DNA of 64,000 nucleotides. It comes from Candidatus Saccharimonadales bacterium. GTDB taxonomy: Bacteria > Patescibacteriota > Saccharimonadia > Saccharimonadales > SZUA-47. The notes below the pieces were generated by a model. It was given only the letters and a program-made list of their open reading frames with translations. It was not told the DNA's origin and searched no databases. Position numbers and translations under genes: made by a program. This document shows, in pieces, positions 1 through 64,000 of this stretch (its first letter is position 1; every line of letters begins with the position of its first letter). Where the stretch lies: assembly GCA_041737385.1 (NCBI GenBank), contig JBGSRU010000002.1, positions 141,437 to 205,436 on the forward strand. Reading direction: 5' to 3'.

Positions 1-1161
1 AGCGAATGTCAGAATATGAATATTGAAGTCCTACCACCTGACGTTAATGAGTCATTTGTCGAATTTGCAGTTGTTCCTGGTAAAGAACAAATTAGGTTTG
101 GTATGGCGGCAATTAAGAATGTTGGAAAAGGTGCAGTTGAAGAAATATTGCGAGCAAGAGGTAGTAAGCCGTTTGATTCTATTGAAAATTTTCTTTCGAG
201 AGTCAACTCACATGCAGTTAATAAAAAAACAATTGAAAGCCTGATTAAAACAGGCGCTTTCGATCGTTTTGGTTCTCGTTCTTCACTTCTCAATAATATA
301 GACGTTCTATTAGCTTTCTCACAAAAAAAACAAAAAGAACTAGACAGCGGGCAAACAGATTTATTTGGTAATGCAATTGGACAAGATTCAGAGATCAAAA
401 TTATTCTTGGACCAAACGATATCGCCTACACAACAAAAGATTATTTAACGTGGGAGCGCGAACTGATGGGACTATATTTGTCTGCACACCCGCTCTCTGA
501 CTATACGGACTTACTTGCAGAGCAGGTACACCCAATTAGCGACGTCACTGAAGAGCAAGATGGGAAAAAAGCTAAAATTGGAGGCATCGTCACTGACGTG
601 CGGGTTATCCAGACAAAAAAAGGCCAGAATATGGCATTCGTCCGAATGGCTGACTTAAAAAGTGACATAGAGCTTATATTATTTCCGAGAGTTTATGAAG
701 AGACATCTTGGCTCTGGGTGCTTGATAAAGTACTCGTCATAGAAGGGGAAGTAAATGCCCGTGACAAAGATGGTAACAAGACTTCGGATGCAAAAATAAA
801 TGTTTCGACAGCAAGAGAAATTCCACATGCGGAAGCAGTAAATTATGTTTCTGGCAAGAAGAAGCCAATTAAGAAGCTATCTGATCTGAAGCCTAAAAAA
901 ACAACCCAAAAAGCATCTGAAGATATACTCGCAGCTAATCAAAGAATATATATAAGAATGACAGACACGAAAGATTCGGCCCGTTTGCAAGCACTTAAAG
1001 ACCATTTGAGTGCACATAAAGGTGAGAGTGAAGTTGTGCTTGTTGTTGGCTCTGCAGACAAAAAGCAAGCAATAAAAATACCTGAAAGATCTTCAAAAAG
1101 TGAATCTAGCGTGGACGCTTTAATGCAACTATTCGGAGCAGAGAATGTCAAAGTTTCATGA
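1..1161 (+). CDS. dnaE: DNA polymerase III alpha subunit, C-terminal part (5' end cut by the window edge)
   Basis: The frame is open from base 1. The C-terminal DnaE region shows an HhH-like segment (FGMAAIKNVGKGAVEEI), the LFG...WERELMGLYLSAHPL motif and an OB-fold-like tail. Confidence 0.85.
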   Translation, partial: SECQNMNIEVLPPDVNESFVEFAVVPGKEQIRFGMAAIKNVGKGAVEEILRARGSKPFDSIENFLSRVNSHAVNKKTIESLIKTGAFDRFGSRSSLLNNIDVLLAFSQKKQKELDSGQTDLFGNAIGQDSEIKIILGPNDIAYTTKDYLTWERELMGLYLSAHPLSDYTDLLAEQVHPISDVTEEQDGKKAKIGGIVTDVRVIQTKKGQNMAFVRMADLKSDIELILFPRVYEETSWLWVLDKVLVIEGEVNARDKDGNKTSDAKINVSTAREIPHAEAVNYVSGKKKPIKKLSDLKPKKTTQKASEDILAANQRIYIRMTDTKDSARLQALKDHLSAHKGESEVVLVVGSADKKQAIKIPERSSKSESSVDALMQLFGAENVKVS

Positions 1162-1663
1162 TAAAAAATCTATGGATGTAAAGATTTGTTTGCTAGCAGT
1201 TGATGTGAGAAGTGCTCATAATGTTGGTTCGTTGTTTAGGAGCTGTGATGGATTTGGTGCTGAGCTTTTTTTGGTTGGCATCTCGCCACGTCCAAACGGA
1301 AATGATGATAACCGTTTGCCACACATAGCAAAAAAAGCTCATAAAGATATTGCTAAAACAGCGCTCGGTGCAGAAGAAACAGTTACGTGGCGATATGCAG
1401 AAACTTTGTCTGAGTGTATTGCAAAACTTAAAGTCGAAGGATATAAAATCATCGCAGTAGAACAAGACAAGACAAGCTCTTCTTTGTACGAACTTAGCTG
1501 TACTCAACCAACAGCCTTAGTCTTAGGTCGCGAAGTAGAAGGACTCAACCCAACGGAGATAGACCTCTGTGACGACGTATATGAAATCCCAATGAGTGGA
1601 GCTAAAGAGTCGTTTAATGTATCAGTTGCTGCTGGAATCGCGTTATACCAAGCTCGTGCGTAA
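1145..1663 (+). CDS. SpoU/TrmH-family RNA 2'-O-methyltransferase
   Basis: 172 aa with SPOUT motifs: AHNVGSLFRSCDGFG, LVLGREVEGL and IPMSG..ESFNVSVAAGIALY. It overlaps the dnaE stop. An alternative start at M10 is possible. Confidence 0.8.
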   Translation: MSKFHDKKSMDVKICLLAVDVRSAHNVGSLFRSCDGFGAELFLVGISPRPNGNDDNRLPHIAKKAHKDIAKTALGAEETVTWRYAETLSECIAKLKVEGYKIIAVEQDKTSSSLYELSCTQPTALVLGREVEGLNPTEIDLCDDVYEIPMSGAKESFNVSVAAGIALYQARA

Positions 1664-1705
1664 AACAGACATTTCATGGTATGATATAGCTCAAGGATAA
1701 GCGCA

Positions 1706-2758
1706 ATGCCAACAAAAAGAAAAACTGTCAAGAAAAACACTACATCGAGCAGTAAAAATACTCGCCAACACCCAAAGCATTTTTTGAAGGTGTATTGGCC
1801 GTACATCCCTATATTATTAGTTGTTTCTTTTGGCATGCTGTTCTCAGGGGTTAATCCTCGTACGGTACAAAATTCGCCAGCGACATTAGCTTATTCTACA
1901 GAAATGGGTACTGGGGCACTGCTTAGTAACACAAACTCACAGCGTACGAGTAACGGGCTTGGCGCGTTAACAATAAACCCAAAGCTTAACTCTTCCGCAC
2001 AAGCAAAAGCCAACGACATGGTTTCAAAAGATTATTGGGCTCACGAATCTCCAAACGGTGATCAGCCTTGGGTGTTTTTTGATACAGCAGGATACAGTTA
2101 TCAAAAAGCAGGAGAGAACCTTGCGTATGGCTACCCTAGTAGCAGTGAAACAGTTATCGGTTGGATGAACAGTCCAAGCCATAGAGCCAATATTCTAGAT
2201 ACGTCTTATACAGAAGTAGGTTTTGGGTTTGTAAATAGTCCAAATTTTGTCGGAACGGGGCAACAAACAGTCGTCGTCGCTCATTATGCAAAACCAATTG
2301 ATTCTCCTGCACCTGCACCTGCACCACCAGCTTCGGTTGCAGCCGCGCCGCAGCCAAAAGCCTTGCCAGCTTCAAGTGAGATAAAACAGACGCCGCCATC
2401 TGAACTAGCCGCTGAAGTTCAGACAGAGGTTGTTGAAGAAGAACCAATAACACTAGCCGAAGATAGGTTTAACCAGCCAGTCACTTCTGACAATCCGATT
2501 CCTGAAGACCTAAAACCAGTTGCGACGACACGGCTTCAATCATTAACAAAAGGAGAAGCACCTTGGAGTGCACTTGCATTGAGCGTTGTTGCATTCAGTG
2601 TTGTGCTTATATGGCTTATAAAACACATTATATTAGTAAAAAGATTTGTCCTGAGAGGTGAACACTTTGTTGCACACCATCCGCTATTAGACCTTGTCGT
2701 GGTGACCGTTGCGGCGATCGCTGTGTACTTATCACAAACTTCTGGTGTTGTACTCTAG
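1706..2758 (+). CDS. CAP/SCP/PR-1-domain protein with an N-terminal TM segment, a Pro/Ala-rich linker and C-terminal TM segments
   Basis: CAP core GENLAYGY...GWMNSPSHRANIL..YTEVGFG, a PAPAPAPP linker, and hydrophobic N- and C-terminal segments. Confidence 0.75.
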   Translation: MPTKRKTVKKNTTSSSKNTRQHPKHFLKVYWPYIPILLVVSFGMLFSGVNPRTVQNSPATLAYSTEMGTGALLSNTNSQRTSNGLGALTINPKLNSSAQAKANDMVSKDYWAHESPNGDQPWVFFDTAGYSYQKAGENLAYGYPSSSETVIGWMNSPSHRANILDTSYTEVGFGFVNSPNFVGTGQQTVVVAHYAKPIDSPAPAPAPPASVAAAPQPKALPASSEIKQTPPSELAAEVQTEVVEEEPITLAEDRFNQPVTSDNPIPEDLKPVATTRLQSLTKGEAPWSALALSVVAFSVVLIWLIKHIILVKRFVLRGEHFVAHHPLLDLVVVTVAAIAVYLSQTSGVVL

Positions 2759-2797
2759 TAAATACCGTACTGTTTATGCTTAAATAGTCTATAGATT

Positions 2798-4396
2798 ATG
2801 CCACAAGATGCCCGATTTGATGAAGAACGCTCTACTGCTCGACGTGCAGCAGTATTAAACATGCCCTACACTGACACGTCACAGATAGTCGATAAAATTC
2901 TCTATAAAAACTACTTAACAATTCAAGAGCTCCGACAATACAAATTAATCCCTTTGTTTGCTGATAAGCATCATATAAAAATTGGCATTACAACAACCAC
3001 GTCGCAGCGAACAATGCAACAATTGACGCAAAGATTTATGGATCAGCAAGTCACGTTCACTATCATTAGTGACGTGGGATTTAGAGAGTACATGTTGCTC
3101 TATGATCCGCCGAAAAAAATCGAGTATCAAGACATCGCTATCACTAAAGCAGCTGATGCAGGCGCTGTAAAACAAATATCAGATACTATTGCACAGGTGC
3201 GTGCAGACGACATGCTCGCATTCTTAGTACAACAGGCTTTTCGCTTAGGAGCAAGTGATATTCACCTAGAGAGCAAGCTTCAGGGAGCAAGAATTAGATT
3301 ACGGGTACACGGAGTGCTACATACAGTAGCAGCAATTGATGTTGATAAGTACCGCCAGCTTTTAGCAGTACTTGCAAGTGCTGCAAACATCAGTACCAGT
3401 GCGCAAGACGATCAAACCGGCCACATAAATAAAGCATTTCATATGGCAACCGGTGAAGAAGTCACGGTTAACTTACGAGTCGAGACAGTTCCAGCAGTTA
3501 ACGGTATTGATGCAGTGTTGCGTCTATTTAACTTCCAGCCAGATATGATGCGATTAGGTAAACTTGGGCTCGATCATAATCAAGAAACAGTTATTCGGGA
3601 TATTATTTCTCATCCGTCAGGCTTGGTGCTTATCGTAGGTCCGACAGGCTCTGGAAAAACAACGACTCTGTATAGTATCTTGAACGAGCTAAACAATGAC
3701 GAACGCAAAATTATTACACTTGAAGATCCTGTAGAATATCAGATTGATGGAATCACTCAGATTCCAGTTCGTTCACGTACTGGTGAGAGTTTTGCCGATA
3801 AATTCAGAGCTGTCATGCGTTTAGATCCTGATGTTATAATGGTTGGCGAAATTAGAGATATAGACACTGCTAAAACAGCCTTACAAGCAGCACTTACTGG
3901 GCACCTAGTATTGAGCACCTATCATGCTAGTTCTGCAGCAGCAGCAGTCACAAGATTACTCGACGCAATTGGTGAAAACCCTTTGTACGCAAGTGCAATT
4001 CGGCTTATTCAAGCACAACGACTTGTTCGTCAGCTTGATCCAATTACGAGACAAGAAATACTTCCGTCGCCGGAACTCGAAAAACATTTAGAAGAAATTG
4101 TCCACGCTATCACTGCTAATATAGACCTAGGATTTCTTCCGCAAGCAAAACTCTTTAAGCCGGGAGCTTCAGTAGAAAATCCATTTGGTTATAATGGTCA
4201 ATTTGCGATTCGAGAACTGCTTACAATGACTCCTAATATGCGAAAACTGCTTACAGGACCTACTAGAGAGATTACGACCGAAGCAATCGAAGAAGTTGCA
4301 GTAAAAGATGGCATGCTCACGATGAAACAAGACGGCGTATTGAAAGCCCTAAAAGGCGATACGACTTACGAAGAGATAACAAGAGTGATTGGTTAA
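2798..4396 (+). CDS. pilB: Type II/IV secretion (type IV pilus assembly) ATPase, GspE/PilB family
   Basis: Walker A GPTGSGKTTTLYS, Asp box LEDPVEY, Walker B DPDVIMVGEIRD and His box TGHLVLSTYHA. Confidence 0.8.
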   Translation: MPQDARFDEERSTARRAAVLNMPYTDTSQIVDKILYKNYLTIQELRQYKLIPLFADKHHIKIGITTTTSQRTMQQLTQRFMDQQVTFTIISDVGFREYMLLYDPPKKIEYQDIAITKAADAGAVKQISDTIAQVRADDMLAFLVQQAFRLGASDIHLESKLQGARIRLRVHGVLHTVAAIDVDKYRQLLAVLASAANISTSAQDDQTGHINKAFHMATGEEVTVNLRVETVPAVNGIDAVLRLFNFQPDMMRLGKLGLDHNQETVIRDIISHPSGLVLIVGPTGSGKTTTLYSILNELNNDERKIITLEDPVEYQIDGITQIPVRSRTGESFADKFRAVMRLDPDVIMVGEIRDIDTAKTALQAALTGHLVLSTYHASSAAAAVTRLLDAIGENPLYASAIRLIQAQRLVRQLDPITRQEILPSPELEKHLEEIVHAITANIDLGFLPQAKLFKPGASVENPFGYNGQFAIRELLTMTPNMRKLLTGPTREITTEAIEEVAVKDGMLTMKQDGVLKALKGDTTYEEITRVIG

Positions 4397-4529
4397 GCAA
4401 GACTGCGTAGATTGATCTTGCTGGGTGTTTAATGATAGGTGTGAGCAGTATGTACACTAATACACTTTCATTTCACTCTTTAAACTGCTATAATTAGCGA
4501 TAATAACGTTTAAGCAAAGAGAAGTAAAG

Positions 4530-5069
4530 ATGAATTCAGTAGTTCAAGACGTAGCAAATAGCTACAAAAAATCTAAAGTTGTCGACGTGAAGAGCGGCGA
4601 TACCGTTCGCGTCCACCAGAAAATCAAAGAAGGCGCAAAAGAGCGTGTTCAGGTATTTGAAGGTATGGTCATCAAGACTGCAAACAAAAAATCTCAGACA
4701 TCGTCTATAACCGTTCGACGCATCAGTGGCGGACTTGGTGTCGAAAAAAGCTACTTACTCCACAGTCCACTAGTGACAAAAGTTGAAGTTATGAAGCGTG
4801 GTAAAGTTCGACGAAACTATCTTACGTATATGCGTGACTTGCGCGGTAAAAAAGCTCGTCTTACAGGCAAGGACTTCGATAAGCAATCCGTTAATGACGT
4901 GCCTGATTATGAAGCAGAGAAAATTGAAGCTGAATTAAAAGCTAAAAAAGATGCAGAACACGCAGAACTTGCTCAAAAAGAAGCTGAAGAAAAAGCAGCA
5001 CTTGAAGCCAAGCAAAAAGCTGTCGAAGAGGCCCACAAAGAAACAGAAGATACTGCTGCTGCAGTGTAA
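4530..5069 (+). CDS. rplS: 50S ribosomal protein L19 with a Lys/Glu/Ala-rich C-terminal extension
   Basis: L19 core GDTVRVHQKIKEG.KERVQVFEGMVI...RRIS.G.GVEK, at 179 aa versus about 115 aa typical. Confidence 0.93.
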   Translation: MNSVVQDVANSYKKSKVVDVKSGDTVRVHQKIKEGAKERVQVFEGMVIKTANKKSQTSSITVRRISGGLGVEKSYLLHSPLVTKVEVMKRGKVRRNYLTYMRDLRGKKARLTGKDFDKQSVNDVPDYEAEKIEAELKAKKDAEHAELAQKEAEEKAALEAKQKAVEEAHKETEDTAAAV

Positions 5070-5091
5070 CAAAATACAGTTAGTCTCAGAA

Positions 5092-5125
5092 AGAGCTTCA
5101 CTTTAAATGTGAGGCTCTTTATGTT
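5092..5125 (+). terminator. Hairpin after rplS (AGAGCTTCAC-N7-GTGAGGCTCT, then a T-rich tract)
   Basis: A 10-bp stem with one G-U pair at 5092-5118, followed by TTATGTTT. Confidence 0.55.
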
Positions 5126-5159
5126 TAAGCGATACACGTTACCAAGTAAGTTATAATTA

Positions 5160-5729
5160 ATGCTAATGATAGGAATTGATGAAGTAGGAAGAGGCGCTTG
5201 GGCGGGACCGCTGCTAGTTGTCGCTGCAAGACTTAAAAAGGGGCACAAACTCCCAAAAGGTCTAAATGATTCCAAGCTACTAACGAAGAAGCAACGACAG
5301 AGACTCTTCCCGCACTTGTTGGAGAGCTGTGATGTCGGAGAGGGGTGGGTATCCGCTGATATGATTGATAGCTTGGGCCTAAGCAGGGCGTTAAAAAGCG
5401 CTTGTTTACTCGCAACATTTCAGATTGCAGAAGCGAAGGACGACAATATTCTCTTAGACGGAAATGTAAACTATTTTCAAGGGACGGGGTATACAAAAGT
5501 TACAGTGAAGCCAAAAGCAGATCAAACAGAGGCTATAGTATCGGCTGCATCAATACTAGCAAAAGTACTGCGTGATAGGTACATGGAGGATATAGCTGGT
5601 ATGTATTTTGCCTATGGATTTGAGTCTAACGTCGGGTACGGTACCGCTTATCACCACGAAGCTTTAAAAAAACATGGTGTCACGAACTTGCACCGTAAAA
5701 GTTTTACGCCGATCAAAGCACTGCTGTAG
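5160..5729 (+). CDS. rnhB: Ribonuclease HII
   Basis: IGIDEVGRGAWAGPL catalytic motif and a LNDSKLL motif. The real start may be the second ATG at 5166, because a TATAAT box lies at 5152-5157 (leaderless). Confidence 0.9.
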   Translation: MLMIGIDEVGRGAWAGPLLVVAARLKKGHKLPKGLNDSKLLTKKQRQRLFPHLLESCDVGEGWVSADMIDSLGLSRALKSACLLATFQIAEAKDDNILLDGNVNYFQGTGYTKVTVKPKADQTEAIVSAASILAKVLRDRYMEDIAGMYFAYGFESNVGYGTAYHHEALKKHGVTNLHRKSFTPIKALL

Positions 5730-5779
5730 TCTAAAGAGATTATGTCACTATTTTAATCATGTGTAGGATAGAGCAGTAA

Positions 5780-5812
5780 AAATCCGCTTTAAATCCGCTT
5801 TAAATCGGATTT
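5780..5812. repeat. Tandem 11-nt repeat AAATCCGCTTT x2 plus a third unit AAATCGGATTT that forms a hairpin (AAATCCG-N8-CGGATTT)
   Basis: Read directly at 5780-5790, 5791-5801 and 5802-5812. It lies between rnhB and the AbrB-like ORF. Confidence 0.7.
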
Positions 5813-5865
5813 CGTGTTAAAATTAGTTATAACTAAAAAACTAGCGTATATAAAAAGGAGTTGGT

Positions 5866-6042
5866 ATGGGAACGAGAAAAGCAGGTGAGCAACAGATTCG
5901 AAATATTACGAGTAATTCTAGTGGTACCTATCAAATATCAATACCCAAACAGTTGATAGCTGAATTAAAGTGGCGATCGGGGCAGAAAGTAACGGTGACA
6001 AAAGTCGGCGACAGGCTAATAGTTGAAGACTGGAAAGAGTAG
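5866..6042 (+). CDS. Small SpoVT/AbrB-domain (MazE/AbrB-like) DNA-binding protein, 58 aa
   Basis: Absent from the ORF track because it is under 60 aa. AAAGGAG lies 6 nt upstream of the ATG. YQISIPKQLIAELKWRSGQKVTVTKVGDRLIVE matches the swapped-hairpin AbrB pattern. Confidence 0.6.
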   Translation: MGTRKAGEQQIRNITSNSSGTYQISIPKQLIAELKWRSGQKVTVTKVGDRLIVEDWKE

Positions 6043-6102
6043 TTTTTTAGAATCTATTATCAACAGTGTTGAGACGATACATTGGAGTAAGAAATAAGTG
6101 TT

Positions 6103-7230
6103 TTAGCAGGTTAATGCTTGCTGTGGTATTTGGTTATTAGTGTCTGGATAGAGTTCTGCGTCTAAATTAATATCAAAACAAAGCATTCCTGCTCCCATGG
6201 CTGTGAAGTATTGCAGTGAGCCCGGCATGATTGCTTCATGTTGTTGTGCAATCGAGCGCAATTTAAGATCAACATTAGTAGGTTCGTCCTCGCCTTGAGG
6301 TGTTGGGATTCCCGTCCTATAAAGAATTCCTATACCTTCAGCTAACTCCTCTGTTGCTCCGCCTGTCGCACCATAGCTTGATATAAATGAGGTAGGGTTA
6401 TGGTACTCTTGACCGTAAATTTCTATTGTTCTGTTAGATTTATTATTTTCCGGGTTGTTATCGTAAATGCTGTTTGTAGAGCGCCAGCCGCATGTTGAGC
6501 TATCAAAGTTATGTCCAGCTTCGTGGGCATTCACATAGCTATTAGTTCCTCTATCCCATGCAATAAGTTTTACATAATCTGTTCTATGAATTCTTTCATC
6601 TTCTGCTCTATCTACTTGCGAATGTGCAGTACCTGCAGCATGCCAGCCAGCTACTATTGAGACTGATTCTCTATCGGATAGTTTTTGATATTCAAACGGC
6701 CTGAAAGTTTCATCAATTAGTAGCTGATCTATGTCTACCTTCGCCATTTCTGTGTAGTCATCATTTAAGAGCAAATCGCTGAAGTTAGCATGAGTATCTG
6801 CAACGCTGTAAGGGTATTCAACGTCTCCAAAAAGCACAGAAATTCCAAGAGGTTCAAATGCTAAGGCAGAAGCTTCACGTAGCTCGGATAGATTAGTGGA
6901 CTGCTGGATCGCAATTCTACTCTCTCTAAGTGAGCTCAATCCTGGAAAGTGTAATTGAGCGGAACCTATATTAATATCACCATTTTGATCGGCTATCATA
7001 CCGTTCTCTTGAACAATCAGTTTTTCGGGTAGACTTGCAATTTCTGCCTCATAGTCAACCACCTCAAGATTATCGCAAGGGCCGGGAGGTATATCACTAA
7101 CCATCGCTTCGGCCCCAACGACAATACCTACCGTCATCCCTCCTACTCCACCTATACAGGCTGCTGTGACAAGCGCACCTTCAAGGATTGGGTGATTATC
7201 TAAAAATCTTTCACTTTCGCTTTTGTGCAT
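6103..7230 (-). CDS. Membrane-anchored hypothetical protein with an HExxH zinc-metalloprotease motif
   Basis: N-terminal Gly-rich TM segment (ALVTAACIGGVGGMTVGIVVGA), HEAGHNF motif and a downstream acidic EELAEG. No family could be assigned. Confidence 0.7.
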   Translation of the reverse strand: MHKSESERFLDNHPILEGALVTAACIGGVGGMTVGIVVGAEAMVSDIPPGPCDNLEVVDYEAEIASLPEKLIVQENGMIADQNGDINIGSAQLHFPGLSSLRESRIAIQQSTNLSELREASALAFEPLGISVLFGDVEYPYSVADTHANFSDLLLNDDYTEMAKVDIDQLLIDETFRPFEYQKLSDRESVSIVAGWHAAGTAHSQVDRAEDERIHRTDYVKLIAWDRGTNSYVNAHEAGHNFDSSTCGWRSTNSIYDNNPENNKSNRTIEIYGQEYHNPTSFISSYGATGGATEELAEGIGILYRTGIPTPQGEDEPTNVDLKLRSIAQQHEAIMPGSLQYFTAMGAGMLCFDINLDAELYPDTNNQIPQQALTC

Positions 7231-7300
7231 AAAGCAAACAATAACATATTATTCAATATTAAGCAATAGAATTATCTATAAATTACTGTATTTTTAAAGT

Positions 7301-7636
7301 ATGAGTACTACATCCACAGGCCGCGAAGCTGAAGAACTGGTGGCGACTTATTTACATGATAGATTTGGACATAAAATTGTCGCTATGAACTGGCGGACTC
7401 GATGGTGTGAAATTGATATTGTAAGTAAGGATAAAAACTGTGTTTATTTCACAGAAGTAAAATACCGAAGCTCAAACGAATGGGGTGGCGGGTTTGACTA
7501 TATTGGCCCAAAGAAGCTCAAACAAATGCAATTCGCAGCTGAATTATGGCTGTCTGAAAATAACTGGTCAAAGGAATCAATTTTACAGGCTGCAGAAGTA
7601 GATGCTTCGGAACATATTAACTTAATAAGCCTGTAA
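7301..7636 (+). CDS. yraN: YraN-family (UPF0102) endonuclease-like protein
   Basis: GREAEELVATYL..G..IVAMNWR....EIDIV......V.FTEVKYR pattern. Confidence 0.85.
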   Translation: MSTTSTGREAEELVATYLHDRFGHKIVAMNWRTRWCEIDIVSKDKNCVYFTEVKYRSSNEWGGGFDYIGPKKLKQMQFAAELWLSENNWSKESILQAAEVDASEHINLISL

Positions 7637-7639
7637 AAG

Positions 7640-10213
7640 TTAAGTCTTAATAAACCAGTCAAGAGCAGCTTGGCTGTCTCTTTGGCGCCAAGCTGCACTT
7701 GTCTGCGCAATTTCTAAGCCTTGGTTATAGCTTCTTTCTAGCATAGGCTCCATACGGCTACTAAAAAATTCAATAAACTCGTCGATTTGCTCTTTGTCAT
7801 GGAAAGTTCTGGCTGCATACACTGGAGTCCGTGCAAAGCTCAAATCTGTTCCAACACTTTCCTTCAGCCATCCCCAATTGTTTTGTAGCCACTTCCATGT
7901 TGCTTTGCGTGAGTGCCTGTTCATGAAACTATAGGCTATCCAATAGCTAATATCTTGCAATCGAACAGTGTCGGATGTGATGAGCTGCAATACTTTATCG
8001 TTAATCTCAGGTTGCTCGAAATTTGTCAGCGCACTCGTAATTGATAGTTTCTCATCACTTGACCGTGAATTTTTGTACATATCAAGTAGCTGAGCATATT
8101 CAGTTTCACCACCAATTCTCGCTATTGTTCCGTAGACACTGTTACGAAGGTCGGGATGTATAGTAGTGTTTTTTTCAATCATTTCTTTGTACAGTGACTG
8201 ACATTTTTTGATTGTTGATTCTTCATCGGAGCTTGCAGCTAACCCGATAATCAGCGGACGGAGTAGTATATCGAGGTGCGATTCGTTTGGTTGTTGCTTC
8301 CAGCCAAGCCGCTTTAATTGCTTTGAAACGAGACGTATTACAAAAGGTTTCATGGCGTCTCTTAAAGTGCCATCTTCATCACTCTTAGACAAGGTGTGAC
8401 GAATCGAGCCAATACTGCCTGCTATCACTTCCCAAACAGGTAGGCTGTTCTCATCTGAAAAATGTGCTAGGAGATCAAGATATTCAGTAACAGATTGGTA
8501 TCCAGCCTTAGTCACTTCAAAACTATCAGATAAAAGTCCCATACGATCTTGCTCATCAAGCTGACCATTATCAAGCGCATCTAACTGCGATTGTTGCATA
8601 TCGTGAGAGTAGTTAACGCGGTAAAAGCCAGTTTGCCCGATGTTTAACTTGACGGTAGCCTCGCCTCCGATGATAGGGACGTTCGTCGTTCTTTTTGTTA
8701 TGGTCGATTTACCAAGCCCCTTTGTCAGCAGTGGAACTGGCCACAAAGTTGCGTCATTCCTCGATAGACTGGCAGGGTTGGTAACAAATTTACTCTGCGT
8801 AATAGTGAGATGATCTTTTTCTTTCTTGACAGCGAGTAGTGGAAACCCACTTTGTGATGTCCACGCCCCCATAAATTCTTTAACCGGCTTCTTCGTTACG
8901 TCTTCTAATGCTTGCCACAGATCAACGGTATCGGTATTTTTGTATGCATGCTTTTTTAAGTAGTGACGTAAACCGTCCCTAAAATTATCAGCTCCAAGAT
9001 AATCATGGAGCATGTGAATCATGCTTGCCCCTTTTTGGTAACTAATTATGTCAAATATTGTTCGTATTTCATCGGGATGCTTTACCGGTACCTCAATCGG
9101 GTGAGTATGCTCGAGCGAATCAGCTTTTAGTGCCGTTTGCTGCTCGTCAACCGAGAAGTGTGTCCAGAAATGCCACTCAGGATAAAGGGCGTCAACTGCT
9201 AAATACTCCATCCAACTTGCAAAGCCTTCATTGAGCCATAAATCAGTCCACCACCTCATCGTCACGAGATTACCGAACCATTGATGCGTGAGTTCGTGTG
9301 CAACGACAAGCGCGACGTATTGTTTGCCATGCAGTGAAGTATTTTTGTCGCATAATAACCCTTGTTCTCTAAATGTAATTAATCCCCAATTCTCCATAGC
9401 ACCACTGGCAAAATCAGGAAGTGCTATGAAATCACATTTTTTGAGTGGGTAGGGAATATCGTAATATTCTTCATAAAAATCCATCGCTTTCACTGCAGAT
9501 TCTAGTGCAAATTTCGTATTTATTGCTTGGCTTGGCACTGCATATGTTCTGATCTGGACACCATTTTTGCTTATTGCTTCTTGGTAGCGTAACTCTCCGG
9601 CAACAAACGCCACTAGATATGTGCTCATGATTGGCGTTACATCAAATACAGTGGTAGTTGTGTTAGCTGAACTTTCTTCTTCTATAATTGGTGTGTTGCT
9701 CAAGGCAATCTCACCTTTCGCATGCGTCAACGTTAATTGAAACGTTGCTTTTGCTTCCGGTTCATCGATGCACGGAAAGACTTCCCTCGCATGATGGCTT
9801 TCAAACTGTGTTGCAATTAATCGTTTTTTCTGTCCGTTTTCTTCAAAAAAGCAAGGATAAATTCCATCCATATTTTTGGTAATAATGCCAGAGAAGTCCA
9901 TAGATAGTGTATATTCTCCAGAGTATTGTGGTCGCTCGGTATGGATCCGTAGCTCGTCGTATGAGCTATGCCGATTGACACGGGAAACAGTAACATCTGT
10001 TGTGACTGACTTTTTATCGCGGTGAGATATAGTAACGTTACTAATCTTTAGATTCTTTTGATGTAGCATGAATCGACTGCTTGGACGGCCGGTTTTTGTA
10101 CCGACAATTACAACGCTTCCGCTGAATGTCTCTTTGTCTTCAGCGATAGTCAGTGAAATTTCGTAGTGTTTTGGGTGAAAGCTCTGATAGAGTCTTTTTA
10201 CTTTTTTAGTCAT
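7640..10213 (-). CDS. pepN: Aminopeptidase N (M1 family)
   Basis: GAMENWGLITF exopeptidase motif, HELTHQWFGNLVTMRWW..LWLNEGFA zinc site, and an ERAP1-like C-terminal domain. 857 aa. Confidence 0.92.
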   Translation of the reverse strand: MTKKVKRLYQSFHPKHYEISLTIAEDKETFSGSVVIVGTKTGRPSSRFMLHQKNLKISNVTISHRDKKSVTTDVTVSRVNRHSSYDELRIHTERPQYSGEYTLSMDFSGIITKNMDGIYPCFFEENGQKKRLIATQFESHHAREVFPCIDEPEAKATFQLTLTHAKGEIALSNTPIIEEESSANTTTTVFDVTPIMSTYLVAFVAGELRYQEAISKNGVQIRTYAVPSQAINTKFALESAVKAMDFYEEYYDIPYPLKKCDFIALPDFASGAMENWGLITFREQGLLCDKNTSLHGKQYVALVVAHELTHQWFGNLVTMRWWTDLWLNEGFASWMEYLAVDALYPEWHFWTHFSVDEQQTALKADSLEHTHPIEVPVKHPDEIRTIFDIISYQKGASMIHMLHDYLGADNFRDGLRHYLKKHAYKNTDTVDLWQALEDVTKKPVKEFMGAWTSQSGFPLLAVKKEKDHLTITQSKFVTNPASLSRNDATLWPVPLLTKGLGKSTITKRTTNVPIIGGEATVKLNIGQTGFYRVNYSHDMQQSQLDALDNGQLDEQDRMGLLSDSFEVTKAGYQSVTEYLDLLAHFSDENSLPVWEVIAGSIGSIRHTLSKSDEDGTLRDAMKPFVIRLVSKQLKRLGWKQQPNESHLDILLRPLIIGLAASSDEESTIKKCQSLYKEMIEKNTTIHPDLRNSVYGTIARIGGETEYAQLLDMYKNSRSSDEKLSITSALTNFEQPEINDKVLQLITSDTVRLQDISYWIAYSFMNRHSRKATWKWLQNNWGWLKESVGTDLSFARTPVYAARTFHDKEQIDEFIEFFSSRMEPMLERSYNQGLEIAQTSAAWRQRDSQAALDWFIKT

Positions 10214-10417
10214 ATGCTACTAGTGTAGCAATTTTGGGTAGTCATATCCGTTGTGATTTTAGAGACTGTGTGGTAGTATTAAGTAGTTCGATCCGGCCAA
10301 TGTGGTCGGATTTTTACGTTTAATAGCTTATTAAAAATTATGTAAAAAGATAAGCAAAGTTTTGAGACTATAGACTGTTTATTCAAGAAACTTTGTGTAA
10401 ATAGAAAGGATTCTATA

Positions 10418-11599
10418 ATGGAATTTGATGTAAAACAATTAGCAGGAGCGATGAGATTAATCGCTGAAGAGAAAAATTTACCAGAAGATTTAGTACAAGA
10501 AATTGTCGAATCAGCATTAGCAGCAGCATACAAAAGAGATTACGGTGATCGTGAGCAAGAAGTTCGCGTTGCAGTCAATCTCAACACTGCTGCGGTAGAT
10601 GTGTATGTCGAAAAGGAAGTTGTCGAGACAGTCGGTGACGAGAATTTTGAAATTAGCTTGAGCGACGCTAAGAAGAATAAAAAAGACGCTAAAATTGGTG
10701 ACCTGATTGAGCAGTATGTTGAAGTGACGACGTTCGGTCGAGTTGCAGCTCAAACAGCCAAGCAGGTGATCATGCAAAGACTCCGTGAGTCAGAGCGAGA
10801 AATAGTCATGGCTGAGTACGAAGATAAAGTAGGTGAGCTCGTAAACGGCGTCGTGTCACGTGTTGAAAATCGACTCGTCCGTGTTGAAGTTGGAAAAGCG
10901 CAAGGAATCATGCCGGCTAGCGAGCAGAGTAGCAGTGAACGATACTTCCCAGGCCAACGACTCAAACTGTATCTAAAAGAGATTGAAAAGAGTTTCCGTG
11001 GTCCTCAGCTTATTGTCAGTAGAGGCTCAGCTGAGTTAGTTCGACAATTGTTTTACTCTGAAGTTCCAGAAATGGAAGGTGGCGCAGTTGAGATGAAAGC
11101 GATCGCGCGTGAGGCAGGTGTCAGGACGAAACTTGCCGTCAGTTCTACGGTGCAAGGAGTAGATCCGGTTGGAACGTTTGTTGGAGGACATGGAACACGT
11201 GTCAATGCAGTTGTAAGCGAAATCGGTGACCAAGAAAAAATTGATATTGTTGTCTGGGATGAAAATCCTGAAGTATTTATTGCGAGTGCGCTCAGTCCAA
11301 CAAAAGTGAAAAAAGTCACTATTGATAAAGAAGAAAAACGCGCAAAAGTCATTGTTCCAGAGGACCAACTTTCAATCGCTATCGGCAAAGGCGGCCAAAA
11401 CGTCCGTTTAGCAAGCAAGCTTACTGGCTATGAGATCGATATAAATGCTGACTCTGAGTCAAGAACCGAAACCGAAGCTCCTGAGGCTAAAAAAGAGGCA
11501 GGTCCGGTAACAGTTGATAAAGTGCAGAAAACGAAGCTTAAGCGTAAGAGCGATCTCGAGAACAGCTTGCTTGACGCGATAGAACACCAAGAAGAGTAA
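10418..11599 (+). CDS. nusA: Transcription termination/antitermination factor NusA
   Basis: N-terminal domain, S1 domain (GELVNGVVSRVE) and KH domains (AIGKGGQNVRLASKLTG). Confidence 0.93.
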   Translation: MEFDVKQLAGAMRLIAEEKNLPEDLVQEIVESALAAAYKRDYGDREQEVRVAVNLNTAAVDVYVEKEVVETVGDENFEISLSDAKKNKKDAKIGDLIEQYVEVTTFGRVAAQTAKQVIMQRLRESEREIVMAEYEDKVGELVNGVVSRVENRLVRVEVGKAQGIMPASEQSSSERYFPGQRLKLYLKEIEKSFRGPQLIVSRGSAELVRQLFYSEVPEMEGGAVEMKAIAREAGVRTKLAVSSTVQGVDPVGTFVGGHGTRVNAVVSEIGDQEKIDIVVWDENPEVFIASALSPTKVKKVTIDKEEKRAKVIVPEDQLSIAIGKGGQNVRLASKLTGYEIDINADSESRTETEAPEAKKEAGPVTVDKVQKTKLKRKSDLENSLLDAIEHQEE

Positions 11600-11661
11600 G
11601 GGTGTTTTGTACGCTATAGCGTTGAGCTATCGTTAAAGCAAAATAATTTGGTTATAAATAA

Positions 11662-11688
11662 TTAGCACTCAGTATTGACGAGTGCTAA
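11662..11688 (+). promoter_or_regulatory. CIRCE element (HrcA operator), a perfect match to TTAGCACTC-N9-GAGTGCTAA
   Basis: TTAGCACTC AGTATTGAC GAGTGCTAA read directly, 23 nt upstream of the clpC ATG. Confidence 0.85.
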
Positions 11689-11704
11689 TTTAACCGTGTA
11701 TACT
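11675..11704 (+). promoter_or_regulatory. Putative clpC promoter: TTGACG (inside the CIRCE spacer), 18 nt, TATACT
   Basis: Hexamers read directly. The -10 box ends 7 nt before the clpC ATG at 11711. Confidence 0.45.
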
Positions 11705-11710
11705 TTTTAT

Positions 11711-14227
11711 ATGGAAAACAATGACGACTTTCAAGACTTTCTTCATCACCTAAGCGATAACGCACTGCAGAGCTTACGGCATGCTGACGGCATTGCACGA
11801 GCTACAGGAAGTGCCTATGTCGGTACAGAGCACCTATTGCTGGGCGTACTTGCACAGGAACAATCACTTGGTGCAAAAATACTAAAGGATAACGGTGTTT
11901 CGCTTGAAAAGGCACGACTAGCGATGAACTTAACGGCGAACAAGATTGATTTAATGTCTAGTATGGGAGCAAAAGGCCTGAGTGAAGCTGCGAAGCTGAC
12001 ATTAAAGATGAGCTGGGAAGTTGCACAAGAATATGCACAGGAAACGTGCGGCACCGAGCACGTCGTGTACAGTATTTTAAGCCAGAAAAACGCCAGCGCT
12101 ACAGTATTACTACGAAATATGAATGTTCGCGTCGATGATATGTTGAACGAACTTGAAACTATTCTGAATAAACAAAGTTATGATCAGGCAGACGAAGTCG
12201 GTACGCAGCGTCGTAAAAAAGGTAAAAAAACATTACTCGATCAATACAGCACCGACTTGACTGCTCAAGCTAAAGAAGGAAAGTTAGATCCTGTAGTTGG
12301 TAGAGATATGCAAATTAGACGACTTGTTACAATATTGAACCGTCGAACTAAAAATAATCCTGTGCTCATTGGAGAGCCTGGTGTTGGAAAAACCGCAATT
12401 GTCGAAGGAGTCGCACAAAGAATTATTAATGATGACGTGCCTGATACTTTACTCGATAAGCGTATTGTTATATTAGACTTAGCGGCAATGATCGCTGGTA
12501 CAAAATATCGTGGCGAATTTGAAGATCGATTGAAGAAAGTGATGAAAGAACTCGAAGCTGACACGCAGACTATAGTGTTTATTGATGAGGTGCATCAACT
12601 TGTCGGCGCTGGTTCTGCTGAAGGATCAATGGACGCTGGAAATATCTTAAAGCCGAGTCTCGCCCGAGGCAAAATCCAAATGATAGGTGCTACTACCACG
12701 ACTGAGTATACAAAACACATTGAAAAAGATGCTGCGCTTGAACGTCGTTTACAGCCTGTGCAAGTTCCTGAAACTACGGAGCAAGAGACCTTAGCGGTAT
12801 TGCGCGGCCTAAAACGACATTATGAAGATTTTCATTCGGTAACTATTAGTGACGATGTGCTCGTTGATACTGTTGCACTCGCTGCAAGGTATATTCAAGA
12901 CCGCTACATGCCGGATAAAGCTATCGATCTTCTTGATGAGGCGGCTGCTCATTTGCGAGTAGAAAAAGGAAAAACACCACCAAGACTTCGTGAGCTTCAA
13001 AAAGAGATGAAACTTGTACTACTTAAAATTGACGATGCAGTCGATGCGGAAGACTACGAACGAGCTGCTAAGCAGAAACAAAAAGCTAGTCAACTGCAAG
13101 CCGAAATAACTGAGCTCGAAAAAAACAACAAGGGCGCTAAGCGGATAAAGTTATCAAGTGATGACATCGCTGATGTTGTTTCCCGCATGACCGGAGTGCC
13201 AGTAAGTAAAGTGATTCGTTCAGAAGTGTCATACCTAATGAATCTTGAGAGCAATCTTGGTAAGCACATCATCGGTCAATCAGAAGCAGTTGAAGCTGTC
13301 TCACGCGCATTACGTCGAAGTAGAAGTGGTGTGTCAAGCAGCAAGCGCCCAATAGGCTCGTTTATATTTATGGGACCGACAGGTGTCGGTAAGACTGAGC
13401 TTGCACGTAAACTTGCGAGTGAATTTTTTGGAAATAAAGACGCACTCATTAAAATTGATATGAGTGAATTTGCTGAACGTCACACCACTGCTCGTCTTGT
13501 TGGTGCGCCTGCAGGATATGTAGGCTATGATGAGGGCGGACAGCTCACTGATAAAATTCGACGTCAGCCTTACAGCGTTGTACTGTTTGACGAAATAGAA
13601 AAAGCCCATCCAGATGTATTTAATATGTTGCTTCAGGTCCTCGAAGACGGTGTGATGACCGATGCTAAAGGACGAAAGATTAACTTCAGCAATACGATCA
13701 TTATTATGACGAGTAACATTGGTGCTGAGAAAATGCAAAAAGAGGCAGGACTAGGCTTTCGTGCAGAAGACAAGCAAGATCTTAAGGATCTTGATGCGCT
13801 GCACGAAAAAACTAAGGATGATGTAAAAGCAGAATTAAAGAAAATGATGCGTCCTGAGCTCTTAAACCGTATCGATAAAGTTATTGTATTTCGGGCTTTG
13901 ACAAAAGAAGATGCGGTTAGAATTGTTGATCTTTTAATTAGTGAGTTACAAGATAGGCTTGTTCGAAAAGGCGTTGGTATAGAGCTCTCGATGTCTGCAA
14001 AACAATATCTTGTCGAAAAAGGATATGACGATAAGAATGGTGCTCGACCACTGAGAAGGCTCATCCAAGATGATATAGAGGACTATATTGCAGATAAGCT
14101 TATTAGCGGGGAGCTTGATAAGGGAGACATATTGAAAGTAGGTGTCAAGAAAGAAGCGCTTACATTCAATCCCGTAAAAGAAACCTCAGCAAGGCAAAAA
14201 CCAGCGACAAAAAACAAAGATAAGTAG
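11711..14227 (+). CDS. clpC: ATP-dependent Clp protease ATP-binding subunit ClpC (class III Hsp100)
   Basis: Two Clp_N repeats, two AAA+ modules ([18 protein letters not shown]), a UVR-like linker and an LGF ClpP-docking loop. The TTG start at 11675 in the ORF track lies inside CIRCE, so the ATG at 11711 is preferred. Confidence 0.9.
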
Positions 14228-14265
14228 TTTGCTGCTAGCTCTCTATCTGGAGTAAAATATACTAT

Positions 14266-15222
14266 ATGAATATTGTGAAACGTATAGCGTCATTTTTCCT
14301 TATTGCCGGGAGTGTTGCTAGTGCGATCTTCGCAGTTAATAACACGCAGAACATTATTGATTGGTGGAGACTCAGAAGTTATGAACCGTCAAGTCAAATA
14401 GTTTCTCTTGCAGATCGCACTGATTTAAATGATTACGGTCGCAAACTATTTTACGTACATGATCCAGAATTACTTAGTAAGGCAGATTTTTGTAACAGCT
14501 GCACAGTTGGAGAAGCAACAATTGTGCTTGGCTGCTATATTTCGAACCAACGAATATATTTGTATAACGTTGAAGACGAACGATTGAGCGGCATTGAAGA
14601 GGTCACCGCTGCTCACGAAATGCTCCATGCGGCATACGACCGGCTCTCTCCGTCTGAAAAACAACGGATTGATGCTTTATTGCTGAAAGTGTACGTGGAC
14701 CTGCCTGCTGGTCGAATCAGAGATAACATCAAAGCATACGAAGACCGAGATAAAAGTGTTTTACAGAACGAGCTGCATTCGATTTTAGGTACTGAAGTAA
14801 GTGATTTGCCTAAAGAGCTCGAGGAGCACTATAGAAACTATTTTAAGGATCGTAGCGTTGTGGTGGCACTATCTATAACTTATAGCGATGAGTTTGAGAG
14901 ACGCACGAATCAAATTGAGGCTTATGACGAAGAACTCGCTAAACTGAATGGTGAGATTACCCGCTCCAATGTAGAAAATGGTCTGACAGCAGACGCACTC
15001 CAACGAGAGAGAGAATTGCTTGAGTCATTCAGGGGCGATGCTAATACATACAATCAAGCGGTTGATCGGTATAACGCAAAACTTCCTGGGTACAATGAAC
15101 GTGTTAATTCTGTGAGCGGACTTATAGTGCAGTTCAATGACATCATTAAAAAGAGAAACGAAATTGCTGTTGAAGAAAAAGAATTAGTGCAAGCTATCGA
15201 CACGCGCAAGACTGAGCTGTAA
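14266..15222 (+). CDS. Membrane-anchored hypothetical protein with an HExxH motif and a coiled-coil C-terminal half
   Basis: N-terminal TM segment (IASFFLIAGSVASAIFAV), AAHEMLHAAY motif, and heptad-like charged C-terminal sequence. Confidence 0.7.
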   Translation: MNIVKRIASFFLIAGSVASAIFAVNNTQNIIDWWRLRSYEPSSQIVSLADRTDLNDYGRKLFYVHDPELLSKADFCNSCTVGEATIVLGCYISNQRIYLYNVEDERLSGIEEVTAAHEMLHAAYDRLSPSEKQRIDALLLKVYVDLPAGRIRDNIKAYEDRDKSVLQNELHSILGTEVSDLPKELEEHYRNYFKDRSVVVALSITYSDEFERRTNQIEAYDEELAKLNGEITRSNVENGLTADALQRERELLESFRGDANTYNQAVDRYNAKLPGYNERVNSVSGLIVQFNDIIKKRNEIAVEEKELVQAIDTRKTEL

Positions 15223-15236
15223 ACTACACTGTAGTA

Positions 15237-16586
15237 ATGGCAAAAAAACCTTCAGTAACTTATGTATGTAGTTCTTGTGGCCACTCACAAGGATCTTACG
15301 CGGGAAAATGTCCACAATGTGGCGAGTGGAATAGTCTCCAAGAAAATCTGCATATCTCTACGGCTCAAATTAAACAAAGTGGACGAGAGCTAGTAGTATC
15401 CTCTGTTGCAGATGTCGCGAAAAACGAATCTAAAAAACGCATTTTGTCTGGTGATGAACAGCTTGATGTCGTACTGGGCGGTGGTTTTGTCGTTGGTAGT
15501 GTTGTGTTGCTTGCTGGCCAGCCGGGAATCGGAAAAAGTACATTACTTTTGCAACTTGCACATGATGTTTCGCGTACTGTACCGACTCTCTATGTAAGTG
15601 GTGAAGAGTCTGCTCATCAGGTTGCGTCACGAGCTGAGCGTCTCAATAAGACTAAAGCAGATTTAAAGCTATCGTCGAGCACTGTTGCTGATGACATCGC
15701 AAAAACTATTGCGAGTGGTGCATTCAAAGTTGTCGTCGTAGATTCAATTCAGACCATCGCCTGCAACGACATTGCTTCAGCGCCTGGCTCAATTAGTCAA
15801 ATAACCAACAGTACGCATATGTTGACACAGGCTGCAAAAACGCATGATACAACTCTAATATTAGTTGGCCACGTGACAAAAGAAGGTAGCATCGCCGGAC
15901 CAAAGCTACTGGAACATAGCGTCGACACCGTATTGCAACTTGATGGTGATCGTTATGGTGGATTCAAAGTGTTACGCTCAGTCAAAAATAGGTTTGGTTC
16001 AACGAATGAAGCCGCAATTTATGAGATGCAATCAAAAGGAATGGTACCTGTGCTTAACCCATCGGCTGCGTTACTCGAAGAACGACAAGTCACTGACGGC
16101 TCTGTCGTACTCGCAACCATGGAAGGCACGCGCCCGTTGCTTGTGGAGATCCAAGCTCTCGTTAATACTACTTCATATGGCTATCCTAAGCGTGCTGCAA
16201 GCGGCTTTGACTTAAACAGGCTAAACTTACTCGTTGCAATGCTTGAGCGTCGTACAAAGCTTCGTTTGAGCGATAAAGATATTTATATTAATGTTGTAGG
16301 CGGAATAGGAGTGAACGAACCAGGTGCAGATCTCGCAATATGTATGGCAATTGCGAGTGCTTCAAAAGGAATGCAGTTGAAGAAAAATGCTGTAGTCTTC
16401 GGTGAGCTCGGCTTGAGTGGTGAAGTTCGGCATGTACCGCACATACCAAAAAGAGTAGCTGAAGCTAAAAAACTAGGCTTCGAAACCGCGATTGGACCTC
16501 GTTATAAAGGCGAAGAAAAGCTATCATTTTTAGCTTCAGTAAAAGATATTAAAACTGCTCTAAATACATTCTTGGAGAAGGAATAA
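15237..16586 (+). CDS. radA: DNA repair protein RadA/Sms
   Basis: N-terminal C4 zinc finger (CSSCGH...CPQCGEW), Walker A GQPGIGKST, KNRFG motif and a Lon-like C-terminal domain. Confidence 0.93.
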   Translation: MAKKPSVTYVCSSCGHSQGSYAGKCPQCGEWNSLQENLHISTAQIKQSGRELVVSSVADVAKNESKKRILSGDEQLDVVLGGGFVVGSVVLLAGQPGIGKSTLLLQLAHDVSRTVPTLYVSGEESAHQVASRAERLNKTKADLKLSSSTVADDIAKTIASGAFKVVVVDSIQTIACNDIASAPGSISQITNSTHMLTQAAKTHDTTLILVGHVTKEGSIAGPKLLEHSVDTVLQLDGDRYGGFKVLRSVKNRFGSTNEAAIYEMQSKGMVPVLNPSAALLEERQVTDGSVVLATMEGTRPLLVEIQALVNTTSYGYPKRAASGFDLNRLNLLVAMLERRTKLRLSDKDIYINVVGGIGVNEPGADLAICMAIASASKGMQLKKNAVVFGELGLSGEVRHVPHIPKRVAEAKKLGFETAIGPRYKGEEKLSFLASVKDIKTALNTFLEKE

Positions 16587-17263
16587 TGCTTGAAGCTATT
16601 GCAGCGCTCATTGTCATATATTTACTATTTGATATCCGCCATAAAGTATCGAACAGCCAGCCTAAATCACTGAAAACAACAATTATGGACTCTAGTGCAT
16701 TAATTGATGGTAGGATCGTCGATGTAGCAAAAAGCGGGTTTATACCTCAGCGCATACTTATTCCAAAGGTAGTTTTGCAGGAGCTACAGCTTCTTGCAGA
16801 CGGCAGAGATACCCATAAACGCGAACGTGCTCGAGTTGGGCTCGACGTTGTTATTGAGCTGCAACACTTAAAAGGACTGCGTGTCATCATTGATGAATAC
16901 ATGAAAAATAGCACTGAAAAAACTGACGAAATACTTATCCAACTAGCAAAAGAACGCGGAGCAATGCTTTGTACGACTGATTTTAATCTCAATAAAGTTG
17001 CAACAGCTGAAGGTATTGTTGTTCTAAACGTGAATGAGCTTGCTCAAGTAATGAGACCAAAACTGTTACCCGGAGAGACTATAGAAGTAAAAATCATACA
17101 AAAAGGCGAAGGAGTCGGACAGGGCGTTGGGTACCTAGACGACGGAACTATGGCAGTCATAGACGGTGCTTCAAAAATGCAAGGCAAAATGGTAACAGCG
17201 CAAGTTGAGCGAATGATTCAGACAAAAGCTGGTAAGATGATTTTTGCGAAACAGACAAAATAA
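16586..17263 (+). CDS. PIN/TRAM-domain protein (YacL-like) with an N-terminal TM segment
   Basis: A TM helix, a PIN domain (DSSALIDGRI...TTDFNL) and a TRAM-like C-terminus. It has a TAATG overlap with radA, giving the same clpC-radA-yacL order known from Firmicutes. Confidence 0.8.
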   Translation: MLEAIAALIVIYLLFDIRHKVSNSQPKSLKTTIMDSSALIDGRIVDVAKSGFIPQRILIPKVVLQELQLLADGRDTHKRERARVGLDVVIELQHLKGLRVIIDEYMKNSTEKTDEILIQLAKERGAMLCTTDFNLNKVATAEGIVVLNVNELAQVMRPKLLPGETIEVKIIQKGEGVGQGVGYLDDGTMAVIDGASKMQGKMVTAQVERMIQTKAGKMIFAKQTK

Positions 17264-17303
17264 CTACGAAAAGACTAGCTTAACTAACTACTATAGATAG
17301 AAT

Positions 17304-20177
17304 CTATGCTCCGGCTGTAGTAGCTGCCCTGGTGTATGCGAGTGTTCGTTCGGGCAATACATAAGTTGTTGGAGGTGGGGTTGGAACACCAGTTTTGAAT
17401 GGAACATCAACTGCATCTTGGGCTTCATAGAGTACGCTATCTGACAGTGAAACTGTTACTGTTGCAGTTGTGGATAGTGTTGATATGTAGGTAAACTTAT
17501 AGATGCCAGCTCCTGCTATGTCCTGTGACCCATTCGGGATCGCCGTACCATTAACACTAACAGTTATACGTCCAGGGAATTTTTCGGAAGCTATAGGATG
17601 TGTGCCAGCAGCTACAGATATATCAAATGTATAGTTACCACCGCCATTATCCAATGTATTGATAGAAACAGTTGGCTTGACGTCTTCACATTTATGTACA
17701 TCATCACTATCTTGGCTGTTCGTTGATGTGTTATAGAATGGATCACTTGAGAACTGTGCTGCGCTACCGCCAGTGACTTCTTCTATTGCAAGTGGTGGTG
17801 TACACTCTGTTGCTTTTTTATCGCTTACTTTGTCTTTGATGATTTTATCACCTGCTGTAGTAGTCCCTGGTTTCTTGTACCATGACGGAAAGAGATCAGT
17901 CGAAGGGCTTGGTTCAATAGAACTTACTCCAACATGACTTTGTATGACGTATGCAGGAAGGGTTTGCACACCTGCAGGTCTAACTCTCTGCTTGGGCTCA
18001 ATACTATCGTGGGCACGTTGCATCCAGCCACCCCATATTGGTTGGGTCATATTCTCCATAAATCCGCTCATCTCAACTTGTCCTGTGTGATGGCCAACCC
18101 AAACTCCAGCTGAGTATTTTGTCGAGAACCCCATAAGCCAGCCGTCTTTATTGTCGTTGGTTGTGCCAGTTTTAAGAGAAAAATCGTGACCTTTGTAATC
18201 ATGAAATTTACGGCTCATATAGCTAGCACGAGGATCTGCCATCATGTCAGCAACGATATAAGCTGCATCTTCTCGTACAACTTGTTCTCCTGCGACCGGC
18301 TCCCATTCTAGAAGTTTTTTGCCGCGCGAATCTTCAACTTTAAGTATGTAAGTTTGTGGTATTTTATTGCCGTTTCGGGAAATTGTCGCATAGGAGTGAA
18401 CGTGCTTATCTAAGTTCAAGTAAGCACCGTCTCCAATCGCTGACGATGGATAACACTGTGTTTCTTTCGTAAAAGTAGTATCACCTGGTTCAAAGCACTT
18501 ATAGCCTCCAGCTTGTCTTTCTTCGTCATATAGACCTAGTACATTAGCAATTTCAATGGTTTTGTCTACGCCAGCTATGAGCATTGCTTTTACCGCTGGC
18601 ACGTTACGCGAGCCACCAAGTGAATAACGAAGCGTCACTGGTCCAGGGTATCGGAAATCATAGTCCCATAAACAGTTTCCACCATTCTTAGGACGTGCTT
18701 TGTTTGTGCAAGGATATCCTTCGATTGGACCTTGTGTATCGTAGAGCACTGAACCCGCACCAGCATTTTCAGTATGCTCAATCAACGAAAGATAATCATA
18801 AGGTTTGAAGCTAGATCCGGGAGGCAATGGTTGTTGCGCAAAATTGACTTCTCCTGCGCGCTCTTTATTGTTGAAGTCAGCTCCTCCAACAAGTGCAACA
18901 ACTTGACCAGTTTCTACGTCCTCTGCAACAAAAGCAGCAGTATCGCCCTTTTGTCTTTCGATCTGTCGAATTCCTGAGGCAACTTCCTCTTCTGCAATCT
19001 TTTGAAGATTGAGATCAAGTGTTGTGATGACTTTCCAACCACCTCGCAAGTAGGAAGCTTCGGTTAGATCACTCTCAACCTGTTTTTTAGCAGCCAATAC
19101 AAAGTGAGGCGCGATTATACCAGTGTATTTTGGTGTACGTTCTTTTAGCGTAGCAAGCGTATCAACCGACTTAGCGGCGTCACGCTCCTCGTTTGTTATG
19201 TAGCCTTCTTCAGCCATTATGTCTAATGTATAGTGTTGCCTTCCAATAAGCTCTTCACGGTCGTAGTAAGGTCCATAAGGGGAATAAGTTGGCGGTGATT
19301 TAGGCACAGATGCGAGTAGTGCTGCCTCATCAAGCGTTAACTCGCTTGCTGCCTTGCCAAAGTAAGTTCTAGCAGCAACTTCTGCACCATATTCAATCGG
19401 TCCGTATGGAGCAGAGTTTAGGTAACCTGTGAGGATTTCCTCTTTAGAATAGCTACGTTCAAACTCTACGGAGAGGATGAGTTCCTTGATTTTCCGCGTA
19501 ACGGTTTTGTCCGTTGAGAAGCCTTCAGTTGTAAGTTTAACGAGCTGCTGTGTAATGGTAGATCCACCTTGAGTGACACCACCACCAGTTATATTGCTGA
19601 ATGCAGCACGAGAAATACCTCTTACATTAAATCCGTTATGATTATAGAAATCTCGGTCTTCAAGTGAAATAGTCGCATTTTTCAGGAAGTCGGATATATT
19701 TTCAGACGCTACCGGCACTCGTTTCACGGCGTCATAGTCTTCCCAGAGGAGTGTTTCACCAGTTTTATCGTAATACCTAATACTTCCACCTATGTTGTTT
19801 CCAGAAATATCACGCAAGTTTGGCAAGTCTTTTCTGAAGAAAGCAAACAATCCTGCGAGAAGTAGAAAACCAACAGCGAACCCGATGCCGGTTAATTTAA
19901 GCGCCATATAGGCACCATCTCTGCTAAACCAATATTTGTACATTCGTTTCGGATGTAGTTTGAATAGTACGCGGCGTACTCGACTTTTCGGCATTCCCTT
20001 TAGTCGTTCAGATTTACGTAGTGACTTTGCATCGCGTCTTGCTTTGCTTTTTTCACTTAAGCTGCGGTTTAGCTTGATGGTTTTGCCAGATTTTGTAACA
20101 AACTTGTTACCTTTAACGCGTCTTTTAACTGAGCGTCGCTTACCCTGCAAGTCAGGACTCTTTGAAGAAGTGGTCAT
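17304..20177 (-). CDS. Class A penicillin-binding protein (glycosyltransferase plus transpeptidase) with a basic N-terminal tail and a C-terminal beta-rich extension
   Basis: GT51 motifs (EDRDFYNHNGF, GGSTITQQLVK, RKIKE), transpeptidase motifs SSFKP, SRN and KTGTT. 957 aa. Confidence 0.9.
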   Translation of the reverse strand: MTTSSKSPDLQGKRRSVKRRVKGNKFVTKSGKTIKLNRSLSEKSKARRDAKSLRKSERLKGMPKSRVRRVLFKLHPKRMYKYWFSRDGAYMALKLTGIGFAVGFLLLAGLFAFFRKDLPNLRDISGNNIGGSIRYYDKTGETLLWEDYDAVKRVPVASENISDFLKNATISLEDRDFYNHNGFNVRGISRAAFSNITGGGVTQGGSTITQQLVKLTTEGFSTDKTVTRKIKELILSVEFERSYSKEEILTGYLNSAPYGPIEYGAEVAARTYFGKAASELTLDEAALLASVPKSPPTYSPYGPYYDREELIGRQHYTLDIMAEEGYITNEERDAAKSVDTLATLKERTPKYTGIIAPHFVLAAKKQVESDLTEASYLRGGWKVITTLDLNLQKIAEEEVASGIRQIERQKGDTAAFVAEDVETGQVVALVGGADFNNKERAGEVNFAQQPLPPGSSFKPYDYLSLIEHTENAGAGSVLYDTQGPIEGYPCTNKARPKNGGNCLWDYDFRYPGPVTLRYSLGGSRNVPAVKAMLIAGVDKTIEIANVLGLYDEERQAGGYKCFEPGDTTFTKETQCYPSSAIGDGAYLNLDKHVHSYATISRNGNKIPQTYILKVEDSRGKKLLEWEPVAGEQVVREDAAYIVADMMADPRASYMSRKFHDYKGHDFSLKTGTTNDNKDGWLMGFSTKYSAGVWVGHHTGQVEMSGFMENMTQPIWGGWMQRAHDSIEPKQRVRPAGVQTLPAYVIQSHVGVSSIEPSPSTDLFPSWYKKPGTTTAGDKIIKDKVSDKKATECTPPLAIEEVTGGSAAQFSSDPFYNTSTNSQDSDDVHKCEDVKPTVSINTLDNGGGNYTFDISVAAGTHPIASEKFPGRITVSVNGTAIPNGSQDIAGAGIYKFTYISTLSTTATVTVSLSDSVLYEAQDAVDVPFKTGVPTPPPTTYVLPERTLAYTRAATTAGA

Positions 20178-20261
20178 AATTGGTTAATAAACTCCGTTAA
20201 TCAGAACCATTATAGCAAAAATAAGGACGACTCGATGACTAAATAAGTTATAATCGTCTAT

Positions 20262-21515
20262 ATGACACTATCAGAAGAGTTAGCTTGGCGAGGGTTTGTT
20301 AACCAAACAACCTATAAGGATGTAACGGTACTTGATGGGGATCCAATATCGTTTTACTGGGGCGTTGATCCGAGTGCAGATTCTATGACTATTGGAAATT
20401 TAGCGGCTGCGATGATGGCGCGCGTCTTCATGAAACACAATCACAAGGCACTATTACTCGTTGGTGGTGCTACCGGAATGATTGGTGATCCAGACGGAAA
20501 AGCAGAAGAGCGTGATCTACTGACCGTAGAACAAATTACTAAAAATAAGACTGCTATATCTGCTCAATACGATCAGGTATTCAGTGGTATGCCTTTTAGG
20601 GTTGTTGATAACTACGATTGGTTCAAGGGACTTGGGTACTTAGAGTTCCTGCGGGCTGTGGGTAAACACGTACCGATGAGCCAGATGCTCGGACGGGAGT
20701 TCGTACAATCTCGACTGACAGAAGAAGGCGGCGGCATAAGTTATGCAGAGTTTAGCTATTCGCTTATTCAGGGCTATGATTTCCTTCATTTATATAAAGA
20801 ACATGAAGTCACGCTTCAACTTTGTGGAGCTGATCAGTGGGGCAATAGCATTGCAGGTGTTGATCTGATACGGCGAATTGCAGGAGGAGAAGCACACGTG
20901 TGGTCTACTCCACTGATAATCAACAGAGCAACAGGTAAAAAGTTTGGTAAAACTGAAGACGGTGCGATCTGGCTTGATGAAAAGCGAACGAGTGTGTACA
21001 AGTTCTACCAGTTTTGGATAAATGCTGATGACGAAGGTGTTGAAGACTATCTCAAAGTCTATACTGACATTGACAAGCCAACGATTGAAGACATAGTAGA
21101 TGCGCATAACGAAGCTCGCAGTAATCGATTAGCGCAAAAACACCTTGCCTATGAAACAACTAAAATCGTTCATGGTAGTGAACGTGCTGATTCAGTAAAA
21201 CGGATAAGTGAAGTATTGTTTGGTGATGAAGACTACAAAACTCTTGCGAAAGAAGATTTTTTGCAGCTCAAAGATGAACTGGTTACTATTGCTGTAGAGA
21301 AGGGCGTAAAACTAATAGATGTTTTGGTCAACACAAACCTTGCTAACTCAAACGGCGAAGCACGGAGATTCTTAGAAAGTAACGCGATATATATTAACGG
21401 GTATCAAATACCACTAGAGAAAACTATGTTAGATGAAACAGATGCGATTGAAGGATTTGTTGTGCTAAGGCGTGGCAAAAACGCAAATGCATTAGTAGAA
21501 ATTAGTGATATTTGA
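20262..21515 (+). CDS. tyrS: Tyrosyl-tRNA synthetase
   Basis: A class I HIGH-variant region, KFGKT (KMSKS) and a C-terminal S4-like domain. Confidence 0.93.
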   Translation: MTLSEELAWRGFVNQTTYKDVTVLDGDPISFYWGVDPSADSMTIGNLAAAMMARVFMKHNHKALLLVGGATGMIGDPDGKAEERDLLTVEQITKNKTAISAQYDQVFSGMPFRVVDNYDWFKGLGYLEFLRAVGKHVPMSQMLGREFVQSRLTEEGGGISYAEFSYSLIQGYDFLHLYKEHEVTLQLCGADQWGNSIAGVDLIRRIAGGEAHVWSTPLIINRATGKKFGKTEDGAIWLDEKRTSVYKFYQFWINADDEGVEDYLKVYTDIDKPTIEDIVDAHNEARSNRLAQKHLAYETTKIVHGSERADSVKRISEVLFGDEDYKTLAKEDFLQLKDELVTIAVEKGVKLIDVLVNTNLANSNGEARRFLESNAIYINGYQIPLEKTMLDETDAIEGFVVLRRGKNANALVEISDI

Positions 21516-21531
21516 TACACTCTCTTTCGAT

Positions 21532-22293
21532 ATGAATAAGAAATTGAACAAAGCAGATCAGTACAATGATCCAAAACACAACTACCTCCAGTATTGGGAC
21601 GGTAGAGAGTATGAACATGCCGCTGAAGAGCTCGCAATAGCACGAATGCTAAAAGGTAAATCGTTTAAAACAGCAGTAGACGTTGGCGGTGGCTATGGAC
21701 GGCTCTCCGTATTCTTGCGAAAGTTTGCAGAGCAGGTGTACCTCGCTGAACCATCACAGCAACAACTAGATATTGCGAAGGATTTTCTTAAAGGGAAACC
21801 AAAAGTTATTTCTAAGCTCGCACAAGCAGAATCACTGCCATTCAAAGACGATGAAATTGATCTCGTTATGATTGTGCGTATTTTGCATCACCTGCCAGAT
21901 CCAATGCCAGCATTCAACGAGATACATCGTATTTTGAAGAAAGATGGCTATTTTTTGATGGAGTTTGCGAATAATGCTCACTTTAAGAATAGAGTGAAAC
22001 ATGCGGTAAAAATGCAAAAACTGCCGATAGATCCTATAGACATCAGAAGCGCGGCAAACCGTGGCAGTGATGAGATACCATTTGTTAACCACAATCCTAA
22101 AACGGTCAAGAAGCAGCTTGCTCAGGCAGGATTTAAACTAGAAAAAGTGCTGTCTGCTTCAAACTTCCGCTCACCAACACTTAAAAAAGTACTCGGCAAA
22201 CGAAACCTAATAGCGCTTGAAAAAGCGACACAGAAACCTCTTGCCCCACTTTATTTTGGTCCGAGTACGGTATACCTACTTCGAAAAGTGTAA
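21532..22293 (+). CDS. Class I SAM-dependent methyltransferase
   Basis: Motif I VDVGGGYGR and a post-I acidic residue, plus LKKDGYFLMEF. The start is ambiguous: GTG at 21505 overlapping tyrS, or ATG at 21532. Confidence 0.75.
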   Translation: MNKKLNKADQYNDPKHNYLQYWDGREYEHAAEELAIARMLKGKSFKTAVDVGGGYGRLSVFLRKFAEQVYLAEPSQQQLDIAKDFLKGKPKVISKLAQAESLPFKDDEIDLVMIVRILHHLPDPMPAFNEIHRILKKDGYFLMEFANNAHFKNRVKHAVKMQKLPIDPIDIRSAANRGSDEIPFVNHNPKTVKKQLAQAGFKLEKVLSASNFRSPTLKKVLGKRNLIALEKATQKPLAPLYFGPSTVYLLRKV

Positions 22294-22297
22294 ATAT

Positions 22298-22603
22298 ATG
22301 AGGCTTTTAGCGGGACTACAAAGAGCAGAAATCAAACAGCATGATTTTCCGGTTTCGATTCAGGGCTGCACGTCTGAAGGCTTTAATAGCCCAACACTCG
22401 AGATGGCTGCTAATGATGAAGTTACAGTTACACAAGCTGCTCAAGCAGTGCTCTTTATGCAACTTGACGGAGCAGATGAAACCTGCCCGCTCACTACTAT
22501 CGAAACGCAACAGAGAACTCCAGAAGATTTCCAACGTGCCTGTCGAGATTGCTCAAATGTTTACTTCTCTGGTGTGGTGTCGACACCAGTTTTTATCGTG
22601 TAA
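22298..22603 (+). CDS. Hypothetical small Cys-containing protein (weak call)
   Basis: It is the only sizeable ORF in the 328-nt gap between the methyltransferase and recG. It has no SD and no recognisable motif, and a competing overlapping frame exists. Confidence 0.3.
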   Translation: MRLLAGLQRAEIKQHDFPVSIQGCTSEGFNSPTLEMAANDEVTVTQAAQAVLFMQLDGADETCPLTTIETQQRTPEDFQRACRDCSNVYFSGVVSTPVFIV

Positions 22604-22621
22604 GCGTGTCATACTTACAAT

Positions 22622-24646
22622 ATGTCTAGTATTCAAGATATAAAAGGTGTGGGAGAGACTACAGCCAAATTGCTAGTGAAGCTTGGTTTGCAGTCGCCGA
22701 TTGATCTAATTGAGAACATTCCTAGGAAATATGACGATTATTCACGAGTAATGAGCGTTCGAAGCATTAAGCCGGGCCCAGTGACCATACAGGCAAGAAT
22801 CCATGCCATTACCAGTCGTTATTCAAAAAAAGGTCTACATATAACTGAAGCGTTGGCGTCTGATAGCACGGGAAGTGTCAAGATAATGTGGTTCAATCAG
22901 CGGTACCGAGCACAGTCGCTAAACCCAGATGCTGAATATTTTATCAGTGGAGATTTCGCACAAAGTTACCGCTATTTAGTGATTGCAAATCCATCCTGTG
23001 AGCTTGTTAGCGCATTTCCGCTTCATACAGCTAGGCTTGTGCCACAGTATAGGCTGACGAAAGGGCTGAGTGCTAATCAGCTTCGTAAGTTTACTAAAAA
23101 CGCGTTTGATCAAACTAAAGTCACTGAAACATTGCCGCAGTGGATCGTCGACGAAAAAGAGTTAGTCGACCGCAGAACGGCCTTGTTCAGTATGCATTTC
23201 CCTGAGTCACTTATGGCGGTTGATAAAGCAAGAAAGCGTCTAGGGTTTGAGGAGCTGTTTGAAATGAGCTTGGCTAGTGCGCTCAATAAACAAGATTTTG
23301 CACAAGAAAAAGCGCAGCATATTCCATTTTCAGAGAGTACAGTTGTCGAGTTCGTAAAGAGCCTGTCTTTTGAGTTAACAAATGACCAACGTAAAAGTGC
23401 TTGGGCGGTTCTACAAGACATGACCTCCGGCAGTCCGATGAATCGTTTGCTTGAAGGAGACGTTGGCTCTGGCAAAACAGTCGTGGCAACAATCGCTATG
23501 TTGAACGTTGCCGCTGATGGTAAACAGTCAGTGTTAATGGCGCCTACCGAGCTTCTAGCGACGCAACATGCAAATACGATTGAAAAAATATTGCCGAAGG
23601 GGGTAGCTAGCCAAGTTGTCTTGCTGAGCGCAGGCATGAAAAAACAACAAAAGGACGCAGCGAAACTAGCGATTAAAAAAGGTGATGCACGTCTAATCAT
23701 TGGTACTCACGCGCTCATACAAGACAAAGTTGAATTTAACGACCTTGGACTTGCGGTTATAGACGAGCAACATCGGTTTGGTGTTGAGCAACGAAAAAAG
23801 CTGCAAAGCAAAGCTAAGACTATGCCACACATCCTGAACATGACTGCAACACCAATTCCGCGTAGCCTTACGCTCACGTTGTATGGTGAAATGGACGTCT
23901 CCATAATCGCTGAGAAACCTGGTAATCGGACATCTACGACAACTAAAATATTGCTTCCGGAGCAGCGAAAAACACTATATGAATCATTGAAAAGCGTGAT
24001 GGATAACGGAAGACAGATATTCGTGGTGTGTCCGTTAATTGAAGAAGGTGAAGCTAAAGCCGCTCGCTCATTAAGCGTAGAATCTATTCATAAACAGTTA
24101 AAATCATGGCTGAAAGGCTATGAAGTTGCGCTGCTACATGGGAAAATGCCAGCGTCTGACAAGCAAGCAATCATGAACGACTTTATTAAAAATAAGATTA
24201 ACGTTCTCGTATCGACGACTGTCATAGAGGTTGGAGTAGATATACCAAACGCGTCAGTAATGATTGTTGAAGGGGCGGATAAATTTGGTTTAGCGCAGCT
24301 ACATCAGTTGCGAGGCCGTGTTGGCAGAGGAGTACACGCAGGGAGTTGCTATCTTATTCCAACAGATAATGACAGTGTCCCTAAACGACTTCGGGTGCTT
24401 GAGTCTGAAAACGACGGCTTCAAACTTGCAGAATATGATCTCGAGCTTCGTGGACCTGGAGCTATATATGGCACGATGCAACATGGTGCGCTGGACCTAA
24501 GAGTAGCTAAAATAACAGACACAAAAATGATTGCAGAGGCGCGTTCAGCAGCGCTAGCATATATCAAAAAGGGCGAAAATCTGCTAAAATATCCACAGTT
24601 GAAAGTACACGTTGACAGATTGCGCACCATTACAAACCTTAATTAG
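22622..24646 (+). CDS. recG: ATP-dependent DNA helicase RecG
   Basis: Wedge/OB domain, Walker A GDVGSGKT, DEQH box, and the TATPIPRSL and QLRGRVGRG motifs. Confidence 0.92.
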   Translation: MSSIQDIKGVGETTAKLLVKLGLQSPIDLIENIPRKYDDYSRVMSVRSIKPGPVTIQARIHAITSRYSKKGLHITEALASDSTGSVKIMWFNQRYRAQSLNPDAEYFISGDFAQSYRYLVIANPSCELVSAFPLHTARLVPQYRLTKGLSANQLRKFTKNAFDQTKVTETLPQWIVDEKELVDRRTALFSMHFPESLMAVDKARKRLGFEELFEMSLASALNKQDFAQEKAQHIPFSESTVVEFVKSLSFELTNDQRKSAWAVLQDMTSGSPMNRLLEGDVGSGKTVVATIAMLNVAADGKQSVLMAPTELLATQHANTIEKILPKGVASQVVLLSAGMKKQQKDAAKLAIKKGDARLIIGTHALIQDKVEFNDLGLAVIDEQHRFGVEQRKKLQSKAKTMPHILNMTATPIPRSLTLTLYGEMDVSIIAEKPGNRTSTTTKILLPEQRKTLYESLKSVMDNGRQIFVVCPLIEEGEAKAARSLSVESIHKQLKSWLKGYEVALLHGKMPASDKQAIMNDFIKNKINVLVSTTVIEVGVDIPNASVMIVEGADKFGLAQLHQLRGRVGRGVHAGSCYLIPTDNDSVPKRLRVLESENDGFKLAEYDLELRGPGAIYGTMQHGALDLRVAKITDTKMIAEARSAALAYIKKGENLLKYPQLKVHVDRLRTITNLN

Positions 24647-24716
24647 TAAATAGGAATTAGTAGGTAGTAAATGGGGATAAACTCCCCGTCTACTATTTAC
24701 TGCACCCCAACCCTTC

Positions 24717-25541
24717 ATGTGGTCAGGAACAACATTAACCAATAAATCAGGATCAATAATCGGTGCACATCAAAAAGTCGACCGTGTTGCTCGTAAATTT
24801 CTTGATGATATTACTCATACAGTTGGTAAATTTCCCGCAATAAAGGATATTATCCATTTTGAGGGCAAGAACGGTCCAGACGGTATCAAAAGTAAGAGCC
24901 CAGCCAAGGATGAGCCGTGGCATTTCTATGATCCATTCGATGTAGACGATACTCAGTTACTAGACATTTTAGACGGTCATTACAATGAGCTTGTAAAACA
25001 GCTTAAAAAAGGTTCACCCGAACGTGCTGCTTTTGACGCGGCTTGGTTAGCACATGCGCTGGTTGATGGTTTGACTCCTGCGCATCATTTCCCTTATGAG
25101 GAGCGATTAGTGGAGATAAGAGGCGGAGACAGCTTAGATACGCGCGATACTATTAGAAACAAAATAATCATGCCTGGCGATACGATAAGTAAAAAGCTGA
25201 AAAGTAACTGGCAGATGTACGGTTTTGGCGGGCTAATGAGCATGCATGGCTTCTTTGAGATTGGTATAGGTATATTGCTTGCGCCAATACACATGAAGGC
25301 TGGTAAACCATCTGAAACAGACATTGATGTATTAATTAAAATTGGTTATCAAGAGGTCTTCAAAAGAGCAGCGCGGGAAATAGCTTTGCTTGATATGTAT
25401 GATCGTTTTCACGAAAGTGGTTGGTCGGTAAAATTATCTCGCGACGTCCGAAACCATCTTGGCCCAATAATGGTAAAGACGATTACTATAGTTTGGTATA
25501 GCGCTATGCGTGACGCAGGACTCTTGAAGGGCAAAAAATGA
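24717..25541 (+). CDS. Hypothetical protein, possibly with an all-helical Zn-dependent phospholipase C / S1-P1 nuclease-like fold
   Basis: The His/Asp-rich pattern AWLAHALVDGLTPAHHF resembles the metal-site helix of that superfamily. The function call is weak. It has a 4-nt overlap with rsmD. Confidence 0.65.
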   Translation: MWSGTTLTNKSGSIIGAHQKVDRVARKFLDDITHTVGKFPAIKDIIHFEGKNGPDGIKSKSPAKDEPWHFYDPFDVDDTQLLDILDGHYNELVKQLKKGSPERAAFDAAWLAHALVDGLTPAHHFPYEERLVEIRGGDSLDTRDTIRNKIIMPGDTISKKLKSNWQMYGFGGLMSMHGFFEIGIGILLAPIHMKAGKPSETDIDVLIKIGYQEVFKRAAREIALLDMYDRFHESGWSVKLSRDVRNHLGPIMVKTITIVWYSAMRDAGLLKGKK

Positions 25542-26068
25542 GAATAATTGCAGGTGAGTTTAAAAGTAGGATCATAAAAGATCCAACAGGAAATCGTACT
25601 CATCCTATGAGCGAAAAAGCTCGTGGAGCAATCTTTAATGCACTAGGTGATATCAGTGGGCTGACAGTACTTGATGCGTTTGCTGGCACGGGGGCAATCG
25701 GAATAGAGGCGCTAAGCCGCGGGGCTGAGCGTGTTTACGCCGTTGATGTCGATACAGATGCGTTTGAAGTATTGCAGTGCAACCGCGACCTTATCACCGA
25801 CGAAGAACGCATGTCGGTACATCGGGCAAACGTTCGCTCGTGGTTACGGAACCAAGAAGGCTTAGAGTTTGATCTTGTAATTGCTGATCCGCCGTATGAT
25901 GCTATCGGCATGAACGCAGTTGAAGAGTGTGCAGCTCGGGTAAAAAAAGGTGGTATTTATGTACTTTCAATACCACTCGCAGAGCATATTGAATTTAAAC
26001 GTATGAAAAAGCTTGACGAAAAAATCTACGGTAATGCAAAGATTGTCTTTTATAAGAAGTTAAAATAA
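25538..26068 (+). CDS. rsmD: 16S rRNA (guanine966-N2)-methyltransferase RsmD family
   Basis: VLDAFAGTGAIGIEALSRGA motif I and the DPPY catalytic motif. Confidence 0.85.
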   Translation: MRIIAGEFKSRIIKDPTGNRTHPMSEKARGAIFNALGDISGLTVLDAFAGTGAIGIEALSRGAERVYAVDVDTDAFEVLQCNRDLITDEERMSVHRANVRSWLRNQEGLEFDLVIADPPYDAIGMNAVEECAARVKKGGIYVLSIPLAEHIEFKRMKKLDEKIYGNAKIVFYKKLK

Positions 26069-26099
26069 GTTATAATTACGCAGATCACTACTGTATATC

Positions 26100-26183
26100 G
26101 CGGATGTGGTGGAATGGTAGACACGCTAGTCTTAGGAACTAGTGTCGCAAGACGTGAAGGTTCAAGTCCTTTCATCCGCACCA
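26100..26183 (+). tRNA. tRNA-Leu (anticodon UAG), class II with a long variable arm and a genomically encoded CCA
   Basis: The cloverleaf was folded by hand. Acceptor GCGGATG/CATCCGC, anticodon stem CTAGT/ACTAG with loop CTTAGGA, variable arm GTC-GCAA-GAC, T arm GAAGG-TTCAAGT-CCTTT, then ACCA. Confidence 0.95.
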
Positions 26184-26191
26184 AGAAAAGG

Positions 26192-26213
26192 AGACCCATT
26201 TGGGTCTTTTTTT
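26192..26213 (+). terminator. Intrinsic terminator after tRNA-Leu
   Basis: AGACCCA-TT-TGGGTCT followed by T6. Confidence 0.8.
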
Positions 26214-26252
26214 CTTGGCTGTGGTGAAGGGATTTGAAGCTTCACGCATGAA

Positions 26253-26288
26253 GGTGAAAAATGCCAGTGGCATTTTGCAAGGAAACTT
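26253..26288 (+). repeat. Unit A of a paralogous 36-nt hairpin element (GGTGA-AAAATGCC-AGT-GGCATTTT-GCAAGGAAACTT)
   Basis: An 8-bp stem read directly. It shares GGTGA, the GCCAGTGGC core and TTGCAAGGAnACTT with unit B. Confidence 0.7.
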
Positions 26289-26325
26289 GACTCGATGAAA
26301 ACTCGTTCTCAATCATGTAATTTCG

Positions 26326-26361
26326 GGTGAGATGAGCCAGTGGCTCATTGCAAGGATACTT
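26326..26361 (+). repeat. Unit B of the paralogous 36-nt hairpin element (GGTGA-GATGAGCC-AGT-GGCTCATT-GCAAGGATACTT)
   Basis: Three stem positions differ from unit A on both arms, and pairing is kept in each case (t-a to a-t, a-t to g-c, a-t to t-a). Confidence 0.7.
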
Positions 26362-26426
26362 TCTTCATCAAACTAGTTTGATTGAATGAAATCTCGGGGT
26401 CGCGGAACGTGACCGCAGAATGTGGG

Positions 26427-26441
26427 CAAGTCCTTTCATCC
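26427..26441 (+). repeat. 15-nt direct repeat of the tRNA-Leu T-arm/acceptor 3' segment (CAAGTCCTTTCATCC, identical to 26163-26177)
   Basis: An exact match read directly, 264 nt downstream of the copy inside the tRNA. Confidence 0.75.
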
Positions 26442-26534
26442 CATCCTAAAAACAACCAAAGCTAATAACTATCCTGCTTAACCTTGCAAATAGCTCCTTG
26501 AGTGGTATTGTAGAATCAAATTGAAGAAGATACG

Positions 26535-26786
26535 ATGGAAGTCCCTAATGGCAAAACGGGTTTTGAATTAAGAGAACATGATGTAGTGCAAAAACCAGGT
26601 ATACAAGAGCAAGTGTACGCACTAACTGGTATGGATGAACTAACTTTAGAGCAACAAGTTGCTTACGAAGAAGCGTGGACACAACATATTGAGGCTTTAC
26701 GTGATGCAAATGATGGAAAACTAACCTATTACGATCTAGCCAATCAATACGCTAGGGAGCTGATCCATTCACGCAGCGACGTATAG
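26535..26786 (+). CDS. Hypothetical small acidic protein (83 aa)
   Basis: An ORF only. It has no SD, TM segment or recognisable motif. Confidence 0.5.
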   Translation: MEVPNGKTGFELREHDVVQKPGIQEQVYALTGMDELTLEQQVAYEEAWTQHIEALRDANDGKLTYYDLANQYARELIHSRSDV

Positions 26787-26812
26787 CACTTATTAGTATT
26801 TGGCCTGCTGGT

Positions 26813-27880
26813 ATGGCAGAAGACATCTTTGGTCTGGGAGACGGTTTTAACTATCCGGCTGCTCCATCTGGTCAAAGCAGCAATTTCGTGAGTGATCTTC
26901 CGGAAGCAGTTGACATGTATGACGACGCTATACTCTGGGCACTTGGGCTTGCTGACGAGCACAGAGGATCTGATGCTTGGAAATTATACACGGGTTATAG
27001 ATTTGGTGAGCCAAATCGAGGTTTCGGAAATGAATTCACCGAGAGTGAATCAAAAAAGCTAAATAGTGCAAGTATAAAATATGATTTTAGCAATGGCGGC
27101 GAGACTATAGACCAAGCAAAAATTGATGCTGCAGTTGAATTTGCTACAATTGCTCAAATCGACACATCTTTCATGTATGGTACTGGCGGAGGATCAAACA
27201 GATTCCGTAAACAAGAAGTTGAAGTTTTATTTCAAGGTGTGGAAGACAGACACTCATTTCATAATCCTCATTTGGCAGACGCTATTGTGGACGCAGTCAG
27301 GACGCGGATCATAGACTTGGTTGAACTAGATTTACCAACAATGACCGAAAAAGAAAGAGAAACCGCATTTGAAACGCTTCATACATGGCTAAATACCGCA
27401 TGTAAGAACGACCGTGATAATCGTCAATTTAAGACCCCACGCCAAACAACAAAAGGTATGATAGTTCGGCTTTATAGGCTTTTTGATGAGCACGGCTTTT
27501 ATATGCGCAATAAGGATCAGTATGCTACGTATAAACCAATTCAGCTACATGCACTTGAACTTGTAGGAGTACAAAACAGTGCTCTAAGCATGGAAATCAC
27601 TGAAACTGTAAATATTGACCATAGGAATGCACAAAAAACCTTATCAGCGAATTCTGGATACTTTTACGCAAGAATGAGTGAGCGCCTTCCAGAGGGTCAA
27701 GCGTTGCAAGCAAAATTAGCTGATCTAAACGCTTTACATGAAGCGCTAGTAGTACAGATAGGGGCAAGAAGTGAGGTAGAAACTGCTAATCGTATTCAGC
27801 GAACAAACGAAGAGCGAACTAGAGCACTTGGCGCACTCTCTAAACTAGCTGCTACCGTGACTCCTATCGTTACTGAATAG
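26813..27880 (+). CDS. Hypothetical protein (355 aa), predicted soluble with a helical/coiled C-terminus
   Basis: A long ORF with ordinary-looking codon usage and no motif I can assign. Confidence 0.7.
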   Translation: MAEDIFGLGDGFNYPAAPSGQSSNFVSDLPEAVDMYDDAILWALGLADEHRGSDAWKLYTGYRFGEPNRGFGNEFTESESKKLNSASIKYDFSNGGETIDQAKIDAAVEFATIAQIDTSFMYGTGGGSNRFRKQEVEVLFQGVEDRHSFHNPHLADAIVDAVRTRIIDLVELDLPTMTEKERETAFETLHTWLNTACKNDRDNRQFKTPRQTTKGMIVRLYRLFDEHGFYMRNKDQYATYKPIQLHALELVGVQNSALSMEITETVNIDHRNAQKTLSANSGYFYARMSERLPEGQALQAKLADLNALHEALVVQIGARSEVETANRIQRTNEERTRALGALSKLAATVTPIVTE

Positions 27881-28052
27881 GAGCCGAATTAAGTATTTGT
27901 GTACTGTGGTCATATTTGTGTCTAAACTCATAGACATATAGTAATTTGTCCGTTTGGATGATTGTATAATAATTAAAAAATGAAATCTTATTAATATTTC
28001 TCACTATTCATAAGCAATTTTGAGAATACATACTATATGATATGGTTTTCGT

Positions 28053-29054
28053 ATGAAAGCACCACATCTAGAGCAAATGCTCGCCCCACAAAACGGTGAA
28101 ATTATTGTCGCTACTGATCATTTTGACGTTAGAGAGCCCTTACGTTATATGCTGGCTGCAGCATTGACAGAGCCAAGAGAAGATCTGTCTCCATATGCAC
28201 AAACAACACAGTCCCTCATAAACCGAAGAGTGACCGGACTTTGGGTGCCTCGTAGCCAAATAGATGACTTTAGATTAATTTCGGAGATTACAAATGTTGC
28301 GCAAGGTATGAGCACATCAGCTGAACCCTATACTAGCCCAAGACAACTCAAGGTTATTTATGACACGTCTTCTTCTGGCGGTGTTGATGATATCAACAGA
28401 CACGTAAAGCACATCATCGCTAACCATCCTGCGCCCCAAATGTTATTTACTGTTTCAGTCAATGCAGAAGAAGAAGGAATGAGGTTTCTCACATCTGAAT
28501 TTGCCGAGCATCCTGATGTTGGATTTTTAATTTCAGGCGTCTATCCTGAGCATAGTCCAGATGGCATTATTAGGACGCATGACAAAAATGAGGCAGAGTT
28601 GACCTACAAAGCATCATCTCTTGCAATAAAACACGGGCTTCTCGGTGTTGTTGGATATGGTCAATTAGCCAAATACACAAAGATTGGACAGCCATATATT
28701 TCTCTCGGGGTATGCATCGGAGCGGCAGAGGACTACGTTTCTGAGGTTGGTGATTCAGGGTTTAAAGTAAGAAAACGTATGACGACACCTGAAGAAACTT
28801 ATATATTTGCTAGAAATACTTCCGTCGTGGTCGGAAGGACTTTGTTCCAACAGCAAAGTGGTAACTATATATTCCCTGATAGTGAGGGTATGACTGATCA
28901 AAAATATCTCTCTATGCAACTAATTATAGCTAGAAATTTGGTGAGGTTAATTAGAAGATTGAATGCAATACCTGTGTCACGAAGCATGAATGATGAAGAA
29001 ATAAATGAATTAGTACGCTCTTATGTTGTCCCATTGGATGCAACTGCTGCTTGA
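28053..29054 (+). CDS. Hypothetical protein (333 aa) with a faint resemblance to phosphate-binding TIM barrels of the OMP-decarboxylase/aldolase type
   Basis: IIVATDHFDV near the N-terminus, GVCIGAAED, and SVVVGRTLFQ about 38 aa later mimic the strand-1 Asp and C-terminal phosphate-grip VVGR spacing of that superfamily. The DxKxxD catalytic motif is absent. Confidence 0.7.
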   Translation: MKAPHLEQMLAPQNGEIIVATDHFDVREPLRYMLAAALTEPREDLSPYAQTTQSLINRRVTGLWVPRSQIDDFRLISEITNVAQGMSTSAEPYTSPRQLKVIYDTSSSGGVDDINRHVKHIIANHPAPQMLFTVSVNAEEEGMRFLTSEFAEHPDVGFLISGVYPEHSPDGIIRTHDKNEAELTYKASSLAIKHGLLGVVGYGQLAKYTKIGQPYISLGVCIGAAEDYVSEVGDSGFKVRKRMTTPEETYIFARNTSVVVGRTLFQQQSGNYIFPDSEGMTDQKYLSMQLIIARNLVRLIRRLNAIPVSRSMNDEEINELVRSYVVPLDATAA

Positions 29055-29079
29055 ATTTATTATTAAAGTATGCTATAAT
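29051..29079 (+). promoter_or_regulatory. Near-consensus sigma70-type promoter: TTGAAT, 17 nt, TATAAT
   Basis: The hexamers lie at 29051-29056 and 29074-29079. The -35 box overlaps the stop codon of the upstream gene. Confidence 0.6.
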
Positions 29080-29170
29080 TAAACCATGAGTATGTATAAA
29101 ATATTCGTCACACATATGTAGCCGGAGTCAGTTCTCTTGGTCTAGTTTGTAATTCATGAAATTCTATATA

Positions 29171-29196
29171 GCCGGAGAACAGTCTCCGGCTTTTTT
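29171..29196 (+). terminator. Intrinsic terminator (GCCGGAGA-ACAG-TCTCCGGC plus T6) between the promoter and the downstream operon
   Basis: A perfect 8-bp GC-rich stem and a T6 run read directly. Confidence 0.75.
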
Positions 29197-29236
29197 ATTT
29201 GTAAAAAATTTTAGAATAAGAAATGGAAATATCAAA

Positions 29237-30022
29237 ATGAGTGATTATACTAGTAGAGAAGCTGCTTTTGAGCAAGCTAGTGAGAGACTACAAAACCAAG
29301 AGGTCCAAGAGAGGGCTGATATATATCTAGGAGGTGATTGGCCTCCCGGCTTTGAGGGTACTGATAGTCCAAAGGCAGTTTATGCACCGTACCTTGCAAC
29401 AGGATCAGAAACAGAGACAGAGTTTGTATTAGACGCTAAAAAAGGAGGCTTTGAACCCGTTGTAGCAACCTATTTACGCACTGAATTTGTGACCGCAAAC
29501 GGCGCAATAGTTGACTGTTACAGACCTCCGCTTAAACTTCCTAATGGTCAACAGCAAAGGAAATGGATTGTTCCTGAGTCTGATAGGATCGGTGAGCTGG
29601 GGCAAGCCAATACTTTTTATGAAGGAGTTAATATACTAGCATTTTGGTCTGGAGTAAGAACTTTCGCCTCAAATAATGCAGGTATTAATCAGTTACCAGA
29701 AACAGTAGATTTCAGTGAATGGTACAAAAGACAAGCTATAAGATTTGGCTGGAATGAAGTTGAAAGGTCAAAATCAGGCTACTACTACAATGCTTTAATG
29801 GGGCTATATGCTTCTGGCCGAGCTGTTTTATATGACACGCCTCCAACAGAGTTTTATAATCGAATAATGAAACCTGCAGTACAGTTAGCAGAAATTGCAA
29901 TCGGAGCAAAACCAATACTGACAAATATCCTACAAGGTAAAAAGCGAGACTGGGTAGATTTAGCAGCATTGAACTCCGAACAAGTACTCTCCTTACAAGA
30001 AATAGGAAAAATAAATGCGTAA
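29237..30022 (+). CDS. Hypothetical protein (261 aa from this ATG), first gene of an overlapping three-gene unit
   Basis: The ORF-track start at 29156 would place the terminator hairpin inside the coding sequence, so ATG 29237 is preferred. No family is recognisable. Its end overlaps the next gene by 8 nt. Confidence 0.7.
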   Translation: MSDYTSREAAFEQASERLQNQEVQERADIYLGGDWPPGFEGTDSPKAVYAPYLATGSETETEFVLDAKKGGFEPVVATYLRTEFVTANGAIVDCYRPPLKLPNGQQQRKWIVPESDRIGELGQANTFYEGVNILAFWSGVRTFASNNAGINQLPETVDFSEWYKRQAIRFGWNEVERSKSGYYYNALMGLYASGRAVLYDTPPTEFYNRIMKPAVQLAEIAIGAKPILTNILQGKKRDWVDLAALNSEQVLSLQEIGKINA

Positions 30023-30932
30023 GAAAACAATTCGTATAATTGCACCTTCGTCCTGTTGGAAAAAAGATAATGAAGCAAACTACAAACGTGCTGAGAAACT
30101 TTTTACTAACGCTGGCTGGCAAGTTACTTATGGGAAAAACACTAAGAAAACAGGTTTTTTAGATACGACTTCAGCACAAATGCGTGCTATAGATTTTAAT
30201 GAAGCCTTCAATGATAATAACGTTGATGCTGTTATGGCGCTTGATGGTGGGTACTCCAGCAATAGCATATTAGATTTAATTGACTGGGACATAGTAAAAA
30301 ACAATCCAAAGCCTCTAGTAGGCTACTCAGATATAACGGTACTTCTGAACGCTGTATCAACAGCGACAAAGCAGATTACTCTGATGGGACCTATGTTTTC
30401 TACTATTGGAAAAAATGCTGATCGGCGCACGTTAGATAGTCTATTCAACAGTTTGGATAAAAAGATGACCTTTCAATATTCACCTAGTATAGAAACAATA
30501 ACTACCGTTGTGCAGAAAGGCCAAGCAAAAGGTAGACTCATAGGTGGTAATGTTGGATCTTTTTACTTACTTCAAGGGACAAAATATGCTCCAGACTTCT
30601 CGGAACCCTATATTCTGGCTATCGAAGAAGACGATGAAGCAGCCCCAAATACACTTGCTGAGTTTGATAGACGGCTAGAGTCTATTCTTCAGCAGAAATA
30701 CGCAAGGAAGAGTCTACAGGGTGTATTAGTAGGACGGTTCGAACCAACTGCTAAAGTGACTAACGAACAAGTAGCTAAAGTTCTAGAAAATAAACTACCT
30801 AAGAATATTCCGATTGTTCTAGATATGGATTTTGGGCACACGATTCCAATGGCAACTTTGCCTATAGGAGAAACTGTATGCATCGACGTGGACGTTAATC
30901 TGTCTATTGTTGTTATTAAGGATAAGCCATGA
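30015..30932 (+). CDS. S66-family LD-carboxypeptidase (LdcA/MccF-like serine peptidase)
   Basis: Nucleophile motif VGYSDITVLL, an acidic EEDDE stretch, and DFGHT supplying the catalytic His near the C-terminus. Confidence 0.85.
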   Translation: MRKKTIRIIAPSSCWKKDNEANYKRAEKLFTNAGWQVTYGKNTKKTGFLDTTSAQMRAIDFNEAFNDNNVDAVMALDGGYSSNSILDLIDWDIVKNNPKPLVGYSDITVLLNAVSTATKQITLMGPMFSTIGKNADRRTLDSLFNSLDKKMTFQYSPSIETITTVVQKGQAKGRLIGGNVGSFYLLQGTKYAPDFSEPYILAIEEDDEAAPNTLAEFDRRLESILQQKYARKSLQGVLVGRFEPTAKVTNEQVAKVLENKLPKNIPIVLDMDFGHTIPMATLPIGETVCIDVDVNLSIVVIKDKP

Positions 30933-31645
30933 AAATTTTAGTCATAGGTGGAATGCACGGAAATGAACCTTTAGGACTCCAAGTTGTTGAGATGCTTAAA
31001 CAACGACCACTAGCTAATGTAGACTCAGTAGTTGCTAATATACATGCGACTGAGGCAGGGGTTCGATTTATAGGAAAAGACCTCAACAGATCTTTCCCTG
31101 GTACTGGGGGCGAATACGAAGATATTAGAGCGAAAGAACTTTTGGAGATAGCGAAACGATACGATATCGTTTTAGACTTTCACAATACTTATTGCTCAGG
31201 AAATGACTGTAGTTTTGTGGGTGTAAACTCTATCAACAAACTTTTTGATATTTCGATTTATCTTGGTTTAAACCGAGTTATAGTTGCTGACTATGATTGC
31301 ATAAATAAATATGCAAAAAATTGCATTTCGTTAGAAGTTAGTATGGACAGTACTCGTAATAATCCCAAGCTATGGTTTGAGTTGATTGCTGGACTTTCAC
31401 GAACCGAAGAAGTGAAGGTTCAAAGAAATCAGCTTGAGAAATATAATTTCGTGTATAGGCTAACAATGGCAGATAGAACTAAGTACAATATAGATAAGCA
31501 TAACTTACTGGCATTCAAAAATATGCCACATAAGCTTGTTAAATCACTTGGTCTTGAGGGGCCAGCGTACCCCATATTTATAGAAGATAGTTATACCCCG
31601 TATAACTACGGTGGTGTTTTGAAACGTTTAAACAATAAAAATTGA
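30929..31645 (+). CDS. AstE/AspA-family (M14-like) zinc deacylase/amidase
   Basis: ILVIGGMHGNEPLG (His/Glu zinc ligands) and LDFHNT (second His). It has an ATGA overlap with the S66 gene. Confidence 0.8.
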   Translation: MKILVIGGMHGNEPLGLQVVEMLKQRPLANVDSVVANIHATEAGVRFIGKDLNRSFPGTGGEYEDIRAKELLEIAKRYDIVLDFHNTYCSGNDCSFVGVNSINKLFDISIYLGLNRVIVADYDCINKYAKNCISLEVSMDSTRNNPKLWFELIAGLSRTEEVKVQRNQLEKYNFVYRLTMADRTKYNIDKHNLLAFKNMPHKLVKSLGLEGPAYPIFIEDSYTPYNYGGVLKRLNNKN

Positions 31646-31663
31646 TGTTAGAATGGAGACAAT

Positions 31664-32959
31664 ATGACAAAAGTAAGTACGCAACCATACAAAGGTGCTA
31701 GGGATTTTTACCCTGAGGATAAACGATTCCAGCAGTGGATGTTTGATAAATGGCGACGAGTTGTTGAGCGCTACGGTTACGTAGAATACGATGCACCAGT
31801 TCTCGAACCGACGGATCTATACCTGATGAAGGGGAACGAAGAGATCATCAAAGAACAAACATATACATTTGAAGACAGAGGAGGACGCTCTGTTACGATT
31901 CGGACTGAAATGACACCGACGGTGAGCCGCATGGTAGCAGGACGACGACAAGAGTTAGCGTACCCAGCGCGTTGGTACTCTTTTCCAAACCTTTGGCGTT
32001 ATGAGCGTATGCAAAAGGGGCGGTTACGTGAGTTTTGGCAACCAAATGTTGACTTATTTGGTGTCAGTTCCATTTATGGTGAATTCGAAATGGTTCAAGT
32101 TATTGATGATTTAATCCAGGCCTTTAAAGCAAAACGTAGCTCATTTGCCATTAAGATTAATAGCCGTAAACTGGTAAATGCTGTCTTGGATCAATGCGAG
32201 ATAGCAGTCGATAAACAAATCGAAGTAATACGTTTAGTCGATAAAATACACAAACTGCCAACATCAGTTTTCGCAGGAGAGCTAGATGCTATAACTGAGT
32301 CTAAAGAAAAAAGTAAAATGATAGTAGATTTTCTAGCTTGTAAAACAGTTGATGACATCTCTGAGAATCTTCAAAACGTCCCCTCACTGATAGATATGAA
32401 AGTGTTGTTCGGTTTAATCAAATCGAAAGGAATTTCGAATGCCGTTTTTGATCCAACTATAATGCGCGGTTTTGACTACTACAGCGATATAGTTTTCGAA
32501 GTTTTTGACACCAACCCTGAAAACTCTCGAGCGATGATGGGTGGTGGTCGTTATGACGGTCTTGTCGGTCAATTTGGTGTTGAGCCTATTCCCACTATTG
32601 GATTTGCATGGGGCGACGTTGTATTTGCAGAGTTCTTGCGAGCAAATGAACTCGTACCTAAACTCTGGCTAAGTAATGAAGTAACAATTTTAATTAAAGA
32701 TGAGCAATCAGTTGTTTGGGCTACAAAAGCAGCTCAAGAGTTACGTGAAATTGGTGTTAATACAGCAGTTGACTATTCGGGTAGAAACATAGATAAACAG
32801 CTCAAGAATGCAGTAAAATCTGGGGTGCGGTATGTTTTATTTATCGGTATAGAAGATAGTAAAGAAGAGAGATACGTAATAAAAGACTTAAAAACAGGTA
32901 AAGAAGAGAAACATTCTATCGCGCGCTCAGTCAGTATAATCAAAGATTCGCGTAAATAG
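31664..32959 (+). CDS. hisS: Histidyl-tRNA synthetase
   Basis: Class II motifs (RGARDFYP, YSFPNLWRYERMQKGRLREF, GGGRYDGL) and a C-terminal anticodon-binding domain. Confidence 0.93.
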   Translation: MTKVSTQPYKGARDFYPEDKRFQQWMFDKWRRVVERYGYVEYDAPVLEPTDLYLMKGNEEIIKEQTYTFEDRGGRSVTIRTEMTPTVSRMVAGRRQELAYPARWYSFPNLWRYERMQKGRLREFWQPNVDLFGVSSIYGEFEMVQVIDDLIQAFKAKRSSFAIKINSRKLVNAVLDQCEIAVDKQIEVIRLVDKIHKLPTSVFAGELDAITESKEKSKMIVDFLACKTVDDISENLQNVPSLIDMKVLFGLIKSKGISNAVFDPTIMRGFDYYSDIVFEVFDTNPENSRAMMGGGRYDGLVGQFGVEPIPTIGFAWGDVVFAEFLRANELVPKLWLSNEVTILIKDEQSVVWATKAAQELREIGVNTAVDYSGRNIDKQLKNAVKSGVRYVLFIGIEDSKEERYVIKDLKTGKEEKHSIARSVSIIKDSRK

Positions 32960-33028
32960 ACAGTTCGAGAGCCTATCTGTTAAGATATAACCCTACTTTA
33001 AATAAACTATGAGTGATAAGGGAAATAT

Positions 33029-34306
33029 ATGAAGTTACATGTGGACAGAAAAAAAGATACGCAAGCAATCTTGGAAATAACGGCATCTGCTGACGAGCTT
33101 GCAAAGGTTAAGACAAAAGTACTTAAACAGCTTGCGCCACGGGTAAAAGTCGCTGGTTTCCGTGAAGGTAAAGTGCCAATGGAAGTCGTCGAAAAAAACA
33201 TTGATGATGCAACATTGCAGAGTGAGTTCATGAACGAAGCCATCAATATGCTGTATGTTGCTGCCCTGAAAGAAGAAACACTGCGTCCTGTTGGTCAACC
33301 ACAAGTGAATGTAACAAAGTTTGTGCCCTTTACAGAGCTAGAGTTCACGATGGATATTCCTGTTGTCGGAGAAATTAAATTACCTAACTATGCAAAATTA
33401 ACTGCAAAGAAAGCTGACGCAAAAGTAACAGCTGAGCAAGTGACAGATGTTCTTAAGAACCTACAAATCAGAGCTGCAGATAAAAAAGAAGTCACAAGAG
33501 CAGCTAAAATGGGTGACGAAGCTGTAATTGATTTCAAGGGTACGGATGTAAAAGGTGAGCCTGTAAAAGGTGCTGACGGAACAGATTATCCTATTGTTTT
33601 AGGTTCCGGAACATTTATTCCAGGGTTCGAAGAAAACGTTGAAGGTATGAAAATAGGTGAAGAAAAAAGCTTTAAAGTAACCTTTCCAAAAGACTATGGA
33701 GCCAAAGCTCTGCAAAATGCAAAAGTCACCTTTGCAGTTACACTAAAAAAAGTAAGTGAAGTAATAGAACCAAAACTTGATGATACATTTGCAAGTACGG
33801 TAGGACCATTTGAGAATTTAAAACAACTCAAAGACGACATAAAAAAACAGCTTGGACATGAATCGGATCATAAAGCCGAGCGTGACTGGGAAGCTGCAAT
33901 CGTGAATGAACTTGCCGACAAGACGAAAGTTGCTATTCCTGAATCGTTACTCGAAGAGCAAGAACAGATGGTTTTGCAAGAAGTCCGACAGAACGTCGTC
34001 CAAAAAGGAATGACATACGACGAATATATTGCAAGCTCTGGAATGACTGAAGAAGAATATATCAAAAAAGATATCAAGCCTGAAGCAGAACGACGCGTAA
34101 AAGCCGGTCTAATGTTAAGTGAAATTGCTGACAAAGAAGGAATTGATGTCACTGCTGAAGAGCTAGAAGTAAGGATTCAAGCGATGAAAGGGCAGTATAA
34201 GGATACGCAGATGCAAGCCGAGCTTGATAAACCTGAAAATCGGCGTGAAATTAACGCTAGACTTCGTTCTGAAAAAGTTATCGCTTTTCTAAAGACGCAG
34301 AAATAG
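33029..34306 (+). CDS. tig: Trigger factor
   Basis: N-terminal ribosome-binding motif GFREGKVP, a central FKBP-type PPIase (GFEENVEGMKIGEEK) and a C-terminal helical domain. Confidence 0.92.
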   Translation: MKLHVDRKKDTQAILEITASADELAKVKTKVLKQLAPRVKVAGFREGKVPMEVVEKNIDDATLQSEFMNEAINMLYVAALKEETLRPVGQPQVNVTKFVPFTELEFTMDIPVVGEIKLPNYAKLTAKKADAKVTAEQVTDVLKNLQIRAADKKEVTRAAKMGDEAVIDFKGTDVKGEPVKGADGTDYPIVLGSGTFIPGFEENVEGMKIGEEKSFKVTFPKDYGAKALQNAKVTFAVTLKKVSEVIEPKLDDTFASTVGPFENLKQLKDDIKKQLGHESDHKAERDWEAAIVNELADKTKVAIPESLLEEQEQMVLQEVRQNVVQKGMTYDEYIASSGMTEEEYIKKDIKPEAERRVKAGLMLSEIADKEGIDVTAEELEVRIQAMKGQYKDTQMQAELDKPENRREINARLRSEKVIAFLKTQK

Positions 34307-34329
34307 CAAAAGTAGTTTAATATTAGTCT

Positions 34330-34929
34330 ATGGACTTTTCTATAACACAGCTTTTTGCTGTTTTGGCGTTTCTATCGTTCGCGGGAGGATCAGTGCCATA
34401 CGTGATTGATGTCATGAGGGGAAAGACGAATCCGCACAAGATGGCAGTTGTTATATTCACGGTACTCGCCCTGATAGGGTTTGCTAGTCAATTAGTTGAG
34501 GGAGCAACACTATCACTGGTTTTTCCGGCTGTGTCCGTAATCACAAATGTAAGTATATTGCTGTTGATGAAAAACAGCCATATTGGTGCAATTACTCAAA
34601 AAGACAAAGTTACTCTGGCTCTAGCAATATTGATACTTCTAATTTGGTATATAACGGAATCAGCCGCGATTGCAATAATCCTGCTAACAGTGGTTAACAT
34701 TATTGGAAAATTCTTGACAACAAAAAAGCTTTATAAACACCCTGACTCAGAACTAATGATTGCATATGTCATGTGGATTTTGGGCAGTATATTTACAGCA
34801 TTATCTGTGGGTAGTTTAAACTGGATATTGATGCTTCCAGCAATTAACAATATAGTGACGTTGATAATTATATTGGCTGTGGTAAAAATTAGTAGAAAGA
34901 AACGGTCACTTGTTAGCACTCTGGGTTGA
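34330..34929 (+). CDS. Polytopic integral membrane protein (about 6 TM), family not recognised
   Basis: Six hydrophobic segments. It sits between tig and clpP, and its last codons overlap a CIRCE element. Confidence 0.75.
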   Translation: MDFSITQLFAVLAFLSFAGGSVPYVIDVMRGKTNPHKMAVVIFTVLALIGFASQLVEGATLSLVFPAVSVITNVSILLLMKNSHIGAITQKDKVTLALAILILLIWYITESAAIAIILLTVVNIIGKFLTTKKLYKHPDSELMIAYVMWILGSIFTALSVGSLNWILMLPAINNIVTLIIILAVVKISRKKRSLVSTLG

Positions 34930-34939
34930 CGAGTGCCAA
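34913..34939 (+). promoter_or_regulatory. CIRCE element (HrcA operator) with one mismatch: TTAGCACTC-N9-GAGTGCcAA
   Basis: TTAGCACTC TGGGTTGAC GAGTGCCAA read directly. TTGACG in the spacer is followed 19 nt later by TAGAAT (34950-34955), upstream of clpP. Confidence 0.8.
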
Positions 34940-35029
34940 CTATCTAGTGTAGAATTGTACACATGAAAGTAGATGGTGAAGTGCATAGATTTATTGAAGT
35001 AATAATAGAATTTTTTAGAGGTATTTAGT

Positions 35030-35620
35030 ATGAGTAATCCAACGTCAATTTTAATTCCAACAGTTATCGAAAGCGACGGACGCGTTGAGCGTGCATATGA
35101 TATATACAGCCGGTTGCTTAAGGAACGAATTATATTTTTGGGGACAGATGTAAACTCTCACACAGCAAACCTTATAGTTGCGCAGTTATTATTCCTGCAA
35201 AATGAAGATCCTAAAAAAGATATTCAAATATATATAAACAGCCCAGGCGGAAGTGTGTACGACGGTATGGCGATATATGACACGATAAATCATATTAAAA
35301 ACGACGTCTCAACCGTCGGCATTGGCTTGCAGGCAAGCATGGGAGCGTTTTTATTGAGCTCAGGAACTAAAGGTAAAAGATTCTTGCTACCTCACGCTAA
35401 AGTCATGATTCACCAGCCTTCTAGCGGAACACGCGGAAAAGTTACTGATATGGAGATTGACCTAAAAGAAAGCCTCAAAACTCGTGAACTCTTAAACGAA
35501 ATCCTAGCTAAAAATACTGGTCAAAAACTGTCGAAGATTGAAAAAGATGTCGATCGTGACTATTGGATGACTTCAGAAGAAGCAGTTAAATACGGCATTG
35601 CAGACAAAGTTATAAAATAA
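35030..35620 (+). CDS. clpP: ATP-dependent Clp protease proteolytic subunit
   Basis: INSPGGSV, active-site region [15 protein letters not shown], and an AGAGG SD. Confidence 0.94.
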
Positions 35621-35661
35621 AAACTTGAAAAAAACAAAATCTGCTATATAATCTTGCCTTG

Positions 35662-36303
35662 ATGTCTGCGAACGATATAATATCTCTACACCGTATTAAA
35701 GGTTATGACTTACATAATGTAGGTGTTGATCTAATTGATGCTACACACCATCTTCCAAATTCTGTATCAGAGCGGAGCAAAGGTATACCCTTTATAAGGG
35801 GTATTGAGCAATATGGTGCGCCTTTTGTTGTGCAAACAATGTCAAGCAAATCGCCAGAAGAAGTAGCTGTTATGTGGACGGGAATTGAATACGATATGTT
35901 CGCTAAAAGGCCATACCCGCTAGGCGTTGTCACGGTCACTTCTGCTGTAGAGCTTGTTTTAGGAGAAAGAACAAGAAAACAGAAACCAACTAGTATCACT
36001 GCAACATGTATTGACGTCGCTTCATTTGATGAATCTAGTTCACCTGAAGCGCTCATCGATATGGGCCGTAAGGTTGCAACACTGCTCCATCCGAATACAC
36101 CGACTGTTATGGTAGAACGAACTGGCTATAGAAGCAGAACTCCGCGTGGACAAGAAACATATCTTCATCGTGCACGTACTGTTTTTCCACATGAGTTATT
36201 TCGAGGTGTTGTATCAAGAAAAGGAATTGTTGCTAAAATTGGTTCGCAAAAATCAACTAAGAGTCTAAGCTTTGACGGAGTTGTTAAGGCTACTAAAAAA
36301 TAA
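35662..36303 (+). CDS. Hypothetical protein (213 aa) in the position usually held by clpX
   Basis: A TATAAT box at 35647-35652 lies 9 nt before the ATG. No motif is recognisable. Confidence 0.65.
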   Translation: MSANDIISLHRIKGYDLHNVGVDLIDATHHLPNSVSERSKGIPFIRGIEQYGAPFVVQTMSSKSPEEVAVMWTGIEYDMFAKRPYPLGVVTVTSAVELVLGERTRKQKPTSITATCIDVASFDESSSPEALIDMGRKVATLLHPNTPTVMVERTGYRSRTPRGQETYLHRARTVFPHELFRGVVSRKGIVAKIGSQKSTKSLSFDGVVKATKK

Positions 36304-36495
36304 GTTGACAGATGTTTTCTTTATGTGAGAAACTGTTACGCTAAGAAGTAGTGTACATCTATTGAGCTGCGTTATTAACCGACGGGTTATTTAACGCGGA
36401 ATAAGGCTCTTTTTGTAGGATCTTCGGCGGACAGATCAACAAATTAACGAATTGCTCTATGTTTTGCGCAAAGAAACATACGAGTTGGAGGCTAA

Positions 36496-39400
36496 ATGGC
36501 AAAGACGTCAATCACGACGCCTAAGCGTTCAGGCAAAGAACGCAAGTATTTTACAAATAAAAAAGAGATTATAAACATACCTAACTTAGTTGACCACCAG
36601 AACACCTCGTTCCAGTGGTTTGTAGATGAAGGGCTTGGTGAAATACTACAAGAAATCAGCCCAATCGATGATTATACAGGCACAAAACTAAGTATTCGTT
36701 TCAAAGACTATCACTTCGAAGATCCTAAGACCACAGAAGTCGCTGCAAGAGAGAACAATGTTAGCTACGAAGCACCGCTAAAAGCAGTTGTTGAGCTAAC
36801 AAACAAAGTCACTGGTGAAATCAAAGACCAAGAAATCTATCTTGGTGACTACCCATGGATGACTACTCGTGGAACATTTATCATAAACGGTGCTGAGCGT
36901 GTTGTTGTTAGCCAACTTATCAGAAGCCCAGGTGTATTCTATACCGCAGATTCTGTTGGTGGAACAAACTACTATAGTGCAAAAGTTATTCCTGGACGTG
37001 GTGCATGGCTAGAGTTTGAGACATCAGCATCTGGTGCTATCTTCGTTAAGATAGATCGTAAGCGCAAATTAGCTGTAACAACACTTTTGCGAGCTTTTGG
37101 GCTTACAGAACAGCAAATGCGTGAACAATTCAAGCATGTCGATAGCTCTAAAGACAGCTATATCACCGCAACGCTAGAAAAAGATCCAGCACGAGGAGTG
37201 AACGAATCACTTATTGAAGTATACCGCCGACTTCGCCCTGGTGATCTAGCGACCGTTGACAACGCTCGAAGTTTGATTGAAAACATGTTTTTCAACTACA
37301 AAAGATTTGATTTTAGTCGTGTAGGACGCTACAAGATTAACAAACGATTAAAACTAGATGTACCAAATATTGCTGAAAATCGCGTCATGCGAGTTGAAGA
37401 TCTCGTTGCAATCATCGCAGAGCTTATCCGCCTTAATACGACACAAGATCTCCCTGATGATATTGATAGTCTTGCCAACAGGCGCATTAAATTAGTCGGT
37501 GAGCTCGTACAACGTCAATTCCGTATTGGGTTACTTCGAATGGAACGAAATGCTAAAGACCGTATGTCAATGAGTGAAATTGAAACAGTCACGCCGTCAC
37601 AACTTATTAACGCACGTCCTATCGTCGCTGCTGTGCGTGAGTTCTTCGCGAGTTCACAGCTATCTCAGTTTATGGACCAGATCAACCCACTGTCTGAGCT
37701 TGCGCACAAACGTCGCCTAAGCTCTATGGGGCCTGGTGGTCTATCACGTGAGCGTGCTGGATTTGAAGTTCGCGACGCACACGCGACGCACTACGGTAGA
37801 ATTTGTCCCGTAGAAACTCCTGAAGGTGCAAACATCGGACTTGTTCTAAACATGGCAATGTATGCTCGTATTAACGATTACGGCTTCATGGAAACTCCAT
37901 ATCGTAAAGTAGTTAAAGGCAAAGTCACCGACACGGTCGAATTTTTGGACGCGGCAGATGAAGCTGAAGCAACTATAGCTAACGCAGGTGAAGAATTAAA
38001 AGAAAATGGTGCATTCGTTAATGAGCGTGTCAGTGCTCGTAAGCAGTTGTTAGCAACAGAAGTTGATACCGATGAAGTTACACACGTTGATGCCGCTGAT
38101 CGTCAGATTATTGGTTCAAGCGCAGGATTAATTCCGTTTATAGAGAAAAACTATGTGTATCGTTCGTTGATGGGTAGTAACCAGCAGAGACAAGCAGTTC
38201 CGCTTATTACTCCAGAAGCTCCGTTTGTTGGAACTGGCATGGAAGGAATGGTCGCTCGTAACTCTGGCCAAATGGTGCTTGCAGAAGAAGCAGGTGAAGT
38301 TATTGAAGCACATGCTAATAAAGTTGTCGTTGCTTATGAAAAACGAAAAGCAACGTACACACCAGTACACTTCCTACGATCAAACGAAGGATCTAGCATC
38401 AACCAGAAAGTTGTCGTCAGCAAAGGTGACAAAGTCAAGGCAGGTGATTCACTAATCGAAGGTATGTCAATCGACAACGGCGAACTCGCACTTGGTAAAA
38501 ACCTAACTGTTGCATTCATGCCTTGGCACGGATATAACTTTGAGGATGCCATTGTTATCTCACGTCGACTCGTAGAAGACGATACATTGACATCAATTCA
38601 TATCGTTGACTATATGACTGAAGTCCGCGAAACAAAATTAGGTCCTGAAATTGTCACAAGGGATATTCCAAACGTATCCGAAGATGCACTTCGACACCTC
38701 GATGAGGATGGTATCGTTCGAATCGGTGCAGAAGTCCATCCTGGAGATATTCTTGTCGGTAAAATTACGCCTAAGGGTGAACAGGAACTATCTTCTGAAG
38801 AACGACTGCTACGAGCTATCTTCGGTGAAAAAGCCAAAGAAGTTCGTGACACGTCTCAGAGAATGAGTAATGGTAAGCATGGTAAAGTCGTCGGTGTAAA
38901 AGTATTCTCACGTGCAAACGGACACGAGCTTAAAGCTGGTGTCATCATGCAAATCCAAGTTTTCGTCGCACAAATGCGTAAAATCGCTGTTGGTGATAAG
39001 CTTGGTGGTCGCCACGGTAACAAAGGTGTGATTGCTCGCGTCTTGCAAGAAGAAGATATGCCATTTACTGAAGACGGAACTCCAGTTGATATTGTATTGA
39101 ACCCGCTCGGTGTACCGAGCCGTATGAACATCGGTCAGCTTTTCGAAACGCACCTTGGTATGGCTGCAAAAGCACTTGGTATGAATGTTGCAAGTCCATC
39201 ATTCAATGGTGTAGCAATTAGCAAAATCCGTGACTTACTATCTGAAGCCGGACTTCCAGATGATGGTAAACAGCAATTGTTTGATGGTCAAACAGGTGAA
39301 CCATTTAACGAAAGAACGACAGTTGGTTCTATGTACATGATCAAGCTCAATCACATGATTGTCGACAAGATCCACGCACGATCAACTGGACCATACACCA

Positions 39401-39918
39401 TGGTGACGCAACAGCCACTTGGCGGTAAAGCGCAAAATGGTGGTCAGAGATTCGGAGAGATGGAAGTATGGGCACTTGAAGCATACGGTGCTGCGCATAC
39501 ACTGCAAGAAATGTTGACGCTCAAATCTGATGATGTCTACGGACGTTCAAAGGCTTATGAGTCGATCATTAAAGGTACCGAAATTGTTGGTCCTAAGGTT
39601 CCTGAATCTTTCAACGTGCTCGTAAAAGAGCTACAAGGACTTGGTCTAAAAGTTGACCTTGTCACGCATGACGCGGAAGTGCTTGATGCAGAAGATATGT
39701 TAAGCAAAAACATTAAAGACGAATCAGAACACATGCCAACACTAGAAGTTCCTCAGGATATAGCATCAGATGTTGACGTCACTGAAGACGCAAGTGTTGC
39801 AGGAGATTTTGAGGTAATCGATGTTGACGGAGAAACTGTCGTAAAAGATGACGAAAAATTAGAAGAAGTACATGAAGAGTCAGCCGATACAGAAGACGAG
39901 AAAGAAGGAGAGGAGTAA
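36496..39918 (+). CDS. rpoB: DNA-directed RNA polymerase beta subunit with an acidic C-terminal tail
   Basis: Conserved beta-subunit blocks (GTFIINGAERVVVSQL, RLSSMGPGGLSRERAGFEVRD, GDKLGGRHGNKGV, NPLGVPSRMNIGQ) and a GGAGG SD. Confidence 0.97.
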   Translation: MAKTSITTPKRSGKERKYFTNKKEIINIPNLVDHQNTSFQWFVDEGLGEILQEISPIDDYTGTKLSIRFKDYHFEDPKTTEVAARENNVSYEAPLKAVVELTNKVTGEIKDQEIYLGDYPWMTTRGTFIINGAERVVVSQLIRSPGVFYTADSVGGTNYYSAKVIPGRGAWLEFETSASGAIFVKIDRKRKLAVTTLLRAFGLTEQQMREQFKHVDSSKDSYITATLEKDPARGVNESLIEVYRRLRPGDLATVDNARSLIENMFFNYKRFDFSRVGRYKINKRLKLDVPNIAENRVMRVEDLVAIIAELIRLNTTQDLPDDIDSLANRRIKLVGELVQRQFRIGLLRMERNAKDRMSMSEIETVTPSQLINARPIVAAVREFFASSQLSQFMDQINPLSELAHKRRLSSMGPGGLSRERAGFEVRDAHATHYGRICPVETPEGANIGLVLNMAMYARINDYGFMETPYRKVVKGKVTDTVEFLDAADEAEATIANAGEELKENGAFVNERVSARKQLLATEVDTDEVTHVDAADRQIIGSSAGLIPFIEKNYVYRSLMGSNQQRQAVPLITPEAPFVGTGMEGMVARNSGQMVLAEEAGEVIEAHANKVVVAYEKRKATYTPVHFLRSNEGSSINQKVVVSKGDKVKAGDSLIEGMSIDNGELALGKNLTVAFMPWHGYNFEDAIVISRRLVEDDTLTSIHIVDYMTEVRETKLGPEIVTRDIPNVSEDALRHLDEDGIVRIGAEVHPGDILVGKITPKGEQELSSEERLLRAIFGEKAKEVRDTSQRMSNGKHGKVVGVKVFSRANGHELKAGVIMQIQVFVAQMRKIAVGDKLGGRHGNKGVIARVLQEEDMPFTEDGTPVDIVLNPLGVPSRMNIGQLFETHLGMAAKALGMNVASPSFNGVAISKIRDLLSEAGLPDDGKQQLFDGQTGEPFNERTTVGSMYMIKLNHMIVDKIHARSTGPYTMVTQQPLGGKAQNGGQRFGEMEVWALEAYGAAHTLQEMLTLKSDDVYGRSKAYESIIKGTEIVGPKVPESFNVLVKELQGLGLKVDLVTHDAEVLDAEDMLSKNIKDESEHMPTLEVPQDIASDVDVTEDASVAGDFEVIDVDGETVVKDDEKLEEVHEESADTEDEKEGEE

Positions 39919-39921
39919 GCC

Positions 39922-42900
39922 ATGAGAAAATATTCAACAGGTATAAATATTTCAGATTTTGATGCAGTTCGATTGGCAGTTGCAAGCTCAGATGACATCC
40001 AAGACTGGAGTCACGGAGAAGTAACAAAGCCAGAAACGATCAACTATCGTACGCAAAAACCAGAGAGAGACGGATTATTCTGTGAAAGAATCTTTGGTCC
40101 AGTAAAAGATATCAACCCACATGATGCAAAATTCAAGGGTGTACGCTCACGTGAAGCTGCTGTAGACAAAAAGGGCGAAGTAGTGACAAAGAGCATCGTT
40201 CGTCGTGAACGAATGGGCCACATTCAGCTCGCAGCTCCAGTTGCGCATATTTGGTTCCTTCGTGGAACTCCATCAGCAATTGGTTTGCTACTTGGAATGA
40301 CCGTTAAGAATCTAGAGCGAATTGCTTATTTTGCAAGCTACGTAATGACCGAAGTAGACAGCGAAGGTCGTGATCAGAAGCTTGCAGATAAAGAAGCAGA
40401 ATTCTCAGCAGCCAAAGAGGCTATCAAAGTTCGCTATGAAACTGAAGCAAAAGAAGAAGGTGCGAATGTCAAAGAGCTTGCAAAAATGCAGACAAAAGAA
40501 CTTGAAGAAGTTGACGAAGATTTTGCGCTAGTCAAAGAACAACTAGCTTCTCTCGAAGTAAGAGGCTTGATATCAGAAACAGATTACCGTAATCTTCCTG
40601 ATGATATCGAAGAGCTTATCACGGTACAAATGGGTGGTAACGCATTAGAAGCACTGCTTAAAGGTGTGAATTTACTTGATCTTATTGCTCAATTACAAGA
40701 TGAAGTTGAAGAAGCAAAAGGACAGCGTCGTAAGAAGCTCATGAAGCGGTTACGGCTACTCGAATCTATGGAGCGAGCAGGCATTAAACCAACAAGCATG
40801 TGTCTCACGGTTTTGCCGGTTATCCCTCCGGATCTTCGACCTATGGTGCAACTAACAGGTGGACGATTTGCGACATCAGATCTTAACGATCTTTACAGGC
40901 GCGTTATCAACCGTAACAATCGCTTGAAGAAGTTGATTGATCTTAATGCTCCAGAAGTAATTAAGCGGAACGAACAACGTATGTTGCAAGAAGCAGTTGA
41001 TGCGCTTGTTGACAACAACAGCACAAGATCAGGACGTGCAATTGCCTCTACTGGCCAAAGACGACGTTTGAAGTCACTATCAGACATGCTCAAAGGCAAG
41101 CAAGGTCGATTCCGACAAAACTTACTTGGTAAGCGTGTTGATTACTCAGGACGATCAGTCATCGTTGCTGGTCCTGAACTTAATATTGATCAATGTGGAC
41201 TACCAAAGATGATGGCACTTGAGCTGTTCAAGCCGTTTGTTATAGGCTGGTTGATTGAGCGTGATTTCGCGCACAACATCCGTAGTGCAACACGAATGAT
41301 CGAGCTTGGTGAAATCGCGGTGTGGGATGCACTTGACGATGTTATTCGTGGTAAATATGTGCTACTAAACCGTGCACCATCACTACACCGTCTATCAATT
41401 CAAGCATTTAAACCTGTACTCATTGAAGGTAAGGCTATCCAGCTGCACCCACTTGTCTGTAAAGGGTTTAATGCCGACTTTGACGGTGACCAAATGGCAG
41501 TTCACCTTCCATTGTCTGACGCAGCGCAGTCCGAAGCGAAGAACATCATGGCAGCAAACCGTAACTTGCTGAAACCAGCAGACGGTTCGCCGATATTGCA
41601 CATCGAGCAGGATATCGTGCTTGGTGCATATTACCTAACCTATAACCGTCCAGGTGTATCTGATCAAAAACCACGCGCATTTAGCAACGTCGGTGAGGCG
41701 ATCATGGCACGAGACAAAAACGTAGTTACTGCTCAAACTCCAGTACGTGTTGAGTTCAGGGGTGAAATACGTGATACAACTCTCGGAAGACTACTGTTCA
41801 ACGAAATCTTCCCGGAAGATTTTGCCTATCAGAACGATGAAATGACTAAGAAACGACTACAAAATGTTTTGGCTGAAGTCTATGCACAATATGGACAAGA
41901 AGAAACAGCTCGTATTGCTGACGAACTAAAGCGAGTAGGATTTGATTTTGCGACACGATCAGGAATCTCAATGGGTATGGATGATTTCAGCGACATTAAA
42001 GATGTACATAAAATCCTTGCAGAAGGTGAAAAGAACGCGAAAAACATCAGCGATCAGTTCGATCAAGGTTTCATTACTGATGAAGAGCGCTACCGTTTGA
42101 CGATTGATAACTGGATGAAAGCTGACGCAACTGTACAGAAAACTCTTGCAGAACAATTCGTTAAAGAAGACAGCTCAATGTCAATCGCAGTTAACTCAGG
42201 TGCTCGTGGTAACATCGGTCAGGTTAAGACAGCCGTTGGTCTCCTCGGTGTCGTAACAGACGCTTCAGGACGGGCGATTGAGCTTCCAATTAAGAGCAAC
42301 TATAAATCAGGTCTGACGCCGTTAGAGTATTTCACCGCAACCCGTGGTGCTCGTAAAGGTATGATCGATACAGCGCTTAAGACTGCCGATTCTGGTTATC
42401 TTACTCGTCGATTGGTTGATGTTTCCCAAGACGTCTTCACCACTGAAGAAGAAATTGCTGATCCAGGATTCGCTATTTACCGAGAAGGTGCAGCCTATAT
42501 CGGTGTCCCTTACGGTAACCGTTTGCAGGGTAGATTTGCTGCACAAGATGTTGCAAAATACGTTAAATCAGGTGAGCTCATTACTGAAGAGATTGCCGCT
42601 GCTATTGATAAGGACGAAACCATCGATGGTGTGAAGATCATGAGCGTCTTGTCAGTTCCTTCAATCAAAGGTATACCTCGTAAGAGCTATGGACTTGATC
42701 CAGCTACACGAGAACTCGTAAATGTATTCCACCCAGTTGGTGTTATCGCAGCTCAGTCTATCGGTGAGCCAGGTACGCAGCTAACGCTTAAAACCTTCCA
42801 CTCCGGTGGTGTTGCGGGTGATGATATCACAACTGGTCTACCTCGTGTTGAAGAGTTGTTCGAATGTCGAACACCAAAAGGTCAGGCGTTCCTCTCAGAA

Positions 42901-43743
42901 GTAGACGGTGTCGCAAGTGTATGGGAAGAAGGCGACCAGTACATCGTACAAATCGCTCCTGTAGAAATGAAAGTCGTCGAGTTGAAACTTGGTAAAGAAA
43001 CAGTCAGAGTCGCTTCAGGCAGTACTGTCCGTGAAGGTGAAATCCTTGCGAGCAACAGTAAAAACGAAATCCTCTCCCCACTTGCAGGCGTCGTTGATGT
43101 CGTAGAAGGAAAGCTGATTGTTAGCCCTGGTAAACAAGGTGCTGTTCGATACGAAATCCCAGGCTTTAAACAGTTAGAAGTAAAAGACGGTGACGTGATT
43201 AAAGCAGGTGATCGATTGACAAACGGTTCAATCAATCTTGCCGAGCTCATGAAGTATTCAGGTGTTGAAGCAACACAGCGTTACATCATGAACGAAATTC
43301 TTTCAATCTTTGCTGCACAAGGCCAGAACATCGCAGATAAGCACCTTGAAATCATTGTGCGTCAGATGTTTAGTCGTGTACAAATCGACGAGCCGGGCGA
43401 CAGTAAATTTGTTACAGGTGACGTCATCAGTAAACAAACAGTCCTTGAGAGCAACGAAAAGATGGCAAATGACGGAAGTCAGCTAATACGTTACAACCAG
43501 TTACTGCTCGGTATCACCAAAGCAAGTCTTGCTACTGACTCATTCTTGAGTGCTGCAAGCTTCCAAGACACCACCCGGGTGCTTATTGGTGCTGCCACAA
43601 GCGGTAAAGTTGATAACTTGTTTGGTCTAAAAGAAAACGTGATCCTTGGACGCCTTATTCCTGTCGGAACTGGTAAGAAGACACAAGAGCAAAGAGATGC
43701 AGAAGAAGCAGAGCTTGAAGAAGCTGTTGAAATAGCTGCTTAA
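39922..43743 (+). CDS. rpoC: DNA-directed RNA polymerase beta' subunit
   Basis: NADFDGDQM catalytic loop, the RAPSLHRLSIQAF block, and bridge-helix and trigger-loop blocks. Confidence 0.97.
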   Translation: MRKYSTGINISDFDAVRLAVASSDDIQDWSHGEVTKPETINYRTQKPERDGLFCERIFGPVKDINPHDAKFKGVRSREAAVDKKGEVVTKSIVRRERMGHIQLAAPVAHIWFLRGTPSAIGLLLGMTVKNLERIAYFASYVMTEVDSEGRDQKLADKEAEFSAAKEAIKVRYETEAKEEGANVKELAKMQTKELEEVDEDFALVKEQLASLEVRGLISETDYRNLPDDIEELITVQMGGNALEALLKGVNLLDLIAQLQDEVEEAKGQRRKKLMKRLRLLESMERAGIKPTSMCLTVLPVIPPDLRPMVQLTGGRFATSDLNDLYRRVINRNNRLKKLIDLNAPEVIKRNEQRMLQEAVDALVDNNSTRSGRAIASTGQRRRLKSLSDMLKGKQGRFRQNLLGKRVDYSGRSVIVAGPELNIDQCGLPKMMALELFKPFVIGWLIERDFAHNIRSATRMIELGEIAVWDALDDVIRGKYVLLNRAPSLHRLSIQAFKPVLIEGKAIQLHPLVCKGFNADFDGDQMAVHLPLSDAAQSEAKNIMAANRNLLKPADGSPILHIEQDIVLGAYYLTYNRPGVSDQKPRAFSNVGEAIMARDKNVVTAQTPVRVEFRGEIRDTTLGRLLFNEIFPEDFAYQNDEMTKKRLQNVLAEVYAQYGQEETARIADELKRVGFDFATRSGISMGMDDFSDIKDVHKILAEGEKNAKNISDQFDQGFITDEERYRLTIDNWMKADATVQKTLAEQFVKEDSSMSIAVNSGARGNIGQVKTAVGLLGVVTDASGRAIELPIKSNYKSGLTPLEYFTATRGARKGMIDTALKTADSGYLTRRLVDVSQDVFTTEEEIADPGFAIYREGAAYIGVPYGNRLQGRFAAQDVAKYVKSGELITEEIAAAIDKDETIDGVKIMSVLSVPSIKGIPRKSYGLDPATRELVNVFHPVGVIAAQSIGEPGTQLTLKTFHSGGVAGDDITTGLPRVEELFECRTPKGQAFLSEVDGVASVWEEGDQYIVQIAPVEMKVVELKLGKETVRVASGSTVREGEILASNSKNEILSPLAGVVDVVEGKLIVSPGKQGAVRYEIPGFKQLEVKDGDVIKAGDRLTNGSINLAELMKYSGVEATQRYIMNEILSIFAAQGQNIADKHLEIIVRQMFSRVQIDEPGDSKFVTGDVISKQTVLESNEKMANDGSQLIRYNQLLLGITKASLATDSFLSAASFQDTTRVLIGAATSGKVDNLFGLKENVILGRLIPVGTGKKTQEQRDAEEAELEEAVEIAA

Positions 43744-43859
43744 ATCTGTTAAAGTAGTACTTACAAATTAAGTAGTCCGAGTCATGGGAAAGAACGTCTG
43801 CCTAGGCATAAGGTCAAGCGTCCCATATGACAGAAGCCTACATCTATAGGAAGGAATTT

Positions 43860-44273
43860 ATGCCAACAATCAATCAATTAGTGCGTAAACCACGTAAAAC
43901 TGCAAAGGTGAAGAGCAAGTCTCCAGCATTGCACAAAGTGGTGAACAATCTTAAAACAACAAACTATGAGAAACCTGCGCCATTTAAGCGCGGAGTATGT
44001 GTCAAGGTAACCACCAAAACACCAAAGAAACCGAACTCTGCGCTTCGTAAAGTAGCACGTGTTCGCCTGGGTAATGGCTATGAAGTATGGGCATATATCG
44101 GCGGCGAAGGTCACAACCTTCAGGAACACGCTGTTGTTACTATTCGTGGCGGAAGAGTCAAAGACCTTCCGGGTGTTCGTTACCATGTTGTCAGAGGCTC
44201 ATTAGACCTTCAAGGCGTTGATGGCCGTAAAAGAGGTCGTAGCAAATACGGCACAAAGAAAGCTGGTAAATAG
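43860..44273 (+). CDS. rpsL: 30S ribosomal protein S12
   Basis: [12 protein letters not shown] start preceded by a GGAAGGA SD, and the [14 protein letters not shown] motif. The ORF-track start at 43827 is rejected. Confidence 0.95.
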
Positions 44274-44275
44274 AC

Positions 44276-44752
44276 ATGCCACGAAAGACCACAAAGGCTT
44301 TAGTTCGACCAAAGCTTCCAGACCGAAAATACAATAATGAGATGGTGCAACGACTTATCAACCGAGTCATGCGACACGGTAAAAAGCAAATAGCTGAAAA
44401 GATTGTTTATGAAGCAATTGAAGAAGCTGCACGAATGCTAAAGAACGAAAACCCAATTGAAGTTTTCGACAAAGCTATGAAAAATGTTACGCCGTTTATG
44501 GAAACACGTTCTCGCCGAGTTGGTGGAGCAAACTATCAGATTCCTTTCGAAGTTAAAGGTCAAAGACAGAAACACCTTACAATTATGTGGTTCATCGCTG
44601 CTGCAAGGTCTAAAAAAGGTATGCCGATGAGCAAACGAATTGCTAATGAACTCGTCGATGCATACAACCAAACAGGTACAGCCTTCAAGAAGAAGGAAGA
44701 CACTCATAAGATGGCAGAGTCTAACCGAGCCTTCGCTCACTTCGCGAGATAG
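44276..44752 (+). CDS. rpsG: 30S ribosomal protein S7
   Basis: An S7 signature of the VE.RSRRVGGANYQIP type. Confidence 0.95.
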   Translation: MPRKTTKALVRPKLPDRKYNNEMVQRLINRVMRHGKKQIAEKIVYEAIEEAARMLKNENPIEVFDKAMKNVTPFMETRSRRVGGANYQIPFEVKGQRQKHLTIMWFIAAARSKKGMPMSKRIANELVDAYNQTGTAFKKKEDTHKMAESNRAFAHFAR

Positions 44753-44761
44753 GATCTATAG

Positions 44762-45040
44762 GTGTTTGCAGTAAACCCTGAGCCCGAAAAAGTAGTTGAC
44801 CAAATAATTTTAGGTCGTGCTGAATGTATGGTAGGTGTTGCTTTACAAGACACAACATGGCTTGAGGCTGAAAATGTCGACCTTGGCTTTGGACCAGTTA
44901 ATACGTCTTTATTGAGAAATATAAGACAATCTTATGGAAAAGTTGCTCTAAGTCTAGTTGACAGTGGGAAATGGGAGTTAGCAGATGAGACAGCTCGAGC
45001 ACATGTTTTAGCACAGACGATAAATACTTTAAACCGATAA
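44762..45040 (+). CDS. Hypothetical 92-aa ORF (GTG start) inserted between rpsG and fusA
   Basis: It fills almost the whole 296-nt rpsG-fusA gap, with TAGGAT 7 nt upstream of the GTG. No motif is recognisable. Confidence 0.4.
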   Translation: MFAVNPEPEKVVDQIILGRAECMVGVALQDTTWLEAENVDLGFGPVNTSLLRNIRQSYGKVALSLVDSGKWELADETARAHVLAQTINTLNR

Positions 45041-45048
45041 GGATTAGA

Positions 45049-47136
45049 ATGGCAGTTAAGAAAACAGCAATTAAAGATATTAGAAACATTGGTATTATCG
45101 CGCATATTGACGCCGGTAAAACCACAACAACTGAAGGTATTCTGCACCGTACAGGATTGAAGCACAAAATTGGTGCGGTTCATGACGGTGAAACAACAAC
45201 TGACTGGATGGCACAAGAGCGTGAGCGTGGTATCACAATCGTTTCAGCAGCAGTCACTTGTTATTGGAAGGGCTGTCAGATCAATATTATTGATACGCCT
45301 GGACACATCGACTTTACGGTTGAAGTAGAACGCTCGCTTCGAGTGCTAGACGCAGCCGTCGTTGTGTTTGACGGTAAAATGGGTGTTGAGTCACAGTCTG
45401 AGACTGTATGGCGCCAAGCCACAAAATACGGCGTTCCTCGTGTTTGTTTTATCAACAAAATCAACCAAACTGGTGGCGATTTCTATAAGTCTCTAGAGAC
45501 CATTCACAACCGCCTGACAAAAGCTGCTTTCCCGATTCACTTGCCTATTGGCTTCGAACAAGCAATCAACGGAGTTGTTGACCTCGTTTCAATGAAATCT
45601 TACACCTACAAAGACTTTACCGACAAAGAATTAGTTGTCGGCGAAATCCCAGAAGGCATGATGGAAGACGTGAAGCGCTATCGTTCACTACTAATCGAAA
45701 ACGCAGTTGCTGAACATGAGCCATCACTCGAAAAATACCTCGAAGTTGGAGAAGAAGGTCTATCAGAAGAAGACATCAGAACCGCAATTAGAGAAGCAGT
45801 GCTAGGTGGTAGATTCTACCCTGTAACTGGTGGCGATGGACGTGGAGTAATTGTCGAAAAAGTACTAGATCTAGTTAATGACTACATGCCAAGCCCAATT
45901 GATCGTGGCTCTACATGGGGAACACATGCAAAGTCTGGTGACAAAATCGAAAGAAAGCCAGATGTCTCTGAGCCACTAGCTGGTCTCGCATTCAAGATCA
46001 CTACAGATCCATTCGTTGGAAAGCTTGCGTATTTTAGAGTTTACTCCGGTAAATTAACTACTGGATCTTATGTGCTCAACAGCTCAAATGGCGAAAAAGA
46101 ACGTATAGGTCGTATTGTACGTATGCAAGCTGACAAGCGAGAAGAGGTAGCTGAAGTTGAAGCTGGCGATATCGCCGCAATCGTTGGCCTCAAGGCTACG
46201 ACAACTGGTCATACACTGTCAGATGCTTCTCATCCTATTGTCTTAGAAAGTATTGATTTCCCAGATCCTCCAGTGAGTATTGCTATCGAGCCAAAGACAA
46301 AATCTGATCAAGAAAAAATGTCAATTGCTTTGCAACGACTTGCCGAAGAAGATCCTACTTTCCGCGTAAGGGTTGATGATGAAACGTCTCAGACTGTCAT
46401 CAGCGGTATGGGTGAGTTACACCTTGAAATCTTAGTAGACCGAATGAAGCGTGAGTTTGATGTAGAAGCAAACATTGGCGCACCGCAAGTTGCTTATCGT
46501 GAAACAATCCGTAAAGATGCAGTTGAAATTCAAGGTAAATTCATCAAACAGTCCGGTGGACGTGGTCAGTACGGCGACGTATGGCTTCGATTGTCTCAGA
46601 ACGAACAAGGTAAAGGCTTCGAGTTCATCAACTCAATCAAAGGTGGATCAGTCCCAGCAGAATACATCAAGCCCGTTCAACAAGGTATTATTGAAGCAAT
46701 GTCGAATGGTGTCTTGGCAGGCTATCCAGTCGTTGACATCAAGGCTGAGCTCTACGATGGTTCATACCACGATGTTGACTCAAACGAAATGGCCTTCAAA
46801 GTGGCTGGTTCAATGGCGCTAAAAGCTGGTGTTAAAGCTGCAAACCCAGTACTACTAGAACCTGTCATGAAAGTTGTCGCAGTTACTCCTGAAGATTTCA
46901 TGGGCGACGTCATCGGTGACTTGAACTCTAAGCGTGGTCGAATTGAATCTATGGAAGATTTGCCTGGCGGCGTAAAAGAGATAACTGCATTTGTTCCGTT
47001 GGGAGAAATGTTTGGCTACACAACCAACCTACGATCAATGACACAAGGTCGCGCAAGCTCATCAATGGAACTCGCACATTACGCTGATGTACCGGGTCAC
47101 GTGACAGACGCAATTGTCGCTAAAAACAGCAAATAA
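45049..47136 (+). CDS. fusA: Elongation factor G
   Basis: G1 AHIDAGKTT, G3 DTPGH, G4 NKID-like INKIN, and domains II-V. Confidence 0.96.
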   Translation: MAVKKTAIKDIRNIGIIAHIDAGKTTTTEGILHRTGLKHKIGAVHDGETTTDWMAQERERGITIVSAAVTCYWKGCQINIIDTPGHIDFTVEVERSLRVLDAAVVVFDGKMGVESQSETVWRQATKYGVPRVCFINKINQTGGDFYKSLETIHNRLTKAAFPIHLPIGFEQAINGVVDLVSMKSYTYKDFTDKELVVGEIPEGMMEDVKRYRSLLIENAVAEHEPSLEKYLEVGEEGLSEEDIRTAIREAVLGGRFYPVTGGDGRGVIVEKVLDLVNDYMPSPIDRGSTWGTHAKSGDKIERKPDVSEPLAGLAFKITTDPFVGKLAYFRVYSGKLTTGSYVLNSSNGEKERIGRIVRMQADKREEVAEVEAGDIAAIVGLKATTTGHTLSDASHPIVLESIDFPDPPVSIAIEPKTKSDQEKMSIALQRLAEEDPTFRVRVDDETSQTVISGMGELHLEILVDRMKREFDVEANIGAPQVAYRETIRKDAVEIQGKFIKQSGGRGQYGDVWLRLSQNEQGKGFEFINSIKGGSVPAEYIKPVQQGIIEAMSNGVLAGYPVVDIKAELYDGSYHDVDSNEMAFKVAGSMALKAGVKAANPVLLEPVMKVVAVTPEDFMGDVIGDLNSKRGRIESMEDLPGGVKEITAFVPLGEMFGYTTNLRSMTQGRASSSMELAHYADVPGHVTDAIVAKNSK

Positions 47137-47140
47137 TACT

Positions 47141-47524
47141 ATGGACTACAAGATACTAGATTCTGGAGCAGAAGGTTGTAAAAGTACCGGAGGCTTTAGG
47201 CGTGTAAATTGTAGTAACGAGATATGGATGCTTAGAAGCGTTTTAAATGAAGTTGAGGTTACTTTGCGCAGAAGCCGTGAGCAGAGTAAGAATATCTCAG
47301 AAGTAGCAGAGATTGTTGCTGAAGGCTTAATGAGCATTGCGCTCCAGGAAGATGATATATATGCTATTCATGAGGCAGATCAAATTAGGGGACTAAGTGC
47401 AGAAGCAGAATCCGACTCACAAACTCATTGCGCTGTAGCTTGTCCCGGCGGAAAATTATTTTCTACACTTTGTCAGGCGAAACTAGTTAGAGTTGATGCA
47501 ATAGGAAATGTGACAGCACTGTAG
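47141..47524 (+). CDS. Hypothetical 127-aa ORF between fusA and tuf
   Basis: An ATG 5 nt after the fusA stop. It contains five Cys (including HCAVACPGG), has no obvious SD and belongs to no family I recognise. Confidence 0.45.
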   Translation: MDYKILDSGAEGCKSTGGFRRVNCSNEIWMLRSVLNEVEVTLRRSREQSKNISEVAEIVAEGLMSIALQEDDIYAIHEADQIRGLSAEAESDSQTHCAVACPGGKLFSTLCQAKLVRVDAIGNVTAL

Positions 47525-47534
47525 TTACATTTGC

Positions 47535-47563
47535 TTGAAAGTACCGACTTAATAAGATATAAT
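47535..47563 (+). promoter_or_regulatory. Near-consensus promoter: TTGAAA, 17 nt, TATAAT
   Basis: The hexamers lie at 47535-47540 and 47558-47563. Confidence 0.6.
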
Positions 47564-47685
47564 TACTGTTGTAACTCGCGTGAGGGCTTTTACTCATGTA
47601 TCAACGATACAAGGGAAGTAAATATGGATCGCGAAAGTAACAATTCATTAAACCCTTAATAAACTAATATCTGATTGCAACCAGT

Positions 47686-47711
47686 CGCCACCACAGCAAA
47701 GTGGCGTTTTT
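47686..47711 (+). terminator. Intrinsic terminator (CGCCAC-N9-GTGGCG plus T5)
   Basis: Read directly. It lies about 140 nt downstream of the 47535 promoter and 130 nt upstream of tuf. Confidence 0.65.
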
Positions 47712-47840
47712 GAGCCAAGAGTCATTTTGCGGAGTCCGAGCATACTTTACGAAAGCGTATAAATATACGGTGAGTAAAGTCGTCGCAGGAATCCACCAAA
47801 TGACTACTCTCAAAAATGGCACGCAATCGAAGGAGAAACA

Positions 47841-49025
47841 ATGGCAGATTTTGACAGAAGCAAGCCGCACGTAAACGTCGGTACTATGGGACACGTTGAC
47901 CATGGTAAAACAACACTAACTGCAGCGATAACATATGTGTTATCAAAGCGACTTCCTAGTGATGTAAACAAACAAATTAACTATGATGAAATTGATAATG
48001 CTCCAGAAGAAAAAGCACGTGGTATCACCATTGCTACTTCTCACCAAGAGTATGAATCAGAACTGCGTCACTATGCGCACGTTGATATGCCAGGTCACGC
48101 TGACTATGTTAAAAACATGATCACCGGTGCTGCACAGATTGATGGTGCTGTACTTGTTGTTTCAGCAGCTGATGGACCTATGCCTCAGACTCGTGAGCAC
48201 GTACTTCTTGCTAAGCAAGTTGGCGTTCCTAAGATTGTTGTCTTCTTGAACAAAATGGACATGGCTGACGAAGAGCTCGTCGAACTTGTTGAAATGGATG
48301 TTCGCGAACTACTTTCTAAGTACGACTATGATGGCGACAATGCACCAATTATCAAAGGTTCTGCTCTAAAAGCTATGGACGGTGATGAAAAGTACATGGA
48401 CGCTATTATGGAATTAGTGACTGCAATGGATACTTATATTGAAGAACCAAAGCGCGAACTAGACAAGAACTTCCTAATGCCTATTGAGGATGTATTCTCA
48501 ATCAAAGGTCGTGGAACAGTTGCAACTGGACGTATCGAAACTGGTGTTGTGAACGTAAACGACGAAGTAGAAATCGTTGGTATACGAGACACACGTAAAT
48601 CAGTTGTTACAGGTATTGAAGCTTTCAAGAAATCTCTTGACCGTGGACAAGCCGGTGACAATGCTGGTATCTTGCTCCGTGGTATTGAGCGAGACGACAT
48701 TGAGCGTGGACAGGTTTTGGCAAAGCCAGGATCAATCACCCCTCATACTGAATTCGACGCAGAAGTTTATATCCTTACAAAAGAAGAAGGTGGTCGACAT
48801 ACTCCTTTCTTCAAAGGATACAAGCCGCAGTTTTACTTCCGTACTACGGACGTAACTGGTGAAGTTGAACTTCCAGCAGACAAAGAAATGGTAATGCCAG
48901 GTGACACAATCACTTTCAAGGTAAAGCTTCTCGCTCCGATCGCTATGGATCAAGGATTACGATTTGCTATCCGTGAAGGTGGTCGCACAGTAGGTGCAGG
49001 TGTCGTCACGAAAATTACAAAATAA
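47841..49025 (+). CDS. tuf: Elongation factor Tu
   Basis: [22 protein letters not shown] and a GAAGGAG SD. Confidence 0.97.
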
Positions 49026-49049
49026 TTTTCAGACAAACTTGTCTTAATT

Positions 49050-49084
49050 AAATAAGGAGTCGAGTAATCGGCTCCTTATTTATT
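49050..49084 (+). terminator. Intrinsic terminator after tuf (AAATAAGGAGTCG-N6-CGGCTCCTTATTT)
   Basis: A 13-bp stem with one G-U pair and a T-rich 3' side. Confidence 0.75.
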
Positions 49085-49242
49085 GATAATCGTACACAGA
49101 CGTAACTTATTAATCCGATTGTAAAAATAGGATTTTAAAGTTATAATAACGGAATATACTAAAGTGTATGAATAAAAGTCATTTTGTGTGATCTATATAT
49201 CAACAGAAAGATGTTACATACTACCAAAAAGGAGATACATAA

Positions 49243-49620
49243 ATGGCAGAAGCCAAAGATAGTCCAGCTGCAAAGAAAACCGTTGCTAAAGTTGCGCCTA
49301 AACCAGACCAAGCTCAGAAGCAAAGAATCCGGATTCGTTTAAAAGCTTATGATCACAAAATAATTGATCAATCTGCTAAACAGATTGTCGATACAGCACT
49401 TCGAACTGGTGCAAAGATTGCTGGGCCAATCCCACTCCCTACACGTAAAAGTACATTCACTGTAGTGAAAAGCCCTCACGTCTACAAAAAGGGACGAGAA
49501 CAATTTGAGATGCGTGTACACAAACGTCTTATTGACGTTCTAGAACCAACACCAAAAACAATTGATTCACTTATGAATCTATCTCTTCCTGCCGGTTGTG
49601 ACGCTGAAATAAAGATGTAA
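49243..49620 (+). CDS. rpsJ: 30S ribosomal protein S10 with a 20-25 aa N-terminal extension
   Basis: [21 protein letters not shown]......GA...GPIPLPT core and an AAAGGAG SD. Confidence 0.94.
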
Positions 49621-49630
49621 TATCTTTACT

Positions 49631-49670
49631 AAAAAGAAAAAAGCAGCTACTTAGCTGCTTTTTTCTTTTT
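49631..49670. terminator. Bidirectional terminator (A-run, AAGCAGCTA/TAGCTGCTT, T-run) shared by rpsJ and the convergent small gene
   Basis: A 9-bp stem flanked by AAAAAGAAAAAA and TTTTCTTTTT. Confidence 0.75.
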
Positions 49671-49901
49671 ACGTTTATTCTCATAATTTTGCCGGAGCAG
49701 CTCAAATCCGCCTGCTTGTGCTGCATTTAAGCCAGCCCAACCTGCTAACACGACATTTGGCCCCGGAATCAAGATAGCGAGTCCTGCTATTGCCGTAGCT
49801 CCAATAGCATTAATGTTTCTGCCTAACTTGAATAGCTTTTCAGGCTGTGACTCTTTTTCCTTATTGTCGATTTTTTCGCTCATATATCTGTATTTTACCA
49901 C
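49647..49901 (-). CDS. Small membrane protein (84 aa, or 78 aa from the second Met), antisense to the ribosomal operon
   Basis: Two Gly/Ala-rich hydrophobic segments (AIGATAIAGLAILIPG, VVLAGWAGLNAAQAGG) and a Lys-rich C-terminus. Confidence 0.55.
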   Translation of the reverse strand: MVKYRYMSEKIDNKEKESQPEKLFKLGRNINAIGATAIAGLAILIPGPNVVLAGWAGLNAAQAGGFELLRQNYENKRKKKKAAK

Positions 49902-49922
49902 TGATGTGCTACCATAAAAGTA

Positions 49923-50195
49923 ATGGCGAATAAAACAAAAAAGAAACCTAAGGCAGCTGAAACAGATTCGGCGTATTTTTTGAAGTTAGTAATGTATCTC
50001 ATCCTAGGTTCACAGTGGCTTCGAATAGAATCACTTCCAGAATGGAGTATACCTATACCATTAGGACTTTTAATCGGACTTGTATTTGCTTCGCATGATC
50101 ATTTTAAAATCGATCGTAAAATCGAATATGCTTTGCTTCTCGTTGCAACTTTCGTCGCTTTTTGGTTACCAATGGGCATAGTCATTCAGCTATAA
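49923..50195 (+). CDS. Small membrane protein (90 aa)
   Basis: A Lys-rich N-terminus followed by three hydrophobic segments. Confidence 0.6.
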   Translation: MANKTKKKPKAAETDSAYFLKLVMYLILGSQWLRIESLPEWSIPIPLGLLIGLVFASHDHFKIDRKIEYALLLVATFVAFWLPMGIVIQL

Positions 50196-50223
50196 CTGAC
50201 TTCGCTGTAGAATTGTCTACATA

Positions 50224-50253
50224 TTGACTACTGTTATTATTCTGTGCTAAGAT
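50224..50253 (+). promoter_or_regulatory. Putative rplC-operon promoter: TTGACT, 18 nt, TAAGAT, with a TGn extended -10
   Basis: The hexamers lie at 50224-50229 and 50248-50253, with TG at 50245-50246. A 175-nt leader containing hairpins follows. Confidence 0.5.
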
Positions 50254-50428
50254 GTTAGGAATCGTATAACTTGGTGAATCGGTAAGTCTATAACCTAGAA
50301 ACTACCGGCCACCAAGAATTTTTATGTCTTAACAGATGTAAATGCCCGCGACAAATCGATTTATCAAACAATAATTAGAAAGGTTTAGACACCCTTTTGT
50401 CATATGGCAAAAGAATCTAAGTAACACT

Positions 50429-51058
50429 ATGAAAGCACTCATTACGAGAAAACTCGGCATGACAAGTACCATCGCAGAAGACGGTACTGTTCAAGCTGTA
50501 ACTCTGCTTTCCGCTAGTCCTTGTGTCATCACACAAGTCAAAACTGAAGAAGTAGATGGCTATCAGTCACTACAAATCGGCTTTGAGACGACTAAGCGGG
50601 CAAATAAAGCACAAATTAATCACTTTAAAGAATCAAAGGTTCAGCCGAAAATCGTTCGCGAATTCCGCACTGAAGATATCGAACTATCAGAAGACCTCAA
50701 AGTTGGCTCAATGCTAACAGCAGAGGTCTTTTCAGTTGGTGACACTGTTGAAGTTACTGGAAACAGTAAGGGTAAGGGTTTCGCTGGAACAATCAAGCGA
50801 CACAATTTCCACAGACAGCGTGCATCACACGGTGGTAAAGGAAACACTCGTAAACCTGGTTCTATTGGCTCTATGTATCCGCAGAAAATCTTTAAGGGCA
50901 AGAAAATGTCAGGACGAATGGGAAATGAAAGAGTTACCGTGAAAAACCTGAAGATTGCTATTGTTGATGCTGAAAGAGGAATACTCGCCGTTACTGGTGC
51001 AGTTCCAGGCCCAAAGAAGAGCATTGTACTCGTTAAAACAGTGAAAGGAGCTAAATAA
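50429..51058 (+). CDS. rplC: 50S ribosomal protein L3
   Basis: MKALITRKLGMT start and the GKGFAG..KRHNF motif. Confidence 0.95.
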   Translation: MKALITRKLGMTSTIAEDGTVQAVTLLSASPCVITQVKTEEVDGYQSLQIGFETTKRANKAQINHFKESKVQPKIVREFRTEDIELSEDLKVGSMLTAEVFSVGDTVEVTGNSKGKGFAGTIKRHNFHRQRASHGGKGNTRKPGSIGSMYPQKIFKGKKMSGRMGNERVTVKNLKIAIVDAERGILAVTGAVPGPKKSIVLVKTVKGAK

Positions 51059-51714
51059 TGGCGACTCCTACTTACACAGCTAGTGGCGCTAAAGCGACAA
51101 CGCCGGCAAAACTATCTAAAGACATTTTTGCTATAGAATTTCCGAGTCATGAACTCGTAAAACAAGCATATGTTGCATATCAAGCCAACGGACGAGAAAA
51201 CCTCGCGAAGACACTCCGCCGTGGTGAAGTTCGTGGTGGTGGACGAAAGCCTTGGAAACAAAAAGGTACAGGACGTGCTCGTTTTGGTTCAATCCGAGTA
51301 CCTATCTGGCGTGGTGGTGGTATTACATTTGGTCCTCTCGGAAAAGAGAACTATTCAAGAAAGATGCCTATTGCTGCAAAACGACAAGCAATTCGTCATG
51401 CACTGTCTCTAAACCTTGATAACATAATTGTTATCGAAAGTTTTAAGTGCAAAGAAGGTAAAACTTCGGAAACAGCTGCTTTCCTAAACAAGATTGGTGC
51501 ACAGCGAAACGTACTACTAGTTGTTAGCGACAAAGACACACTAGTCGAGCGCGCAACGAGCAACCTCAAGAATGTTAAAGCGGTTCACGCAATGTACCTC
51601 AACGTATTTGACATCATGAATGCTGACACACTTGTTATCGAGCAAAAAGCTTTAGACACCGTTCACGAATGGCTTGCTAAAAAAGTACCCGCTAAAACAA
51701 AGGAGACAAAATAA
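51058..51714 (+). CDS. rplD: 50S ribosomal protein L4
   Basis: GGGRKPWKQKGTGRAR motif. Confidence 0.95.
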   Translation: MATPTYTASGAKATTPAKLSKDIFAIEFPSHELVKQAYVAYQANGRENLAKTLRRGEVRGGGRKPWKQKGTGRARFGSIRVPIWRGGGITFGPLGKENYSRKMPIAAKRQAIRHALSLNLDNIIVIESFKCKEGKTSETAAFLNKIGAQRNVLLVVSDKDTLVERATSNLKNVKAVHAMYLNVFDIMNADTLVIEQKALDTVHEWLAKKVPAKTKETK

Positions 51715-52097
51715 TGTCTGACGTTGTATTAAAACCTCGAATGAGCGAGAAAGCTTATGAGATGAGCCAAAAAGGCGTATTCGTATTCGTCGTTGACGGA
51801 GGGCTTAACAAACATGAGATTGCGAAAGCAGTTGCTGAAACCTACGATGTCACTGTTGAAACCGTCCGTATTGTTATCCAGAACGGTAAAGCAAAACGAC
51901 TGTACCGAAATCGTCGATTTACTGAAGGTATGCGAAGCGACATGAAGAAAGCTTACGTTACCTTGAAAAAAGGTGACAGTATCCCAATATTTGCTGCTGT
52001 TGAAGAAGCAGAAGAAGCCGAGAAAAAAGCTACCGATAAAGCTGATAAGAAAGCTGCAAAGCCTGCGAAAAAATCTAAGAAAGAGGAGAAGAAGTAG
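51714..52097 (+). CDS. rplW: 50S ribosomal protein L23 with a Lys/Ala/Glu-rich C-terminal tail
   Basis: L23 core (KPRMSEKAY...VFVVD..LNKHEIAKAV) and operon position. Confidence 0.93.
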   Translation: MSDVVLKPRMSEKAYEMSQKGVFVFVVDGGLNKHEIAKAVAETYDVTVETVRIVIQNGKAKRLYRNRRFTEGMRSDMKKAYVTLKKGDSIPIFAAVEEAEEAEKKATDKADKKAAKPAKKSKKEEKK

Positions 52098-52099
52098 TC

Positions 52100-52957
52100 A
52101 TGGCTATCAAGACAATGAAACCAACGACTCCCGGTCAGCGTGGAATGACCACTCGTGATTTCTCAGAAATTACCGCTAAGAAGCCGCTAAAATCACTTCT
52201 TAAAGCAAAGAAAATTACTGCTGGTCGTAACAACCAAGGTCGTATCACAACTAGGCACAAAGGCTCAGGGGTAAAACGATTTATCAGAATGGTTAACTTT
52301 AACTTGGCTAGCGGAACCAAGGCAGTCGTTGAAGCGATTGAGTACGATCCAGGTCGAAGCGCGAACATTGCTCGTATCAAAGATCAAGACAATCAGTACC
52401 ACTATATTATTGCTGCTGAAGGTCTAAAAGTCGGTATGAATGTAGAATCTGGTCCAGAAGCACCAATTAGTGTTAGCAACAGACTCCCGCTTAAAGCAAT
52501 ACCTAACGGTGCAACCATCTACGCTGTAGAAATGACACCTGGTAAAGGTGCGCAACTTGTACGTAGTGCTGGTAACCGAGCGCAACTTGTTGCAAAAGAA
52601 GAGAAATACTGCCAAGTTCGACTCCCATCTGGTGAAGTTCGAATGATTTTATCTGAAGCTATGGCAATGATTGGCAATGTTGGAAACATCCAACACCAAA
52701 ACGTTAAGTACGGTAAAGCCGGACGAAAACGTAAAATGGGTATTCGTCCATCAGTTCGTGGTGTTGTGATGAACGCTGCAGATCACCCACACGGTGGTGG
52801 TGACGGTGGTCGTCACGGTATCGGTGGTGGTGTCAACCATGGTTCAGCTCCACGTACGCCGTGGGGACAGAAGACGCTTGGTTTCAAGACTCGTTCTCGT
52901 AGCAAGCCAACAAATAAATTTATCGTGCGCAGTCGCCACGAAGCGAAGAGGAAATAA
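52100..52957 (+). CDS. rplB: 50S ribosomal protein L2
   Basis: GRNN.GRIT.RH.G.G motif and VRGVVMNAADHPHGGG. Confidence 0.96.
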   Translation: MAIKTMKPTTPGQRGMTTRDFSEITAKKPLKSLLKAKKITAGRNNQGRITTRHKGSGVKRFIRMVNFNLASGTKAVVEAIEYDPGRSANIARIKDQDNQYHYIIAAEGLKVGMNVESGPEAPISVSNRLPLKAIPNGATIYAVEMTPGKGAQLVRSAGNRAQLVAKEEKYCQVRLPSGEVRMILSEAMAMIGNVGNIQHQNVKYGKAGRKRKMGIRPSVRGVVMNAADHPHGGGDGGRHGIGGGVNHGSAPRTPWGQKTLGFKTRSRSKPTNKFIVRSRHEAKRK

Positions 52958-52966
52958 GGTAATAAT

Positions 52967-53233
52967 ATGAGTAGATCACTTAAAAAAGGTCCTTTTATTG
53001 ATCCAAAGCTCGCTCGAAAAGTGGCAGCATTGGCTAAAGAAGACCGTACAATTATTAAAACGTGGGCAAGAGCATGCTCTATACCACCAGAATTCGTAGG
53101 ACGCACAATTGCTGTACATAACGGCAAAGTCCATGTACCGGTATTTGTTACTGAAAACATGGTTGGTCACAAGCTAGGTGAATTTAGTCCAACTCGTAAG
53201 TTCCGTAAGCACGGCGGAAAGATGGCGAAATAA
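52967..53233 (+). CDS. rpsS: 30S ribosomal protein S19
   Basis: [10 protein letters not shown] start and [10 protein letters not shown].. motif. Confidence 0.95.
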
Positions 53234-53235
53234 TC

Positions 53236-53673
53236 ATGACTAAAGATATCCCTACAGTTAAAGCAATCGCTAAAGGTGTTCGTCAAAGTCCACGTAAAGT
53301 TGCTGTTGTTGCAGCACTTGTCCGTGGCCGAACCGTTGCAGATGCTTTGACTATTCTCGATCATGCACCAAGAAGGTCAGCTGGAGCAGTCTATAAAGTA
53401 ATTGCTAGTGCCAGGGCTAATGCCGAGCACAACCACAACTTTAAGCCAGACACATTAGTTATTACTGAAATTACTGTCACTGCTGGACCTCGTATCAAAC
53501 GATACCGACCTGCTGCACATGGCCGAGCGCTTCCGTTCCAACGTAAATCTAGTCATATTCGCGTCACCGTAACGGGAGAGCAACGACAGAATAAGAAAGC
53601 TGTAGCGGCTACGACGAGCGCTACTGATACAGTAGCTAAAAAGACTGCAACTAATAAGAAGGAGAGCAAATAA
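53236..53673 (+). CDS. rplV: 50S ribosomal protein L22 with a C-terminal extension
   Basis: RQSPRKVAVVAALVRGRTV.DAL..L core. Confidence 0.94.
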   Translation: MTKDIPTVKAIAKGVRQSPRKVAVVAALVRGRTVADALTILDHAPRRSAGAVYKVIASARANAEHNHNFKPDTLVITEITVTAGPRIKRYRPAAHGRALPFQRKSSHIRVTVTGEQRQNKKAVAATTSATDTVAKKTATNKKESK

Positions 53674-54302
53674 TGGGCCAAAAAGTTAACCCAATTAGCA
53701 TGCGACTCCAGGTCAATAAAAAGTGGCGAAGTAAATGGTTCGCTGCCAAAAACGAATATGCGAAGTTTTTGACAGACGATCTAGCCGTTCGACGTTATAT
53801 TGATAAAAAAATGGGATCACGTGCAAGTATTAACCTCGTAGAGATTGAACGATCACCGAACCTAGTAACTGTTACAATACAAACTGCAAAAGCCGGTGTT
53901 GTTATCGGCCGTGGTGGTGCTGGTGTCAATGAGCTAAAAGCTGAAATCCAAAAGATTTATGGTGGTGAAGTTCGCGTCAACATTGAAGAAATAAAGAAAC
54001 CAGAACTATATGCAAAACTAGTTGCAGAGAATATCGCTAACCAACTAGAACGAAGAATTGCATTCCGCCGAGCAACGAAGCAATCAGCTGCTGCAACAAT
54101 GCGAGCAGGAGCAAAAGGTATTCGTATCGAAGTTGCAGGAAGGCTTAATGGAGCTGAAATGTCACGACGAGAAAAGACTGTTGAAGGAACTGTACCACTA
54201 CACACGATTCGATCTAACATCGACTTCGCTAGTGTAGGCGCACGAACACCAGCAGGTGTAATAGGTGTAAAAGTATGGATCCATAAAGGGGAGGCACTGT
54301 AA
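53673..54302 (+). CDS. rpsC: 30S ribosomal protein S3
   Basis: [12 protein letters not shown] start and a KH domain GVVIGRGG. Confidence 0.96.
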
Positions 54303-54715
54303 TGTTAGTACCAAACCGAACTAAGTTTAGAAAAGTCCGCATCGGAACAAATAAAGGTGTCGCAACTAGTAATAACTTCGTTGCCCACGGTGAATTCGGA
54401 CTTCAATCGCTTGAAAACGAAAGAATCACTTCAAGACAAATCGAAGCCGCACGTCAAGCGATGACTCGTTACACGAAGCGTGGTGGACAAATCTGGATTA
54501 AGATCTTTCCACATACTCCAGTTACCAAAAAACCACAAGACGTTAAAATGGGCGGTGGTAAAGGAAACCCTGAGTATTTTGCAGCTAAAGTTAAAGCTGG
54601 TACGGTTATGTTTGAAATGGGTGGCGTTCCTGAAGAGCAAGCTCGAGAAGCAATGCGACTTGCAGCACATAAACTCCCTGTGAAAACTAGATTTATTACA
54701 CGGACGGGAGCATAA
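54302..54715 (+). CDS. rplP: 50S ribosomal protein L16
   Basis: [11 protein letters not shown] start and RMGGGKG-like [10 protein letters not shown]. Confidence 0.96.
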
Positions 54716-54718
54716 ATC

Positions 54719-54922
54719 ATGCAAAAAATGGAAGACATACGTAAAATGAATGCAGAAGAGCTTGTAAAAGCTACTACTGAACTTCGATCAGAAATAGCAG
54801 AAATGAAACGCCGTATTCACATGGGTGAAGTACAAAACCCACGTGTGGTACGCCTAAAGCGCCGAGACCTCGCAAGAATGCTGACCGTTCTTGGTGAGCA
54901 CCTCGCAAAGGAGAAAGCATAA
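54719..54922 (+). CDS. rpmC: 50S ribosomal protein L29
   Basis: Size, operon position and helical L29 pattern (ELRSEIAEMKRRIHMGEVQNP). Confidence 0.9.
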   Translation: MQKMEDIRKMNAEELVKATTELRSEIAEMKRRIHMGEVQNPRVVRLKRRDLARMLTVLGEHLAKEKA

Positions 54923-55302
54923 TGGCACGAACTATTATCGGAACAGTCGTCTCAGATACGGCCGACAAGACAATTGTCCTTGTGTCGCACGAGAGAAAGA
55001 CGCATCCAATTTATAAGAAACAATATAGCCGAACAGTTAAATACATCTCACATGATGAAAAAAACGAAGCTAGACTTGGTGATAAAGTAGAGGTTAAAGA
55101 AGTACGACCTATCTCTGCTCGAAAACGATTAACTCTTGTTCGAATTATTGAACGAGCTGCAATTGCTGCAGGGCAAACAGTCGAAGCGATTACGGCTAAA
55201 GATGAAGGTAGTGAAAATACTATCCAAGAGAAGAAAGATGCGCAAGCTGCAATCAAGAAAGCAGAAGAAGCTAAAGCATCACCTGCAAAGGAGACGAAGT
55301 AA
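54922..55302 (+). CDS. rpsQ: 30S ribosomal protein S17 with a Lys/Ala/Glu-rich C-terminal tail
   Basis: G.VVSD...KTIVV.V.....HP.YKK core. Confidence 0.93.
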
Positions 55303-55670
55303 TGGTTCAAGCAGAATCTCGACTGAACGTCTGTGACAATAGTGGTGCAAAAGAAATTTTGTGTATCAAAGTACTCGGCGGATCAAAACGTCGTTACGCA
55401 CGAGTTGGCGACATAATCACTGCCAGTGTAAAACAAGCAGCACCGAACGGTACAGTTAAAAAGAAAGCAGTTGTTCAAGCCGTCGTAGTTAGAACAACTA
55501 ACATCATCCGCCGCAAAGATGGATCTACAATTAAATTTGATGATAATGCGGCCGTTATTATCGGTGAAGATAAGCTTCCTCGAGCAACTCGTATTTTTGG
55601 GCCTGTTCCACGCGAACTTAGAGACCAAGGTTACGCAAAAATAGTGTCACTTGCGCCGGAGGTACTATAA
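55302..55670 (+). CDS. rplN: 50S ribosomal protein L14
   Basis: [18 protein letters not shown] start. Confidence 0.96.
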
Positions 55671-55672
55671 CT

Positions 55673-56002
55673 ATGAAAGAAATATTTAAAATCAGGCTCA
55701 AAAAAGGTGATAATGTCGTCGTTCTAGCTGGTAAGTACAAAGGACAAACTGGTAAAATTACTGCAACTCATCCGTCAATTAACAAAGTAACGGTTGAAAA
55801 CATCAACATTGTCAAAAGGCACATGAAACCTACAGAAAAAAACAGAGTTGGCGGAATAATTGAAAAAACGAAACCACTTCCAGTAAGCAATGTTGCAATA
55901 GTTGAACCGTCAAGCAAGAAGCCGAGTAAAATCGGCTATACATTTGATAAAGAAGGTAATAAAGTACGCGTTTATAAGCGTTCAGGAAAGGAGATCAAGT
56001 AA
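55673..56002 (+). CDS. rplX: 50S ribosomal protein L24
   Basis: KOW motif KKGDNVVVLAGKYKGQTGKI. Confidence 0.94.
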   Translation: MKEIFKIRLKKGDNVVVLAGKYKGQTGKITATHPSINKVTVENINIVKRHMKPTEKNRVGGIIEKTKPLPVSNVAIVEPSSKKPSKIGYTFDKEGNKVRVYKRSGKEIK

Positions 56003-56622
56003 TGGCTACAGAAACTAAAACTGCTGCACCTAAAAAAGCAGCTGCCGCTAAGAAACAGTCTACTCCTGCGACGACTTCTCGACTTAAAAAGCAGTACAAC
56101 GAAACATTTAGGACTGAGCTTGTTAAAGAGCTAAATTTGAAAAGTGTTTCTGAGTCTCCTAAAATCACCAAGATCGTGGTGAACATAGGTCTTGGTAAAG
56201 CTAAGGACGAGAAGAAATTGATGGAAATTGCAAATAACACGATTGCAAAAATTACTGGTCAAAAACCAATAGAGCGTGAAGCGAAACTATCAATTGCAAC
56301 TTTTAAACTTCGTGAAGGTAACAAAATTGGTACCATGGTCACCCTTCGTGGCGACCGAATGTATGAATTCATGGATAGAGTGATCAACATCGTTCTTCCA
56401 CGACTTCGAGATTTTCACGGAGTTTCAAACAAATCATTTGATGGCCAAGGTAACTATAGTATTGGATTTAAAGACCAAAGCGTTTTTCCTGAGCTTTCAT
56501 TTGAAGAAACAGCGACTCCTCACGGATTACAAATTAACTTTGTTATTGAAGCCAAAGAAAAAGAACATGCTAAAAGCTTACTTACGAAGTTTGGCATGCC
56601 ATTCATGAAAGAAGGTAAATAA
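56002..56622 (+). CDS. rplE: 50S ribosomal protein L5 with an Ala/Lys-rich N-terminal extension
   Basis: L5 core ([27 protein letters not shown]). Confidence 0.95.
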
Positions 56623-56624
56623 CT

Positions 56625-56894
56625 ATGGCAAGAAAATCAAATATAGCACGCGACCTGAAACGAAAGAAAATGATTAAGAAATACGCTGCAAAACGAGCAG
56701 AGCTCAAAGAAGCTGGTGACATGGAAGGCTTGCATTTGCTTCCTAAGAACAGTAGCCCAACCCGACTCACAAATCGTTGTGAAGAAACTGGCCGACCACG
56801 TGCATATATGCGTCGTTTTGGTCTAAGCCGACTTTCATTCCGAGAGCATGCGAGCAAGGGTGAGATTCCTGGTGTAACGAAAGCGAGTTGGTAG
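56625..56894 (+). CDS. rpsN: 30S ribosomal protein S14, long non-zinc (C-minus) form
   Basis: 89 aa with the [17 protein letters not shown].. FRE motif, a single Cys and no CxxC pairs. Confidence 0.93.
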
Positions 56895-56901
56895 AACAAT
56901 T

Positions 56902-57297
56902 ATGGTATCAACAGATCCAATAGCAGATATGCTAACTAGAATCAGAAACGCAATCGCCGTACGAAAAGACGAAGTTCGTATGCCACACAGCAATGTTAAG
57001 AAATCAGTTGCAGACATTCTTGCGCTAAACAAGTATGTTGTGGGCACCTCAATCGAGGGCGAAGGCATCGATAAGTCACTTGTTATTCAGATAAGTGATG
57101 CAAAAGGAACTTCACCTATTACCGAGCTATCACGAATAAGTAAACCGGGAAGAAGAGTCTATGTGAAAGTCAAAGATATTCCGACAGTTAAGCAAGGACG
57201 AGGACTAGTCATCGTTTCTACTTCTAAGGGCATCATGACCGGCAACGAAGCCAAAGAGCAAAAGCTCGGCGGTGAGATAATTTGTAGAGTCTATTAA
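56902..57297 (+). CDS. rpsH: 30S ribosomal protein S8
   Basis: DPIADMLTRIRNA start. Confidence 0.96.
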   Translation: MVSTDPIADMLTRIRNAIAVRKDEVRMPHSNVKKSVADILALNKYVVGTSIEGEGIDKSLVIQISDAKGTSPITELSRISKPGRRVYVKVKDIPTVKQGRGLVIVSTSKGIMTGNEAKEQKLGGEIICRVY

Positions 57298-57321
57298 AGA
57301 AAGAAAATAGGAATATAACAT

Positions 57322-57858
57322 ATGAGTCGAATAGGAAAACAGCCAATCTCGATACCGAGTGGTGTGACAATCACTGTTGACGACGCTTTTATCGCCGTAA
57401 AAGGCCCTAAAGGTGAGCTCCAACAGTTTACAATGCCTGGTATCAACGTAAAAGTTGAGGAAAACCAAGTACTCGTTACTCGAGACAGTGACGAAAGAGT
57501 ACATCGATCTAAGCACGGCCTAATGCGTACATTAGTCGCAAACATGGTGAGTGGTGTGACACAAGAGTTTGAGAAAAAACTTGAAGTCACTGGTGTTGGT
57601 TTTAGAGTAAATCTATCAGGAAATACGTTAAAGATGAATCTTGGATTCTCTCACGAAGTTGTATATACAATCCCAGAAGGTATTAATGTTAAAGTTGAAC
57701 AACTCACCATAACAATCAGTGGTATTAGTAAGCAACTTGTTGGACAAGTCGCAGCTGAAATCAGAGCGTTTAAGAAACCTGAACCGTATAAGGGTAAAGG
57801 AATCGCATATGCAGGTGAGCGAATTCTTCGTAAATCAGGAAAGTCAGGTAAGGAGTAA
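57322..57858 (+). CDS. rplF: 50S ribosomal protein L6
   Basis: MSRIGKQPISIP start and PEPYKGKGI motif. Confidence 0.96.
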   Translation: MSRIGKQPISIPSGVTITVDDAFIAVKGPKGELQQFTMPGINVKVEENQVLVTRDSDERVHRSKHGLMRTLVANMVSGVTQEFEKKLEVTGVGFRVNLSGNTLKMNLGFSHEVVYTIPEGINVKVEQLTITISGISKQLVGQVAAEIRAFKKPEPYKGKGIAYAGERILRKSGKSGKE

Positions 57859-57861
57859 ACT

Positions 57862-58215
57862 ATGAGCGATAAAGCTAGAAAAGTAGCCAATAAACTATCA
57901 CGTGCAACGAGAACACGCTCTACCCTACATGGAACTGAGCTACGACCAAGACTGAGCGTAACGGTCAGTAATATGCACATAAGCGCGCAACTAATAAATG
58001 ACGACTTAGGCACGACACTTGCAGCTGCTACAACAGTTGGCACAAAAGCTACTGGAACAATGACTGAAAAAGCTATGATAGTCGGAGAGAAAATTGCAAA
58101 GTATGCAAATGATAAGAAAATAACTGCAGTTGTATTTGACCGAGGTGCAAAACAGTATCATGGTAGAGTGAAAGCATTAGCTGACGCTGCAAGAAAGAAC
58201 GGACTGGAGTTTTAA
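57862..58215 (+). CDS. rplR: 50S ribosomal protein L18
   Basis: RPRLSV..SN.HI.AQLI.D core and FDRG...YHGRVKALA. Confidence 0.94.
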
Positions 58216-58216
58216 T

Positions 58217-58777
58217 ATGGCGCGAGAACCTAGAATGCCCCGAGAGAGAGAAGAAAAACAGTTTGACGAGCGAGTTGTTGCTGTTGATCGAGTAGCACGC
58301 GTTGTAAAAGGCGGACGACGATTTAGATTTAGAGCACTCGTAGTTATTGGTGATGGAAAAGGCAAAATTGGTATGGGCATAGCGAAAGGTGCAGATGTCA
58401 CCGCAGCTGTATCAAAAGCTACAGACATCGCTAAGAAAAGCCTCACAACAATAGCGATTTATAAAGGGACTATCCCACACGAACAACAATCACGTGTTGG
58501 TGGTGCAAGAATTTTACTAAAACCGGCTGCTCCTGGTACCGGTTTGATTGCAGGCGGTGTTGTGCGTGTTGTTTTAGAAGTTGCTGGTATCAGTAACGTG
58601 CTAAGTAAATCACTTGGTTCAAGCAACAAAATCAACATTGCTTACGCAACTATTGAAGCATTGAAAGCTATTGAGCCAAAATCTAAGTGGCATACGTCAA
58701 AAAACGACTCAGCAACTGACAAAGTCAAAGCAGCTGATAAAAAAACTGCAAAAGTGACAAAAGAAGAGGCTAAGTAA
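58217..58777 (+). CDS. rpsE: 30S ribosomal protein S5 with a Lys-rich C-terminal tail
   Basis: [26 protein letters not shown] core. Confidence 0.95.
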
Positions 58778-58778
58778 T

Positions 58779-59249
58779 ATGAAATATAATGAATTATCTG
58801 TTAAAGCAGACAAGCAATCACGGCGTGTCGGTCGTGGTATAAGTGCCGGCCAAGGTAAAACAGCCGGTCGAGGAACTAAAGGTCAAAAATCACGCGCTGG
58901 TAGCAGCCGTAAGCCTGGTTTTGAAGGTGGACAGAACCCGCTAATCTCTCGTATTCCAAAATTGCGAGGCTTTACTCAGTTTAGAGAACAGCCAGTGACT
59001 ATTACGACTTCTCGACTTAACAATTTCTCGGGTACAGTTGATAACTACACTTTGTTTGAAGCGCGAATACTAAAGCGACCTGACCAGCGTGCGCGAGTTG
59101 TTTTACGCGGCGAAGTTACTGCTAAAGTAAATGTACGTCTCCAGAACGCTAGTGAGAAAGCAATTGCTGCTATCACAAAAGCTGGTGGAAGTTTCGAAAA
59201 AACTGAGCGTCCTAAAGCAACAAAAGCTGAAAAATCAGAAGATAAATAA
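58779..59249 (+). CDS. rplO: 50S ribosomal protein L15, directly after rpsE with no rpmD
   Basis: [24 protein letters not shown] motif. Confidence 0.94.
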
Positions 59250-59328
59250 TTCTTACAATCAATATCGTTGGTAGCACTAGCTTCAGCTGATATACTTGTA
59301 CGTAAAGCAAAAGGGAATTCAAAGAAAA

Positions 59329-60822
59329 ATGAACTGGAAAGTAATTTGGCGTTCTACCAAGCATGGTGATATGCGCAAGCGACTACTTGCTGTATTTGGT
59401 ATGATTGTCGTATTCAGAGTACTCGCTCAGATTCCTATTCCACTTGCTGACCCTACGACACTTCGTGAACTACTCGACACACTTTTCACTGCTACGCAGG
59501 ACACACAGCTATTTGGCCTACTTGATGTGTTGAGTGGTGGAGCGCTCGCTAATTTCTCCATCATGTTGATTGGTCTTGGCCCATACATCAACGCTAGCAT
59601 TATTATGCAGCTGTTGACACAGGCGATACCAAAACTAGAAACTCTCAACAAAGAAGGCGAATACGGCCGTAAAAAGATTAACCAGATCACCCGTTTATTG
59701 ACACTTCCTCTAGCAATCATTCAGTCAATTGGTGCGATTGTTCTTGTGCGACAACAGGCTCAACAGATATCGGGTATAGATATTACTGCGAATGCCTCTA
59801 TTGCGAGTTGGGTACTGATGGTTGCCGCGCTTACAGGTGGTGCAATGCTCCTTATGTGGCTCGGTGAGCTTATAACAGAGCAGAGTGTTGGAAATGGAAT
59901 AAGCCTCCTTATAACAGCTGGTATAGTATCACAGCTTCCTTCTACGATTGCTTCTATCACGACAAGTGTGTTCTCAGGAACTGAATCATTTACGATACTA
60001 GGAAAAACAATTAACTACCGTGGTGAGTCACTTATTATTGCGCTCATACTACTTGCAGCTGTTGTGCTCACTACTTGGGCGGTTGTAAAGCTCAACGAAG
60101 CATCACGTAATATAACAATTAACTATGCGAAGCGGGTTCAAGGCAATAGAGCTTATGGAGGCGTTACAACTAAATTACCCGTGAAGCTGATCACGGCTGG
60201 TGTTATCCCTATTATCTTTGCGGTTGCATTCTTGAGTGTTCCAAGTTTTGTTGGGCAGATTTTAGCAAATAATTCGAGTGCCGGATTATCTGAACTTGGT
60301 AATAACTTACTACTATGGTTCCAAACACCAACATCTCAAACATTTGCTCAGGCTGGTTGGACCCCGTACATATATCCGATTACTTACTTTGTACTCATTG
60401 TACTGTTTACATATTTCTACACCAGCATTACATTCAACGCCAAGGAAATATCCGAGAACCTTCAAAAACAAGGTGGTTTTATAGAAGGTATACGAAGTGG
60501 ACACGATACAGAGAAATACTTGCGTACAGTTGTTAACCGTCTCACTTTCTTTGGAAGCTTTAGTTTAGGCTTCATTGCACTCGGCCCTATTATTGCACAG
60601 ATATTTTTGAATACTGATATTACAGTGGGTGGAACAGGTGTTTTGATTCTTGTCGCAGTTGCACTAGAAACGCTTCGCCAAGTGGAGTCACGTGCCTTAA
60701 TGGTTACTTATGATGATTATTCAGCACCAGACTACTTCGAAGGCCAGGATAATTCCAAGAAAGCTTCTAAGAAACGAAGTCTGAAGAAATTTGTAAGCAA
60801 AGTTCGCAAATCAAAAAAGTAA
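59329..60822 (+). CDS. secY: Preprotein translocase subunit SecY
   Basis: Ten TM segments and the GLGPYINASIIMQLL and WLGELITE motifs. ATG 59329 is preferred over the TTG at 59296. Confidence 0.94.
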   Translation: MNWKVIWRSTKHGDMRKRLLAVFGMIVVFRVLAQIPIPLADPTTLRELLDTLFTATQDTQLFGLLDVLSGGALANFSIMLIGLGPYINASIIMQLLTQAIPKLETLNKEGEYGRKKINQITRLLTLPLAIIQSIGAIVLVRQQAQQISGIDITANASIASWVLMVAALTGGAMLLMWLGELITEQSVGNGISLLITAGIVSQLPSTIASITTSVFSGTESFTILGKTINYRGESLIIALILLAAVVLTTWAVVKLNEASRNITINYAKRVQGNRAYGGVTTKLPVKLITAGVIPIIFAVAFLSVPSFVGQILANNSSAGLSELGNNLLLWFQTPTSQTFAQAGWTPYIYPITYFVLIVLFTYFYTSITFNAKEISENLQKQGGFIEGIRSGHDTEKYLRTVVNRLTFFGSFSLGFIALGPIIAQIFLNTDITVGGTGVLILVAVALETLRQVESRALMVTYDDYSAPDYFEGQDNSKKASKKRSLKKFVSKVRKSKK

Positions 60823-60880
60823 TAACAAAGTTTGAATAACGGAGACAAGTCTGGTATAATCAGATCTTGAATATAATTTT

Positions 60881-61099
60881 ATGGCAGCAAACAAGGAAGT
60901 AATTGAACTAACAGGGGTGATTGTAGAGACTCTACCAGGCACTCAGTTCAAGGTTGAACTTGAAAATGGTCATCAGATTATAGCCCATGTTGCAGGTAGA
61001 ATGCGAAAACATTATATTCGTATCGTACCAGGTGACAGCGTGACGGTTGAGTTGACCCCTTATGATCTTACTAAGGGCAGAATCACCTATCGCAAGTAG
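60881..61099 (+). CDS. infA: Translation initiation factor IF-1
   Basis: S1-like fold sequence G.V.E.LP...F.V.LENGH...AH..G.MRK..IRI..GD.V.VE..PYDL..GRI.YR. Confidence 0.95.
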
Positions 61100-61198
61100 T
61101 TATAACAATTAAGCAGTGTGTCGTACTCGTTATAAAAGACATTTACGATCCGCATGAGTTTCATAAACTCAACCCAGCAGAGGAGGAAATCTAAAGGG

Positions 61199-61315
61199 AT
61201 GAAAGTGCGTGCAAGTGTAAAGAAGATCAGTCCGGATGATAAAATTGTCCGTCGAAAAGGTCGACTTTACGTAATCAACAAGTTTAAGCCAAAGCATAAG
61301 CAGAGGCAGGGATAA
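61199..61315 (+). CDS. rpmJ: 50S ribosomal protein L36, non-zinc (C-minus) form, 38 aa
   Basis: Absent from the ORF track. The sequence is [38 protein letters not shown], preceded by a GAGGAGG SD. The canonical CxxC...C ligands are replaced by S, D and N. Confidence 0.9.
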
Positions 61316-61318
61316 ATT

Positions 61319-61705
61319 ATGGCCAGAATATCAGGTATTACTATCCCAAATGAAAAGCAAATTAAGTTCTCACTATGCTATGTATATGGTATTGGACCGA
61401 AAACAAGTTCAGATATCTTAGATCGTGCAAAAGTGGAGCCAACTGTTCGAACAAAAGATCTTACTGATGCTGAAATATCACGTATACAGGACGTGATCAA
61501 TGAGCGTTTAATAGTTGAAGGTGAACTACACAGAGTAGTTACCGCAAACATTAAGAGACTAAAAGAAATTAAGTCTTATAGAGGTGATCGTCACAGTCGC
61601 AGTCTGCCAAGTCGTGGTCAGCGAACAAAAACGAATGCTCGTACAAGACGTGGTAGAAAAGTAACTGTTGGAGGTACAGCTAAAAAAGCTGTATCTAAGA
61701 CGTAG
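61319..61705 (+). CDS. rpsM: 30S ribosomal protein S13
   Basis: MARISGITIP start and YRG.RH...LP.RGQRT.TNART. Confidence 0.96.
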   Translation: MARISGITIPNEKQIKFSLCYVYGIGPKTSSDILDRAKVEPTVRTKDLTDAEISRIQDVINERLIVEGELHRVVTANIKRLKEIKSYRGDRHSRSLPSRGQRTKTNARTRRGRKVTVGGTAKKAVSKT

Positions 61706-61721
61706 GGTTTAGGAGAAACAT

Positions 61722-62135
61722 ATGTCAGAAGAAACTACTGTCGCTCCGAAGCCTAAAGCAACGAAGCGCAAAAAGAACAAACGAACGGTTGCTTACGGTC
61801 AATTACATATTCAAGCGACGTTCAACAATACAATAGTGTCCTTCACTGATCAAGCTGGTGGAGTACTCACACAAGCGAGTGCTGGTGGATGTGGATTTAG
61901 AGGATCTAAAAAAGGCACTGCCTACGCAGCGCAAATTGCATCTGAAAAAGCTGCAACTGCAGCGAAACAACAACATGGTATGACAAAAGTAGACGTGTTC
62001 GTTAAGGGTATTGGTCAAGGTCGTGATATGGCCGTCCGTGCACTTGTTAACACTGATATTTCAGTCGAGAGTATCACTGATGTGACTGGAATAGCTCACG
62101 GTGGTGTTCGACCGAGAAAGGCTAGAAGGAATTAA
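61722..62135 (+). CDS. rpsK: 30S ribosomal protein S11
   Basis: HIQATFNNTIVSFTD..G core and D.T.I.HGG.RP.K.RR. Confidence 0.96.
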   Translation: MSEETTVAPKPKATKRKKNKRTVAYGQLHIQATFNNTIVSFTDQAGGVLTQASAGGCGFRGSKKGTAYAAQIASEKAATAAKQQHGMTKVDVFVKGIGQGRDMAVRALVNTDISVESITDVTGIAHGGVRPRKARRN

Positions 62136-62137
62136 TC

Positions 62138-62755
62138 ATGGCTAGAGATACACAATCAATAGTAAAAATGAGTCGCCGAGAGGGCTACGCGCTACACCCG
62201 AAGGCTCATAAAGCACTCGTCAAACGATCAACACCTCCGGGCCAAGCTGCTGGTGGTAGATATCGTCAGAAATCTTCACAGTATTCACTACAATTACGTG
62301 AAAAACAGAAAGTAAAGCGATTATATGGACTTCTAGAACGACAGTTTTCGAACTTGATGAAAGAAGCATCTCGAAGTAAAGGTCAATCAGGGCAAATTTT
62401 GCTACGATTACTCGAACAACGTGCTGATAATGTTGTTTACCGCTCTGGACTAGCTCCAAGCAGGCGAGCATCAAGACAGCTTGTAACACACGGTCATTTT
62501 ATGCTCAATGGTAAACGATTTGACATTCCATCACTTCGCTTGAAGCCGGGTGACGAGCTAGTCGTGAGAGACCACAGTATTAAATCAGACTACTTTAAGA
62601 GAATTGATGAAACTAGCCCAGCCGGAGAAGCAACTGTTTCTTGGGTGAAAGTAGATCGCAAGAAACTAGCAGTATCTGTAACCGGCATTCCAGCCCGTGA
62701 AGAAGCTGAAGTAGACATTAACGAACAATTAATCGTCGAGTTTTACTCGAGATAA
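62138..62755 (+). CDS. rpsD: 30S ribosomal protein S4
   Basis: S4 domain (RADNVVYRSGLAPSRRASRQLVTHGHF.LNG). Confidence 0.95.
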   Translation: MARDTQSIVKMSRREGYALHPKAHKALVKRSTPPGQAAGGRYRQKSSQYSLQLREKQKVKRLYGLLERQFSNLMKEASRSKGQSGQILLRLLEQRADNVVYRSGLAPSRRASRQLVTHGHFMLNGKRFDIPSLRLKPGDELVVRDHSIKSDYFKRIDETSPAGEATVSWVKVDRKKLAVSVTGIPAREEAEVDINEQLIVEFYSR

Positions 62756-62774
62756 GCCATTAGGAAGGATAACA

Positions 62775-63719
62775 ATGTCAAAACACATTAATACACCAAC
62801 TATCACTAACGTGACGGAAGATGGTGATAACACGGCAACATTTGCTGTTGAACCTCTGCACAGTGGCTACGGTATGACACTAGGAAACAGCTTACGTCGA
62901 GTACTGCTATCAAGCATCTCTGGTGCTGCAATTACTTCATTTCGTATTGATGGAGCAACTCATGAATTTACTGCACTTGATGGAGTTAAAGAAGACGTTG
63001 TCGATATCATGCAACGACTCAAAGGTATTCGCTTCCAGGTATTTAGCGACGAGCCACAAACACTAGTTATCGAGAAAAAAGGTGCTGGTGATGTTACTGC
63101 TGCTGATATCAAAACAACAGCAGATGTTGAAGTAGTCAACAAAAAGCACCACATCGCAACACTTGATAACGCTAAGACTACATTCAAAGCTGAAATTATT
63201 GTCGAAAAAGGACGTGGATATCGAACAATCGAAGAAGCAAACGAAAAGAAGAGCAGCGATTTTATATCTTTAGACGCTATATTCAGCCCAGTGACGCGTG
63301 TTCGATATAACGTTGAAAACACACGTGTCGGTCAAATGACCAACCTAGATAAACTGAACATTACTGTTCAAACAGACGGTACCATCACTCCTGCAGACGC
63401 TTTTGAAGAAGCGAATGCAATTTTGATGAACCAGTACGAAGCTCTTGCAGGAAAAACTCGTGTTGAAGCACGACCAATGCTTGTAGAAGCACAACCTGAC
63501 GCCGGAGCTAATGCTGAAGAAGAAGAAAAAGATATGTTGACGACTTCTATCGAAGATCTTAATTTCTCAGCTCGAACAACAAATGCACTCATCAATAACG
63601 ACATTCATAATCTGAAGGATTTGTTTAGTCTTACTGATGCAGAACTTAAAGATTTGAAAGGTTTCGGTAGTAAAGCACTTGATGAAGTGCGTGAAAAGCT
63701 AGCCGAACTGGAGCTCTAA
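62775..63719 (+). CDS. rpoA: DNA-directed RNA polymerase alpha subunit
   Basis: N-terminal domain (GYGMTLGNSLRRVLLSSI.GAA) and C-terminal domain (LNFSARTTNALINNDIHNLKDL). Confidence 0.96.
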   Translation: MSKHINTPTITNVTEDGDNTATFAVEPLHSGYGMTLGNSLRRVLLSSISGAAITSFRIDGATHEFTALDGVKEDVVDIMQRLKGIRFQVFSDEPQTLVIEKKGAGDVTAADIKTTADVEVVNKKHHIATLDNAKTTFKAEIIVEKGRGYRTIEEANEKKSSDFISLDAIFSPVTRVRYNVENTRVGQMTNLDKLNITVQTDGTITPADAFEEANAILMNQYEALAGKTRVEARPMLVEAQPDAGANAEEEEKDMLTTSIEDLNFSARTTNALINNDIHNLKDLFSLTDAELKDLKGFGSKALDEVREKLAELEL

Positions 63720-63720
63720 T

Positions 63721-64000
63721 ATGCATAGACACGGATATAAAGGCCGAAAATTCGGTAGAGAAAGAGATGAAAGGCGAGCACTTATCAAAGGGCTTGCAAA
63801 CAGCTTCATACTGAACGAAGGAATGGAAACAACTCTTCCGAAGGCTAAAGAAGTTTTACCTTACATCGAAAGACTCATTACAAAAGCTAAAAAAGGTGAT
63901 TTACACAACCGACGACAAATTATCGCATCTCTTCAAACAATTGAAGCAGCGCATAAACTAGTCGATGATATTGCACCAAAACTAAAAGGACGTGTTAGTG
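63721..64000 (+). CDS. rplQ: 50S ribosomal protein L17 (3' end cut by the window edge)
   Basis: MHRHGYKGRKFGRERDERRAL start and the TTLPKAKE..P..E.LIT.AK motif. Confidence 0.92.
   Translation, partial: MHRHGYKGRKFGRERDERRALIKGLANSFILNEGMETTLPKAKEVLPYIERLITKAKKGDLHNRRQIIASLQTIEAAHKLVDDIAPKLKGRVS

Follow-up and report, generated by a model that had tools for sequence, protein, structure and literature searches.

A folded ~89-nt non-coding repeat nested in a tRNA-Leu remnant and dispersed among tRNA gene fragments of Saccharibacteria

Behind the sole tRNA gene of a 64-kb stretch of a Saccharibacteria (TM7) chromosome (the whole stretch analyzed, hereafter the window) lies a region packed with hairpins, and we lean toward reading this region as a decaying nested pair of a non-autonomous, structured non-coding repeat that is copied among tRNA genes. 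The repeat is a module of ~89 nt that starts with GUGAG and consists of three hairpins (P1, P2, and P3) with the conserved linkers GCAAGG and UUUCGGGG. Comparison among genomes shows that the module belongs to a real family and that selection acts on its fold in the tRNA-sense strand. The original prediction had described one hairpin-dense non-coding region with two paralogous units; what the region contains instead is two nested copies of this one module.

The window encodes RecG, RsmD, HisRS, trigger factor, and a conserved 274-aa protein, with other genes downstream, and two of its long ORFs are rpoB/rpoC-like in size (judged from length only). The homologues of the window RsmD carry the source label Candidatus Saccharibacteria. 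Four ORFan genes are located 3' of the element, one of which has no homologue among 5.8 billion proteins. The features of the region are as follows.

26049-26076, + strand: promoter-like site TTTATA-16-TATAAT, 5' of the intact tRNA-Leu (10/12 in a consensus scan; a pattern match only)
26100-26183, + strand: intact tRNA-Leu(TAG), the sole tRNA of the window (ARAGORN; 60.6 bits with the Rfam tRNA model)
26181-26218, + strand: terminator, with the hairpin GAGACCCA/TGGGTCT and then a T run (read from the sequence and from the inverted repeat finder; the terminator scan called this hairpin on the - strand only)
26201-26246, + strand: reverse-complement (mirror) copy of the 3' half of the tRNA; the two 46-nt arms show 78% complementarity
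26248-26255, + strand: T-stem 5' strand plus T54 repeated in direct orientation, ATGAAGGT (the tRNA itself has GTGAAGGT at 26154-26161)
26254-26326, + strand: module A (covariance model R1), with unit A as P1, a degraded P2, and a P3 split by module B
26327-26414, + strand: module B (R1, model positions 1-89), complete, with unit B as P1
26415-26427, + strand: 3' half of the P3 of module A, GCAGAATGTGGGC (13 nt), the last C of which is C56 of the T-loop
26427-26446, + strand: decayed tRNA-Leu 3' part, comprising what is left of the T-loop, then the T-stem 3' strand and an acceptor 3' strand that has degenerated, CAAGTCCTTTCATCCCATCC

The order is thus intact tRNA-Leu(TAG), terminator, mirror 3' half, and T-stem 5' strand plus T54, followed by module A, module B within the P3 of A, the remainder of that P3, and the remnant of T-loop, T-stem 3' strand, and acceptor. 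The terminator stem reaches into the CCA end of tRNA-Leu, and the terminator loop is the center of a long inverted repeat, about which the mirror copy is reflected. The part of the mirror copy at 26222-26246 is an inverted T-arm and corresponds to a hairpin already listed in the original prediction, in which GTGAAG (26224-26229) pairs with CTTCAC (26240-26245). Positions 26399-26452 repeat the variable arm, T-loop, T-stem 3' strand, and acceptor 3' end of the tRNA, and the exact 15-mer CAAGTCCTTTCATCC occurs in the window at 26163 and 26427 only. Module A is hosted by a T-loop that belongs to a second, decayed copy of the tRNA-Leu(TAG) 3' part. By junction analysis, the module follows position 62 of the tRNA (GTGAAGGT^TCAAGT), and its 5' flank is ATGAAGGT, which stands immediately 5' of unit A.

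The other hairpins of the original prediction, as well as units A (26253-26288) and B (26326-26361), were likewise recovered at the same positions from the sequence and with the repeat finder. The two units form a direct repeat with 78% identity in register, and their lower stems carry three compensatory changes with pairing kept on both arms (AAAATGCC/GGCATTTT in A and GATGAGCC/GGCTCATT in B). Their shared core GCCAGTGGCNNNTTGCAAGGA has only two sites in the 64 kb, compared with 0.02 expected. Of the remaining hairpins, the palindrome ATCAAAC-TA-GTTTGAT (26367-26382) is the apex of P2 in module B, and GGTCGCG-GAA-CGTGACC (26398-26414) is its P3. When the window was searched with filters off using covariance model R1, which was built from unrelated genomes, module B scored 83.1 bits (E 8.5e-17) and module A, which lacks 17 model positions (P3), scored 47.6 bits (E 6.6e-9); no further credible R1 match was found in the 64 kb. 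The sequence GCAGAATGTGGGC matches the 3' half of a P3 variant, GGGCCCGCAGAATGTGGGC followed by AAGTCC, which is intact in loci L207 and L188 of other genomes; therefore, the 5' strand of the P3 of module A was interrupted by module B behind CGG-GT. Nested insertions at this same site (P3) are present in L077/L078, L131, and L168. In the source sample of the window (SRR28170464), Logan contigs end at about 26144 and resume at exactly 26327. With module A lacking P3, a 5' tRNA part of only 8 nt, and a decayed acceptor, the window copy looks like a relic.

The region had also been described as having no ORF longer than about 16 codons. This does not hold mechanically, as ORFs of 32, 36, and 46 aa overlap the region, none of them gene-like. 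A coding reading was dropped because these ORFs have TTG starts and overlap with covarying stems. The 351-nt region folds better than shuffled sequences on the + strand (z -3.3), and the difference on the - strand is not clear (z -1.7).

Evidence for the fold comes from an alignment of 79 short-type modules, for which RNAalifold gave a consensus of four helices (P1, P2a, P2b, and P3) with 31 pairs. Double compensatory changes are found in 20 of these 31 pairs, so the covariation sought among homologues is present. Standard pairs fill 97.6% of the paired cells compared with 78.2% in shuffles, a value that none of 500 shuffles reached, and there are 447 double-change cells compared with 105 in shuffles; in slid controls, pairing is only 27-43%. 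The statistics for the P1 core and P3 are inflated, as the P1 core was fixed by the search pattern and P3 was required to be a perfect hairpin at extraction. For P2a and P2b, which are free of any extraction constraint, 94.5% and 95.4% of the cells are paired and all 14 pairs covary. Covariation is also seen at the free positions of P1 (48 double changes at columns 8-22). These results bear out the proposal that selection acts on the structure and not on the sequence. The original prediction had left two forms of that structure side by side, namely RNA or a palindromic protein-binding site. Among the aligned modules, about 127 cells are G-U and only about 10 are A-C, and columns 82-91 form G-U in 70 of the 79 sequences. 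Because G-U greatly exceeds A-C, the fold is specific to the tRNA-sense strand. Therefore, the folded form is RNA, or the tRNA-sense DNA strand when single-stranded, and not a duplex palindrome; the single-strand form was upheld and a duplex site is unlikely.

For the distribution of the family, 74 metagenome loci were gathered via RsmD, together with syntenic contigs of close homologues, and searched with BLAST. Covariance model searches of public genomes returned 121 and 43 matches, i.e., more than 160 copies. A scan of GTDB species genomes for the P1 pattern found at least 120 stretches, and among the matches listed nearly all are in MAGs labelled Saccharibacteria, Saccharimonadales, or Patescibacteria. 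In relatives of the window genome, unit-like sequences and a GGTCGCGGAACGTGACC hairpin adjoin tRNA-Leu(TAG), and this association is kept even where RsmD is only ~45% identical. In L046, for example, the module is located in the T-loop of a partial tRNA-Leu copy and reads GAAGG, then TGAGAAGTGCCTGTGGCACTTCGCAAGGAAACC...GGGGTCGCGGAACGTGAC, then CAAGTCC. A longer subfamily that starts with GCAAGGCCGGAAGCC has 27 copies. Most units, flanks included, span only ~170-250 nt. The family matches no Rfam 15 family, phage, plasmid, or published description. Within the window, only the tRNA exceeds the Rfam 15 gathering threshold, in agreement with the earlier statement that no known RNA class is recognizable; at E <=10, positions 25900-26800 gave weak sub-threshold matches of miRNA type on the tRNA/terminator palindrome. 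The canonical copies L046, L064, and L036 matched tRNA only, except for a single lncRNA match at chance level and distant from the module. In BLAST searches with the window region, phage records matched the tRNA only and plasmid records gave no match; the P3 pattern had eight matches in viral contigs, all attributable to chance in high-GC coding DNA. Full-text literature searches found no published description of the element.

The original prediction would have been undermined by a common dispersed repeat with no conserved context. The repeat is indeed dispersed, but its context is conserved, as nearly all copies lie in tRNA fragments. According to ARAGORN, almost every copy has an intact same-strand tRNA ~58-100 nt upstream or ~123-180 nt downstream, and about 16 tRNA types are involved (Lys, Leu, Gln, Gly, Pro, Val, Ser, Arg, Met, Trp, His, Ala, Tyr, Glu, Ile, and Phe). 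The flanks on both sides of the copies are fragments of many different tRNAs. Two arrangements can be distinguished among the copies with a tRNA within 110 nt. In type I (37 copies), an intact 5' part of a tRNA is followed by the module, the T-stem 3' strand, a promoter-like spacer, and the intact tRNA. In type II (67 copies, including the window locus), an intact tRNA and its terminator are followed by an inverted T-arm copy, a short piece of variable region/T-stem 5' strand, the module, and an intact tRNA 3' part that ends in CCA. Promoter-like sites of at least 9/12, which would serve the intact tRNA, are present in 17 of the 37 type I spacers compared with 4% of shuffles, with TATAAT located 8-14 nt before +1. 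Type II spacers contain a T run in 59 of 67 cases, and consensus scans of the window and of type II loci found no convincing promoter site for the type II copies. An inverted copy of the variable region/T-arm is present in 84% of the 67 type II loci (median score 13, compared with 5 when shuffled), such that the type II layout is direct, inverted, direct, with the first junction at the terminator loop. The direct repeat of type II can begin at the T-loop and include the terminator (L096, L116, and L114), and direct repeats of tRNA segments are 21-68 nt long in L005, L096, L114, and L116. By eye, the inverted copy and the 3' fragment were not seen to form a tRNA-like acceptor stem in the window, L005, L034, or L116.

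Insertion sites were mapped by aligning each interrupted copy to the intact neighboring tRNA. All T-loop insertions follow G53-T54, in the context GGT^TCAAGT or GGT^TCGAAT, and T-loop positions 55-56 are supplied by the last one or two nucleotides of P3. The insertions outside the T-loop follow a G or a G run; they include D-loop or D-stem sites in Gln, Glu, Gly, Pro, Phe, and Ser tRNAs, an anticodon-loop site in tRNA-Pro(GGG), and a variable-loop site in tRNA-Val, as well as the P3 of other copies. At the junctions, 0-3 nt of the tRNA are lost and target-site duplications are absent. In L147, all three tRNAs within 8 kb are associated with modules, and the tRNA-Pro has both an upstream D-arm copy and a downstream T-loop copy.

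Several patterns point to copying. The module is present in 12 of the 74 RsmD-anchored tRNA-Leu loci, and many of these loci have a bare tRNA-Leu. In addition to the nested insertions in the window, L077, L131, and L168, tandem arrays occur (L114). Some pairs of modules at different tRNAs of one genome share 80-93% identity, compared with a 95th percentile of 78% between genomes; these include the copies in the tRNA-His T-loop and the tRNA-Pro D-arm in L147 (93%), L152/L110 (86%), and L154/L193 (84%). Among 58 modules with a same-genome partner, 13 have their nearest neighbor in the same genome, a count that includes tandem copies at one tRNA. The median identity is 0.66 for within-genome pairs and 0.62 for between-genome pairs; most pairs within a genome do not exceed between-genome pairs in similarity, and therefore copying is rare or old. 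Degenerate copies are common. In the closest relatives of the window genome, the tRNA-Leu locus is either rearranged or has degenerate modules only, such that a clean comparison of filled and empty sites is not possible.

Other patterns point to persistence. Orthologous copies are retained across species-level genomes. In seven orthologous D-arm copies at tRNA-Gly(GCC), the tRNA 5' fragment is 92% conserved and a modified anticodon hairpin, CCTTGCCAGGCCAAGG, is 91% conserved; the next 30 nt of spacer are randomized (60%). Judging from these alignments, the conservation of the flanks suggests that the chimeric RNA may be functional, or that the flanks may be part of the mobile unit. Such long persistence in genomes of ~1 Mb with deletion bias is unexpected for junk.

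No protein family accompanies the element consistently. When 885 ORFs located up to 3.5 kb from 127 copies were clustered, only scattered housekeeping families and no recurrent family emerged; in particular, no Y1 HUH transposase (RAYT/TnpA) was found among recurrent neighbor families within that distance. At five loci (L127, L159, L204, L108, and L152), module repeats enclose islets of 1.4-2.7 kb. The islet ORFs were scanned against Pfam and PHROG and comprise an S24 LexA-like repressor, an HNH endonuclease (at one locus only), hydrolases, and ORFans, with no recombinase among them. As no transposase, integrase, or reverse transcriptase was identified with the element, the case for its mobility is made from comparative patterns only.

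In the reading that we favor, the element would be non-autonomous, and a factor that is encoded elsewhere would copy it from one tRNA gene to another. This factor may recognize the folded single strand (RNA or lagging-strand-template DNA) together with a short G-rich target, and only those events that leave or regenerate an intact tRNA would survive. Such survival would explain why the partial duplications are arranged as direct, inverted, direct; that these duplications stem from the survival of rare rescue events is a conjecture.

A different explanation, which we regard as possible but doubtful, is that the module and its tRNA fragment form a conserved functional transcript driven from tRNA promoters. 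Such an RNA might be a decoy, a sponge, or a processing/regulatory RNA that exploits features of the T-arm and acceptor, and the many copies would then reflect a role at each tRNA locus and not selfish spread. The strand-specific fold, which is always co-oriented with the tRNA, and the location of type I copies directly behind the native tRNA promoter both fit this explanation. So do the pseudo-tRNA flanks of the seven genomes described above, which share their own differences from the intact tRNA next to a random spacer. Moreover, the T-stem that closes the module is intact in 28 of the 36 copies with a readable register, and in L034 and L036 it has changed to GGAGG/CCTCT and is still paired. 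However, nested copies destroy the P3 of their host copy, presence/absence varies among related genomes, and degenerate copies are common. The insertion site also varies among the T-loop, D-arm, anticodon loop, and variable loop, and type II copies lie behind a terminator without a clear promoter. Furthermore, the retained part of the tRNA is 5' in type I and 3' in type II, for which a single role at the RNA level is hard to picture. The repeats of the tRNA 3' part may alternatively be attL/attR scars of islands inserted at the T-loop by tyrosine integrases, with the module as an arm site next to attP. The T-loop is a classic crossover site of tRNA-targeting integrases, the unit is bordered by direct repeats of the tRNA 3' part (at times with the terminator included), and in the window the exact 15-nt repeat at 26163/26427 bounds the inserted DNA; the islets between module repeats and the four ORFan genes 3' of the window element are also in line with such islands. 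Nevertheless, this explanation is weak and appears improbable, given that no integrase is present in or near any copy examined, phage and plasmid searches matched nothing beyond tRNA, the P3 matches in viral contigs are due to chance, and most units are merely ~170-250 nt. In addition, one module sequence at ~16 tRNA types and in four loops is unlike the arm sites of diverged integrases, and stem covariation involving G-U indicates a single-strand fold instead of duplex protein-binding sites.

Weaker still, and in our view highly improbable, is the possibility that the module is an intron removed from the transcript, by itself or by a protein, to give a working tRNA. This would account for insertions at tRNA loops and for similar sequences in many tRNAs, as in the intron transposition of Thermoproteales (PMC4033280). 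It would also fit L202, in which a full-length tRNA-Pro(GGG) has the module in its anticodon loop and no intact copy exists within 8 kb; however, the T-loop of this same gene is replaced by a 27-nt insert. In silico removal of the module restored an ARAGORN tRNA call in only 3 of 140 copies, and therefore the interrupted copies are probably not spliced genes. Essentially all copies lack one half of the tRNA or retain it in decayed form and are accompanied by an intact tRNA, the junctions are short by 0-3 nt, and the Rfam group I and group II models matched neither the window nor the canonical copies. For the window copy itself, with its 8-nt 5' part and degenerate acceptor, the intron reading is largely refuted. 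Finally, the module may be a mobile structured RNA of a new ribozyme- or guide-like class that inserts itself at G-rich GGU sites in tRNA loops, with the resulting chimeras becoming fixed, although we consider this unlikely. The target would be the loops of tRNA transcripts or a tRNA-like fold of the single-stranded gene, the chimeric genes of tRNA fragment and module would still be transcribed and under selection, and no element-encoded protein would be required.

The non-autonomous repeat that we favor may be compared with several known systems. REP/REPIN sequences are mobilized in trans by a single-copy RAYT (Y1 HUH) transposase, and IS200/IS605 elements, from which palindrome-associated elements derive, insert 3' of a short motif with no target duplication. 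Similar to elements of these types, the module is a short, non-coding, non-autonomous repeat in which hairpins on one strand are conserved over sequence, it inserts after GGT or a G run without duplication, and its mobilizing enzyme would be encoded elsewhere. It differs in having three hairpins with conserved linkers and in being confined to tRNA fragments, with an intact tRNA alongside and partial tRNA duplications. Features of MITEs are lacking, as there is no fixed-length target-site duplication and the ends (GTGAG.../...GTGAC) do not form a convincing inverted repeat. Islands of tRNA-targeting tyrosine integrases likewise repeat the tRNA 3' part from the T-loop, leave the tRNA intact, and may be reflected in the occasional islets; in contrast to them, the element has no integrase, forms units of ~200 nt, and also uses D-arm, anticodon-loop, and variable-loop sites, some of its units carry a tRNA 5' part and promoter, and its cargo is a covarying folded module. 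Tandem inversion duplications, which in work of the Roth laboratory on Salmonella reportedly arise from snap-back at quasi-palindromes, resemble the direct-inverted-direct triplication of the tRNA 3' half in type II, in which the junctions are at the terminator hairpin loop and near the variable region. However, the segments here are 60-70 nt, recur at many tRNAs, and always bear the module in the third copy.

Interrupted tRNA genes have been described in other lineages. Non-canonical tRNA introns of Thermoproteales have been transposed (Fujishima et al., 2010, as cited in PMC4033280), and a model for how tRNA genes become disrupted has been proposed (Sugahara et al., 2012; PMC3293823). These archaeal cases resemble the present one in that related short inserts are found in the D-, anticodon-, variable-, and T-loops within one lineage, and in that tRNA fragments adjoin mobile DNA. 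However, the archaeal genes are complete and rely on a protein endonuclease for splicing, whereas the interrupted copies here are incomplete, have an intact gene alongside, and are in a bacterial host. Covariance-model searches in Patescibacteria have revealed group I introns that are self-splicing and limited to the anticodon loop of tRNA genes (PMC13011429). These introns are also structured RNAs that interrupt tRNA genes in the same phylum; in comparison, the module is only ~89 nt, matches no intron model at E <=10, and cannot be removed to restore the tRNA.

According to a review, bacterial tRNA genes are structurally uniform except for group I/II introns at the anticodon loop (PMC4033280). 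The element described here occurs throughout a lineage of ultra-small genomes, the Saccharibacteria, in duplicated tRNA fragments, at their T-loops, D-arms, anticodon loops, and variable loops. It accounts for breaks in assemblies and for seeming tRNA pseudogenes among Saccharibacteria MAGs, it flags locations in which small, strain-specific islets of genes gather, and covariance model R1 can be used for its annotation. If the element is mobile, it would represent a tRNA-specific repeat family with an unusual sparing of its essential target, and if it moves as an RNA, it would be a bacterial counterpart of archaeal tRNA intron transposition. Alternatively, if it is functional, it would represent an unrecognized class of tRNA-linked RNA in a poorly understood phylum.

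The folded module occurs in two forms, a short type and a longer subfamily, the latter counted in 27 copies. Copies of the longer subfamily (GCAAGGCCGGAAGCC...) carry an additional hairpin within P3 and are frequently located in the D-loop. A second type of insert, about 27 nt in length, takes the place of the T-loop and forms the hairpin TAGCC.G.GCGCAAGCC....GCTG. Its hosts are partial tRNA-Leu copies and one tRNA-Pro(GGG) gene. Positions of these features in the loci fetched for comparison are as follows.

L063:3469-3600, longer subfamily
L064:1146-1270, longer subfamily (as are 25 other copies)
L037:3719, ~27-nt T-loop insert
L038:3368, ~27-nt T-loop insert
L202:3096, ~27-nt T-loop insert

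More than one insert may occupy a single tRNA copy. One partial tRNA-Leu copy in L063 has the longer type in its D-loop and the short type in its T-loop. The tRNA-Pro(GGG) gene (L202:2959-3140), which is full-length with complementary acceptor strands, holds a module in the anticodon loop and the 27-nt insert in the T-loop. No intact copy of tRNA-Pro(GGG) was found within 8 kb at this locus. The contig is labelled Burkholderiaceae but, given its GC content of 44%, is probably misbinned. Modules were also found in metagenome-assembled genomes labelled Parcubacteria, Woesebacteria, and Calothrix (L099, L103, L164, L153, and L111), indicating either that the family extends past Saccharibacteria or that these contigs are mislabelled or misbinned.

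Interrupted copies may also be arranged in tandem, as in locus L077 (4553-5275), where three interrupted tRNA-Leu copies lie upstream of the intact gene. Two of the three retain the acceptor strand GCGGATG found in the window, while the third is obscured by a run of N that masks this strand. The intact tRNA of L077 has the acceptor GCGCGAG/CTCGCGC. This difference reflects either replacement of the acceptor stem or its evolution after copy formation.

Genes can also be present between module copies. In L127 (2823-5795), two copies of the module plus the tRNA-Lys 3' part, which share 89% identity, border a 2.5-kb islet. The islet codes for an S24 LexA/CI-like repressor along with three uncharacterized ORFs and contains no integrase. 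At L152:1010-1462, and at no other locus, two modules flank a gene for an HNH endonuclease (PHROG 2255, E 1.8e-31).

At the window locus, two Logan contigs (L001 and L002), both from sample SRR28170464, break off at ~26144, within the tRNA, and resume exactly at 26327, the first base of module B. Breaks of the assembly graph caused by repeats or by population variants would fit these positions. Between RecG and RsmD, a 274-aa protein lacking a Pfam domain (24717-25541) keeps this synteny across the Saccharibacteria relatives examined. In the RsmD-HisRS interval, gene content in relatives differs from that of the window. Directly 3' of the element are four successive genes (26535-30022; products of 83, 355, 333, and 288 aa), none with a Pfam or PHROG match, and the 355-aa protein matched only itself among 5.8 billion proteins. 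This gene group looks like a strain-specific islet adjoining the tRNA.
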